In this document: one piece after another, positions 1-55,350 of the stretch | Numbering within the stretch: the stretch's first letter is position 1 | How the letters are laid out: every line of letters starts with the position of its first letter | From: an uncultured Thermoplasmata archaeon | Lineage (GTDB): Archaea; Thermoplasmatota; Thermoplasmata; Halarchaeoplasmatales; Halarchaeoplasmataceae | Reading direction: 5' to 3' | Length of the DNA: 55,350 bases | NCBI GenBank assembly: GCA_964399335.1 | Contig: CAYNQI010000003.1 | Coordinates: 1-55,350 of the forward strand | Notes under the pieces: generated by a model | The model's database searches: none | What the model saw: only the letters and a program-made list of their open reading frames with translations | What the model was told of the DNA's origin: nothing | Translations under genes and position numbers: made by a program

Positions 1-2
1 AG

Positions 3-89
3 GTGAAGTATGAAAAGATCGTGGAAACAGCTAGGGATAATTGGGAGAACGTTACTGAGGTCTTAGAAACTTACTTCGAAGGATTGTGA
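3..89 (+). CDS. 3' end of an upstream gene (partial), possibly MTA/MTI or purine nucleoside phosphorylase
   Basis: An open frame reads VKYEKIVETARDNWENVTEVLETYFEGL* and ends at TGA 87-89, just before the deaminase. It resembles a PNP/MTAP C-terminal helix and fits the operon context. Confidence 0.4.
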   Translation: MKYEKIVETARDNWENVTEVLETYFEGL

Positions 90-94
90 TAGAT

Positions 95-1345
95 ATGAGT
101 TTGGTAATCAAAAATGCAGATATCATCGGTAAGGACGGTATATGGGATGTTCTGATCGAAGATGGTAAAATAAGTAGCATAACTGAAGATGAAGATGGTG
201 ACGAAGTCCTAGATGCAGAAGGCAAATACCTATCCCCTGGATTCGTCAACACTCACACCCATGCCGCCATGAGTTTACTCAGAGGTTATGCAGACGATAT
301 GCCTTTACAAAGATGGCTCCAGAAAAAGATCTGGCCGGTTGAAGGACGTCTGAACGAAGATTATGTTTACTGGGGAACCAAACTCGCCTGCTTAGAGATG
401 ATCAAAACAGGGACAGTCGCTTTCAACGATATGTATTTCTTCATGGAATCCACGGCGAAAGCTGTCAACGAGATGGGTATGAAAGCCATATTGAGTTACG
501 GTATGATAGATCTCGACGACGAGGAAAAAAGAATATCTGAAATTGAAAAAACTGAAGAATTTTTGGAGGATATGGAACAATACAGCAGCATCCAACCAGC
601 CTTGGGTCCTCATGCCATCTACACCGTTTCCAAAGAACTGTTAGGATGGTGTGCTGAAAAATCAGTCAATGACGACCTTCTGGTGAACCTTCATGTAGCG
701 GAAACTGAAAAGGAGTTGAAGGATTTTAAACAAGATCATGATATCTCACTTACAGAGTATCTAAAAGAAGTAGGTCTGTTGAACGAGATGTTGATAGCCG
801 CTCACTCCGTTTGGTTAGAAGAGGAAGATTTTGTAAACTTAGGTGAAAATAAAGTAACCGTCAGTCATAATCCCACATCGAACATGAAGTTGGGGGTGGG
901 CAAACAGATGAATTATTCTAAATTAAAGGAAAATGATGTTAAGATAACTCTTGGCACCGACGGCTGCGCATCTAACAACAATCTAGATATGTTAGAAGAA
1001 GCCAAGATAGCAGCTATACAACAAAAGATGCCTGGATATCCGACGAGATTACCTGCTAGAGAGGCTTACGAGATGATAACAAAGAACGGAGCAGAAGCAT
1101 TGAATACCGGTGGAGGAGTTGTAAGTGAGGGAAAAGCAGCGGACCTGATTCTTATAGGAAAAGATGTGTCATCGATACCTGGACACAATCCGGTCTCAGA
1201 TATGATCTATTCCATGAGCGGTTCCGATGTAACTGACGTGATAATAGACGGTAAGATCGTGATGCGCAACAGATACGTAGATGGAGAAGAAGAGCTAATG
1301 AAAACCGCAAAAAGTAAAGCTATGGAATTGGTTTCGGGAAAGTGA
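95..1345 (+). CDS. mtaD: 5'-methylthioadenosine/S-adenosylhomocysteine deaminase (amidohydrolase family)
   Basis: HTH metal motif (NTHTHAAMS), LRGYADD, PHAIYT, HVAET, HNPTSNMKL, GTDG.ASNNNLDM. ATG 95 is preferred over GTG 86. Confidence 0.85.
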   Translation: MSLVIKNADIIGKDGIWDVLIEDGKISSITEDEDGDEVLDAEGKYLSPGFVNTHTHAAMSLLRGYADDMPLQRWLQKKIWPVEGRLNEDYVYWGTKLACLEMIKTGTVAFNDMYFFMESTAKAVNEMGMKAILSYGMIDLDDEEKRISEIEKTEEFLEDMEQYSSIQPALGPHAIYTVSKELLGWCAEKSVNDDLLVNLHVAETEKELKDFKQDHDISLTEYLKEVGLLNEMLIAAHSVWLEEEDFVNLGENKVTVSHNPTSNMKLGVGKQMNYSKLKENDVKITLGTDGCASNNNLDMLEEAKIAAIQQKMPGYPTRLPAREAYEMITKNGAEALNTGGGVVSEGKAADLILIGKDVSSIPGHNPVSDMIYSMSGSDVTDVIIDGKIVMRNRYVDGEEELMKTAKSKAMELVSGK

Positions 1346-1350
1346 TATCC

Positions 1351-1917
1351 ATGCTTGAAAGATTGAAAGGATCATTAGAAAGTTGTCCAGTAGTAGATAT
1401 GGGAGATTATCATTATTTCATACATCCTCTTACAGACGGTCTTCCACAAGTTGAACCGGAACTGATAAACGAGGTCGTGGACACCGTTATCGAACACGCT
1501 AATCTGGATTGTGATTATATACTGACAGCACAGTCTATGGGGTTTCCGTTAGCTTCTGCGCTTTCCATGAAAACAGGTATCCCATACAAGTTCATCAGGA
1601 AAAGAAAGTATGGTTTAGATGGAGAGATCTCTGTAAGCCAGATCACGGGTTATTCAGAGAGTGAAATGTATATAAATTTCGTAGAACCCGGAGATAGGGT
1701 ATTCTTTATAGATGATGTTTTAAGCACCGGAGGTACACTGCGTGCTATCGTAAAAGCCCTTGATAAGATAGGTGTCGAGATAGTAGATGTGATGCTGATC
1801 TTCGAAAAAGTAGGAGTAAAAGAGCAGTTGGAAAAGGAACTGAGCATCAAGATCAAAACTCTACTCAAGTTAGATATGGCGGGCGATAAAGTCAAGGTAC
1901 TAGGTGAAGGTGTCTAA
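1351..1917 (+). CDS. hpt: Archaeal hypoxanthine/guanine (purine) phosphoribosyltransferase
   Basis: YHYFIHPLTDG N-terminal motif; PRPP loop FIDDVLSTGGT. Confidence 0.8.
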   Translation: MLERLKGSLESCPVVDMGDYHYFIHPLTDGLPQVEPELINEVVDTVIEHANLDCDYILTAQSMGFPLASALSMKTGIPYKFIRKRKYGLDGEISVSQITGYSESEMYINFVEPGDRVFFIDDVLSTGGTLRAIVKALDKIGVEIVDVMLIFEKVGVKEQLEKELSIKIKTLLKLDMAGDKVKVLGEGV

Positions 1918-4900
1918 TCTTCTTTTAGGACCCTTTTCATTTTTCCGTTTTTACTTTTATCTGAGTTATCTTCTTTCATAACCCTTTTTTTAGGCTGAAT
2001 TGTTTTTTTATTCCTGATGATCCTTTGTTTTTTATTATTATCCTCATCCCTTTCTTCTACATACTCCTCGCTTACAGTATCAATTATAGGTTCTTCTTGC
2101 TCTTCTTCAATGACTTCTTTCTGCTTTTCTTCCTTTATAAGCCGATGTTTTCTAACATCGTTCATATCCGATTTATCTTCATCACTCTTTTTCAAAACAG
2201 GGAGTTCTTTAACTAAAGGTTTATTTTCTTCAATAGAACTGCTTTTATCATCAGTTCCCTTTTTTTCAATTTCACTTTTTTTCTGTAAAACTGGAAGAGT
2301 TTTTATAGGTCTATCCAGTAGTTTTGTATCATCCGTAAATTGTGAATCTTTTTGCTTATCCCTTCCTTTTACTCTAAGATATAGCAAAGTTATTACGGCT
2401 AAAAGTAGGAAGGTTCCTATACTAGCAATCTCCATATTTGTCATACCTAACCATCTAGGTTTTGGAGGAGATATCTCAAGTTCACTGAATGCGGTTCTTA
2501 CTGTATTATTCGGGCCTAAAGTATTATTTTCTTCAGCTTCTATATAATACTCATAGGTACCCGGTTCCAGATACATCTCATAATAGTATTTTTTACCATC
2601 AAAAGTACACTGATCAGTTTCGTTAAGTTCTTTCATCTGATAATGATCGCCATCAACAACGATTTCGATGCTAGTTGGGAGTGTTCCGTCTTTATCTTCG
2701 TATACTATATCCCACCTTACTCTTGTGGGTTCATATGTGACCTCAACGCTCTTATTGAACAATTTCGGAGGATTATTCACTGGATTCACATCTAGAACGA
2801 ATGGGACCTCTGTCTCCCATTCTCCCATTATGGTAACATTAAATGTCATATTGATAGTTCCAGAAAAATAATCTTCAGGTTTGAAGTATATTGAATCGTC
2901 TTCTACAACGACCTCTACCCTATCATTTCCATGAAAACTAGTGACATCTGCAGAGGGAGGCAAAGATTCGTAGATACTGTAATCTCTCAACGTAGCCCCC
3001 TCATCGACTGAAGCGTTAAAATTGTTTTTTACGGTGAGTTCGCTGCTATCATCTAGGTAAACCATATCATCGCTGAATGCAGAGTTTATCACAGTCAATC
3101 GAGTGTTGATAAGATATATATGATATCTACTGTTCAATATACTAGCCCTATTTATCGTCGAATCACTGCCTTCAAATCTAAAGGCGTTTTCTTCATTATT
3201 GGACAATATATTCCCATGGAAATAAGGGGAACTTCTACGAACATTTATGCCGTATAATTTATTATTAGATACGGTGTTTTCAAGGAATGAGATCGATGAT
3301 TTTATTTCTACACCAACATGGTTGTTGTTTATCTGGTTATCAATGACTGCTCCTTCTGATTCTTCGATAGTCAATCCAGTATTAGAATTCCTATTTATGG
3401 TATTGCTTTCAAATATAAAATTATTGGATCTTTTTATCATAACTCCATTTTGCCCTTCAGTTATCAAATTATCTATTACAGTTGAATCGTTTCCAGATAT
3501 CTGGATGCCAAATGTACTGCTACGGATATTATTGCCTATAATTGTGATGTTTTCAGAATATCTTATATCTATTCCCCATCCCTCGATATTTCTAATTTCA
3601 TTATTTTTTATCACTGCATTTCCTTGTTGAATTAAAATCCCATGGTCATGATAATTGAATAAATTTTTTTCTATGATCGGTTTACCATCATCGATATCAA
3701 GTCCGATTTGGTTATTGTAAAAGATGTTATCTAAAATCGAAGCATTGGAATCACGAGTTTTGATCCCAGTTGGATTTTCTATAAGATCATTTTTTTCTAA
3801 TCTTGGATCACCCTGATTTATTAAAATCCCGTTTTCGAGAGTATTATGAATCTCGTTTGAGAAAACACGGGCTTTACTGTTTTCGAGATAAATCCCCTTG
3901 TTATCTATTATGTAGTTCTCACTTATAGTAGGTGCTCCCCCCGTTACTTTAACAGCGTATCCTTCTGAACTAGAAAATTTGTTATTATATGCGTTGAAAG
4001 AGGAATAGAATGAACTGATGTCACTGTGTGCAGAATTTTCGAAACTACAACCAGATATACTAGGGGTTCCTTCTACTATAGAAACACCGATATAATTTCT
4101 TTCAAGATTTGAATCCTCCAAGGAGACCGAGTCAGACTGAATTATTAGTCCAGGATCTTCATCACTATCACCAAGGTATTCCAATCTGGAATCTTTTATA
4201 TGTCCCAAACTACCTGGCTTGTAATCTATACTGATACTATTATCCATTTCAAAATCTAATGCTTCTTCTTCTGTAAGGCCGTTTTCATTATAAAATTCCC
4301 AAGTACAATCCCTATCAACTTGAATCCAGTACCCTCTCCCTGGGGTCATAGTATCATCCAGGGTCAGATATACATTTTCACCAGACTTAACAGTATAAAT
4401 AGATTCGATACGATCTAAAATGTTGGAGAATACACTGGAGACCGTCTCCTGTTTTGAACTTGGATAAGAAACTAGATTATATCCTTCATGGAGTTCTATT
4501 TCATTCGATTTAGGTAGGAATCCACTGTTCTCAAACGTTAATTCATCTGTGATTTCAACATTAACCCCTATATCAGTTGTGATCTTATTTAAATCGTTAA
4601 AATGTTCTTCACGATGTGGTCTAAAACTTAACCATCCAGATTCTTGAGAATAATACCAAGCGGACTCATAGTGACCGTCTAAAGGTTCCAAAACCTCTTT
4701 AGTAGAATAGTCTTCACGATAAAAAGGGAAAGATAAAGTATTATATCCTTCTTCTAATTCTAGTGAAATTGTTGGATGGTATCGCCTATAATACGGTTGG
4801 ACCAGTGAGTTTTCTATTTTTAAAATACCCCCCTCTTCTATTATTATTTCTCCACCTTCAGATCCTTTAATAAAAAGGTCGGAATTTCGTATTTGGAGTG

Positions 4901-5084
4901 ATCCTTTGATTATTAATCTTTCGTCTAAAATGATTTCTTCATCTTCAAACCTTCTTATCTCATCTTGCTCTATGATCCAGGAATCCAAGTATGTGTTTTC
5001 TCCACCTTTAACAGCAACAAAGGTGCTAAATAAGAGTAATAGGACGATAAAGGACAATATAAACTTGGATGTATCTATTTTCAT
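1914..5084 (-). CDS. Large membrane-anchored surface protein with parallel beta-helix (CASH/NosD-like) repeats, two G(W/Y)NL-type repeats and cadherin/Ig-like domains
   Basis: Signal peptide MKIDTSKFILSFIVLLLL; many GI.I...I..N.I..N repeats; EEGYNTLSFP and HEGYNLVSYP repeats; VNPVNNPP linker; C-terminal TM followed by a charged tail. Confidence 0.75.
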   Translation of the reverse strand: MKIDTSKFILSFIVLLLLFSTFVAVKGGENTYLDSWIIEQDEIRRFEDEEIILDERLIIKGSLQIRNSDLFIKGSEGGEIIIEEGGILKIENSLVQPYYRRYHPTISLELEEGYNTLSFPFYREDYSTKEVLEPLDGHYESAWYYSQESGWLSFRPHREEHFNDLNKITTDIGVNVEITDELTFENSGFLPKSNEIELHEGYNLVSYPSSKQETVSSVFSNILDRIESIYTVKSGENVYLTLDDTMTPGRGYWIQVDRDCTWEFYNENGLTEEEALDFEMDNSISIDYKPGSLGHIKDSRLEYLGDSDEDPGLIIQSDSVSLEDSNLERNYIGVSIVEGTPSISGCSFENSAHSDISSFYSSFNAYNNKFSSSEGYAVKVTGGAPTISENYIIDNKGIYLENSKARVFSNEIHNTLENGILINQGDPRLEKNDLIENPTGIKTRDSNASILDNIFYNNQIGLDIDDGKPIIEKNLFNYHDHGILIQQGNAVIKNNEIRNIEGWGIDIRYSENITIIGNNIRSSTFGIQISGNDSTVIDNLITEGQNGVMIKRSNNFIFESNTINRNSNTGLTIEESEGAVIDNQINNNHVGVEIKSSISFLENTVSNNKLYGINVRRSSPYFHGNILSNNEENAFRFEGSDSTINRASILNSRYHIYLINTRLTVINSAFSDDMVYLDDSSELTVKNNFNASVDEGATLRDYSIYESLPPSADVTSFHGNDRVEVVVEDDSIYFKPEDYFSGTINMTFNVTIMGEWETEVPFVLDVNPVNNPPKLFNKSVEVTYEPTRVRWDIVYEDKDGTLPTSIEIVVDGDHYQMKELNETDQCTFDGKKYYYEMYLEPGTYEYYIEAEENNTLGPNNTVRTAFSELEISPPKPRWLGMTNMEIASIGTFLLLAVITLLYLRVKGRDKQKDSQFTDDTKLLDRPIKTLPVLQKKSEIEKKGTDDKSSSIEENKPLVKELPVLKKSDEDKSDMNDVRKHRLIKEEKQKEVIEEEQEEPIIDTVSEEYVEERDEDNNKKQRIIRNKKTIQPKKRVMKEDNSDKSKNGKMKRVLKED

Positions 5085-5164
5085 AATCGTTTACTTCTCC
5101 TTACATCTAGACTTCAAGAAGAAATAGTATTAATTACCTGATATAAAGTTTAGCCTAATTTTCT

Positions 5165-5422
5165 TTATCCGCCGGTCACAGGTGGAAGGACAGCGATCTC
5201 GTCACCATCTTTTAAATTCTTATCTGCTTTGCCCGTTTGTTTATTTACCGCAAGTATCAATTGATCTTTTAAATCATTTAAGTCTGGATACCTTTTTATC
5301 AAGATATCAAGTAAGTCATTTGCCTTGGTTCCTTTCTTGATTCTCATTTCTACTTCTCTATGACCGACTATCTCCCTTGCAGAAGCGAAGAACTTGACCC
5401 TAACTTTGATTTCAGAAGCCAT
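5165..5422 (-). CDS. Ubiquitin-like SAMP/MoaD/ThiS family protein
   Basis: 85 aa with VKFFASAREIVG and DGDEIAVLPPVTGG, ending in di-glycine. Confidence 0.9.
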   Translation of the reverse strand: MASEIKVRVKFFASAREIVGHREVEMRIKKGTKANDLLDILIKRYPDLNDLKDQLILAVNKQTGKADKNLKDGDEIAVLPPVTGG

Positions 5423-5539
5423 CAGACTATATTCATGAAAGCAATTATATGGTTTTTTCGATTCAAGAGTAATATTTTCGTTGTTAATTATTCAAGCAAA
5501 AAGCATAACAATTATAAGTGATAACTTAAATCCAAATAC

Positions 5540-5983
5540 ATGTCATTCGAAATCAAGATATCCAGCCATACACCAGCGGCAGGTAATGACCTAAATGAGA
5601 TCTTAGAGGATTTTCTCCTTGATATAGGTTATTTATCAGGTAGAAAAACCGGCAAGGATGTTCATGAAAGCATACCTTTTAGGTTATGGACTGATGTTTT
5701 TTTAAAAAACCCAGATAAACCAAAAACAGTAGATAATATGACCGCTATTTTAGAAACATCTAAACCGACCATTTATCGTCATCTACGTAAGTTAAAAGAC
5801 ATGGATCTTTTAGAATCAGAAGAACTGGTTTTAGAAGATGATGGAGAGGTCATCAAGAAAGGTTATCGGATACGCCAGGGCGATCTATTGACTGCATGGC
5901 ATGTTACTGAAGCTAATGTGGAGTCTACTTTAAAACGATACAGACAAACCATAAAACGAATAAAGAAGTTGACTGAGGATTGA
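5540..5983 (+). CDS. Winged-HTH (ArsR-like) transcriptional regulator
   Basis: TVDNMTAILETSKPTIYRHLRKLKDMDLLES HTH, followed by a wing (KKGYRI). Confidence 0.7.
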   Translation: MSFEIKISSHTPAAGNDLNEILEDFLLDIGYLSGRKTGKDVHESIPFRLWTDVFLKNPDKPKTVDNMTAILETSKPTIYRHLRKLKDMDLLESEELVLEDDGEVIKKGYRIRQGDLLTAWHVTEANVESTLKRYRQTIKRIKKLTED

Positions 5984-5988
5984 TATGG

Positions 5989-6279
5989 ATGAAAGATAAA
6001 AATAAAAAGAAGGCAAATTCTGCTTTAACAGAAGGTTCTCACTATCTTGTTAAATCGCTTGCAACAAGAGATGATTTGTTAGAAACTAGAGGTTTCTTTG
6101 AAGGTTATGTTTCACTTGGTAGGGGACATGCATTAAGGATCAAATTAGATGATAAGAATGATGGGGATGAAGGAGAAATCAGGATCGTACCTAACCATAT
6201 GATCACGTCGATAGATATAATCGAAGAGAATGACGAACCTGAAGAAGATAATAAACCCTCAAGCTCTTATTTTGGTTGA
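5989..6279 (+). CDS. Small beta-rich protein, possible Sm/Hfq-like fold
   Basis: Beta-strand pattern; RIVPNHMITSID resembles the Hfq Sm2 strand VYKHAISTV. Acidic tail ends in SYFG. Confidence 0.45.
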   Translation: MKDKNKKKANSALTEGSHYLVKSLATRDDLLETRGFFEGYVSLGRGHALRIKLDDKNDGDEGEIRIVPNHMITSIDIIEENDEPEEDNKPSSSYFG

Positions 6280-6283
6280 TACC

Positions 6284-6604
6284 ATGCCGGTACAGATAGA
6301 TAGTGATAGTTTAGAATCAAGACTTATCAAATTATTGATGCGTGGAGAAAATATAACTTTGAAGGAAGCTGCCAATAAACTTAACGTTTCAGAGAATAAA
6401 TTAGAGAGAACTGTAAAAGGATTGGTCTCCAAAGGGATAGTCAGTGTTGATGCTCTCCCAGATAAAAAATATTTGAGGTTGAAACGCTCTGATATACAAT
6501 TCCATGGAACCAATCCCAGCCAGGAAAAAGCATTGAAAAGGAAGCGATCCAAAAAGTCAAAGGAAAAGGGATCCAAGAAGAGTAGAGAGATGATGTACAG
6601 GTAA
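6284..6604 (+). CDS. Winged-HTH protein with a basic tail ending in MMYR
   Basis: ITLKEAANKLNVSENKLERTVKGLVSKGIV HTH. ATG 6284 follows the upstream stop. Confidence 0.65.
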   Translation: MPVQIDSDSLESRLIKLLMRGENITLKEAANKLNVSENKLERTVKGLVSKGIVSVDALPDKKYLRLKRSDIQFHGTNPSQEKALKRKRSKKSKEKGSKKSREMMYR

Positions 6605-6647
6605 AAAACCGAAATGTTTACATCTAACAAGGTCGATATATTGTAGA

Positions 6648-7103
6648 ATGTATGGGAAGGTGATCATACCCACGGACGGCTCAGAGTATTCGTTAGTTTC
6701 AGTTAAAGAAGGCTTAGAGTTAGCTAGATCTCTAAACATCCCTGCTGTGGCAGTACACGTTATCCCTCCGTATCATCCTGGAAAAGCTTTCGGGCGATAT
6801 CGTATCGAGGAGTTGGGACATAGATGTCTAAATGAAATGGTAAAGATCCTTAAAGATCGAGGGGACTCTATTTTATCAGAAGTTAAAAACCTAGCAGGGG
6901 AGATGGATGTAGAGTTGGAAACTAATACCTTCGAAGGAAGGGTTTACGAAAAGATCTGTGAACTTGCCGAAGATGAAGATATAATCTATATCTCATCACA
7001 TGGCCTTTCCGGGATATCATCGTATCTGCTTGGTAGCACTACGGAAAGAGTTTTGAAGCATTCAAATGCAGATGTGGCTGTTGTAAGAACGAAAAGCGTT
7101 TAA
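6648..7103 (+). CDS. Universal stress protein (UspA family)
   Basis: VIIPTDGSEYS N-terminal motif; SSHGLSG..SYLLGSTTERVL C-terminal motif. Confidence 0.9.
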   Translation: MYGKVIIPTDGSEYSLVSVKEGLELARSLNIPAVAVHVIPPYHPGKAFGRYRIEELGHRCLNEMVKILKDRGDSILSEVKNLAGEMDVELETNTFEGRVYEKICELAEDEDIIYISSHGLSGISSYLLGSTTERVLKHSNADVAVVRTKSV

Positions 7104-7159
7104 AATAATATCTTACGCAGCATGAAATTATTAAAATAACACAAATTATGTCATGTAAT

Positions 7160-7174
7160 CGAAAATTTTATTAA
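7160..7174 (+). promoter_or_regulatory. BRE/TATA promoter of the archaellin gene
   Basis: CGAAAA followed directly by TTTTATTAA; SD GGAGG at 7209-7213 ahead of ATG 7225. Confidence 0.55.
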
Positions 7175-7224
7175 TAAGGCAAACTTAGATATCCGGGAAG
7201 TACGAGATGGAGGAAATATTTAAC

Positions 7225-7845
7225 ATGAAACGAATCAAAAGGATGCCAGATGAGGAAAGTGGTGCAATTGGAATAGGTACTTTGATCGTCTTTATCGGCC
7301 TGATTCTAGTCGCTGCGATAGCCTCGGCAGTTATCGTAGGTGTTATGGGCGATCTACAAGAAAGAGCAAAGAGAACTGGCCGAGAAACTGAAGAGAATGT
7401 TGTACCCCCTATAAAGCTACAATTTGCAGAAGCACATACTGACGATGGAACCCATACCAATAACATGCGGTTATATGTATCGGCTATGGAAGGTTCTGAT
7501 GGATATGATCTAGATAATCTATTACTTGTGGTCCAAGGTGAACAACTAGGCACAGGAGAGGGTTTTACCCAAAGATTTGTATTGGATGATACTGGCGTAG
7601 ATGAAGATATAGATGGAACTTTTAACATTAAAAGATATACCCGATCAGAGGACGATGTAGTGACTGAGAGTTTTCTATATAGGAATGAAATAGTCGCCCT
7701 GGAGATCGGTGAAGAAATTGATGATATTGAACCAAACACAGATCTCTCTATGAGATTCATGCCTGCAGAAGGTGCTACAGCAACTACTTTTGAAAGTCTT
7801 ACTCCTTCAGACTATCCAGATAGCGGTTGGTTCGAGCTACCATAA
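7225..7845 (+). CDS. arlB: Archaellin (archaeal flagellin)
   Basis: Class III signal followed by G|AIGIGTLIVFIGLILVAAIASAVI. The start could alternatively be ATG 7207. Confidence 0.92.
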   Translation: MKRIKRMPDEESGAIGIGTLIVFIGLILVAAIASAVIVGVMGDLQERAKRTGRETEENVVPPIKLQFAEAHTDDGTHTNNMRLYVSAMEGSDGYDLDNLLLVVQGEQLGTGEGFTQRFVLDDTGVDEDIDGTFNIKRYTRSEDDVVTESFLYRNEIVALEIGEEIDDIEPNTDLSMRFMPAEGATATTFESLTPSDYPDSGWFELP

Positions 7846-7919
7846 ACACGGAGACCGATAAGGGGAATATATACAATCCCTACTCTCTTTATTTTTAAAT
7901 ATATAGGTGCGGTGGCTCA

Positions 7920-9062
7920 ATGGTAGAAGAAAAAGACAAGTCGAAAAAAGAAACGAATGACGATACTTTTGGTAAGCAAGAAACTTCTGAAAGATCAGAG
8001 GTGAGCGAAGAGGAGGAACCCATTAAAGAAGAGGATCAAGACGATGATAATCGACTCTCGGGAAGATATCATTTTGTATCTACTAATTTAAAAGAATCAG
8101 AGGACCAGGTATCATCTGACGAGACAGATTTAAAAAAATCGGAAATAGATATACCTGATAGGAGAAGAGTACAAAATGATGTTAATAAATATGAATTGAA
8201 TTTTGGTATGCCAGAAATCTCCGGAGAAATTGTAGAAGAAGATGAAACTAAAGATAAGGATATTGATGATATGGATATTGATGACATGGGTATAGAAGAA
8301 GAGCAGGTCGAAACTGATGATATTTCAGTAAACGAAGAAAAAATCTCTTTAAATTCTACAGATAAAGAACTTATCAATCAATTGATAGATAGGATCACTA
8401 ACATATCTCAAGTGATAAATAAATTCTCTATTGAATTAAACGAGATGGATGAGGAGCTCTCTTCATTGTTTTCGAGAGTAGAGGTTTTAGAGAACAGAGA
8501 CATCAATTATGACTTGATCCAGAATAAACTACAAGAATTATCAGCAATTTACGACCTTCTTTCATCTGATGTTAATCCTTTTATGGAACTGGAAAAAGAA
8601 TCAAAATCAGATTTTAGAGATCATAAGGGTAGTGGGGTTGTTAAGAATAGGGATTCTATAGAAGATCCTAAAAATTTCATACGACCTAAAAATCCTAATG
8701 AACGATATAATATGAACGCGATGATAGATTGGATTGATTTTCTTCAAACAAAAACACGCGGTAATATAGAGGAGGCCTTAGATTATTATCGTGAATTAAA
8801 ATGGATCAGTAAAGACCTAAAAAATAATATAATGACATTCAAAAAGGGCTTAAAATTGGATAATAATAATGGGCATGGAGATACGATCGTCAAAGAAGAC
8901 GGAGATATAGAAAGAGAAAAGGGAGACTGGAAATTGTCACCTCAAGACCATAAAAAATCTTTGCGGTATATAGAAGATATCAAGAACGGTAAAAACTATA
9001 GACGTAGTGAAATAGAAGAAGCTAATCAAAAGGGTGATGACTGGAAAAGAGGTGAACGTTAG
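7920..9062 (+). CDS. arlCDE: Archaellum accessory protein, fused ArlC-ArlD/E with an acidic N-terminus
   Basis: ArlC-type coiled coil ending YDLLSSDVNPF; ArlD/E-type WIDFL...ALDYYRELKWIS...LSPQDHKKSLRYI; position in the cluster. Confidence 0.75.
   Translation: MVEEKDKSKKETNDDTFGKQETSERSEVSEEEEPIKEEDQDDDNRLSGRYHFVSTNLKESEDQVSSDETDLKKSEIDIPDRRRVQNDVNKYELNFGMPEISGEIVEEDETKDKDIDDMDIDDMGIEEEQVETDDISVNEEKISLNSTDKELINQLIDRITNISQVINKFSIELNEMDEELSSLFSRVEVLENRDINYDLIQNKLQELSAIYDLLSSDVNPFMELEKESKSDFRDHKGSGVVKNRDSIEDPKNFIRPKNPNERYNMNAMIDWIDFLQTKTRGNIEEALDYYRELKWISKDLKNNIMTFKKGLKLDNNNGHGDTIVKEDGDIEREKGDWKLSPQDHKKSLRYIEDIKNGKNYRRSEIEEANQKGDDWKRGER
8259..8288 (+). repeat. 15-bp tandem duplication encoding DIDDM x2
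   Basis: GATATTGATGATATG followed by GATATTGATGACATG. Confidence 0.7.
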
Positions 9063-9064
9063 AG

Positions 9065-9514
9065 ATGGGTTTGAGTGTCTCAGCTTCTGCGGGTATAGTT
9101 CTGATAGGAATCGTTTTAATTTTTGGAACACTATATCCAGCTGTAGATGAGTCTCAACGCTTAAAAAATGAAGCTAGAGACGAATGGAATGAATGGGAGA
9201 ATGACAAGAAAAGATCGGACCTGAGGATTGAATCCATACAAATTTCTAATCAGGAGGATACCATAGATATTACTGCCGATAACATAGGGCACACCGTTTT
9301 GGATGTGACCGAGTTAGAGATCATAATAGATGGGATATATCGGACGCAAAATATATCAAAATATGTCATTGACGGAGAAATAGAGAATACTACAATTCTG
9401 AATCCGAAACAAAATATCACTATAACAATAGAAAATATCGGAGTAGAATTTGATCGGATAGTTATCGTCAATGAATTCGGTGAAGCATTTTTTTATGAAA
9501 GAGGAGGTGAATAG
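9065..9514 (+). CDS. arlF: Archaellum stator protein ArlF
   Basis: MGLSVSAS N-terminus plus TM; NIGHTVL...IIIDG beta domain; synteny. Confidence 0.8.
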   Translation: MGLSVSASAGIVLIGIVLIFGTLYPAVDESQRLKNEARDEWNEWENDKKRSDLRIESIQISNQEDTIDITADNIGHTVLDVTELEIIIDGIYRTQNISKYVIDGEIENTTILNPKQNITITIENIGVEFDRIVIVNEFGEAFFYERGGE

Positions 9515-9516
9515 GT

Positions 9517-10002
9517 ATTGCTGGAAGAAGTGCTACTGAGATGATATGGTTTGTGGTATCTGTCATAATAACTATATCCCTGATCGGCGTATTCATAGGA
9601 ATCGCTTATCAATATTCGGACACCATCCAAAGGAATGCCCGAGGAGAAGCTGCAAATTATTATGTGAATGCAGATATAATCAATGACCCTGTTCATATGC
9701 TTTATGATGAAAATAATGACAATTTAACCATATATGTAAAGAATACAGGGAGATATGAAATATATAAAAGACACACCTTGGTAGGTTTAAATGGAGAAAC
9801 GTATTCAGTGAACGAATCGGACATCAATATCATGGGCGATGAATCCTCATGGAGACGGGGTGCGGTAGCAAGGATCAATATCTCAGCAGAGTCTTTAAAT
9901 TTTCAAGGTGATAATTATGTATGGGTCGAGGTTCAGGGTATATACCAAGGGTCAATAATGGGTAGAGACAGAGATTCTCTTGATTTTTATTTTGATTCAT
10001 GA
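9517..10002 (+). CDS. arlG: Archaellum stator protein ArlG (probable ATT start; first ATG at 9541)
   Basis: IINDP and YVKNTG motifs with an N-terminal TM. SD GGAGGTGA (9503-9510) lies 6 nt before the in-frame ATT 9517. Confidence 0.8.
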   Translation: MAGRSATEMIWFVVSVIITISLIGVFIGIAYQYSDTIQRNARGEAANYYVNADIINDPVHMLYDENNDNLTIYVKNTGRYEIYKRHTLVGLNGETYSVNESDINIMGDESSWRRGAVARINISAESLNFQGDNYVWVEVQGIYQGSIMGRDRDSLDFYFDS

Positions 10003-10012
10003 GGTGAATATT

Positions 10013-10723
10013 ATGGTTGCAAACACAGATCTCAGTTATTATGACTTTAGGCTTGATAGGGATACATTAAGCAACTCATTAGGGGGAGGTATACCAGAGG
10101 GTGCTATCATATTGATAACTGGGAACTTTGGGACAGGCAAGAGTGTATTATGTCAGAGATTTAGTTTTGGCTTTGTTGAAAATGGTTCAAGTGTTAGCTA
10201 TGTTTCATCTGAGACCAATACAAAACCTTTCATGGATCAGATGGAATCACTTGATTACCCTATCAAAGATTATATTTACGATGAACAGTTAAAATTGATC
10301 CCAGTCTATCCATTAATAGGACAGACCTGTTCTAGAGAGGAAAAACTTTCAAAGTTGATTGAATCTGATAAGTTATTCGAAAGGGATATAACGATAATTG
10401 ACACACTCTCATCACTGATAAAAGATACTAAAGATAAGAATTTATCCTTGAAGGCTTTGGAACATTTTAAAAGGGTATCCAGTAGAGGTAAAAGTGTATT
10501 TTTGACTTTGGATCCTGATGAAATAAATAAAGATATGATAACTCCTTATAAATCAACAGCTGATGTTCATCTTGACCTTAAAAGAAAAACAATCGGAAAT
10601 GAAGTGCAGAGGACGATAAATATTAGAAGATTTACAACATCTCCTGGGCGTATGCAAGAGATCATAAAATTTAGAATTGAACCTAATGCTGGCTTTATAG
10701 TGGATATAACTCAGGTAGCTTGA
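10013..10723 (+). CDS. arlH: Archaellum KaiC/RecA-like ATPase ArlH
   Basis: Walker A GNFGTGKS, IIDTLS, FRIEPNAG..VDI. SD GAGGTGA precedes ATG 10013. Confidence 0.9.
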   Translation: MVANTDLSYYDFRLDRDTLSNSLGGGIPEGAIILITGNFGTGKSVLCQRFSFGFVENGSSVSYVSSETNTKPFMDQMESLDYPIKDYIYDEQLKLIPVYPLIGQTCSREEKLSKLIESDKLFERDITIIDTLSSLIKDTKDKNLSLKALEHFKRVSSRGKSVFLTLDPDEINKDMITPYKSTADVHLDLKRKTIGNEVQRTINIRRFTTSPGRMQEIIKFRIEPNAGFIVDITQVA

Positions 10724-10739
10724 AAATAATGTGATAGTA

Positions 10740-12389
10740 ATGCCTTCAAAATTACAGGAAACTCTGGAAAATAATCCGCACTTACGGGATTATTTCAAAG
10801 GATTGGAAAACCAGGGCAAGGCAATCCCAGAGTTTAAAGAGTATCTATCCCGGGATTTGACAACATTTAGTACAAATAATGTTATCTATCCAATTAATGA
10901 CCCTGTTTTTATTCATTTACATATCCCAGAGGAAAAAAAAGGTAGATATTATGTTATAGAACCTCCTATGGGACCTGGATTGGATCAAAAAATTAATGAT
11001 ATCCAAAATAAGATATTATTGAAAGCCTCTCGTTCACCTACCCCAGATGAAGAAAAGGATTTTGAAGATAAAATATTTAGTTTAATAGATGAGGTTACAG
11101 AAACTGGAAAGAAATCTCCATTTCTATTTGATTTAGGTGATGGTAAAATCCATGTAAAGGAATATGAAATGTCTTCTATTCGTTATTATATCAAAAAACG
11201 GATCATGGGGTATGGTCTGCTTGAGCCCTTATTATACGACCCTTATATTGAGGATATTCATTGTGTTGCACTAAACAATATATCTGTTTTACATGAAATA
11301 TTTGGTCTTCTAGAAACCAATTTATCTTTTAATAGTGGAAGGAAATTGGAAAAGTATGTAAGAAGCATGAGTAATCGAATGGGGAAAAACGTTACCGAAA
11401 GCGCACCTATAACGGATGGTGCCCTGCCAATGGGTTCTAGAGTCAACATCGTTTATAGTAAGGACGTAAGTAAAGAGGGTCCTAGTTTTACCATTAGGAA
11501 TTTTAGTGAGGAACCCATTACAATCCCTCAAATCATTAAATGGAATACAATATCTCCAAAATTAGCTGCTTATCTCTGGCTATGTTTAGAATATGATATG
11601 AGCATAATTGTTTCAGGGGTAACAGCTTCAGGTAAAACCACGACGATGAATTCTCTCCTGCCTTTCATCGGTTATGATAAAAAGATTTATACTGCAGAGG
11701 ATACACCAGAAGTTAATGTCCCTCAACCTACATGGCAAAGGTTGATTACTAGAGAGACAGGGCCTAAAGATTCCAGGATCGAGCTATTTGATCTTGTTAA
11801 AACAGCTTTACGTTCTAGACCAGATTATATAATTATTGGTGAGGTAAGAGGTCGAGAAGGTTCTGCGGCCTTCCAGGCCATACAAACTGGCCATCCTGTA
11901 ATGTCCACTTTCCATGCATCTTCTATAGGTAAATTAATCCAAAGATTCACTGGGGATCCAATCAATGTACCCATCCGCTTTATGGATAATCTAAACGTGT
12001 GTTTATTTCAACAGATAATATATCACAACGGTCAGATAGAGCGTAGATGTATTTCTTTAGTTGAGATTCTGGGTTACTCTAGGGAAAGGGAAGGGGTCCA
12101 GACTAGACAGATATTTACATGGGACCCTGTTAAAGATGAACATGATTTTATAGGGATGAATAACAGCCATGTTTTGGAAGATTTGATCGCCTCTAAGATG
12201 AGGTATAAAGATAGAAAAAAAATATACGATGAATTGGACAAAAGGACTGAAATAATTAAAAAAATCGTCGACGCAGGTATCACGAAACATGAAAATGTAG
12301 CCGAACTTTTCCAGAGTTACAGTTATGGTGGGTTAGAACATATGAAGGATAAATTAAGGAGTTTTAAGGAGGAAGGGGGTCTTAATTGA
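10740..12389 (+). CDS. arlI: Archaellum motor ATPase ArlI
   Basis: Walker A GVTASGKTT, AEDTPE, LRSRPDYIIIGEVRG, TGHPVMSTFHA. Confidence 0.93.
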   Translation: MPSKLQETLENNPHLRDYFKGLENQGKAIPEFKEYLSRDLTTFSTNNVIYPINDPVFIHLHIPEEKKGRYYVIEPPMGPGLDQKINDIQNKILLKASRSPTPDEEKDFEDKIFSLIDEVTETGKKSPFLFDLGDGKIHVKEYEMSSIRYYIKKRIMGYGLLEPLLYDPYIEDIHCVALNNISVLHEIFGLLETNLSFNSGRKLEKYVRSMSNRMGKNVTESAPITDGALPMGSRVNIVYSKDVSKEGPSFTIRNFSEEPITIPQIIKWNTISPKLAAYLWLCLEYDMSIIVSGVTASGKTTTMNSLLPFIGYDKKIYTAEDTPEVNVPQPTWQRLITRETGPKDSRIELFDLVKTALRSRPDYIIIGEVRGREGSAAFQAIQTGHPVMSTFHASSIGKLIQRFTGDPINVPIRFMDNLNVCLFQQIIYHNGQIERRCISLVEILGYSREREGVQTRQIFTWDPVKDEHDFIGMNNSHVLEDLIASKMRYKDRKKIYDELDKRTEIIKKIVDAGITKHENVAELFQSYSYGGLEHMKDKLRSFKEEGGLN

Positions 12390-14050
12390 TGAGTTTTGTT
12401 ACGTCTTACCAGAACCTTGATATTTCTGTTCCAAAGTATATTCTTCGGGTCATTGCCCCTTCTGTGTTTATAGGTCTATTATTATCATTTGTTCTTGCCT
12501 TTATGCTACCTTACATATTTCTAGAAACTTTCTTTGTTTTCATTCTTTATTTAATCCCCCTTTTTACAACCACAATTGCCATTTTTTATCCGCCTGTTAA
12601 GGAAGAGATAAGGAGTGTAAAGATCGATAAAGACCTTCATCTTTTCATCACCCGGCTCGGAGCTCTTTCAGCTTCTGAAATGTCTGATAGAGGTTTTAGA
12701 GACATCTTTGCTGAAATGGAAATGTATGGAGAACTTGGCAAAGAGATCGAGAGACTTGAAAAGCTAGTTAACAATTGGAATATGTCTTTATCAGAAGCAG
12801 CTCGAGTAATCTCTAAGAATACACCTAGTGAATTACTTTCTGATTTTTTAGAAAGGTTAGCTTATGCTTTAGAAACTCAAACCAGTCCTAAAGAGTTTTT
12901 TAAGGATGAACAGGAAACGGTTATGGACGACTATTCAAACGAATTTGAAGAGATGCTCTTTCGTTTAGATGTTCTAAGAGAATTATATGTTGCAAGTGTT
13001 ACTATCTGTATATTTGGTATGGTTTTAGCAGTGATAACACCATTGGTTATGGATATAGAAGGTAATGTATTTATTCCCTTATCATTCCTTTTATTTGTAG
13101 TAGTTTCATTCATATCAGCTTGGGCTTTTTTTAAGGTAATACCTAGAACTAGGATATGGTATAAAGGGGATATAAAATCTGACGTTTATCGGAAGTTAGA
13201 TAACCTTTTTGTTGGAGGTTTGCTTTTATCAGGTGCGATAGCGATTTTCTTCTTGTTTTTTGATGGCTTACCCTTGCTTTTAAAAATTGCTATAATCTCA
13301 ACACCACTAATAGTACCAGGCTTTTTTGCTAGTATAGAAGAAAATTGGATCAAGAGACGGGATTCTAATTTCCCTTCTTTTATTCGCTCTCTCGCAGGGA
13401 ATACACCGGCTCAAACATCAGACCATAAAGAAAGTGTTGGTAAACTTCGTTATCATGACCTGGGGAAGTTGACTGATAATATTAGAGACCTTTACAGAAG
13501 ACTAAGGATGAATATCGATTCTGAAAAATCCTGGCGCCACTTTGGATCTGAAACGGGGAGTTTTCTAATCAATGAATTTAGCAATATTTTCTTAAAGGCC
13601 TCACAGCATGGAGCTCATCCTGAACAGACTAGTCCGGTAATTAGTGAGAATTTTATTGAGGTCAAAGGTTTAAGGAATAAAAAGATTTTACGAGCAAAAT
13701 CATTACAGAGCGTATTCTACTTAGTGATTATAGTTTTAACGTTAACCATGGTTACTGTATTTATGATCGTTGAAGAGATAAACAGTATAATAGCTAGAGT
13801 CGATATGCCGGTTGACGTTTCTGGTGGATTAGGTGAGTTAGGATTTATCAGGGCGGCACCGATAGATTTGGCAACATACTCTAATTTTATTTTGATAATG
13901 ATTTTAACTCAAGCACTTATATCATGTGTAGTGTGCTGGCATGTAAAGGGCGAACATAAATATATTTCAGTAGCTAAGTTTTCGATCATGATGTGGTTAT
14001 CTGTTGTTTGTTTTTATATAGCAAGATTGGGGGTTATGATAATATTTTAA
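12389..14050 (+). CDS. arlJ: Archaellum membrane platform protein ArlJ
   Basis: Polytopic GspF/TadC-like protein with TPSELLSDFLERLAY and RRDSNFPSFIRSL. TGATG coupling to arlI. Confidence 0.88.
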   Translation: MSFVTSYQNLDISVPKYILRVIAPSVFIGLLLSFVLAFMLPYIFLETFFVFILYLIPLFTTTIAIFYPPVKEEIRSVKIDKDLHLFITRLGALSASEMSDRGFRDIFAEMEMYGELGKEIERLEKLVNNWNMSLSEAARVISKNTPSELLSDFLERLAYALETQTSPKEFFKDEQETVMDDYSNEFEEMLFRLDVLRELYVASVTICIFGMVLAVITPLVMDIEGNVFIPLSFLLFVVVSFISAWAFFKVIPRTRIWYKGDIKSDVYRKLDNLFVGGLLLSGAIAIFFLFFDGLPLLLKIAIISTPLIVPGFFASIEENWIKRRDSNFPSFIRSLAGNTPAQTSDHKESVGKLRYHDLGKLTDNIRDLYRRLRMNIDSEKSWRHFGSETGSFLINEFSNIFLKASQHGAHPEQTSPVISENFIEVKGLRNKKILRAKSLQSVFYLVIIVLTLTMVTVFMIVEEINSIIARVDMPVDVSGGLGELGFIRAAPIDLATYSNFILIMILTQALISCVVCWHVKGEHKYISVAKFSIMMWLSVVCFYIARLGVMIIF

Positions 14051-17000
14051 AAATCAGTGAAAGATCAAAAATTAAAAGGGTAGTTAAAAATAAATCATAT
14101 GAAGATAAAAATATTTTAAAACTTTTGAGTTTTTTTGTACTATCAATCATAATCTTATCCATTGGTTTGCCTTTTGTAAACCAGCAAATAGATCAAGAGC
14201 CAACTTCTACGAATAAATTACAATCCACTGAATATGAAACCTTAGAACAAACTAATTCAGGCCTAGATGTGCTTATAGACCCCCCTTCACGAAAGGAAGG
14301 GAGTGGTGGAGATATATTAAGTTATGATTTTGAAGTGATAAATAATGGAAGTCAGCCTGATTCATATGATTGGTATGCAGATTCTGGTCATGAGTGGTTG
14401 ATATCTGAAGATAACGGACAGATCGTTGATTTAGAAGCTGGTTCTTCTATCTTTATCGAGCTTGTTATAGAGATACCTGATGACGTTGAATCCTATGCTG
14501 CTGATAGATTAGTACTTGAAGTTATATCGCAAACAGATCCAGAAGTATCTGCTAAAGGTGAAACCTACACATATTCAGATGCACGCTATGGAAGTAGAAT
14601 CGAACCCATCCATGAAAGGATCGAAGCATCTCCCGGGTCAACTTTTGTGGTCCCATATAGATTGACCAATATAGGGAATATCGTTGATTCCTATGAACTC
14701 ATGCCTTATGTGGATAGTGAATATTGGGAGGTATCTACTGAAGATAGGACTGAATTATTGGAACCTTCTGAATCAACAGTTATAGGAGTTACTGTTTCTA
14801 TACCAGAGATGGATATGGATTATGAGTTAGATAAAAAAGAGATATATTATGGTGCTAGAAATGATATTGTATTGAATGCTAGGGCTAGTAACGGTGTGAT
14901 CAACACGGTTACTCCGGGACCTACTTCAGTAGAAGTATTACCTCATTATGTAGCTGCCTTGAGACCTTTGGATCTAGAGAGATCTATCGATTATTCTGAA
15001 ACCACGAAGGATATTACGTTCGATTTTGAGTTGAGGAATTTATGTAACGTAAAAGATGAGGAAGATTTTGAATTGGATATAATCGTTGAAGAAAAGGATA
15101 GGGAGTTTTTAACTGAAGTTAGGACGGATCAAGATTTGGAAAAAGAGAGATGGTCGACATCTGTGACCGACCCTGAAGTAACACTTGAGGGCGGTGAAAC
15201 TGAAATAATCATGGTAAGGATAACATCACCAAGAAAACCATTAGTTGGAACTTTTTCACCTACATTTATAGCCGAACCATCGCCGCGATCCGACGTACCA
15301 GAAGAGTACATTCATCCAGGAACAGGATCTGTTTCTGTTTCAGTTAATCAAACAGGTGATGTGGAAGTTTTCTCAGAACAACAAGAGATTACAGCTCAAC
15401 CTTTAGAAACAGTTCCACTCTATTTTACTATTTCAAACATCGGTAATGGCATTGACGATTTTGAACTAAATGCCTACACTGAAAATGGATGGGAAGTAGA
15501 CTTTCCTGAAGATGATATCATTTATGATATTCATCCCTATGAAAGGGAAACTTTTTCTGTTGAGGTAACCATTCCTAAAAGAATCGGGGTTGATCATCTC
15601 GAGAAAGTTACAGTAGTGGCAGTTTCTAGATATGAGAATGAAAACCATGGTGCTGTAATATCCGATTTATCTGAATCAAATATTAGGATCATCGAGTATT
15701 ATTCTTTGGAAATGGAACCCGAATCAAACAGTACTACCGTTTACCCAGACGAAACTGCATCATATCAAATAAGTATTACCAATCTAGGAAATACTGAAGA
15801 CACAATCACATTATCATTAGATCATACCTCAATCGACTCATGGAATGTTCAATTAAAAGATACAAGGGTAACATTGGATAGATGGAGTACTACCTCTACT
15901 GAACTATATGTGACCCCTTCTGATGATTCAATACATGATGAATTATTTGATGTTTCAGTGATTGGGACTAGCCAGGGAAACAGTATAAAAGTAGATAGTG
16001 TTTATACGACAACTGAAGTCGAACATGTACCTGAAGTTGAGATCGAGCTGCTTGATTACAAATCTGATATAAAGCCTGGGGAAACCAATGATGTTAATTT
16101 AAGGATTATTAACAATGGGAATGCATACGATAGTTTTCAAATAAGTGCTGCTTCAGAGAATAACAATTGGGGAGTTCAGATAAGTGAGAACAACTTTGAA
16201 CTTCAACCAGACGAGACAACCGAGATCATGGCGACCGTGACTGCACCAGATAAGCCAAGTCGTCCTACAATTGACAGATTAGAATCACTAGGGATTTTAG
16301 CTGACAATAAAGTAAATGTGGAAATCAACGCTGCTATCCAGGCTGATAGAACTGCAGAAGACAGTATCGACGCTATCTTTACTGTAGGCCAAGTTAGAGA
16401 ACATCAAATTTTATCAGGGGATAAAAAAGAAATTTTACCCGATGGATCTGTAACCCATACTATCGAAGTTTATAATTGGGGAAATTCGCAAGATGAGGTT
16501 ATTTTAGATCTAGGTTCTGTGGATAATGATCCTTATCTTGACTATGCGACACTAGAGAGAGAAAGGGTTTCTCTAAATATAGCTGAAAGCAGTGAATTGA
16601 ATCTTACATTGAATGCTCCTAGTCATCTGAAACCTCACCTATATCAGGAATTAGATATTATTGTAGGTAATAGTGATTTTTCAGCAAGTACTAAGACAGT
16701 GACAGAAGTCGTTATGATAAGTAATGAAAACCCATCTAGAACAATAAAGATCGGGAAAACTGCTGAATATGATATAACAATCGTAAATGTACCTGTAGAA
16801 AGAGAAAATAGAGGGCCTGGGGATAGTTTACCCGACAACTTCTATTTAACTGCACCCGTTGATGAATTTGAAGATGACGGTTGGAATGTTAGTATTGAAG
16901 TTGATGGCTCTGAAATCGACATAGAAGAAGATTACTTAGATTTTGAAAGAGCCTACGAAAGGAAGGATATTAGGATTAAATTGAATGCTCCATTGATTGA

Positions 17001-18147
17001 AAGGCAAGAGGTTAGTGTATTCGAGATTATCATAAACTCTGAGATGGGTAGATTCACTGAAGATATTATAACTAGAACAGAAACTTCCTGGTTTGACTTG
17101 AGACCTATCGATATATCCGTAGATCCTTTTGAGAACGCAAGGCAATTAGATATAGAATTTGAGATCGAACGTTCTGGTAAAGAGGATATATTTTCGACGA
17201 ATCAAAAGTTAAATGATATACCTATCAAAGTGATAGTGAATGATGAGATTGTAAATAATGATAATATAGAGTTAATGGGTATCGACAGAAAGGGATCCAC
17301 AAGAGAGATATATACTTATGGATTTACATGTGAAGTAGACGAGTGGGCCTGGGAGGAAACTGCAAAAAATTATGAAATTCAAGTTATAGTCGATCCTGAT
17401 GATGAGATTCATATGATAAATGCTCAAGGAACCGCAGATGAAAATAATGAATTAACTAGAGAAAATACTTTTTCTAGATACCATGGAATACCTATATGGT
17501 TACCTTTATTAGTTTTATTGATTGGAATGCTTTTCTTTGCTTTTTCATGGTTTAAAACTGATGAGTATACTTTTTTAAGTTTGTTGACTGGAGCATCTTT
17601 AGGAGCTGTTATTGGGTCGATAGTAATTATCACATGGAATTGGTTTATTAGATCTTTCCCATTGATCAACTTTGTAACTTTGGGTATAAAAATTACAGCG
17701 ATGGCCTTATTTGTAGTATTTCTCTTTTTAGTGAATGTAAAGATCAGACCTCTTCTTAGTCATGTCACTAACCACGTAGTCAAAAATAGTGATAACAGAA
17801 AAAAAATCACGGATGATGAGAGATTTAGATCCCCTTCTTTCCACTCCTATTACCTTACGTTATCATTGACCGGTGCCATTACATTTTTGACATTTTTGTT
17901 GATTACTAATCTAGATTTTATATTGATTGGCGAATACTTTGGATTGATGACCATCGGATTCTTTGATGTTAAATCCTTTATTTACATCCCAATTATCATT
18001 TTTGTAGCCGTATACGCTTTAGTAGGTTTCGTTGCCGGAATTTATGCCAAAAGGCTACAAGAAAAATTATGGTATAGTATTACAAGGAACAGGAAAAAGG
18101 TAGAGGAGCTTAAAATAAGATCTTTGAAATTTACAGAGGGGGAATAA
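13993..18147 (+). CDS. Giant membrane-anchored surface protein with tandem NEW3/CARDB-like Ig repeats and a 4-TM C-terminus (start uncertain)
   Basis: Repeated [VI].N.GN..D.[YF] motifs about every 100-115 aa; CARDB-like VIVDPDDEI...ENN; N-terminal hydrophobic segment; four C-terminal TM segments. Confidence 0.75.
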   Translation: MVICCLFLYSKIGGYDNILKISERSKIKRVVKNKSYEDKNILKLLSFFVLSIIILSIGLPFVNQQIDQEPTSTNKLQSTEYETLEQTNSGLDVLIDPPSRKEGSGGDILSYDFEVINNGSQPDSYDWYADSGHEWLISEDNGQIVDLEAGSSIFIELVIEIPDDVESYAADRLVLEVISQTDPEVSAKGETYTYSDARYGSRIEPIHERIEASPGSTFVVPYRLTNIGNIVDSYELMPYVDSEYWEVSTEDRTELLEPSESTVIGVTVSIPEMDMDYELDKKEIYYGARNDIVLNARASNGVINTVTPGPTSVEVLPHYVAALRPLDLERSIDYSETTKDITFDFELRNLCNVKDEEDFELDIIVEEKDREFLTEVRTDQDLEKERWSTSVTDPEVTLEGGETEIIMVRITSPRKPLVGTFSPTFIAEPSPRSDVPEEYIHPGTGSVSVSVNQTGDVEVFSEQQEITAQPLETVPLYFTISNIGNGIDDFELNAYTENGWEVDFPEDDIIYDIHPYERETFSVEVTIPKRIGVDHLEKVTVVAVSRYENENHGAVISDLSESNIRIIEYYSLEMEPESNSTTVYPDETASYQISITNLGNTEDTITLSLDHTSIDSWNVQLKDTRVTLDRWSTTSTELYVTPSDDSIHDELFDVSVIGTSQGNSIKVDSVYTTTEVEHVPEVEIELLDYKSDIKPGETNDVNLRIINNGNAYDSFQISAASENNNWGVQISENNFELQPDETTEIMATVTAPDKPSRPTIDRLESLGILADNKVNVEINAAIQADRTAEDSIDAIFTVGQVREHQILSGDKKEILPDGSVTHTIEVYNWGNSQDEVILDLGSVDNDPYLDYATLERERVSLNIAESSELNLTLNAPSHLKPHLYQELDIIVGNSDFSASTKTVTEVVMISNENPSRTIKIGKTAEYDITIVNVPVERENRGPGDSLPDNFYLTAPVDEFEDDGWNVSIEVDGSEIDIEEDYLDFERAYERKDIRIKLNAPLIERQEVSVFEIIINSEMGRFTEDIITRTETSWFDLRPIDISVDPFENARQLDIEFEIERSGKEDIFSTNQKLNDIPIKVIVNDEIVNNDNIELMGIDRKGSTREIYTYGFTCEVDEWAWEETAKNYEIQVIVDPDDEIHMINAQGTADENNELTRENTFSRYHGIPIWLPLLVLLIGMLFFAFSWFKTDEYTFLSLLTGASLGAVIGSIVIITWNWFIRSFPLINFVTLGIKITAMALFVVFLFLVNVKIRPLLSHVTNHVVKNSDNRKKITDDERFRSPSFHSYYLTLSLTGAITFLTFLLITNLDFILIGEYFGLMTIGFFDVKSFIYIPIIIFVAVYALVGFVAGIYAKRLQEKLWYSITRNRKKVEELKIRSLKFTEGE

Positions 18148-18149
18148 AA

Positions 18150-19802
18150 ATGCTTGAAGATGAAAAAGATACAACGACCGAGGAATATATGGGTGGTGAA
18201 GAAGAAACTATATCAGCTAAGGGCTCTGGAAAAAAGCTTGACCAAATGTTTGAGGATGTCAAAAACGCATTTAAGGATGGTCGCTACAAAACTGCTAAAA
18301 GAGAAAATAAAAGTTTAGAAAAGGAAATATATGATGTTAGAAAGCGTCAGAAGAAGGCATTTTCACAATTTTATGATTTATTGAATAAAATAGATTATAG
18401 AGAAAAACAAGGTTTTGATGTAAGCGAGGCCAAAGAATTATTAGATGTAATTAAAGAATCCATTGAGTTGATGGATTTTGATTCAGCATTTAGTCATATG
18501 GAAAAAGCTTGGGACGCTTTAGAAAGAAGTCTTTTTATCCCCTTTCCTTTTTTAGAAAAGGATGTATCTTTTAAGACTGTGATTTGGAATGACAGAAACA
18601 ATATACTTTTTGAATTTGAAATGATAAATCAAATGGAAAATGCTTTAGGCGAAATTTTGCTTAACATTAAAACACCCCAGGGCTTTTTGGATGTCCCTGA
18701 AAGAAGATTAGGATGGATTGATTCTTATGAAAATAGAAGTGTTCAGGCTGAGTTAGTCCCCGGTGAAGTGGAGGGCAATCAACTTGCTGAACTTATTAAT
18801 GATAATAAAATTGTCTTAGAATCCAATTTAGATTGTGCTTATAAAAATCCAGTACATGTGATTTCAGTTAGTAATATAAGTGACCAAAAATTGAAAGATG
18901 TTGAGATTAGACCTTTCGTACCAGAATTTTTAGAGCCTGAAGAGGAAAAAAAAGTTATAGATATTTTAGAACCCTCTAAAGATATATCTGTAACCTTTAA
19001 TTTATATCCTAAGTTTGTGGAAGGAAAGAAAGATACAGAGGAAGAAATCCAAGAAGACGAATTTTTGTATGAAGTAGATGAAGAGGAGATCAAAGAAGAC
19101 GAGTTCAGATACGAAGAAGAGGAGGAAGAACCTGTTGGTCTAGAGGAAGAAATGCAAGAAGACGAATTTTTTTATGAAGTAGATGAAGAGGAGATCAAAG
19201 AAGACGAGTTCAGATACGAAGAAGAGGAAGGAGAGCCTGTTGGTATAGAGGAAGAGGAGATCAAAGAAGACGAGTTCAGATACGAAGAAGAGGAAATTTA
19301 CAATCAGGATAAAAAAAATTCGCCTTTGTTTTTGAGAGATAACCTAAATTACCTATTGAAAGATGTTAACTTGCAAGAACTTTACACTAAATTATCTAAC
19401 TATATCTCGAACGAAGAAAATATTTTGGTAATTACTCAGATTAACCCTTCAGAGATAAGAGAAGAATATAAAATAAATATAGCGATAGATAATTTTATAT
19501 ATATGAATGAGGAGGAGTTTGAAAAGTTTAGGGTAATACCTCCTAGTGAGATACATGAAGAAATCACTTATAATATTCAAGATTTTATCAGTTATAATGA
19601 TAATGGTATTATATTCCTTGAGAGTTTAGGTAAAATAAAAACCGAAAATGGATTCGATGGATTGCTTGATTTTATAGAAGAAATTTGGGAGGATACACGT
19701 TCTACAGATTTTTCACTTCTAGTAAATTTAGGAACTGGTATATTCACGAAGGCAGAACTGAAGATACTCGAAGAAAAATTTAGGGTGTATAATATCTTTT
19801 GA
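18150..19802 (+). CDS. Multidomain protein: helical repeats, Ig-like domain(s), acidic tandem repeats and C-terminal DUF835 (inactive KaiC-like)
   Basis: C-terminus ILVITQINP...IPPSEI...GIIFLESL..IKTENGFD.LLDFI...ELKILEE matches the DUF835 pattern. Confidence 0.65.
   Translation: MLEDEKDTTTEEYMGGEEETISAKGSGKKLDQMFEDVKNAFKDGRYKTAKRENKSLEKEIYDVRKRQKKAFSQFYDLLNKIDYREKQGFDVSEAKELLDVIKESIELMDFDSAFSHMEKAWDALERSLFIPFPFLEKDVSFKTVIWNDRNNILFEFEMINQMENALGEILLNIKTPQGFLDVPERRLGWIDSYENRSVQAELVPGEVEGNQLAELINDNKIVLESNLDCAYKNPVHVISVSNISDQKLKDVEIRPFVPEFLEPEEEKKVIDILEPSKDISVTFNLYPKFVEGKKDTEEEIQEDEFLYEVDEEEIKEDEFRYEEEEEEPVGLEEEMQEDEFFYEVDEEEIKEDEFRYEEEEGEPVGIEEEEIKEDEFRYEEEEIYNQDKKNSPLFLRDNLNYLLKDVNLQELYTKLSNYISNEENILVITQINPSEIREEYKINIAIDNFIYMNEEEFEKFRVIPPSEIHEEITYNIQDFISYNDNGIIFLESLGKIKTENGFDGLLDFIEEIWEDTRSTDFSLLVNLGTGIFTKAELKILEEKFRVYNIF
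19037..19295 (+). repeat. Intragenic 105-bp (35-aa) tandem repeat, about 2.5 copies
   Basis: Units start at 19037, 19142 and 19247. GAAGAGGAGATCAAAGAAGACGAGTTCAGATACGAAGAAGAGGA occurs three times. Confidence 0.9.
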
Positions 19803-19880
19803 CCTCAAACAAATATTTTCTAGCTATTTTTAGAATTTTTTTACCAAAAGCCTATTATAAATCAAATCTATGTAAAATCG

Positions 19881-20582
19881 ATGAAAGAAACAGTTGAAAG
19901 GGCTCTTCAGTCTTTAAAGAAGGGCTGGTTCGCCATGGTTTACGATGCTGATAAAAGGGAGAATGAAACCGATCTGGTAACCCCTTCAATCTGGATCACA
20001 CAGGATAAGGTCAGAAGACTTCGCAGGGATGCTGGAGGCCTTATCTGTGTAACTGTACCTCCAAAGATATGGAAGAAACTGGGTTTACCGTACCTTCATG
20101 ATCTTATAAGTGAAAACGCTGCTAGTCACCCTTTACTTTCTAGGATGAAAGCCGATGATATACCATATGATGAAAAATCGACTTTTTCATTGACAGTAAA
20201 TCATAGAGAAACTTTTACTGGAATCACCGACAAAGACCGGGCAAAAACCATCAAAAGGTTTGCAGAACTTTCACAGGAAGTCGAAGAACTTCATCAGGAT
20301 AGAGCCAGAGATATGTTCGGAAGGGAGTTCAGAACCCCGGGTCACGTTTTCCTGTTGAATGCCACGGAGGGACTAATAGATAAAAGGATGGGACACACTG
20401 AATTAACTACGGCACTTTTAAAAATGGGTGGTTATTTTCCCAGTATGACCATCTGCGAGATGCTCGGTGACGACGGCAACAGTTTGAGTGAAAAAGAAGC
20501 AGTTAGATACGGAAAAAAGCACAGCATCCCATTGGTAGAAGGTAAAGAGATAATCGAAGAGTGGGGGGGTCGAAATGGGTAA
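19881..20582 (+). CDS. ribB: 3,4-dihydroxy-2-butanone 4-phosphate synthase
   Basis: VYDADKRENETD, GGLIC, FRTPGHVFLL, GHTEL, ICEMLGDDG. Confidence 0.92.
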   Translation: MKETVERALQSLKKGWFAMVYDADKRENETDLVTPSIWITQDKVRRLRRDAGGLICVTVPPKIWKKLGLPYLHDLISENAASHPLLSRMKADDIPYDEKSTFSLTVNHRETFTGITDKDRAKTIKRFAELSQEVEELHQDRARDMFGREFRTPGHVFLLNATEGLIDKRMGHTELTTALLKMGGYFPSMTICEMLGDDGNSLSEKEAVRYGKKHSIPLVEGKEIIEEWGGRNG

Positions 20583-21033
20583 AAAAACAGTCATGGCTGC
20601 AGGAACATTTGATCTTATTCATCTTGGTCATCTACATTATCTAGAAGGTGCTAAAGAGTTAGGGGATAAACTGGTGGTTGTAGTGGCATGCGATGAAACT
20701 GTTAGAGAAAAAAAGCATGAACCGCTTATGAACGATGAAACAAGAGCTGAACTTATCGGAGCTCTGAAGCCGGTGGATGAAGTCGTTATCGGTGGAGAAG
20801 GTGATCCATACGAAACGGTAAGAGAGATCGATCCCGATATAATAGCCCTAGGTTATGATCAGTGGCATAGAGAAGAGAGGATCAAGAAAGAACTTGAGAT
20901 GAGGGGGCTAAAAGCCGATGTTGTTCGTTTAGAACATCATGACCATGATCTAGATGGTACCAGAAAAATAATTAGAAAGATAATCGATTGGCACGGTATG
21001 AAAAAGGAGTTAGAAAAGGTGGAGGGATCATGA
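20575..21033 (+). CDS. ribL: Archaeal FAD synthetase
   Basis: AGTFDLIHLGH (HxGH motif), VVVVACD, PDIIALGYDQ; located in the rib operon. Confidence 0.88.
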   Translation: MGKKTVMAAGTFDLIHLGHLHYLEGAKELGDKLVVVVACDETVREKKHEPLMNDETRAELIGALKPVDEVVIGGEGDPYETVREIDPDIIALGYDQWHREERIKKELEMRGLKADVVRLEHHDHDLDGTRKIIRKIIDWHGMKKELEKVEGS

Positions 21034-21494
21034 AAAAGATAGGTATAGCTGATACCACCTTTGCTAGATACGATATGTTCAGCAGTGCTGAAGATGAACT
21101 CCAGAAAACAGGAACTGGCTTCAGCATCGAACGGTACACAGTTCCCGGCATCAAAGACCTGGCTATAGCTTGTCAAAAACTTATAAGATCTGACTGTGAT
21201 ATAGTACTGGCACTTGGTATGCCGGGTCCCGAACCCATCGATAAACAATGTGCAGATCAAGCTTCACGTGCCATATTAGACGTAGAGATAAAACATGATA
21301 CTCACATATTAGAAGTATTCGTCCATGAAGATGAGGCGGATGATGAAAATGAATTAGCCGACCTGGCGGATAAAAGGACCAGGGAACACGCTTTGAATGC
21401 TTACGACCTTCTTTTCAGACCAGAACGTCTGCAGGAGATGGCGGGAATGGGTGAAAGAGAAGGTTATCCAGATGTAGGACCTTTAGAGAGATGA
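21030..21494 (+). CDS. ribC: Archaeal riboflavin synthase
   Basis: [33 protein letters not shown]. Confidence 0.92.
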
Positions 21495-21498
21495 TAAA

Positions 21499-21906
21499 AT
21501 GGATATGAAGATAGGAATCGTAGTATCGGAATTTAATTATGATATCACCAGCATGATGCTGGAAAGGGCGAAGGAACACTGTAAGTTCCTGGGAGTCGAG
21601 GTTTCAGAGATAGTCCACGTACCGGGAGTTTTTGATATGCCTCTGGCTATCAAAGACCTGCTGAAAAAAGAAGAAGTCGACGGTGTCGTGACATTAGGAA
21701 CGGTTATAAAAGGGGAGACCAAACACGATGAAACGGTCATATCCCATGCTGCTAGAAAGATAACCGATCTATCTTTGGAATACGAGAAACCGGTAAGTTT
21801 AGGTATAACCGGACCGGGGATGAGCCGTTTACAAGCAGAAGAACGTATAGAAAGGGCGAAGGATGCCGTCGAAAGTGTTGTAAAGATGTACAAAAGGAAT
21901 AAATGA
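21499..21906 (+). CDS. ribH: 6,7-dimethyl-8-ribityllumazine synthase
   Basis: [39 protein letters not shown]. Confidence 0.93.
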
Positions 21907-21945
21907 TAAGTAAATTTAAAGTAACTTTCCTTCTATACCCGTTTG

Positions 21946-22341
21946 ATGCCCTATTCCATACCGGATGACGATGAGATAAGGGATGCACTAGAGAATGTGA
22001 TGAAGAGGACCAAGGGTATCAATTCTCTTAACAAGCTTAGAAGATTGGTTATCAAAGAACTGCAGATCAAGGACCCGGATTATACGGTCAGTAGACCAAG
22101 GATCCGAAAGATCGCCGTGAGATCTTCTTTCATAAATACAAAGATCGAAGCCCGGAGAGCAGATAAAAGAGGCGAGTTCAAAGGTAGATGTCCGGTATGT
22201 GATGGGAAACTAAATATGACAAAGAATGAAACCATATATGGAGGAACAGTGACACTCGGTTACCAGTGCACAGAGTGTCCTTATTGGACTGCCTTGAAAA
22301 AAAGAGTCCCGACACGTTATAGATTTGAATACGATAAATGA
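21946..22341 (+). CDS. Hypothetical basic protein with a C-terminal zinc ribbon
   Basis: CPVC...GYQCTECPY...KRVPTRYRF. Confidence 0.65.
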   Translation: MPYSIPDDDEIRDALENVMKRTKGINSLNKLRRLVIKELQIKDPDYTVSRPRIRKIAVRSSFINTKIEARRADKRGEFKGRCPVCDGKLNMTKNETIYGGTVTLGYQCTECPYWTALKKRVPTRYRFEYDK

Positions 22342-23303
22342 TCGATATTGGATGGATGGATATGGAAATCAAGTATGAAAGTGGAATATGTTTAAAGGAT
22401 GGAAAAAAGAAGATAATATTAGACCCTAGTAGACAGAGTGAAGTCGGAGTGGTAACACATGGCCATTTAGATCATTTAGTTAAAGATGCATATATGACAA
22501 TACCCACTCTCGATATTTTAGAAGTGAGAAAGGGGGAGAAAAGAGGGAAGGGGATGCATTATGCAACCCCAACTGAAATAGGAGGATTCCAGGTCACATT
22601 ATATCCAGCAGGGCATGTTTTTGGTTCGTCTATGGTTCAAGTGGAAGATGTTTTGTATACCGGTGATTTCAATCCTTATGGAGGGAAAACCTGCAAAAGG
22701 GCTGCACCGTATGATTGTGAAACCTTGATCATCGAATCCACTTACGGAAAGCCTAGTTATAGGTTACCCCATAAAGACGGAGTCACGGAAGATTTCATGG
22801 CATGGACTAGGCAGCAACTAGATGAGGGTCCGGTGGTGTTCGGTGCTTACAAATTCGGCAAAGCGCAAGAGGTCATAGCACTGTTGAACGAACTGGGTGA
22901 AGTTCCATATGTAACAGAAGATATAGCAGAACTGTGTGATGTTTATAACAAGTATGACCAGGGTTTAGAATACCAGTTACCTGATGGTTTCGAAGGTAAT
23001 TTTACAGCTGTAGTACCGCCGGGAGAGATAAAGAGACCCATCGGGGATATAGCCCGTATAGCTAGAAAAAAGAACGGTTCTTCCGCTTACCTTTCTGGTT
23101 GGTGTGCATTTTTCCCATATTTCAACTCCATGGATATAGATGCCCAGTTCCCATTTTCCGACCATGCTGGGTTCGATGAACTATTGAAATTTGTCGAAGA
23201 TTGTGATCCCTCTAAAGTTTTAACGGTCCACGGCAGTGATGAAGAGTTCGCCGAGGTAGTCGAAAAAGAGCTAGGTATCGATGCCGAGCCTTTAAAGAAA
23301 TGA
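22338..23303 (+). CDS. Metallo-beta-lactamase / beta-CASP family nuclease
   Basis: THGHLDH, AGHVFGS, YTGD, IESTYG, FSDHA motifs. Confidence 0.82.
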   Translation: MIDIGWMDMEIKYESGICLKDGKKKIILDPSRQSEVGVVTHGHLDHLVKDAYMTIPTLDILEVRKGEKRGKGMHYATPTEIGGFQVTLYPAGHVFGSSMVQVEDVLYTGDFNPYGGKTCKRAAPYDCETLIIESTYGKPSYRLPHKDGVTEDFMAWTRQQLDEGPVVFGAYKFGKAQEVIALLNELGEVPYVTEDIAELCDVYNKYDQGLEYQLPDGFEGNFTAVVPPGEIKRPIGDIARIARKKNGSSAYLSGWCAFFPYFNSMDIDAQFPFSDHAGFDELLKFVEDCDPSKVLTVHGSDEEFAEVVEKELGIDAEPLKK

Positions 23304-23346
23304 CTACTATTATTAACCCCTAGATGTTATTACATATTTGATAAAT

Positions 23347-23766
23347 ATGCAGTTCGATAAAGAAGGTAACATACTGGTTGCAAAACTGGATGATGGGGCC
23401 GATATATTCGAATCATTGAGAGGGATAATGGAAAAAATCGACGAAAGGAGCGCTATGATCATCTCTGGGATCGGGATGATCACTGATTTTAAACTGGGTT
23501 ATTATAACAGTAAAACCGGAGAATACGAGTGGAAGGAATATACGGACCCAATGGAGTTGTTGTCTTTAAGTGGGAGTTTCACCACCGATGGGTCCATCCA
23601 TATCCATGCCGAAGTTTCAGGTCCTGATCACGATGTAAAAGGAGGTCATCTAGACGGAGGAAGAGTTTTCAACGTTAACGAAATCACCATGCTAGCATTC
23701 AAAGAGATCGAGATGATAAAAGAGATGGACGAAGTACGAGATATGACCTTACTCGCATTTAAGTAA
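23347..23766 (+). CDS. PPC-domain (DUF296) protein
   Basis: SGIGM, ELLSLSGS, HIHAEVS, GGHL. Confidence 0.85.
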   Translation: MQFDKEGNILVAKLDDGADIFESLRGIMEKIDERSAMIISGIGMITDFKLGYYNSKTGEYEWKEYTDPMELLSLSGSFTTDGSIHIHAEVSGPDHDVKGGHLDGGRVFNVNEITMLAFKEIEMIKEMDEVRDMTLLAFK

Positions 23767-23778
23767 AGGTTGATCAAC

Positions 23779-24189
23779 ATGGGTTTTGAGATCATCGAAC
23801 ACACTGCAGATATAGGGATACACGCAACCGGTGAAGACCTAAGTGAAGCTTTCCAGGAAGCCGCTAAAGGTATGTCAAGTATAATGACAGATATCGAGAA
23901 AGTAAATAAGACTGAAATTTTTAAGGTAGAATTGGAAAGCGAGGAATGGGATGAACTACTAGTAGATTTTCTATCTGAATTAATATATCTTCATGAAGTC
24001 GAGGATGTTTTATTCTCTGATTTCGATGTGACTTTGAAATCCAATGAAATAAAAGAACTGCACGCTACGTTAAAAGGGGAAAGGATAGACTTAGATAAGC
24101 ATAAGTTCTTCACCGAAATAAAAGCGGTATCATATCATGATATTTTGGCTGACCCAGTAGGGGAAGTCAAAGTGATCTTTGATGTATGA
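23779..24189 (+). CDS. Archease (RtcB cofactor)
   Basis: FEIIEHTADIGI, LVDFLSELIYL, EIKAVSYH, VIFDV. Confidence 0.92.
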   Translation: MGFEIIEHTADIGIHATGEDLSEAFQEAAKGMSSIMTDIEKVNKTEIFKVELESEEWDELLVDFLSELIYLHEVEDVLFSDFDVTLKSNEIKELHATLKGERIDLDKHKFFTEIKAVSYHDILADPVGEVKVIFDV

Positions 24190-24261
24190 ATTTTGTAAAT
24201 ATTTTTGATTCACTTTCACCCACCTCCGGAAGAAAGGTTAATAACATAAAAGCCTCTAAGG

Positions 24262-25215
24262 ATGGTCGATAAAATGAGCGAAGAAGAAATAAAAGAGTTG
24301 CCAGGAGTAGGACCCGCAACTGCAGAAAAGCTCATGGATGCAGGTTATAAAGACCTGATGGCCATAGCGGTTGAATCCCCCCGTGTACTCGCCGATGTTG
24401 CAGAGATAGGCGAGGCAACGGCAGGGAAGATCATAAACGCTGCTAAAAAGGCTGCAGACATCGGTGGGTTCGAAACAGGCGACCAAGTACTACAGAAAAG
24501 AAAAGAAATCGGAAAGCTATCGACTGGAGCAGAATCCTTCGATAACCTTTTAGGTGGAGGGATCGAAACCCGTTCCATCACTGAATTTTATGGGGAATTC
24601 GGATCCGGTAAGACTCAGTTAGCCCACCAGTTAGCTGTGAATGCCACTCAACCAGTTGATGAGGGTGGATTAGAAGGTGAAGTCGTGATAATCGATACTG
24701 AGAACAGTTTTAGACCTGAGAGGATAATTCAGATCGCAGAATATCATGATATAGACCCTCAAGAAGTATTACCTAAAATCCATATAGCTAGGGCTTTCAA
24801 CACACACCATCAGATGCTTTTAGCTGATAAGGCATTAGAGATGGGTGAAGATAGCCCGATCAAGCTTTTGATAGTTGATTCTTTGACTTCTCATTTCAGG
24901 GCTGAATATGTAGGTAGAGGTGCACTAGCTGAGAGGCAGCAGACCTTGAACAAACATCTACACAAGTTACTCAAATTTGCGGATAGGCACAATGCAGCGA
25001 TAATAGTTACTAATCAGGTTACTTCAAATCCAGACCAATTCTTTGGCGATCCGACAAAACCGATAGGCGGAAACATACTTGGACATACAGCTACGTTCAG
25101 GATATATCTGAGGAAATCAAAAGGCAATAAAAGGATCGCAAGACTGGTAGATTCACCTAATATGCCTGAAGGCGAAGCTGTCATACGATTAGAAGAAGGA
25201 GGAGTCTTGGGTTAA
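24262..25215 (+). CDS. radA: DNA repair and recombination protein RadA
   Basis: [13 protein letters not shown] Hh[33 protein letters not shown]. No intein. Alternative start is ATG 24274. Confidence 0.96.
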
Positions 25216-25375
25216 GCGATGGGTTTGAACTTATAAAAATCTCTGGATACCCATTTTACTTTTTTTATTTATTAATTATTTAAATATACTCTATAATAGA
25301 GAGATTATATGGTATAATTTCGTCAAAATAAACATAGCTATTTATACCTTACACAAAATTATCAATAATTTTACC

Positions 25376-25388
25376 ACAAAATATAAAT
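25376..25388 (+). promoter_or_regulatory. Putative BRE/TATA for the downstream small RNA
   Basis: ACAAA-ATATAAAT lies about 24-31 nt before the G run at 25412. Confidence 0.5.
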
Positions 25389-25411
25389 TATCCTATGAGA
25401 ATTTTTGTATC

Positions 25412-25479
25412 GGGGAAAACCGGGGCTAGTAGGTTAGAGTGCATCCCATCCCACCATCCTTCCCGACCTAGCCCTCCCC
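25412..25479 (+). ncRNA. Candidate ~68-nt hairpin sRNA with a C-rich (UCCC-repeat) loop
   Basis: GC-rich island in AT-rich intergenic DNA. Stems GGGGA/UCCCC and GGGCUAG/CUAGCCC; TATA upstream, T-tract downstream. Confidence 0.6.
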
Positions 25480-25495
25480 TTTTTTCTTTTTTTTT
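25480..25495 (+). terminator. Oligo-T archaeal terminator
   Basis: TTTTTTCTTTTTTTTT immediately after the hairpin. Confidence 0.6.
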
Positions 25496-25503
25496 CAATG
25501 GTG

Positions 25504-26508
25504 TCACCTGATGCCCATGTAATATATTACTGCGATCAGGACTCCTAATAAAGCCAGCCAAATCATCAAGGCATCTCTGGTCAATCTTTTAGCTTTTTTT
25601 GCTTCCCACCATGTACTTGGTTCAATACCCTGGACGATGAAAGTTAAAACTCCAGATAAATTGATGCAGATCAGATTGATCAAAAACAGCATCATCGCTA
25701 GAAAAGATAATGAATAGTGGCCAGAACCCAATAATAGACCAGATGCTACCAAAGTCGGAACCAAGGCTATGGCCACCATGACCCCTATCAAAGTTGCTGA
25801 TATACCTCTAGTATAAGCTAAAGCCCCGGCACTTCCCGCCGCTAGGGCAAGGGCGACATCTCCGTAACCTACATTGGTCCTAGCCATGATCTCCGTTGAG
25901 GTGGTTGGATCAGTGGTCAAAAAAAGTCCCAAAACAACAGCGATCATGAATCCGAGGATTATTCCGAATAAATTAGCTTTAAGTGCCCTTTTAGCAAGTG
26001 TAAAGTCTGCTAAGGTAGTGGCTAGCGATAGTCCTACATTTGGCCCCAGCATAGGGGCGATCACCATGGCACCTATAATCACTGCAACGTCACTCCTCAA
26101 CACTCCGATGGAAGCTACTATAGCGGAAAGTCCTATCAAAAGAATATACACTGAAGATAATTTCACTTCATCGATAGCAGAGTTGTAAAGTTCTTCCCTG
26201 CTTACACCTTTAGTTTCTTTTCGATCTTCTTCCTTTTCTTCAGATTCTTCTTTTTCTGATTCCTGTATAGGTAAGCTGGCCTGGACGTCGAACATCAACA
26301 ATCTAAACCCTTCATAGCTGCCAAAATTGTCTTCCAGCTTATCTATAACAGTCTGGTTCTTCTCTGCATCTACCAATATTTTGATCTGAACTTTTTTCTC
26401 CGATACTTTACCGAACCAGAAATCGAAGACTTTACTATCGTCTTCTAAAAGATTTTCAGCGTCGGTTTTTTTCTCCTCAGGTATAAGCATCTCGATCAAT
26501 CGAAGCAT
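25504..26508 (-). CDS. TIGR00341 / DUF389 family membrane protein
   Basis: IIGAMVIAPMLGP, EIMART, GVMVAIALVP, LFLINLICI. Confidence 0.88.
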   Translation of the reverse strand: MLRLIEMLIPEEKKTDAENLLEDDSKVFDFWFGKVSEKKVQIKILVDAEKNQTVIDKLEDNFGSYEGFRLLMFDVQASLPIQESEKEESEEKEEDRKETKGVSREELYNSAIDEVKLSSVYILLIGLSAIVASIGVLRSDVAVIIGAMVIAPMLGPNVGLSLATTLADFTLAKRALKANLFGIILGFMIAVVLGLFLTTDPTTSTEIMARTNVGYGDVALALAAGSAGALAYTRGISATLIGVMVAIALVPTLVASGLLLGSGHYSLSFLAMMLFLINLICINLSGVLTFIVQGIEPSTWWEAKKAKRLTRDALMIWLALLGVLIAVIYYMGIR

Positions 26509-26566
26509 AATCAGCCTCTCTTAAATGGTATATTTATTATATCTATATTAATTTGATGTCACTCTA

Positions 26567-28735
26567 TTATAATTTATGGGCCACGACGTATGCCTGTCCT
26601 AAGGGAACACCCATATCTCCATTAGGTATTTTATTATGAACCAACAACTCGTACCCATTTTTAGCTAGAATACCTTTAATACTTTCGACGATTGGTCTAT
26701 TATAAGATACACCACCTGATATCCCGATATGTTTACCATCTTTTTCTTCAGCTGTGTGTACAGCAACTTCTGCGATCTTTTCCGAAACTCTGGAAATATA
26801 TGATGCCGCTCTGTCAGATTTTTTCGCATCTCCAGACATCATCTCTAGGAAGGGTTCTAGGGTCAAAATTTTATTCTTCTCTAACCTCACTTCGTAATCG
26901 ATATCATCCTCTCCTTCCATCTGCAGTGCTTCCAATTTCATTGCGGGTTCACCCTCATAGGTTCGATTACAGCAAACACCTAGGGAACACGACACTGCAT
27001 CTAAAAGTCTACCAAAACTGCTGGTTTCTACACTTTTGTTCATGAGTTTATCCAGTATATCTCCTTCGCAGCCTTCGAAGAAACTCCCATCTACACCTAA
27101 TTTACGCTGTATGGCAAAAACCAGTCTTCTTGGGTCTTTCACTGCTTTCGCACCTCCCAGCAGGGGAAAAGTCTCCAGGTATGCAGTACGTTCAAAATCT
27201 TCTCCTGTACAGTACAACACTTCTCCCCCCCATATGTTTCCATCAGTACCGTATCCAGTTCCATCGATGCTTATGCTGACGATATCTTCGATATCGTGTT
27301 CTAATAGAAGCGAAGCTCCGTGGGCCCAGTGATGTTGGATTTCGAAGTGGTCGCAGTCGAACTTTTTAGAATATTCGATACCTAACTTTCTACTACGATA
27401 TTTAGGATGTAGGTCAACTCCAATACCATGAACTTCATCGATTCCGAGTATCGAACTTAAATGATCAGCAGCATCTTTGTAAAATTGAGATGCTCCATAG
27501 GAATCCAGGTCGCCTAGGTATTGACTTGGATAGACCTTACCGTCCCTGGAAAAAGCCAAACAACCGCTCTGATCCGCACCTGCAGCCATGACTTTACCCG
27601 GTAAAAAATCCAGATATTCTGGTACGTAACCCCTAGACCTCCGGATAATCGCAAGATCATCACCGTGTGCTCTTATGAGAGAATCATCTACTCTGTTGGC
27701 TATCTTCCTATCGTGAAATAGATTGTATTCGAAACCGAGTTCGAAAGCCTTCTCGTTTTCGATCACCATAGGTTCTCCAGGGGGGTTTGCGCTGGTCATC
27801 ACCAGTCCATCGACATCCATCTTATCGAACATGACAAAGTGCAATCCAGTGTAAGGAAGCATGATACCAACGGTGGGTAATCCAGGTGCAGCGAAGTCAA
27901 GTAGTTCTTTTTGATGATCTTTCTTATTATAGATCATTATAGGTCTGCGTGGTCCTTTTAGGACATCCTCACTTTCAACATAGGAATATTTAGAGATCGT
28001 TTCAACATCTGGCATCATCAATGCGAAAGGTTTCTCAGGTCTGCCATATATCTCTCTTAATTTCGGTATCTCATCTAATCTACAAACTATGTGCATACCA
28101 CCCCAGCTCTTTGCGACACCTATCTCACCCCTTTCGATGATCTTACAGAACTCATCCACTCCTCCGATGACATCTCCATGAGAGTTATATAGGGTATAGT
28201 TGGGACCACATCTAGGGCATGAAGTGGTCTGGGCGTGGAATCTTCTATCCAACGGATCTTCATACTCTTTCTCACAATCTTCACACATGGGAAAATCGTT
28301 CATAGTGGTTTTATCCCTGTCGTAAGGTAAAGAATAGATCGCAGTGAATCTTGCTCCACAATTTGTACAGTTGGTAAACGGGTACCGATATCTTCTATCT
28401 TCATTAGATCTCATCTCTCTCAAACAATCTCCACAGAGTGCGGTATCTACAGGAAGTGTGGAAGACCTTTCCCCTTCTGAACTGCTTAATATCTTGAATT
28501 CTTGTGCATCTGTACTATCTTCATATACTTCAACACTCGTTATCTCGGCTAAAGGTGGTAATTCTTTTTTCAATTCTTCAAGAAATATATCAGGGTCTCC
28601 ATCTATAACTACTTCGACTTCACTGCCCATGTTCTTGACATGACCATTGAGATCCAACGATTCTGCTACTCTGTAAACCGCTGGACGGAAGCCAACACCC
28701 TGTACCGTACCTTTCAATATTATACGCATCGTCAT
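26567..28735 (-). CDS. hypF: [NiFe]-hydrogenase maturation carbamoyltransferase HypF
   Basis: Acylphosphatase domain GTVQGVGFRP; two CxxC-x-CxxC zinc fingers; RRSRGYVP; QHHWAH; DGTGYGTDG.IWGGE; GDMGVPLGQ. Start is 28735 or 28729. Confidence 0.95.
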   Translation of the reverse strand: MTMRIILKGTVQGVGFRPAVYRVAESLDLNGHVKNMGSEVEVVIDGDPDIFLEELKKELPPLAEITSVEVYEDSTDAQEFKILSSSEGERSSTLPVDTALCGDCLREMRSNEDRRYRYPFTNCTNCGARFTAIYSLPYDRDKTTMNDFPMCEDCEKEYEDPLDRRFHAQTTSCPRCGPNYTLYNSHGDVIGGVDEFCKIIERGEIGVAKSWGGMHIVCRLDEIPKLREIYGRPEKPFALMMPDVETISKYSYVESEDVLKGPRRPIMIYNKKDHQKELLDFAAPGLPTVGIMLPYTGLHFVMFDKMDVDGLVMTSANPPGEPMVIENEKAFELGFEYNLFHDRKIANRVDDSLIRAHGDDLAIIRRSRGYVPEYLDFLPGKVMAAGADQSGCLAFSRDGKVYPSQYLGDLDSYGASQFYKDAADHLSSILGIDEVHGIGVDLHPKYRSRKLGIEYSKKFDCDHFEIQHHWAHGASLLLEHDIEDIVSISIDGTGYGTDGNIWGGEVLYCTGEDFERTAYLETFPLLGGAKAVKDPRRLVFAIQRKLGVDGSFFEGCEGDILDKLMNKSVETSSFGRLLDAVSCSLGVCCNRTYEGEPAMKLEALQMEGEDDIDYEVRLEKNKILTLEPFLEMMSGDAKKSDRAASYISRVSEKIAEVAVHTAEEKDGKHIGISGGVSYNRPIVESIKGILAKNGYELLVHNKIPNGDMGVPLGQAYVVAHKL

Positions 28736-28814
28736 AATGAACTAAATCATAGTTTTATATTTATCTGACGATGGTGAGGGAATTTATTTAAAACAGGACT
28801 TCGATTGGTACTGG

Positions 28815-29462
28815 ATGATATGTGGAATAGATGAGGCGGGAAGAGGGCCGGTCATCGGACCCATGGTAGTGGCTGGTATAGTTGTGAAAGAAGATGCTGA
28901 TCTTATCAAGTTGGATGTTAAAGATTCTAAGAGACTATCTCCCAATAGACGAAAATCTTTAGAAGCTGACATCAAAAAATTAGGTAAATATTCCTTAAGA
29001 GTGATCTCTGCCGAAGAGATAGATAATCTAAGGGAGGAGATGACATTGAACGAGATAGAAGCCGGCCTTTTCGCATCCATAATCGAAGAACTCTGTGATG
29101 AAACTGTTACGGTTTACGTGGATGCAGCTTCAACCGATGAAGAAAAATTCGCCAGTATGATACAGGAAAGACTCGACGAGCCCATGGATATCATATCTAG
29201 ACACGGTGCTGATGACTCGTATCCTGTGGTATCCGCAGCATCAATTCTAGCTAAAGTCAAAAGGGATGAAGAGGTAGAGCTTATCGAAAAAGAGTTAGGT
29301 GAAGAGATCGGAAGTGGTTATCCCTCAGATATAAGGACGAGAGACTTTTTGATGAAATGGATAGATGAACACGGTGATCTTCCACCCTATACCAGAAAAT
29401 CTTGGGAAACTGCAAGAGAGATGTTATCCCGCTCCAAGAACAGTTCTTTGGATGATTTTTAA
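28815..29462 (+). CDS. rnhB: Ribonuclease HII
   Basis: GIDEAGRGPVIGPMVV, KDSK, VSAASILAKV, GSGYPSD. Confidence 0.96.
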   Translation: MICGIDEAGRGPVIGPMVVAGIVVKEDADLIKLDVKDSKRLSPNRRKSLEADIKKLGKYSLRVISAEEIDNLREEMTLNEIEAGLFASIIEELCDETVTVYVDAASTDEEKFASMIQERLDEPMDIISRHGADDSYPVVSAASILAKVKRDEEVELIEKELGEEIGSGYPSDIRTRDFLMKWIDEHGDLPPYTRKSWETAREMLSRSKNSSLDDF

Positions 29463-29481
29463 GTGAGTAAGAAACTATTTA

Positions 29482-29495
29482 AATAACCGGTTATT
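29482..29495. promoter_or_regulatory. Perfect 14-bp palindrome (putative operator) overlapping the TATA box of the SCP2 gene
   Basis: AATAACCGGTTATT overlaps the 3' end of TTTAAATA (29478-29485). Confidence 0.55.
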
Positions 29496-29515
29496 CACTT
29501 TGGTAGTGAAAATCC

Positions 29516-29863
29516 ATGAGTGATGATTTAGAACCTAAAGAGCTTCTTGATAAGATGGTGAGTAAGTTCGAAGAAACCGTTGAAGAAAAGGATGATATAG
29601 AGGGTAAATTGGAAGGGTTTAAGAGAGATGTCTCAGTTATCTTTAATGATGATGGTAATTACAATTTTAATATAGATGAAACCGAAATAGGCGAGATCAA
29701 GGAAGGAAGTCACGAAGATGCAGATATAACGATAACTACCGATACTGAAACTCTTAATGCTCTACTGAATAAAGAAATGAAACCTATGGAAGCTTATGCT
29801 AGAAAGAAGATCAAAGTGGACGCTTCCTTTATGGATATGCTTAAGATAAAAAATATATTCTGA
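29516..29863 (+). CDS. SCP2 sterol/lipid-binding domain protein
   Basis: ADITITTD.ETL.ALLNKEMKPMEAY..KKIKVD.S SCP2 signature. Confidence 0.8.
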   Translation: MSDDLEPKELLDKMVSKFEETVEEKDDIEGKLEGFKRDVSVIFNDDGNYNFNIDETEIGEIKEGSHEDADITITTDTETLNALLNKEMKPMEAYARKKIKVDASFMDMLKIKNIF

Positions 29864-31153
29864 TCAACTGTACTGAGCTATCTTAGAAGATGGTAACTTC
29901 ATAAATTCTCTAAGGAGTGTTGTAGCATAGCATCCTTTGTTCAAGCCAAACTCAAGTTTTAAACCACCCCTATCTAGTTCCCAATTTAAATTTTTCAAGG
30001 TTGAAAACATTTCCCGTCGTGTTCCAGTCGATGAAAGACTTGAGAGTTTCGGGATAACAAAATCCTCTTTTCTAAGATTTTCATCTTCCATAATATTTCT
30101 CTCGATTTCTCCTTGAACTCCCCCTGAAAACTCTGTATGGCATCCTATCAACGGACCACTAACGTAAGCTTTACCCTGTTTCACCATAGAGGAAGCTTTT
30201 TCAAGATTCCTTTCTGAAACTTCGACTTTGGTATTTTTATTAGGAAGACCAGAACTATCAGTAGGTAAGAGTATGTCTCCGATTAAAGCATCATTTAACG
30301 GATAACCTCTTTCCAATCTTTTACTTACCATCCTATTAAATAAATAGGATTGATACGCATGGACGAACATCATCCTGAGGTTCCTAGGAAGCTTTTTAAG
30401 TGACCCCACATAATCCTCTGGTTTTTTTATAAGATGTTTGATAATGCTTCTCTCAAAATGTAGATTATTAGGATATATCTCGTAAGCTTTTTCGTAATCC
30501 CAAGTTTCTTCCAAAAACCTTCTAGCTTCAAAGCATTGTTCACTCTCACCTTCCATGGGATTGGCGATGTAAGTTTTGACAGCTGTTTCAAAATCTGATT
30601 TGACGATGTATTTACCCACTTCATGGGTTATAGGACGTATAGCTCCGAACCGCTGGATACCGAACCAATTAGGGAAGCCTCCTTCATCTAAGATCTTATC
30701 ACCAGCCATATCAGCAAGTTCTTTAGCCTTCTCCTGACCACAATCCATCTCTCTGATGATTATCTTGAAATCGTTACCGTGATGCATACCTAGATGTAAG
30801 GACCGATGTGACTGTTTCACTTCACAGATCTTGACGTCTTGAATATCGATTTTATTCACTTCAGTAGGATCTGCTTTAAAGGACATCCATTGTACAGTTA
30901 CAGCCCTCTTATCTTTAGTTCCTGAGAATGATATATCTTCCCTACTGATCCCTAGTTCATTAGCTAGTTTTAAAACCAATCTATTTGTCTCCCAATTTCT
31001 AGACCAAACTTTAGCTACTGAGTACTCTCCATCTCTCAACTCTGGTAATCGGATCCGTTCAGATACACAAAAATCTTCAGGGTAAACTTTTATTTTACCC
31101 CCAACTCCCTCTGTATCGGTAAAGAAAGTTTCTATTCCCACCTTACTTTCCAT
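29864..31153 (-). CDS. truD: tRNA pseudouridine(13) synthase
   Basis: PEDFCVSE, SGTKDKRAVTVQ, GFPNWFGIQRFG, FVHAYQSYLFN, KGCYATTLLRE. Confidence 0.95.
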   Translation of the reverse strand: MESKVGIETFFTDTEGVGGKIKVYPEDFCVSERIRLPELRDGEYSVAKVWSRNWETNRLVLKLANELGISREDISFSGTKDKRAVTVQWMSFKADPTEVNKIDIQDVKICEVKQSHRSLHLGMHHGNDFKIIIREMDCGQEKAKELADMAGDKILDEGGFPNWFGIQRFGAIRPITHEVGKYIVKSDFETAVKTYIANPMEGESEQCFEARRFLEETWDYEKAYEIYPNNLHFERSIIKHLIKKPEDYVGSLKKLPRNLRMMFVHAYQSYLFNRMVSKRLERGYPLNDALIGDILLPTDSSGLPNKNTKVEVSERNLEKASSMVKQGKAYVSGPLIGCHTEFSGGVQGEIERNIMEDENLRKEDFVIPKLSSLSSTGTRREMFSTLKNLNWELDRGGLKLEFGLNKGCYATTLLREFMKLPSSKIAQYS

Positions 31154-31168
31154 CTATAAACTCCTCTT

Positions 31169-31447
31169 TTACTCTTCCTCTTCAAATAACTCGTTGTATA
31201 GCTCTTTAAACTGCCCCTTTATAGATTCTGCGATATCGGTCAGTATCTCCTTTGGATCTTCACCTTCTATAGCCTGGATAGTTAAAACGGGGTCATCCAA
31301 TTCTTGGTGTTCAACAGAATAATTAGCATCTTCGACCCTTTCATCCTCTATGAGCTGTTCAATTATCGGATACATCACACTTGCATCAGCATCTAATACT
31401 TTAATAACGAGTCTTCCTTCGCCTTTTTCGAGTACTTTGAATTCCAT
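31169..31447 (-). CDS. rpoL: RNA polymerase subunit Rpo11 (L), divergent
   Basis: 92 aa with V..A.Y.VEH.ELD.P.L.I...G.DP.E.L..I. Lacks the canonical EDHTL.N segment. Confidence 0.7.
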   Translation of the reverse strand: MEFKVLEKGEGRLVIKVLDADASVMYPIIEQLIEDERVEDANYSVEHQELDDPVLTIQAIEGEDPKEILTDIAESIKGQFKELYNELFEEEE

Positions 31448-31496
31448 AGTATCACTCTTTACATGAAGTTAAAGTTAGATTACTTAAAAGTATTGG

Positions 31497-32765
31497 TCAT
31501 TCGTTGAGGTATTTATCTACCATTTTGATAGCACATACGTCTCCGCACATGGAACATGCCTCTTCTTCGGAAAGGTTCTTTTTCTCTCTGAATTTCTTTG
31601 CCTTTTCTGGATCTACTACTTTGTTGAACATCTTGCCCCAGTCAAGCTCTTTCCTAGCTTTTGATATGCTGTGATCTATGTCTTTATCTATACCTCTGGC
31701 AATATCAGCGGCATGAGCGGCGATCTTAGATGCTATAGTACCTCCTTTTACATCTTCTATATCTGGAAGACCCAAATGTTCAGCTGGCGTAACGTAACAA
31801 AGGAAATCTGCTCCTTTATAAGCAGCGATAGCACCACCTATAGCCCCGGATATGTGATCGTATCCAGGTGCAAAATCGGTAACCAGTGGTCCTAACACAT
31901 AAAATGGGGCACCATGACACAGTTCCTTCTGTATCTTAACATTTGCCGAGATTTGATCCATAGGTACATGCCCAGGCCCCTCGACCATGGCTTGGACTTT
32001 TTCGCTCCTGCATCTTTTAACTAGTTCACCAAGTGTGATCAGCTCTTGAATCTGTGGTCTATCTGTGGCATCTGAAATAGATCCGGGTCGAAAACCATCT
32101 CCCAAACTGAGTGTAAGACCGTATTCTTTAGCCAATTCGAGCAGATAATCAAATTCAGAATACAATGGATTCTCTTCTTCATTATGAAGTATCCATGCTG
32201 TTAAAAACGATCCCCCTCTACTGACAACATCTGTCAAACGTCCACTTTCTTTTAGAGAATTTACTGCTTTTTTTGTTACACCACAGTGAACGGTGACGAA
32301 ATCTACTCCTTCTTCAGCATGCTTTCTGATGCCGTTGAATATGTCGTCTGAGCTCATCTCCACGATTGCACTTTCTCTAGCTTTGATAAGACCACATTGG
32401 TAGATAGGAACGGTTCCTATGGGAAGTTCTGTTGATCTAATTATTTTTTTTCTTATTTTGTCGATATCCCCACCAGTACTAAGATCCATTATGGAATCGG
32501 CTCCGTATTTTTCAGCGACTTTAACCTTTTCTAATTCTTTATTGATATCAGATTGTGTTTCAGAAGTCCCGATGTTGACGTTTATTTTTACTTTAAGACC
32601 TTTTCCAATAGGCTTCGGAACTGGATCGTGTTTTAGATTTCTAGGTATGACTGCGTACCCTTTTTTAACTAGCTTAGCTAACTTTTGGCCTGATATCGGT
32701 TCGTTTTTAGCTGCTTCTTTCACAAAAGCTGGTACGCCTGTTTCACATTCTTCTATGAGAGTCAT
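31497..32765 (-). CDS. thiC: Phosphomethylpyrimidine synthase (ThiC family; BzaA/B/F not excluded)
   Basis: KINVNIGTS, MDLSTGG, SRGGS, EGPGHVP, CYVTPAEHL, CSMCG.VC. Confidence 0.85.
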   Translation of the reverse strand: MTLIEECETGVPAFVKEAAKNEPISGQKLAKLVKKGYAVIPRNLKHDPVPKPIGKGLKVKINVNIGTSETQSDINKELEKVKVAEKYGADSIMDLSTGGDIDKIRKKIIRSTELPIGTVPIYQCGLIKARESAIVEMSSDDIFNGIRKHAEEGVDFVTVHCGVTKKAVNSLKESGRLTDVVSRGGSFLTAWILHNEEENPLYSEFDYLLELAKEYGLTLSLGDGFRPGSISDATDRPQIQELITLGELVKRCRSEKVQAMVEGPGHVPMDQISANVKIQKELCHGAPFYVLGPLVTDFAPGYDHISGAIGGAIAAYKGADFLCYVTPAEHLGLPDIEDVKGGTIASKIAAHAADIARGIDKDIDHSISKARKELDWGKMFNKVVDPEKAKKFREKKNLSEEEACSMCGDVCAIKMVDKYLNE

Positions 32766-32877
32766 CGGGAATCCATCGGATATACTTATTTAAATCCTTT
32801 TGAAAAGATTACTAAACAGTAAAAAAAACTATATATCAATCTGGATTATTTGAAATCCCTATTAGAGGTGCTTTAGA

Positions 32878-35800
32878 TTGTCCGCAGAAATAGAATGTCC
32901 CGTATGTGAGTCGAATATTCCTTCAGATTCCGGAAAGTGTCCAGAATGTGGCGTAGATTTATCCCTTTTCGATGTAGATGATTCAGAAGCTTCCATCGAA
33001 TCTGAGGATGATATCGAAGAGATCATGGGTAAATTGATAGATGATGATGAGGATATGGAACTTCTTCAAGAGTTAAAGGGATTGAATGGAGATGATATCG
33101 AAGACGAGGAAGAATCCGAAGAGGAATATTCAGATGAAACAGAAGAGGTTCTCATGTTTGCCTGTCCTATCTGCGACGCCGAAGTATCTGAAGATGCTAT
33201 GGAATGTCCAGAATGTGGTGCAATCTTTGAGGAAGATGAAGAGGATGATGAAGAAGACACTGAGGTAGAACCTACCGATGAGAAAAGTGAGGAATTAAAA
33301 GAGGGTATTGCAAGAATCAAAAACATTTTAGGCGATGTTCGAAATTCTGAGATAGATAATTCTGTTTTTAAAAATCGAATGGATGAGCTAATGGAAATCA
33401 CAGAAAGTGGTGATTATGATGAAGGTTTAAGGTTGTTAAAAGAGCTAGAAGATATGGGGGATAATATAATCAAAATAGATAATACTTTGACTGAAATACA
33501 TTCTCATTTAGAAGATATACCTGACAGCATAGATGTTTCAGAACAGAAAGGAAGATTAGATGAAGTGAAACAGTTAGATGAACAAAGTGATTACTCATCC
33601 GTATTAACAGATCTAGAGGGTATCAAAGATGAATTATTGAAGATAAAAAATACTAAGTTGAAGGAGTTAAAAGGAGAAGTTGAAATCAAGTTAAAAGAAG
33701 CCCGTAGAGCTTTATCTGAAGCAAGGCAGACAAAGATAAAAATCGATGATATAAAACATTTGATGAGCCAAGCTGTTAAAAAAAGGAAAGAGAAAAGTCT
33801 ACAAGAAGCGATTGAAGGTTTTGAAGACGTTGTTAAATGGTCTAAAAAAGCTGTAGATGTTTATGAATCGATTTTGGAAAATAAAAAGAGGATTAAAAAA
33901 TTAAAAAAAGATGGTCTAGAATATAAAGATCATATCAAAGACTTGAAAGAGTGTAAGAAGAAAGCAGATAAAGGAAATTATATCGATGCTGAAGATAAAC
34001 TCAAGAATCTTTCTGACGAAATAACATCTAAATTGGAGGAGGTTAAAGAAAAAGAGGATGAGGAAGTTATAGAGGTGGAAGAAGAATTAAAAGAGAAAGA
34101 AGAATTAAAAGAGAAAGAAGAATTAAAAGAGAAAGAAGAATTAAAAGAGAAAGAAGATAAAAAAATCAAAGATGAAAAAGAAGGATTAAAAGAAGAGTTT
34201 AAAAAGAGGATATCAGATCTTAAAACAAAGATTTCTAAAGCAGAAGATACTTCTATAGAAATTAAACAATTAAGATTATTGATAACAGATATCAAAGAAT
34301 ATGGTCTATCTGGTAAATATAAGAAGGCTCTAAAAAAGATCGATGAGTTTGATAAGATATTTGATAAGATCATCAAGATCGATGAGAATATATCATCTAT
34401 TGAACAAAAAATAGATAAAGTAAAGGGAAAAGGTTTCGAAACAGACCGATTTGAAGATCAACTTGATGAGGTAAAATCTTTAACAGAGGACCGGGAATAT
34501 GATGCTGGGCTAGATATGTTAGATGAGATTTCGATCAACCTAACTGAGTTTGTTGAAAAGAAAGGGGATAAGCAACGGGAGGAAGATCTGCATGAGAGAT
34601 TCAAAGAAAGACTATCTGATGCTAGAAAAATGCTTTCAGAGGCAAGAGACTTTAAGCTGAATATAGATGTATTGAAAACCCTTATCAGAGACACTGTTAA
34701 AGCTGGAAATGAGGGAGAATATGAAGTTGGCTTAGAGAAAATGGATAAAATAGCTGAAAAATATGAACTTTTGAAGGATATATCTGAAAGAATAGTAATT
34801 GGTAAAGAACGTGTTAAGGAACTTAGTCAGGAAGAATTAGAGTATGATAGCTATATTAAAGATTTGAAAAGAGGGAAATTAAAGACTAACGAAGGCGATT
34901 ATGAGGGCTCTCTCTCGATCATCAATAAAGCTATAACAGATATGGAGGAAGACCTTGAGGATTTAGAATTAGAAGATGAGATACCCTCAGCGGAAGAGGT
35001 GGAGTCAGAAATTGAGGCAGAATTGATAAAGTCTGAAGAAAAAAGGTCAGAGGAAGATGTGTTATCTAACGAAGATATAGAAGCTCAGATCGAAGCAGAG
35101 TTAGATGCCGAGTTAAAGGAGGCAGAAGAAAAAGTATCTGTTGAAGAGGAATTTGAACCTATACCTGAGATAGAAAGTGAAACAATAATAGAAGAAGAAA
35201 CCGTTCAAGAAGATGTTGGCGAAGAGATACCAGAAAAAGAATTGTATATAGAAGATATCGAGAATTTAACCAGTAAGATTTATTCAATTCTTAAAACTGC
35301 AAAAGAAAACGATTATAGTTTAGATAGGGGAAAAGAGATAATCGATAAGGCTATAGAAAGTACAAAGAGGGACGATTACAAAAATGCATATGATTTGCTT
35401 TCTGAGGGTAAAGAAAAAGTTGAAGCAGAATTAGAAGAGGCTTTAGAGGATAGGATAATGGACATCAAATTAACCCTCGAAGAAACGGATTCTGAAGAAG
35501 TAGTAGAGCCTCTTAGAAACAAGTTATCAGAGATACGTAAAAGTATCGATAAAGCAAAATATGTAACAGCCATAAATAAATTAGATGAAATAGAATCAGA
35601 ATTATCGGCAGATAAAGGTCCAGCCCATGAATCTCAAAAGAAAATAACTCAAACAGAAGAAGTCATAGAGAACGCTAGATTTGTAGGTCTAGATATCGGT
35701 CAGGCTATGGAATTGATGGAAGAAGCGAAAAAAGAAAGAAAAGTTGGAAATCACATAGAGGCAGAAGACTTAGCAACTGAGGCTAGAAATGTGGTGTTAA

Positions 35801-36000
35801 GTAAGGTGCCCAAATTCATGAAAAATAAAGTATCCAAAGCCAAAAATGATCTGATGAAAGCTAAGATCGTAGGAACCGATGTGTCGAAGCCTATTGATCT
35901 TTTAAAGCAGGCTAATCTAGCTAAGGAAAATGAACAATTTGCAGATTGCCTTCATCACATTAAAAAGTTCGAAGAAGAGATGAGAGAAAGGAAGGGTTAA
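32878..36000 (+). CDS. 1040-aa acidic helical-repeat protein with two N-terminal double zinc ribbons
   Basis: CPVC..CPEC and CPIC..CPEC; about 12 helical repeats. TTG start follows SD GAGGTG. Confidence 0.8.
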   Translation: MSAEIECPVCESNIPSDSGKCPECGVDLSLFDVDDSEASIESEDDIEEIMGKLIDDDEDMELLQELKGLNGDDIEDEEESEEEYSDETEEVLMFACPICDAEVSEDAMECPECGAIFEEDEEDDEEDTEVEPTDEKSEELKEGIARIKNILGDVRNSEIDNSVFKNRMDELMEITESGDYDEGLRLLKELEDMGDNIIKIDNTLTEIHSHLEDIPDSIDVSEQKGRLDEVKQLDEQSDYSSVLTDLEGIKDELLKIKNTKLKELKGEVEIKLKEARRALSEARQTKIKIDDIKHLMSQAVKKRKEKSLQEAIEGFEDVVKWSKKAVDVYESILENKKRIKKLKKDGLEYKDHIKDLKECKKKADKGNYIDAEDKLKNLSDEITSKLEEVKEKEDEEVIEVEEELKEKEELKEKEELKEKEELKEKEDKKIKDEKEGLKEEFKKRISDLKTKISKAEDTSIEIKQLRLLITDIKEYGLSGKYKKALKKIDEFDKIFDKIIKIDENISSIEQKIDKVKGKGFETDRFEDQLDEVKSLTEDREYDAGLDMLDEISINLTEFVEKKGDKQREEDLHERFKERLSDARKMLSEARDFKLNIDVLKTLIRDTVKAGNEGEYEVGLEKMDKIAEKYELLKDISERIVIGKERVKELSQEELEYDSYIKDLKRGKLKTNEGDYEGSLSIINKAITDMEEDLEDLELEDEIPSAEEVESEIEAELIKSEEKRSEEDVLSNEDIEAQIEAELDAELKEAEEKVSVEEEFEPIPEIESETIIEEETVQEDVGEEIPEKELYIEDIENLTSKIYSILKTAKENDYSLDRGKEIIDKAIESTKRDDYKNAYDLLSEGKEKVEAELEEALEDRIMDIKLTLEETDSEEVVEPLRNKLSEIRKSIDKAKYVTAINKLDEIESELSADKGPAHESQKKITQTEEVIENARFVGLDIGQAMELMEEAKKERKVGNHIEAEDLATEARNVVLSKVPKFMKNKVSKAKNDLMKAKIVGTDVSKPIDLLKQANLAKENEQFADCLHHIKKFEEEMRERKG
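34081..34152 (+). repeat. Perfect 18-bp tandem repeat x4 (EELKEK)
   Basis: GAAGAATTAAAAGAGAAA starts at 34081, 34099, 34117 and 34135. Confidence 0.95.
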
Positions 36001-36003
36001 AAG

Positions 36004-36582
36004 TTGGAAATATTAACGGGATTAGATATCGAAGTCGATGATGAGGTATATGTACCATCTGATGATACTTTTTTATTGATCGAATTACTACAATTAGAGG
36101 GTAATGAAAGGGTACTAGAGATAGGTTGCGGCTCTGGTTTTATCTCACTGCATTGTGCGTCTATCGGTTGTGAAACTACATCAGTAGATATATCTGAGAT
36201 GGCTTTGGAAAACACACTGTATAATGCTAAAATAAACAACTTAAAGATCAATACAAAAGTTAGCGACATGTTCTCGAAACTGTCTGGTCGATGGGATATT
36301 ATTATTTTTAATCCCCCATATCTCCCAAAGGAAAAAGCCTTTGATCAGGACCTTCGGTGGGATGGCGGGAAGAGAGGAGATGAAATTGTGGTACGATTTC
36401 TATCCAAAGCTCATAATTATCTTAAAAAAGGAGGTTCAATTTACTTGATATATTCAGATAGATCTCCTTTGAATAAAATAGAGAATATTATTGATGAAAA
36501 ATACACTTTACTTAAAAAAAGTTCTCAAACTTTTAGTTTTGAAACGATCTATGCTGTGAAATTGCTTCGTGACTTTGATTGA
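36004..36582 (+). CDS. HemK2/PrmC-like N5-glutamine methyltransferase
   Basis: VYVPSDDTFLL, VLEIGCGSG, FNPPYLP, DGGKRG. Confidence 0.88.
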   Translation: MEILTGLDIEVDDEVYVPSDDTFLLIELLQLEGNERVLEIGCGSGFISLHCASIGCETTSVDISEMALENTLYNAKINNLKINTKVSDMFSKLSGRWDIIIFNPPYLPKEKAFDQDLRWDGGKRGDEIVVRFLSKAHNYLKKGGSIYLIYSDRSPLNKIENIIDEKYTLLKKSSQTFSFETIYAVKLLRDFD

Positions 36583-36772
36583 AGGCAATTTAATATAGAA
36601 ATTTGTCAATATAAAATTTATAGATTACCATGTTCTGGTTTCCATGTTGTACACCTACCTAATAAATCAATATTAATATTACTGGATTTGATCAAAATCA
36701 GATAGAAAATAGGATAAACAGAAATACAAATCTAATATCAAATACTAAATAACAGGAGCTAAATTTGGAACC

Positions 36773-37225
36773 ATGGAAAAGAAGTTTTTCTCAATTGGTG
36801 TTACTTTACTTCTATTGGGCATATTTTTGATATTTGCCTTCTGGCCTATAACCGCAACAAGCGCTAGAGCTTTAGCTGAAGAAAGTGATGATGGCTATGA
36901 GGAACATGAAACCGGTGAAACGGTCAGGGTATATGGAACTATAACTGATGTTACTGAGATTAGTTTATTAAACAGGGTTGTTGTTGAACTAGATGGAGAA
37001 CTATCGATAGAAATTGAAGGACAAGAAGAAATAGAGTACGTTGAAGGCGAGGAAGTATATGGTGAAATAGAACATGTAGATGTAATTAGTTTTGAAGAAC
37101 TTGACTTATTTAGTTACTGGAGGTTAGAAGGGGAACTAAACTCTAAGAGGACGATTGATTTCCTATTTTATGGTGTAGCCGGTGCAGGTATAGCAGTGGC
37201 AGCCGTTGGTGCTGTAAAGGAATGA
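36773..37225 (+). CDS. Small membrane protein with N- and C-terminal TM segments and an OB-fold-like extracellular domain
   Basis: Hydrophobic termini flank an acidic beta domain (GETVRVYGTITDV). Confidence 0.65.
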   Translation: MEKKFFSIGVTLLLLGIFLIFAFWPITATSARALAEESDDGYEEHETGETVRVYGTITDVTEISLLNRVVVELDGELSIEIEGQEEIEYVEGEEVYGEIEHVDVISFEELDLFSYWRLEGELNSKRTIDFLFYGVAGAGIAVAAVGAVKE

Positions 37226-37270
37226 ATTTTGCATTAACTTAAAATATCATACTCTCTCATTCCATAAACC

Positions 37271-38722
37271 ATGAGTGAGTTTCGTAATAACAACGGTACC
37301 ATAGAAAAAGTACACAACCTCAAATCAAAAAATAAACCTTTAGATTGGACTGAAAAATACAGACCAAGTAGATTAGATGATGTTGTTGGAAACCGGGAAG
37401 CTAAAATAAAGCTGAAAAAATGGGCTAATAAATGGGCAAACGGTAAACCCAAAAAGAAAGCGGTTATATTGGCAGGAAAACCAGGAGTAGGTAAAACTTC
37501 AAGTGCACTTGCACTTGCCCAGCAGATGGGGTGGGAATCTTTGGAGATGAACGCTTCTGATGAAAGAAATAGAGATGCGATCAGGGATTTTGTAGGTAGG
37601 AGTGCAGTCGATGATACATTTTCATCTACGGGTGATTTCACACCATATAAAAAGGGTAGCAGGAAATTATTGATCCTAGACGAAGCCGATAATATATTTG
37701 GTAAAGAGGATTATGGGGGAGTCAGGGAGATCGCTAAAACCATCAAAAAGACTGAACAACCCATGGTTCTTGTTGTTAATGATTATTATGATCTAAGACG
37801 GAGATCAAGTACTTTAAGTAATCTATGTAAAAAGATCGATTTCGAGCCTGTTAAAAAAGGCGAAATAATAGATCTTCTTAATAAGATATGTTTAAAAGAG
37901 GATAAAAAATTTGATATCGGAGCGTTGAAGGCAATAGCGGAACGATCACAAGGTGATGTCAGATCAGCTGTTAGAGATTTAGAAAGTCTAGCTGCCGGTA
38001 GAGATAAGATAACTAGAGACGATCTAGATGCTTTAGGAACAAGGAACAGGGAAGCTGACATATTTCCGTCCTTGAAAACTATTTTACAGGGTAAAGATCC
38101 ATTAGAAGCAAAAAGAGTACTAAGAGAACTTGATGAACAACCTGGCCATATGTTGTTATGGATCGATGAGAACTTACCTAGAGAATATAAAAATGATGTA
38201 GAACTTGCGATGGGATATGATAAACTATCCAGGGCCGACGTATATCTAGGCAGGATATTCAGTAAGCAGTATTATCGCTTTTGGTCTTACTCTAACCAAT
38301 TGATGTCAGCAGGTGTAAGTGTAGTCAAGCATAGAAAACATACTGGCTGGACGAGATATGCCTTTCCCACTTGGCTTCGTAAGATGAGCGATTCTAAAGC
38401 AAAGCGTGGTACTAAAAAGACGATAAGTAGTAAAATAGCGGATGAAAACCACGCAACAACCGATCGTGTTAATTCAGAGATACTTCCATATTTCAAAATT
38501 CTTTTTAAAAATGATACTGGATTCAGAGAAAAAATGGTAGATAAACTAGATTTAGATAAAAGTGAAACTGCCTTTTTATTGGACACAAAGATAAATTCTC
38601 AGGTTGTAAAAGAACTTTATGAGAATGAGAAGAAGATCGAGAAGAGTTCTAAAAAGAAGAAAAAAGAAAATAAGGACAAAAAGAAGGAAAAGGAAAGTCA
38701 GAAGTCGCTACTGGAGTTTTGA
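37271..38722 (+). CDS. rfcL: Replication factor C large subunit
   Basis: WTEKYRP, GKPGVGKTS, EMNASDER, LILDEAD, WIDENLPREY. Confidence 0.95.
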   Translation: MSEFRNNNGTIEKVHNLKSKNKPLDWTEKYRPSRLDDVVGNREAKIKLKKWANKWANGKPKKKAVILAGKPGVGKTSSALALAQQMGWESLEMNASDERNRDAIRDFVGRSAVDDTFSSTGDFTPYKKGSRKLLILDEADNIFGKEDYGGVREIAKTIKKTEQPMVLVVNDYYDLRRRSSTLSNLCKKIDFEPVKKGEIIDLLNKICLKEDKKFDIGALKAIAERSQGDVRSAVRDLESLAAGRDKITRDDLDALGTRNREADIFPSLKTILQGKDPLEAKRVLRELDEQPGHMLLWIDENLPREYKNDVELAMGYDKLSRADVYLGRIFSKQYYRFWSYSNQLMSAGVSVVKHRKHTGWTRYAFPTWLRKMSDSKAKRGTKKTISSKIADENHATTDRVNSEILPYFKILFKNDTGFREKMVDKLDLDKSETAFLLDTKINSQVVKELYENEKKIEKSSKKKKKENKDKKKEKESQKSLLEF

Positions 38723-38723
38723 A

Positions 38724-39647
38724 ATGAAAGAAGGTAAAAAGGATCTCTTGAAAAAGCACGGTTACTCTTTTACGGGACTTGAATCTGGCGCCAAACTATG
38801 TCACTGGGTCAGTAAGAAATTGATAGATGGTAGATCCTGTTATAAAGAGGATTTTTATGGTATCCAATGTCACCGATGCTTACAGATGTCCCCTGTTTTA
38901 GACGTATGCAACCAAAGATGTTTGTTTTGCTGGAGATATCAAGACCATGAGGAACGTGGGTCTGTAAAATATGATGAGCCTAAAGACATCGTAAAAAGTA
39001 GTATAAAAGCTCAAAGGGAACTCGTCAGTGGTTTCAAAGGTGATGAACGCTGTTCAAAGAAGATGTGGGACGAAGCTAGGAACCCGAACCAGGTAGCTAT
39101 TAGTTTAGCCGGAGAACCTACGTTGTATCCATATCTAGGTGAACTAATCAGGGAATATAAAAAGAGAGGCATGACCACATTTTTAGTGACGAATGGAACT
39201 CTACCAGAGAGACTAGAAAATCTTTCTGAATTACCTACCCAATTGTACGTAACATTACCGGCTCCAAATAGAAAAATTTATGATAAGTTATGTGTACCTT
39301 CTTCTAGTGATAATTGGGATAATATCAAAAGATCTTTGGATATCCTGTCAACTTTAGACACAAGAACTGTTGTTAGACATACGTTAGTGAAGGGTTGGAA
39401 TATCGGATGGGAAAGAGAATATGTCGATCTGATCAAAAGAGCAGAACCTGATTTTGTAGAAGCTAAAGGTTATGTTTTCGTAGGTGATTCTAGGAGAAGG
39501 ATGAATCTTGAAAACATGCCATCTCACGATATGGTTAGAGATTTTGGGAAAAAAGAAGCTCGGCTATTAGATTGGGGAATTTTGAAAGAGAAGAGAGATA
39601 GTCGTGTAGTTTTATTGGGTGAAGCGGGTACTGAGTCTAAACTCTGA
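38724..39647 (+). CDS. tyw1: 4-demethylwyosine synthase TYW1/Taw1 (radical SAM)
   Basis: KLCHW, FYGIQCHRCLQM, CNQRCLFCWR, AISLAGEP, FVEAKGY. Confidence 0.93.
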   Translation: MKEGKKDLLKKHGYSFTGLESGAKLCHWVSKKLIDGRSCYKEDFYGIQCHRCLQMSPVLDVCNQRCLFCWRYQDHEERGSVKYDEPKDIVKSSIKAQRELVSGFKGDERCSKKMWDEARNPNQVAISLAGEPTLYPYLGELIREYKKRGMTTFLVTNGTLPERLENLSELPTQLYVTLPAPNRKIYDKLCVPSSSDNWDNIKRSLDILSTLDTRTVVRHTLVKGWNIGWEREYVDLIKRAEPDFVEAKGYVFVGDSRRRMNLENMPSHDMVRDFGKKEARLLDWGILKEKRDSRVVLLGEAGTESKL

Positions 39648-39720
39648 AATCAGCGAATTGATTGATACAGAGCCTACACTCAGATATAAAAAAATGAAAA
39701 TGTTTTGATGGATATTTTTA

Positions 39721-39760
39721 GACGTTCAACATTTTAGTGTTTGTTCACCTGCTTATCAGG
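39721..39760 (-). other. 3' arm of the 16S pre-rRNA processing stem (BHB)
   Basis: Inverted repeat of 41310-41350. Confidence 0.85.
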
Positions 39761-39771
39761 TTAAATTTCGT

Positions 39772-41243
<1,472 letters not shown>

Positions 41244-41309
41244 TTGGGAGTAAAGATTAGACCTTACACATTCGCTCTATATATTGAATCCAAATCAATA
41301 GGTTGTTTT

Positions 41310-41350
41310 CCTGAATCGGCAGGTGAACAAAAAACACCATGTTGAACGTC
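41310..41350 (-). other. 5' arm of the 16S pre-rRNA processing stem (BHB)
   Basis: GACGUUCAACAU-GGUG-UUU-UUUGUUCACCUGC pairs with GCAGGUGAACAAA-CACU-AAA-AUGUUGAACGUC. Confidence 0.85.
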
Positions 41351-41432
41351 TGTCGGATTCAAGAGATCTCGGAATTAAATCCGGGGTTCTCGAATCCCCA
41401 TCAAATTGCACTCCCATCACACAAAGCAAGTG

Positions 41433-41448
41433 TTATATATGTTTTTGG
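41433..41448 (-). promoter_or_regulatory. 16S rRNA promoter (BRE-TATA)
   Basis: Minus-strand CCAAAAAC-ATATATAA; predicted TSS about 41412-41415. Confidence 0.6.
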
Positions 41449-41613
41449 ATTGCTTCATCTTACATTTACGGGATGTGAGCTAAATTACTTTTACGGATTC
41501 TAAACATTGTTAAACAAACTATTTAAGGATTTCCAATGATTCAAGAAATTATCCCGTCTTTGCAATAAGAGGGATTAGATTGAGGTATTATACGATCAAA
41601 ATCTAATTTGCCT

Positions 41614-42144
41614 TTATTTCCACTTTATTTTTAAAAAACAATCATTTTCTCCTTTCTCTGGGTGATCTATTATCTTAACTTTGCCCTTGGTTTTTGTAGC
41701 CTCTAAACCACCTAAAAACACACCTTTCCATCCGTAACAGCTGTAATCATCAATCTTTACTTCTTTTAATTTTACAAGTGCCTCTTTATTCCTTTCATCC
41801 GTCTCTATGGTCATCGACCCAAAATTGTATGCATCATCGTAACTTTTTGGAGATTTTTTCAACAAGGTTTTGATCGAGATAAATCTAGCTAAGTATGATA
41901 GAAATCCCATATTTTTTATGCCGTATTTTCCTGCGATGATCAACGATTCTGGACCTTTATTTTCACCTATCCATCTATGTATTCTAGCGTGGAATTTTGC
42001 GGAGTACCATCTTTTTTCTTTTATGTCCCCAGGATCAATACCGACATATTCAGCACATTCTTTAACACCTTTTTCTCCAAACTGTCTTTTGATGGATTTA
42101 AAATATCCTTCCATTACTACCCCTCTAATCTTTTTATCTTTCAT
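41614..42144 (-). CDS. H-NOX/V4R-like (TIGR02265/DUF2378-like) putative ligand-binding protein
   Basis: IRGVVMEGYF, RWYS, C.GW.GVF.G.LE and C.LKIKW pattern. Confidence 0.55.
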   Translation of the reverse strand: MKDKKIRGVVMEGYFKSIKRQFGEKGVKECAEYVGIDPGDIKEKRWYSAKFHARIHRWIGENKGPESLIIAGKYGIKNMGFLSYLARFISIKTLLKKSPKSYDDAYNFGSMTIETDERNKEALVKLKEVKIDDYSCYGWKGVFLGGLEATKTKGKVKIIDHPEKGENDCFLKIKWK

Positions 42145-42279
42145 TTTGTTTCCTCAACAACTGAAATAATACTACGAATCACTAATAATATTTATCATAG
42201 TATATCAGTTCAATATCTTATTATTCATCTATTTAAGGACCCCAAAAAGTTTTTATCAAACCCATCTTTAAGAACGACG

Positions 42280-42480
42280 ATGAAAGGCACAAGATCTAAA
42301 GAGAAAGCTTTGATTTATCTTACGATTTCGGTTATATTGCCGATAGCTCTTATCTTGATCAATCATCTTTATAGACCCGACAACATATTTTTGTCTATAC
42401 TTTTACTAGCCTGGATAGGACTAGCCCTCCTTATCATACAGCCTTATTCCACAGAGGGTTATGAAACAGTTGAACCTTAA
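42280..42480 (+). CDS. 66-aa two-TM membrane protein
   Basis: Two hydrophobic helices; TATA TTTTTATC about 30 nt upstream (leaderless); T-tract after the stop. Confidence 0.65.
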   Translation: MKGTRSKEKALIYLTISVILPIALILINHLYRPDNIFLSILLLAWIGLALLIIQPYSTEGYETVEP

Positions 42481-42503
42481 TTTTTCCTCAACTTTTGTGT
42501 TTT

Positions 42504-42564
42504 TCAGAACTCAAGATCTTCATCACAGCTAGTTTGAAGTAGCTCAGCTAGGGGATCTCATCAC
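42504..42564 (-). ncRNA. Box C/D guide sRNA
   Basis: C box GUGAUGA (42564-42558), guide, D' CUGA (42547-42544), hairpin, C' GUGAUGA (42526-42520), guide, D CUGA (42507-42504). All four boxes are consensus. Confidence 0.88.
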
Positions 42565-42645
42565 ATTAAATCACAGTATATAAGAAGTAATTAAAACTTA
42601 ACATCGAAAATAGTTTATATCCCCCCCTTTTCAGGACACCAGTCT

Positions 42646-45600
42646 ATGCTGGAAATAAAAGATGAAGAAAGAGAAGACTTAGGTGTAGTTTCTTTTGCTA
42701 TCTTAGGAGTATTGATTATATTATTGTCTATATTTGCTGCAGCCTATATTTCTCGAATCGATAGGATAAATTATGAAAATGAATTACGGAACGATAAAAT
42801 TTCACAACTTGAATATTCTATAGATGACATCTTCGACTCCATCGAAAACAAGATCAAATATATTGGGATCCAGAGTGTTTTTGATGAAGGTGTAAAGAGT
42901 GATGAAAATACTACAGAAAATTTTCAATCTAGGATAGATGAATATTTTCAAGAAAATAGTGCTCTTAGAGGATGGGAATATAAAGGAACTTCTATAAAAA
43001 TAGAAGATTATAATCTTGTAATCAATCCAAAAACTGCATCAGTTGATGAAATAAATCCCGAAGATGATCCGGATGTTATCAAAAATGATAGTCCAGGAGT
43101 CCTAAAGAAAAGAAATACTACTTTTTATTACGAAATTTTAGGCCAAATAAATTTGACAGCCTTTAATGACGGATTAGAATTGGATAAAAGCAGGGATATA
43201 AGTGTAACAATCGATGTTCCAGCCCCTTTCATGAGAAACAAGATGGATTCATTTGGTACTAACCTCCGTGGGGATAAAAGTCATCTTGCAAGGATCACTG
43301 AATACATGTTGACTACTCTTGCCCAATATCGGACTCTAGTTGGTTACGGTATGCAACCTATAGAAGACGAAAGTGGCAACCTTGACAAAACAACCAATGA
43401 AATAATTAAAGAGCAGGATGTAGAATTGGCTGTAAATTTAGCTTTATTGTTTGAGATCGCTTATCATTATCGTTCATATGATCCTGATCATCTAGATTCA
43501 ATATTAAACAATGTGAGTTATCTTAAAAGGGATAACTTAGAAGAATTACTAATAAATTATCTTCACGAGGACAGTATCGATCCAGGGGATATTATCAGTC
43601 TTTATCATAGATATTCTTACGATAATCAAGTAGTTCAAGAAAATGATTCGGTCGAAATCGATATTGGTATAATAGTCGCACAAGCCATGAATGCTTTAGT
43701 AGACCAATTTGTATTAAAACATCTAGAGAATCTAAAAGTTACTCCGGTTTTAGATTTGATCTTAAGTGGAGTTGAGATAGTTGAAGATATTTATGAATCG
43801 GTTACGGATCTGATATTCGGAGATGATGAAGAAGACGAGGTCAACCTTCAACAAGTTCAAGTTGTGAAAGAATGGGTAAGAAGTGTGTTCATCTCATCAG
43901 GATTGATGGATACAAGTTTTTTACGTAATTATTATGGGAAATACGATAGATTTCAAGGAGAAAAGATCGCAGGTTATCCTAACCTTCCCGACGGTTATGA
44001 GTTTACAGATGAAATTGAATATTATTCTAGGTTAGATGGTGAAGAATACGAATGGTATGGTTTCAGTTGTGGACATGGAGACTTAGATAGGAAGAGAGGA
44101 CATACTTGCGACGAGATAGTAAAAGTTGGTGAAGATGGGGATGGTAAACCAATAAATGCGAGGTGTGGTGCGGAGGAAATCAAGTTAAAACATGATTTTA
44201 GACATGGCAACGTTCATATGAAAGTGAAAAATGGTCCTGTTTCATTCCAGCCGGTAGATATTTTAGACGGTAATGATGAAGTTTGGCAGGATTTTTATGA
44301 TGATCACTTTAAAAGTTCTGTAGATGAAAACCCCGAAGATGTCAGTGACGCTGTAAAAGAGGTTATAACTGAATTCGTTGGAGAATTGGTTAAACATGAT
44401 AAGATTAAGGAGATCATCAGAGAGTATAACAATATCAAAGTCGATCCTACTGATGAAGTATCTTTTATGAAAGATATTCAAGTAAATATTGATTCTGCGA
44501 TACATGATGTTATAGAGCACTTCCGTAAAAATCCCGATGAGATAGCTGAAATTTTAAAAGAAAAATTACACAACGGTGGGGACCCGAAAGTAGATGAATT
44601 GATCTATTTTTTAAATTATAGATATGACGATCTTGTCACAAGACAAAGGGTTAAACAAAGAGCAGCCCGAAAAACCGCTGACAGATTAACAGCACCTAAC
44701 TCAGCTTTTCTTGAAATATCGGATGTATATCGTGGTATGTCTAGATATGATGAAAATATGTTGTGTGATTTCAGTTGGAATTCAAATAGAACTATAAGTA
44801 AAAATGAGGCTTCAGACATAATACAAAATGGTAATATATATAAAGAAAAGGTATTAGAATCATTGTATGAAGATATTAGGTCCAACTTAGATGAATTTTA
44901 TCAGGAACTTAAAAAAAGAGAAGTCCACATATCAGATTCTGATGAAAATATATCTCAAGAGGATGGTTTGATAGTTCAAGCTTTGAATCATTATCAATTT
45001 AACACAAGTTATGAAAGTGAGAATCATACAACTAGAAGTGGAAATATACTAGATTGTATCGAAGAGATATCACCTAACCCAGCAACTCAGGACCAAGATA
45101 CGGTATATTTTCGGGGCAATACCTCAATAGATTATAAGGATGTAGAATGGAAATCAAATTTAGATGGCCATCTTTCGAATAAGATCGAATTTAATCGTTC
45201 TGCGAGATTTATGACATCTGGTTCACATGAAATAACTCTCAAAATATTGGAAGAAGGAGGATCAATGTATGAAGATAAGGAAACTTTATTCATAAATATA
45301 CCTCCCATCGCGGAAATAGACGATGTGTCGCCGAACCCTGCTACAGAATCCCAAGAGATGGTTTTCACAGATTCGAGCTCGGATCCTGATGGTTTTATAA
45401 CTGAAAGGTTATGGAAATTTGGAGATGGTAATAGTTCTATCGGAACTTTGGTCAATCATACCTATACCCAACCCGGACACTATACTGTTTCTTTAACAGT
45501 AACCGACGACAAAGGTGGGAGGGATACTGTTTATAAAAGTGTACTTGTTGACGATGCACCTAAAGTTATAGATATCATCCCAGATAGTAGTGAAAGATTA

Positions 45601-48573
45601 GATACGTATGCTGAGATCGAAGTCATATTTTCGGAATCAGTAGACCCTTCATCTTTAGAATATTCTATAGATCCATTTATAGAATTTAATTTAACTTGGA
45701 AAAATAATAACAGAACTCTCATTTTAGAATCCTATGATGCATATCCACGTGATACAAAGATCGAACTCGTCATTGAAGATATTAAAGATGTGGATAATGG
45801 GACTTCGTCTAGTCTATTGAAACCAGTTTCAGAAAATTGGCAGACCATAGATAAAGGTGAAATTGTAGATATCTATCCTGATGATACAGAAGCTGTAGAC
45901 CTTCAAAGATCTATAGTTTTGGTTCTAGATGAACCAGGAGTTATGGGAGATATAGATAATTTTGTTGATCATGATTGGAATTGGACCTATAATTGGGACC
46001 ATAATAATACACATCTAACTTTAGATCATGATGAGTTTCCATCAGGTACCAAGATAGATTTAAATTTTGACTTTAAAGAGTTAAGGGCAATTTACGATGA
46101 TTCATCATTTTTAGAATCAGGAGAAAACTCCACCACACTGACTCTACATACTAAATCCTTTGATAATCCAAATCTTTTGTCATCATCTCCTGAAAATAAA
46201 GCAGAAGAAGTCAAACTGCAAAAACATATCACATTTACATTCGATAAACCAATCAATGCTTCATCTTTTAATTTGACTACCAATCCAGATGTTGAAAAAA
46301 TAAATTACGATTGGAGTTCTGACAGATGTTCAGTTTTGATAACCCATGATGGATTCTCCCCTTATCAGAAATACAGCTTTTTTATTGAAGCGGAATGTGA
46401 AGAGGGTTTACAACTTTCTACGCCAGTAAATAATGAAACTTCTAACCCGTTAACTTTTACAACGGAGGATACTTTGAATCCTAAAGTTTTACAAACATCT
46501 CCTAAAGATGGTACTGAACATTACCTTTCAAATTCCCCTGTGATCATTCAATTCGATAAAAAGATGGACCCTGAAAGTCTAGATTTCAATTGTCATCCTA
46601 ACCCAGGTTATTGGAAGGCTGAATGGAATGATGATGGGAGGATCTTGATATTGCACCATGGGGGTTTTGATCCAGGTAGACGTGTAGATTTTGTTTTGAA
46701 TGGGGCTTCTGATATAAGAGGTAGTAGTCTTTCAGATGAAGTTCATATAAGTTTCAAAATAAGTAATAATGGAGAACACATAGAAGGAAATTTATTTCAA
46801 CGAAAACTCTGGTCATTTATAGGAGGTGGACCTTATAGTGAAAGTCTTTTCGATATAACCGAAGCCTTCATGAGAAAAACGACTTCGAATATGATAGTTA
46901 GTGCGGAGATGAGTAATTTAGAGTACAGGATACCCTTGAATACTGAAAATAACTTTGATTATTCATCTTTAGATGAGAATAATTCGAAGGAGTTAAAGCT
47001 TTTAGTAGATCTAGACCCGGGATATCTTCATCTGGATGATATTTTAGAGATCTCGGATCCAAAAGGGCATCACTTCACCGAGGTCACTACTATATCTTCT
47101 AGACCTTTTAAAACGGAATGGAACATCATCATCCCTAGTACAGAGATATTTTTAGATGTAAAAAGAGATACCCCATATATACTAGGCAAGGAAGAACCAA
47201 AACATCTTTCTTTAAATGAAACTTATGAGATAGAATTTAATTTATCAATCAGTGTCGCATCTGGATGGGCTTTAGAGGATGTGGACTATACCCGTGACGA
47301 TATAGACCTATCGACTGTTATCGACTTTTTAGATAAGGTATGGGACCTCTTAAAGGAACCATTATCTTATTTGTTAGACGGACTTTACAAAATCCTTGAA
47401 CTTTTTGATGATATAGTAAACCGTTTGAAAGAACATGCAGCATCTTTAGTGGAATACTTAGGAGAGATGGTAAGAAGTTTGGTAAACACTACTTTAAGGA
47501 ATTTGGCGGAGACCATATTAGATAATAGAGAGAGGCTGCAGGATTTTGCAGAAACGTTATCATTACTCGGTATACCTATGGGTATAACTGTTTACGAGGA
47601 TGGTAATCGTATGAAATTACCAAATACAGAGACTGAACGCGATGTATTTCTTAAATTAGGACTGGGCGGAGCTGTGTTAGGTACAACATTAGACCTCAAA
47701 CTCTATGTTTTAGAGGATAATGTTGTAGCTACTGGTATTCTATCATCAGATTCCATGGATATAATTTGGCAGATCGATCCTTTTGCGGAAGCCGGTAGGC
47801 CTGTTTCTGTTTACGATAGCTGGTTCCAAACTCAAGGTGAATTTGGGGAAAAAGGTGATGGTGCATTGTTGAATTTAGAGATCCCCGAAATAGAAACTGA
47901 AGAAGATATCGATGATGAAACCTATGAGTACAGCACAGCTGAAGTATTCCCGGCTTTAAGTGCAGTATCTATTCCGATAGGGCCTGTTGTAGTTTCAAAT
48001 TTCGATTTTGGTCTAGAGATAACCTATGTCGACTTAACCAACGTTTCATCTGAATTGATACACGGATCGATAAAAAATGCCTTCTGGGATACGGTTGAAC
48101 ATATGCGCGATTCTGATTTCAACTTGGACTATATCGTAGAATTTGTAAGGACCTTCACTGATCTGTTATTAGAAGAATTGATACGGTTTTTACAATCTGT
48201 ACTTGACTCTATCGAGTTATTTTTCTCGTGTACAGTGAATCAAATGGACATAATTGTATCATTCGGTTTAGCTTCAGCAGATGGGGTTCTAGATTTTATA
48301 AGATGGATCGGTCAGCAGGTAAGACACCTGTTACAAAGTATAGTGGAAAGAAGACCGAATTGTAATGTGGATAGTTTACCATCTTCAATATTAGAGGAAA
48401 CTGAACTTTCCGTTGAGGTCGGTTTAGAAGATGCTTCAACAGTTGAATTTTCTGTCAACGTACCGGCACTTGCTTCGATCATCGGTAAAGATCTCGGTGA
48501 ATGGCGTATCGAATTTGGGTTAGAATTGGGTAATGGTTTGACCCTTGTTGATGGTCAGTTAGTAGAATGGTAG
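42646..48573 (+). CDS. 1975-aa surface protein with a pilin-like N-terminus, two PKD-like and four Big_5-like Ig domains
   Basis: EDLG|VVSFAILGVLII N-terminus; PKD WKFGDG...HTYTQPGHYTVSLTVTD; repeated P.V...SP....V.....I...F..P.D..S. Confidence 0.75.
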   Translation: MLEIKDEEREDLGVVSFAILGVLIILLSIFAAAYISRIDRINYENELRNDKISQLEYSIDDIFDSIENKIKYIGIQSVFDEGVKSDENTTENFQSRIDEYFQENSALRGWEYKGTSIKIEDYNLVINPKTASVDEINPEDDPDVIKNDSPGVLKKRNTTFYYEILGQINLTAFNDGLELDKSRDISVTIDVPAPFMRNKMDSFGTNLRGDKSHLARITEYMLTTLAQYRTLVGYGMQPIEDESGNLDKTTNEIIKEQDVELAVNLALLFEIAYHYRSYDPDHLDSILNNVSYLKRDNLEELLINYLHEDSIDPGDIISLYHRYSYDNQVVQENDSVEIDIGIIVAQAMNALVDQFVLKHLENLKVTPVLDLILSGVEIVEDIYESVTDLIFGDDEEDEVNLQQVQVVKEWVRSVFISSGLMDTSFLRNYYGKYDRFQGEKIAGYPNLPDGYEFTDEIEYYSRLDGEEYEWYGFSCGHGDLDRKRGHTCDEIVKVGEDGDGKPINARCGAEEIKLKHDFRHGNVHMKVKNGPVSFQPVDILDGNDEVWQDFYDDHFKSSVDENPEDVSDAVKEVITEFVGELVKHDKIKEIIREYNNIKVDPTDEVSFMKDIQVNIDSAIHDVIEHFRKNPDEIAEILKEKLHNGGDPKVDELIYFLNYRYDDLVTRQRVKQRAARKTADRLTAPNSAFLEISDVYRGMSRYDENMLCDFSWNSNRTISKNEASDIIQNGNIYKEKVLESLYEDIRSNLDEFYQELKKREVHISDSDENISQEDGLIVQALNHYQFNTSYESENHTTRSGNILDCIEEISPNPATQDQDTVYFRGNTSIDYKDVEWKSNLDGHLSNKIEFNRSARFMTSGSHEITLKILEEGGSMYEDKETLFINIPPIAEIDDVSPNPATESQEMVFTDSSSDPDGFITERLWKFGDGNSSIGTLVNHTYTQPGHYTVSLTVTDDKGGRDTVYKSVLVDDAPKVIDIIPDSSERLDTYAEIEVIFSESVDPSSLEYSIDPFIEFNLTWKNNNRTLILESYDAYPRDTKIELVIEDIKDVDNGTSSSLLKPVSENWQTIDKGEIVDIYPDDTEAVDLQRSIVLVLDEPGVMGDIDNFVDHDWNWTYNWDHNNTHLTLDHDEFPSGTKIDLNFDFKELRAIYDDSSFLESGENSTTLTLHTKSFDNPNLLSSSPENKAEEVKLQKHITFTFDKPINASSFNLTTNPDVEKINYDWSSDRCSVLITHDGFSPYQKYSFFIEAECEEGLQLSTPVNNETSNPLTFTTEDTLNPKVLQTSPKDGTEHYLSNSPVIIQFDKKMDPESLDFNCHPNPGYWKAEWNDDGRILILHHGGFDPGRRVDFVLNGASDIRGSSLSDEVHISFKISNNGEHIEGNLFQRKLWSFIGGGPYSESLFDITEAFMRKTTSNMIVSAEMSNLEYRIPLNTENNFDYSSLDENNSKELKLLVDLDPGYLHLDDILEISDPKGHHFTEVTTISSRPFKTEWNIIIPSTEIFLDVKRDTPYILGKEEPKHLSLNETYEIEFNLSISVASGWALEDVDYTRDDIDLSTVIDFLDKVWDLLKEPLSYLLDGLYKILELFDDIVNRLKEHAASLVEYLGEMVRSLVNTTLRNLAETILDNRERLQDFAETLSLLGIPMGITVYEDGNRMKLPNTETERDVFLKLGLGGAVLGTTLDLKLYVLEDNVVATGILSSDSMDIIWQIDPFAEAGRPVSVYDSWFQTQGEFGEKGDGALLNLEIPEIETEEDIDDETYEYSTAEVFPALSAVSIPIGPVVVSNFDFGLEITYVDLTNVSSELIHGSIKNAFWDTVEHMRDSDFNLDYIVEFVRTFTDLLLEELIRFLQSVLDSIELFFSCTVNQMDIIVSFGLASADGVLDFIRWIGQQVRHLLQSIVERRPNCNVDSLPSSILEETELSVEVGLEDASTVEFSVNVPALASIIGKDLGEWRIEFGLELGNGLTLVDGQLVEW

Positions 48574-48575
48574 AT

Positions 48576-49415
48576 TCAAGATCTGTAAAGATAGTTTAAA
48601 ACGGTATAATTCCCGTCTATGTCCATCAATTTGGTCCGTACCGTGATACTTTGATTATGGTTAACGCAAATTTCACGATTTTCCATGGACTTATTTACTA
48701 GATCATCTCTTTTTATGGTATTAGTTTGCGGTCTCCAAAGATAAAGGTTATCTGTGCTTACTGGAGTTAGGGTTTCTGTATTGACATAGTAGTAATCATT
48801 TTTGAAAGTCATGTTCTTTTTTAGCGTAATATTCCTTTTATTTTCTGGTTGCTCTATCGTCCAATCGGCTACTTCTTCGATGAAATCGTTTATCCGAAGA
48901 GTTTCGTTTTTGATCTCTTCGCTGGTTTCTCTGTAGATAAAAACATGATGGATTTCGTTGAATTCTTTTGTCTCTATGATAAAATCCTCATGGCTTGGTA
49001 TCAACATAAAATGATTTTCTATGCTAATTTTATCTAAGATACCCGTAGACGTTTTACTATCGAGTAAACTTGGGTTGAAAAGGTAAACTTCCTGGATAAA
49101 TCGATTCCAGACTTTTCGATTATTTTGATTTAGAAAGACTCCGGCGGATGTGAAATTGATTAAATATGTTTCATCATCGATAGTTGGTTCTAATTTAAAA
49201 TCCGATGAAGCACTTTCATTGAAACTAAATTCAGCCCTGATCTCACCGTCTGTATTACAGAATTCGTTAACGATATCTCGAACACCTCTAGCATGGATCT
49301 CCAGTTCTAACTCTTTTGAACTCTCCCGCTGCCACATGAATATACCCATTATACTGCTTGTCATTACGATCGCTGCTACGATCCAAACCATCTTTGAACT
49401 GAGATAATCAAGCAT
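48576..49415 (-). CDS. Secreted protein with a pilin/ArlF-like N-terminal anchor
   Basis: MLDYLSSKMVWIVAAIVM. Minus-strand TATA TTTATAAC (49445-49438) lies 30 nt before ATG 49415. ATG 49454 is an alternative start. Confidence 0.65.
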   Translation of the reverse strand: MLDYLSSKMVWIVAAIVMTSSIMGIFMWQRESSKELELEIHARGVRDIVNEFCNTDGEIRAEFSFNESASSDFKLEPTIDDETYLINFTSAGVFLNQNNRKVWNRFIQEVYLFNPSLLDSKTSTGILDKISIENHFMLIPSHEDFIIETKEFNEIHHVFIYRETSEEIKNETLRINDFIEEVADWTIEQPENKRNITLKKNMTFKNDYYYVNTETLTPVSTDNLYLWRPQTNTIKRDDLVNKSMENREICVNHNQSITVRTKLMDIDGNYTVLNYLYRS

Positions 49416-49490
49416 TGCGAGAAGGGATGAATCGTTTGTTATAAATCTTGCCATCAATAATATTAAAGAGCAGTTTGTTATCGATATGTG

Positions 49491-50261
49491 ATGAAGATCG
49501 AAGATGGTATATTGATAGGGATGGTTCATCTTGACCCTCTCCCAGGATCACCGAGGTATGATGATTCACACGATATAGTTGGATCTGCTCTACAGGATAC
49601 CCGTGCTCTTGAAGGTGGGGGTGTAGATGCAGTACTGGTTGAGAACTACGGTGATAAACCATATCCCCTAAAGATCTGTAAAGAAACGTATGATGCTTTT
49701 TTAAAGATCTGTTCTGAAATCAAAGATGAGATCGAACTCCCCATGGGTGTGAACGTGTTACGCAACGATTGGAAGTCCGCTCTTAGGATCGCAGATGAAT
49801 TAGGTCTAAATTTTGTTAGGATCAATGTATACGTTGGCATCACAATGACTGAACAAGGAGTGATTGAAGGGGAATCTGACAAGATCCAGCGGTTCAAAAA
49901 AGAAAACGGAATAAACACATCTATTTTCTCAGATATCCATGTGAAGCATGGTAAAACCTTTTATCCTGAAAGTATCGAAACCGCTGCAAGAGATGCTGTT
50001 GAAAGGGGGTGTGCAGACGTCGTGATCGTATCTGGGCGTCGAACTAATGAACCCGTGGATATCAACGTATTGAAGAAAGTTAAAGACACAGTAAAAGCTC
50101 CTGTTTTAGTTGGTTCTGGAGTCCGCTTAAGCAATGTTAATGAAATTTTAAAACATTCCGGCGGAGCTATCATCGGCAGTGCTTTCAAACACGGTGGTAT
50201 CACTGAGAATAAAGTGAATCGAACCAGGGTTGAGAATCTCGTACGGCTTTTAAAGTCTTGA
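49491..50261 (+). CDS. BtpA/SgcQ family TIM-barrel protein
   Basis: IGMVHL.PLPGSP, VENYGDKPY, GVNVLRND, DIHVKHG, VLVGSGV. Confidence 0.9.
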   Translation: MKIEDGILIGMVHLDPLPGSPRYDDSHDIVGSALQDTRALEGGGVDAVLVENYGDKPYPLKICKETYDAFLKICSEIKDEIELPMGVNVLRNDWKSALRIADELGLNFVRINVYVGITMTEQGVIEGESDKIQRFKKENGINTSIFSDIHVKHGKTFYPESIETAARDAVERGCADVVIVSGRRTNEPVDINVLKKVKDTVKAPVLVGSGVRLSNVNEILKHSGGAIIGSAFKHGGITENKVNRTRVENLVRLLKS

Positions 50262-51665
50262 TCTGATCAGATGATGGCTTACGAATAAAACCAGTCCCGA
50301 AACTAGGACTATCGGTATAGCAGGTAGAAATCCAAAGTCCGGTATCAGATCGAATTGGTATAACAGCAGCATGAACAGACCTGTAGATATGGATAAAATA
50401 CAAGCTTTAGCATCTGCTTTCCAATATAGAACTCCCAGCGTAGATGGATACAATATAGCAAGTCCGGTGAAAGCCCACGTAACTATGGTGAATATGGTCG
50501 CTGGTGGGTTATACGCTATAGCAAGACCCACTACCGCCAAAACTATCACCATGATGTGCCCAACAGAGTAGTCAAAATCATCACTATCGAAGGGAAGGTA
50601 AGGGTGAAAAATATCTCTAGTGAACATAGAACTCATTGTAAGGAGTTGACTATCGGCAGTGGACATAAAAGCTGCGAACCCTCCACTCATTATCAATGCC
50701 GAGAGCCAGAGAGGTGCATACCTTTCCAACATCATCGGGAGGATACTGTCTGCTTCCTGCCCACTCAATCCAGGTATAGCTCCTCTCCCCATCACCCCGA
50801 TCATCATAGGTAGTAAAAATAAAAAGCCGGTAACTAGGGGATATATCATGGACGCTCTCTGCAGACTCTTCTCACTATCCGATATGAAGAATCTCTGGAA
50901 TAGCTGCGGGAACATCGGATTGCAAAAAGACCATAATATCGAGAAACTGAACCAAATCTTGATCGAGATAGTTCCGGATCTGATGAACAAACCTGGATCT
51001 ACAGACCTAGCTTGTTCATGCGCCGCCTGTAAACCTCCAAGATTGTATGCTAATACTATCACGGCTGTGAGTAGAAGGAAGATCATCATAAGACCCTGTA
51101 AAACGTCGGTCCATGCGATGGTTCTCATGCCACCCAGGAACACGTAAACGATTATGAACACAGTTAAGAATACAGCTCCATAGAAATAAGGTATAGCTCC
51201 GTTGGTGAGGGCGCTAAGTACAAATCCAGCACTCATCGGTTGAACGGCTAGATAAGGGAGAGTGAATATCACCATGACAGCAACATATAACATCCTTAAA
51301 GCGTGACTATTTGTTTCCCCTCCGATCAACTCTGGCGGTGTGATATACCCTTTTTCCTTACCTAAAAGCCAAACTTTTCGACCGATTATGTAGAATGAAA
51401 GCGCGGTGAACGAAGTTCCAAAACCCATGATCCCGTAAAACGCATATCCGGAGGTGTAGGCTTCTCCAGCGAATCCAAGGAATGTGAATGCAGAAAAATT
51501 AGTTGCGGCTAGAGTGAAAAATAGAACGAAAGGACCGATCTTCCTGCTAGCTAAGAAGTAATCCTGTACATTTTTCTTGGAAATTTTATAACCGTAAACT
51601 CCGAGAAGTAGGGTAAAGGTAAGGTAAGATGTTATGATTCCAAGAACTAAAAGGGTCGTGTTCAA
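50250..51665 (-). CDS. Sodium:solute symporter (SSS) family permease
   Basis: DYFLASR.IG, ATNFSAFTFLG, GGMRTIAWTDVLQG, AAFMSTADSQLL. Confidence 0.92.
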   Translation of the reverse strand: MNTTLLVLGIITSYLTFTLLLGVYGYKISKKNVQDYFLASRKIGPFVLFFTLAATNFSAFTFLGFAGEAYTSGYAFYGIMGFGTSFTALSFYIIGRKVWLLGKEKGYITPPELIGGETNSHALRMLYVAVMVIFTLPYLAVQPMSAGFVLSALTNGAIPYFYGAVFLTVFIIVYVFLGGMRTIAWTDVLQGLMMIFLLLTAVIVLAYNLGGLQAAHEQARSVDPGLFIRSGTISIKIWFSFSILWSFCNPMFPQLFQRFFISDSEKSLQRASMIYPLVTGFLFLLPMMIGVMGRGAIPGLSGQEADSILPMMLERYAPLWLSALIMSGGFAAFMSTADSQLLTMSSMFTRDIFHPYLPFDSDDFDYSVGHIMVIVLAVVGLAIAYNPPATIFTIVTWAFTGLAILYPSTLGVLYWKADAKACILSISTGLFMLLLYQFDLIPDFGFLPAIPIVLVSGLVLFVSHHLIRSRL

Positions 51666-51666
51666 A

Positions 51667-51882
51667 TCAGTCCCTCCAGTAGAATATAACGAACAGATAT
51701 ATCAGAATTGATAGCAGTACCTGTAATATCAACAGTCTTAGAACCCAGATCGGTAAAAAACCGAAAATCAGCAAGTCAAGTTCCCAGTTCCAGAAGTCGA
51801 TAGAAAGTATGAATATAGCCCCGAATAAGATCATCCAAACCAATCTGTTTTCCTTTAGCCAGCAGATAATTCTCTCTTCCAT
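51667..51882 (-). CDS. Small two-TM SSS accessory protein (DUF3311/DUF485-like)
   Basis: 71 aa with two TM segments and IFGFLP.W; directly upstream of the SSS gene. Confidence 0.75.
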   Translation of the reverse strand: MEERIICWLKENRLVWMILFGAIFILSIDFWNWELDLLIFGFLPIWVLRLLILQVLLSILIYLFVIFYWRD

Positions 51883-51940
51883 GAAACCACCTTATGCTGT
51901 TTCCTGGATTGGGTGGCTGGAAACAGGAAAACATTGCCGG
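51883..51940 (-). promoter_or_regulatory. Structured 5' leader, riboswitch-like
   Basis: TATA TTATATAT at 51969-51962; 8-bp stem; loop AGCCACC is complementary to the SD segment GGUGGUU. Confidence 0.5.
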
Positions 51941-52020
51941 ATTTATGTGAGAAACTATCTGATATATAATTTTAACGAGACCACCAAAATCATTAAAATC
52001 ATAAGAGAAATTACTAGTCC

Positions 52021-52440
52021 ATGAAAGTGAAAGATATTAGATTCAATGTAAGCACTAGTAAGGAATTGGACATAAAAAACATCACTGAACAGGGACAAGA
52101 GGCAGTTGCCGATAGCGGAGTACAGGAAGGTATGGCACTGTTCTTCGTCTCAGGTTCGACCGCTGCTTTAACAACAATCGAATACGAACCTGGGCTATTA
52201 CACGACATACCAGCTGCCCTCGATAGATTGTTCCCCAAAGACATGTACTACAAGCATCACGAAAAATGGCACGATGGCAATGGTCATTCCCATGTTAGAG
52301 CGTCCTTTATAGGTCCGAGTTTGACCGTTCCCATAACAGATGGAAGATTAGAACTGGGAACCTGGCAGCAGATCATCTTGTGTGATATGGATGTTCCGTC
52401 TAGAGAAAGAGAAATAATCGTTAAGATCACCGGAGAATGA
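52021..52440 (+). CDS. yjbQ: YjbQ / UPF0047 family protein
   Basis: GSTAALTTIEYEPG, GNGHSHVRAS, LGTWQQIILCD.D..SRER. Confidence 0.9.
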   Translation: MKVKDIRFNVSTSKELDIKNITEQGQEAVADSGVQEGMALFFVSGSTAALTTIEYEPGLLHDIPAALDRLFPKDMYYKHHEKWHDGNGHSHVRASFIGPSLTVPITDGRLELGTWQQIILCDMDVPSREREIIVKITGE

Positions 52441-53394
52441 TCAATTTTTACTTTCGAGGCAGATGGATGCTAACAGAGATTCCAACTGTAGTCTTTCGTC
52501 TGCACCTTCGACCATCCTGAATTCGGTTTCGCCTATCCTATCCACCAACTTCATCTTCTTTTTATTATCCATTGCTACATTGTAGATGTTCTTGTGGATT
52601 TCCTTAACGATATCTTCCCCAGATAGGCCATACTCTAAAAGCAGTTCATCAAGTAACTTACGGGCACCCATGAAATCTCCTTTAAAGGCTGTACGGATCA
52701 AATTCTCTACATCTTCCGGTTTAGCCACGTTTGCACTCTGTCGTACGATCTCCTCAGTTATCTCGTCAGTGGTCGAACCGGAAATCTGAAGTAGGTTTGT
52801 AACTCTTCTGAGGTCACCATCGGCCACCCTTACCAGCAATTCTTTAGCATCTTCATCGATGCTCAAACCTTCGCTTTCAGTTATTTTTCCGATCCAATTT
52901 TCAACGGCTTTCTTGTTAAGATATCTAAATCTGAAAACAGCACATCTAGATTGGATCGGATCTATTATCTTGGAAGAGTAATTACAAGAAAGGATAAATC
53001 TACAATTGGTAGAATATTTTTCCATAGTTCTCCTTAGAGCTGCCTGGGCGTCAGGTGTTAGAGAATCGGCTTCATCCATGAATATTATCTTGAAACCGAT
53101 ATCACTTATAGTCGAGGTCCTGGCATATTCTTTTATTTTGTTCCTGATAACGTCTATACCCCTCTCGTCACTGGCGTTCAATTCAAAGAAATTTGCACTC
53201 CATTCATCATCGTACATCTCTTTCGAGAGGGCGATGGCAGATGTGGTTTTACCAGTCCCTGCAGGACCGGCAAATAAAAGGTGAGGTAAACTGCCTTTCT
53301 CGACATATGCTTTTAGACGCTCTATTGTTGATTCTTGACCATACACATCATCTAGAGTTTCAGGCCTGTATTTCTCTGTCCAAATTTTCTCCAT
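52441..53394 (-). CDS. rfcS: Replication factor C small subunit
   Basis: WTEKYRP, GPAGTGKTT, ELNASDERG, DEAD.LT.DAQAALRRTME. No intein. Confidence 0.96.
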   Translation of the reverse strand: MEKIWTEKYRPETLDDVYGQESTIERLKAYVEKGSLPHLLFAGPAGTGKTTSAIALSKEMYDDEWSANFFELNASDERGIDVIRNKIKEYARTSTISDIGFKIIFMDEADSLTPDAQAALRRTMEKYSTNCRFILSCNYSSKIIDPIQSRCAVFRFRYLNKKAVENWIGKITESEGLSIDEDAKELLVRVADGDLRRVTNLLQISGSTTDEITEEIVRQSANVAKPEDVENLIRTAFKGDFMGARKLLDELLLEYGLSGEDIVKEIHKNIYNVAMDNKKKMKLVDRIGETEFRMVEGADERLQLESLLASICLESKN

Positions 53395-53493
53395 TCTACC
53401 GCTATATACGATTACTTTCATTGTTATAATTCTTTCCACTATTTTTAAAAACAGGCCAAAAAATAAAATAATAGGAAACCATTTTTATAAACG

Positions 53494-53688
53494 GTGTCTG
53501 GATTGAAAGAACCTGAAGAGTTAGTGGATGAAAATACCCGAGATGAACTTAACAAGATCGCGAAAGAAGCCGGTATCAAAAACCCAAGTTCTTATAAGAA
53601 TAAATTATCATTGGCTGAGGAGATCGTACGTAGTAAGAAGGCTAAAAAGTACGCGAAGAAACCAATCGGTTTATATATAGAGGATTGA
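53494..53688 (+). CDS. Small basic protein with a Rho-N/HeH-like motif
   Basis: TRDELNKIAKEAGIKNPSSYKNKLSLAEEI. Start could be GTG 53494, TTG 53503 or GTG 53524. Confidence 0.55.
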   Translation: MSGLKEPEELVDENTRDELNKIAKEAGIKNPSSYKNKLSLAEEIVRSKKAKKYAKKPIGLYIED

Positions 53689-53727
53689 TACTAAAAATCC
53701 TGTTTAAAAGTTTGAGGTCACTTAGTC

Positions 53728-55275
53728 ATGATAAGACGTTACCGAGGTCCTAAGCGAGCTAGTAAGACTGAACAGAAGAAGTTGGTTCAGAACGCAAAAG
53801 AGCTTCAGAAAGATCCCATGAAGGTCGTTCCGGAATGTAAAGGCAGCTGCTTTTTATGTAAATTTGGAAGGGTTAAAAGGAAAGTTAAAAAGATCGAGAA
53901 ATACAAGGATGATGAGGAAGCTTTGAAGAAGTACTCTAAAAGTGGTCCAGATTTATCCAAAGCCTTGGCTGGAACTTTGCTTTTAGCCATCGCCGGCAAA
54001 GCTCCACGATTGGGAACGGCTAGAACTCCTAAGGGAGAAGTTTCTTACGCGAAAAGAGGTTCGGCTAAAAGTAAGAGGCTGATCGGTTTACAGCATTTTG
54101 ACGATCCAAATCTTAGATTGATAGCATATACTAAGGAAGCAAAGAAAGGATATTACCTATATTCAGTTGGAGATAGGGTCGTTTGTACTGGTAAAAAGGA
54201 TGATCCTCCTGAAAAATTCGTAAAGGAAAGTATCACTAACAGTTCTTACGGATTTAAATATGAAAAAAATGTTTATTACTGTAACAGATTTTCTAAAGAT
54301 AGAGATAACACATACTTTGAACTTAAATGGGAATCTGCGGATAAACGTTTTATCATCGATTCTAGATGTGCAAAAAGCGATTCTAATCTATTCATGGAAC
54401 TTGTTAATGGTATGATCTCCAAAGATAATTCTAAATCCTTCAAAATAAAAGCTGAGTACAAGATGGATTGTAGAACTGATTGTAAAAATTGTAGATTTGG
54501 CGGAGATATTAATGTCGATTCAGATCTGAAGGATGATTATTTCAGCGGAAAGATGTCCGACGACAAATTAATCGAATTGTTCGAAAAAGATTCGTTCAAC
54601 TCAGTGAAAAGGAAAGAAAATGTCTATGCGATCGGAAATAGGTGTTACGGAAAGGATTTAGTTGGATTTTTAAAGGAATTGAGATACGAAGATCACGAAA
54701 AACCTGCTATACAAGCCGCAGTAAAGGGAACTGATGGATTGGTACTGGAGAATGGGACAGTAAACGAATTTTTTTCTAAATTATGGGATAGGAAAGGAAT
54801 GGAAGCGATAAATTCATTGATCCATGATAAAAAAACATCAAAAGAGTTGTATGAAAAATACGATTTAGATAAAACTCATCCTAGAGAGATATTGAAGAAG
54901 GCGTTGAAGATCAAACAGAAAAATGAGAAACTATCGAACCTCCCAGAATTTAAAAAACTTCCACCAAAGGCAAAATTAGCCGATGAATTAGCTAAAACAT
55001 ATAAGATCGAGGGCAGAGAAAGCGCAGTAAAGAAACTAGAGGATATTAAGATTGACGATACAAGGACGAGATCTTTAGCATACGGTTTTATGAAGGCCTT
55101 GGGTGAAGGAGATTCCCTTCGATGGAAGTACAGTGAAAGCGAAGTCGAATCTGGAGAATTTATGGAAGGGTATATCGAAACTTTATTAGAAGCTGATGGA
55201 AAAGAGTACGCCCGTGCACTTAAAAATCTTTTAAAGATAAGTGGGTCTACCAAAGAGATCGAAGTGAAAGAATAA
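53728..55275 (+). CDS. Hypothetical basic protein with two CX3CX2C motifs
   Basis: CKGSCFLC and CRTDCKNC in a 515-aa ORF; SD GAGGT upstream. Confidence 0.75.
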   Translation: MIRRYRGPKRASKTEQKKLVQNAKELQKDPMKVVPECKGSCFLCKFGRVKRKVKKIEKYKDDEEALKKYSKSGPDLSKALAGTLLLAIAGKAPRLGTARTPKGEVSYAKRGSAKSKRLIGLQHFDDPNLRLIAYTKEAKKGYYLYSVGDRVVCTGKKDDPPEKFVKESITNSSYGFKYEKNVYYCNRFSKDRDNTYFELKWESADKRFIIDSRCAKSDSNLFMELVNGMISKDNSKSFKIKAEYKMDCRTDCKNCRFGGDINVDSDLKDDYFSGKMSDDKLIELFEKDSFNSVKRKENVYAIGNRCYGKDLVGFLKELRYEDHEKPAIQAAVKGTDGLVLENGTVNEFFSKLWDRKGMEAINSLIHDKKTSKELYEKYDLDKTHPREILKKALKIKQKNEKLSNLPEFKKLPPKAKLADELAKTYKIEGRESAVKKLEDIKIDDTRTRSLAYGFMKALGEGDSLRWKYSESEVESGEFMEGYIETLLEADGKEYARALKNLLKISGSTKEIEVKE

Positions 55276-55317
55276 TCCAAAATATTTATATAGACAATTG
55301 AAGAATGAGAACTTAAT

Positions 55318-55350
55318 ATGTCAGCAAAGAAACAGGGTGGCGGTGGTTTT
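55318..55350 (+). CDS. Probable Sec61beta (SecG) N-terminus, partial
   Basis: MSAKKQGGGGF after TATA TTTATATA; matches the archaeal Sec61beta K-rich, Gly-rich start. Confidence 0.55.
   Translation, partial: MSAKKQGGGGF

Follow-up and report, generated by a model that had tools for sequence, protein, structure and literature searches.

A small RNA gene conserved across the phylum Thermoplasmatota, with a C-rich loop predicted to pair with the smc leader

A GC-rich element located between radA and a DUF389 gene in an uncultured Thermoplasmata archaeon is, on the evidence of comparative sequence analysis, a real small RNA gene that has not been catalogued and that has been kept across the phylum Thermoplasmatota. 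Its role is most likely to help control chromosome segregation and cell division through base pairing. The complementarity of its loop, which is conserved, appears to be gene-specific and not generic anti-Shine-Dalgarno (SD) complementarity, and the best-supported mechanism is a predicted specific pairing with the leader of smc and with a few co-regulated genes.

The gene was analysed within a window, here meaning the whole stretch of 55,350 nt of DNA, in which the following features were located.

24262-25215, plus strand: radA, the upstream neighbour of the small RNA gene
25373-25389, plus strand: promoter, consisting of a BRE-like ACCACAAA and a TATA box ATATAAAT, the latter centred about 27 nt before G25412
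25412-25479, plus strand: small RNA gene, a 68-nt GC-rich imperfect long hairpin (covariance model match at 25414-25480, 67.4 bits)
25412-25415, plus strand: 5' arm of the outer stem, GGGG, which pairs with CCCC at 25476-25479 in the MFE fold
25423-25429, plus strand: 5' arm of the inner stem, GGGCUAG, which pairs with CUAGCCC at 25468-25474
25437-25452, plus strand: invariant loop core GAGUGCAUCCCAUCCC, the proposed seed, with 100% identity across genera
25453-25464, plus strand: family-specific loop extension ACCAUCCUUCCC, which makes the loop larger and is found in every genus of the window's family
25468-25479, plus strand: 3' arms of the inner stem (CUAGCCC) and outer stem (CCCC)
25480-25495, plus strand: 16-nt T-tract TTTTTTCTTTTTTTTT, an archaeal-type terminator of a plus-strand transcript
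25504-26508, minus strand: DUF389 gene, the convergent downstream neighbour

Inspection of the sequence placed AATATAAATT at 25380-25389 with ACCACAAA directly before it, and the 288-bp spacer between radA and the DUF389 gene was seen to house the BRE and TATA box, the GC-rich segment and the T-tract. A separate T-rich run belongs to radA (about 25254-25270), and no T-run follows the hairpin on the minus strand. The GC-rich island, its TATA box and 16-nt T-tract, the T-tract of radA and the closing stems had all been described in an earlier note on this DNA, and each was recovered here. With a promoter and terminator of its own and no open reading frame, the element has the sequence features of an independent transcription unit; transcription would proceed on the plus strand from this promoter and end at the T-tract, yielding an RNA of about 68 nt. 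The window DNA is AT-rich (genome GC content, 38.7%) and the element is present once in the 1.57-Mb assembly, which disposes of the concern raised in the earlier note that it might be a dispersed repeat or MITE; terminal repeats are also lacking, and the position is orthologous across the family. The nearest named relatives are sediment genomes labelled "Thermoplasmata archaeon", and the stretch itself recurs in soda-lake and salt-lake metagenomes.

Known classes of RNA did not account for the element. No Rfam family matched it at the gathering score, nor was there any match at E <= 10 around it, and homologues from other orders were likewise unmatched. As the loop motif also had no relevant occurrence in the searched literature, the opinion in the earlier note that no known family is represented was borne out. 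A tRNA, split tRNA or tRNA-like gene was rejected, as ARAGORN predicted 0 tRNA genes in the window, RF00005 gave no match and just 38 nt separate the acceptor-like arms. Box C/D and H/ACA guide RNAs were discounted on the absence of their boxes from the sequence and of an Rfam match to the element, and the covariance model of the RsaE family had no match on it. A sub-threshold match to the box C/D RNA sR52 (25564-25610, minus strand, 16 bits, E = 0.59) falls inside the DUF389 reading frame and is probably due to chance. Among RNA data sets, one metatranscriptome contig from a related genus spans the RNA together with 1 kb of flank, although contigs cannot show ends or strand; one RNA run gave no cover of the element, a result that carries no evidential weight. 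In DNA runs from soda and salt lakes, contig depth rose 15- to 18-fold from the flanks to the conserved core (25410-25477), from 12 to 181 and from 128 to 2245. This excess shows that an identical core is shared by many community members, and assemblies break at it.

Conservation was investigated by a DNA search of 60 relatives, which recovered homologues in 34 of the 35 genomes of the window's family and the 5' half of the element in the majority of the class's remaining families. Within the family, conservation in the alignment extends over the promoter, the two stems, the loop and the T-run but not over the flanking spacer, with a block ACC(A/G)CAA-N-TATA(A/T)AT standing at a constant distance; TATA-like boxes are found at an equal distance in other orders, and almost every homologue has a T-run 3' of its hairpin. 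Several genera share an identical stretch of 40 bases, CGGGGCUAGUAGGUUAGAGUGCAUCCCAUCCCACCAUCCU. The exact 15-mer core GAGUGCAUCCCAUCC was present in 82 of 151 evenly sampled genomes of the phylum (0 for a reversed control), a count that underestimates the family since variants in some genomes were scored negative. With strict filters, a covariance model derived from a single class failed to detect most Poseidoniales; exact-motif counts were used in its place, and both approaches undercount variants. An exact scan for GAGTGCATCCCATCC, using one genome per species, found it in nearly every lineage of Thermoplasmatota, including Methanomassiliicoccales, uncultured "Thermoplasmatales" and Poseidoniales (MGII), and the bacterial matches were at the expected chance level. 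The RNA was also seen in genomes of Methanomassiliicoccales and Methanomethylophilaceae. Where the exact 15-mer is missing, GCAUCCCAUCCC recurs in other scaffolds: genome G060 carries the variant GGAAGGAUAGGC...GGCAUCCCAUCCCCUCC...GCCUGUCCUUCC, with GGCAUCCCAUCCCCUCC as the seed, and genome G048 has a TATA box, GGGAAGCGCAUCCCAUCCCUUCU and a T-run. Three complete genomes from two further families yielded no convincing homologue. Partial copies comprising the first 27-32 nt (GGGCUAGCAGGUUAGAGUGCAUCCCAU) and then diverging were noted at four loci, L048-L051 (G018 C6, G010 C22, G022 C4 and G026 C11), with DUF63, GlmS-like and DUF488 genes as neighbours; that these represent att sites was considered and rejected, no integrase being found nearby.

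In the MFE fold, GGGG(A) pairs with (U)CCCC and GGGCUAG with CUAGCCC, and the C-rich stretch is left unpaired. The window sequence alone folds no better than its shuffles (z = -1.03). In a test in which the loop was kept open and each arm was shuffled separately, z was below -2 for 40 of 48 representatives with less than 70% identical arms (mean z, -2.9). A sequence-based alignment of one class had the inner stem paired in 98.7% of cells with a few compensations (UA to CG and GC to AU). A model-based alignment of 54 sequences, which leans towards the model, gave compensatory changes in 13 of 17 pairs and 84 cells, compared with 38 cells in shuffles; none of 500 shuffles scored as high, slid controls collapsed, and the inner stem was 96.7% paired with both sides changed in five of its seven pairs. 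The covariation among homologues that the earlier note had named as a check on its proposal was thereby found, and once relatives are compared the sequences point to RNA structure far beyond chance. Between orders the stems are wholly different and the pairing is retained. The stem words, by lineage, are GGGCUAG/CUAGCCC, GGCUGG/CCAGCC, GGUCAG/CUGGCC, GUACAGG/CCUGUAC, GAACAGGG/CCCUGUUC and GAAAGGGUUAG/CUAACCCUUUC, and the outer stem is replaced in other lineages by GGGAA/UUCCC, GGAAGGA/UCCUUCC or, again, GAACAGGG/CCCUGUUC. In every lineage UGCAUCCCAUCCC is held at the tip of a hairpin of 55-75 nt and closed by GAG/CUC or AGAG/UUCU. The loop of the window's family has an additional ACCAUC(CUUCCC) relative to all others; the extension ACCAUCCUUCCC is absent from the other families, in which UUCUGAC closes the upper stem right after the core.

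The gene always lies 3' of a protein gene on the same strand, and the identity of that neighbour varies by lineage: radA in the window's family, an Sm-like (LSM) gene at 49 loci of one large lineage (L098, L102, L152 and L178-L246), an M24 peptidase gene in Poseidoniales, and DUF7121, with SRP54 downstream, in Methanomassiliicoccales. In the uncultured LSM-linked lineage the RNA is found 50-100 nt behind the LSM gene, on the same strand and before hutU, and the genomes of this lineage hold one or two additional full paralogues at other positions, all with separate promoters. Overall, some lineages have two or three full paralogues per genome, again with promoters of their own. A second small RNA occurs in genus g7 (L171, L172 and L173, motif at about position 1002, on the minus, minus and plus strands, respectively), in which a TATA box precedes an RNA with AGUGCAUCCCAUCCCAC at its 5' end, then a terminator hairpin, GGGGCUGAC...GCCCC, and a T-run. 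The seed is unchanged here and the scaffold is a different one. A motif that stays constant while the scaffold changes shows the behaviour expected of a seed sequence.

Candidate partners of the loop were sought by a seeded duplex search of the genome, followed by a filter for non-coding positions. Most genome-wide matches were coding (R-M-G-C or G-W-D-A codons) and unconserved, many of them weak and G-rich, and no perfect or near-perfect complement exists in this genome except the antisense strand of the gene itself. Against 16S rRNA and the regions flanking it, the loop paired no better than chance. Several further candidates were rejected. The start region of radA contains AAGGAUGGU, which is confined to one genus, whereas the loop is conserved family-wide, and radA upstream regions in the family genomes pair at -11.8 kcal/mol, similar to shuffles. 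The strongest duplex genome-wide, at -38.6 kcal/mol with the full 28-nt loop, lies within the coding sequence of a large ATPase, whose paralogue reaches only -30, and was treated as chance; this duplex (G000 C48:1849-1905, codons E-G-W-S-G-G-M-D-E; C21:6649-6693) is the best extended match for the family loop extension. The T1-loop codons of FtsZ (GGAUGCAA) match over 7-8 nt only, in two of six paralogues, and recurrent AGGAUGGGAUGCA matches in relatives proved mostly to be R-M-G-C or G-W-D-A coding sequence. No site was found behind the stop codon of either RHH gene upstream of ftsZ in this genome. After filtering, the two top sites were one before the gene for a 301-aa membrane protein (C11) and an intergenic one on C12, which is the smc leader. 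The genome-wide target prediction advocated in the earlier note returned specific, conserved sites in the smc leader and at the membrane-protein AUG, and did not return SDs in general.

With the 16-nt core, smc ranked first of 1139 upstream regions in this genome, at -27.0 kcal/mol against a median of -10.3. The site, GGGAUGGGAU...AUGCACUC, is about 60 nt upstream of the SD, in a leader that reads, in order, a TATA box between two GTCNGAC boxes, GGGAUGGGAU[CAAGCAU]GCACUCUAA at about -83, some 50 variable nt, GGAGG and a UUG start. All 30 smc loci retrieved for the family have (G)GGAUGGGA (GG(G)AUGGGA), a variable spacer of 5-8 nt and AUGCACUC at -80 to -92, and the aligned leaders show no conservation beyond these two blocks, the GTCNGAC boxes and the SD. 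The mean pairing energy of the family leaders was -26.1 kcal/mol, compared with -12.3 +/- 1.0 for shuffled cores and the value given above for radA upstream regions, energies of this kind being inflated by GC-rich leaders. Among 16 RNA-carrying relatives at class level, which are not independent samples, 15 had a site of -18.7 kcal/mol or better, and in many of them it follows directly behind the GTCNGAC boxes; the exception, G041, reached -15.7 kcal/mol and has no site. Relatives of the class in which the RNA was not detected gave -13.4 (G057), -14.0 (G045), -9.8 (G059) and -8.5 kcal/mol (G138), a correlation of presence and absence that is drawn from few genomes with incomplete detection of the RNA. 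Good smc sites were also present in several genomes lacking the exact 15-mer (G102, -25.0; G081, -28.5), in which the RNA may be a variant.

The smc site is present in most of the remaining RNA-carrying families, and its form differs between them. It is bipartite in the window's family, with a target bulge of 5-8 nt, and stands away from the SD. In other families of the class it is contiguous and comes directly after the GTCNGAC boxes, examples being GGGAUGGGAUGCGCU (G036), GGGAUGGGAUGCAG (G052 and G038), AUGGGAUGCACUCA (G056 and G044) and GGAUGGGAUGCACCG (G051). In families f32 and f35 the match is shorter or bipartite and near the predicted 5' end. Only in Poseidoniales (four of five tested) and family f21 does the match overlap the SD and AUG, for instance GGGGUGGGAUGUACU in G081, and this overlap is weaker evidence, as a G-rich SD plus AUG favours any C-rich probe.

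The second site, GGGAUAGGAUGC, spans the AUG of the 301-aa membrane-protein gene and ranked fourth of 1139 in this genome. About 26 of 30 loci, spread over most genera of the family, keep it behind paired GTCNGAC boxes, and a single central A-C mismatch with the seed is always present; start-site function (SD and AUG) could account for part or all of the conservation of this site. Paired GTCNGAC boxes were found at only three loci of the genome:

L309:2406-2434 (G000 C12): promoter of smc
L310:1054-1072 (G000 C11): upstream of the membrane-protein gene
L311:1990-2018 (G000 C8): promoter of the double-RHH (CopG-type) gene that lies directly before ftsZ and is itself at L311:1651-1968, minus strand

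The boxes of a pair are spaced by 5 or 15 nt, with a TATA box between them or just upstream, and are conserved in relatives. From their sequence and placement they look like the operator of a regulon for cell division and segregation. As both predicted targets share these boxes with the operon of ftsZ and its CdrS/CdrL-like RHH gene, the small RNA appears to form a post-transcriptional layer of this regulon.

Taken together, we consider with moderate confidence that the gene encodes a trans-acting, base-pairing small RNA with the smc leader as its main partner, the membrane-protein start as its second and a place as a layer of the regulon. Under this model the hairpin stems would be a mere scaffold and the unpaired, apical GAGUGCAUCCCAUCCC would act as the seed. 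The main partner would be the 5'-proximal leader of the mRNA for SMC, the ATPase of chromosome segregation, and the second, in the family, the translation start region of the conserved 301-aa membrane protein. The model requires that the smc site GGGAUGGGA...AUGCACUC be within the transcript and near its 5' end. Pairing over an SD and AUG, as predicted at the membrane protein here and at smc in Poseidoniales and one other family, would be expected to block initiation; for a site at the start of a long leader, as in smc here, altered mRNA stability or leader folding would be more likely. That the bipartite smc site of this family keeps clear of the SD counts as a point against the model.

The main rival to pairing with smc is a protein-binding or sequestering role, in which the C-rich loop would dock a KH-domain protein (aNusA, aCPSF1 or Dim2) or an Sm-like protein and complementarity to mRNA would be secondary. 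Invariance of 13-16 nt of loop across a phylum is indeed unusual for an mRNA seed, the loop resembles the 3' end of 16S rRNA at 7 of 10 positions, and the RNA ends in a U-tail, a feature bound by Sm-like proteins. The close, same-strand location behind LSM at 49 loci of one lineage also fits such a role, but since the neighbours vary by lineage (radA, lsm, M24 peptidase, DUF7121 and SRP54), the adjacency to lsm looks like ordinary synteny. The motif is, moreover, carried in varied scaffolds and positions, and protein binding would not predict blocks of complementarity in the smc leader that outrank all other upstream regions. This explanation was judged unlikely.

Less probable again is a general anti-SD-like RNA whose UCCC repeats would bind many G-rich ribosome-binding sites in the manner of staphylococcal RsaE and RNAIII. 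The earlier note had proposed an SD-targeting, trans-acting RNA, and much of that proposal stood, namely the stand-alone gene, the conserved, unpaired, C-rich loop and the predicted pairing with G-rich mRNA; what did not stand was general SD binding, for the loop and the local SD consensus GGAGGUGA are not complementary (the 16S tail being GAUCACCUCCU). An SD and AUG are overlapped at the membrane protein and at smc in Poseidoniales and f21, and weak G-rich matches are plentiful genome-wide. However, those matches are for the most part coding and unconserved, the conserved target block AUGCACUC is not SD-like, the smc site in this genome is located some 60 nt before the SD, and the site at the radA start is not conserved. 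A cis-acting element of the neighbouring gene, whether a 3'-UTR or terminator structure of radA or what is left of a mobile element or att site, is highly improbable. It would suit the constant position downstream of a same-strand protein gene and the partial 5' copies in some genomes, but the element carries a conserved promoter, a separate T-run follows radA, the upstream gene changes between orders (with lsm, M24 peptidase, DUF7121 or SRP54 in place of radA), and the element is single-copy without terminal repeats, while no integrase lies beside a partial copy.

Archaeal small RNAs whose target is known are very few, and to our knowledge conservation throughout a phylum is seen in none of them. 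The predicted RNA resembles sRNA162 of Methanosarcina mazei and other trans-acting archaeal small RNAs (PMC3510493; reviewed in PMC4152357) in being an independently transcribed small RNA, here by prediction, with a predicted unpaired region that pairs with mRNA 5' regions, translation starts included. It differs from sRNA162 in having no sequence or Rfam relation to it, in its conservation over the whole phylum and its invariant 16-nt seed, and in that its predicted main target is smc and not a metabolic regulator. With RsaE and other Rsa RNAs that display unpaired UCCC (PMC2790875) it shares an unpaired loop with (A)UCCC repeats and G-rich partner sites, in which an SD and AUG can be included. 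Unlike RsaE, which is bacterial and unrelated in sequence and fold and whose Rfam family gave no match, its conserved pairing covers 13-16 nt and appears gene-specific in place of a short SD match.

The RHH proteins CdrS and CdrL govern ftsZ2 in Halobacteria (PMC7439475, PMC8406309), and repression of cdrS-ftsZ2 in Haloferax lowers ftsZ1, sepF and an smc homologue (PMC8406309). The arrangement here is alike in that an RHH regulator gene lies directly upstream of ftsZ; its product is a candidate CdrS/CdrL-like regulator with putative binding to GTCNGAC. In this genome, it is the RHH-ftsZ operon, smc and the membrane-protein gene that have the paired GTCNGAC boxes in common, and a small RNA is not part of the haloarchaeal CdrS/CdrL regulon as described (PMC7439475, PMC8406309). 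No description of post-transcriptional control of SMC or cell division in archaea was found in the searched literature. The analysis offers a candidate promoter motif, the paired GTCNGAC boxes, tying together smc, the RHH-ftsZ operon and an uncharacterised membrane protein, as well as a concrete pair for testing, the seed GAGUGCAUCCCAUCCC against the smc leader, in cultivable Methanomassiliicoccales and in marine Poseidoniales. The family is absent from RNA catalogues, to which it should be added, and is overlooked by current genome annotation.

Homologues of the hairpin were also detected in two distinct contigs of head-tail viruses, at L416:3986-4036 (plus strand) and L443:4973-5023 (minus strand), with a loop, CUGUAGAGUGCAUCCCAUCCCUUCU, of the Methanomethylophilaceae type; L421 duplicates L416. 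The 15-mer had 45 viral matches, mostly chance coding ones, and the hairpin was present in only three contigs (two of them distinct). One copy lies between the genes for the major head protein and a structural (virion) protein and the other between the portal and large terminase genes, and their location within structural modules suggests viral exploitation of the control point. A wider reading is offered tentatively, its chances being put somewhat short of even: the RNA would be a phylum-wide riboregulator of the cell cycle, its frozen seed pairing with smc and with mRNAs of the GTCNGAC regulon to couple segregation to division, and viruses would have captured copies to reprogramme the handling of the host chromosome. 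A further arrangement was observed at three loci of G060 (L290, L291 and L292), where GCAUCCCAUCC and its exact complement GGAUGGGAUGC occur about 30 nt apart, an adjacency that would put seed and target within a single inverted repeat, which follows a common AACCAAAAUUUUCG...AAAAUAU leader.
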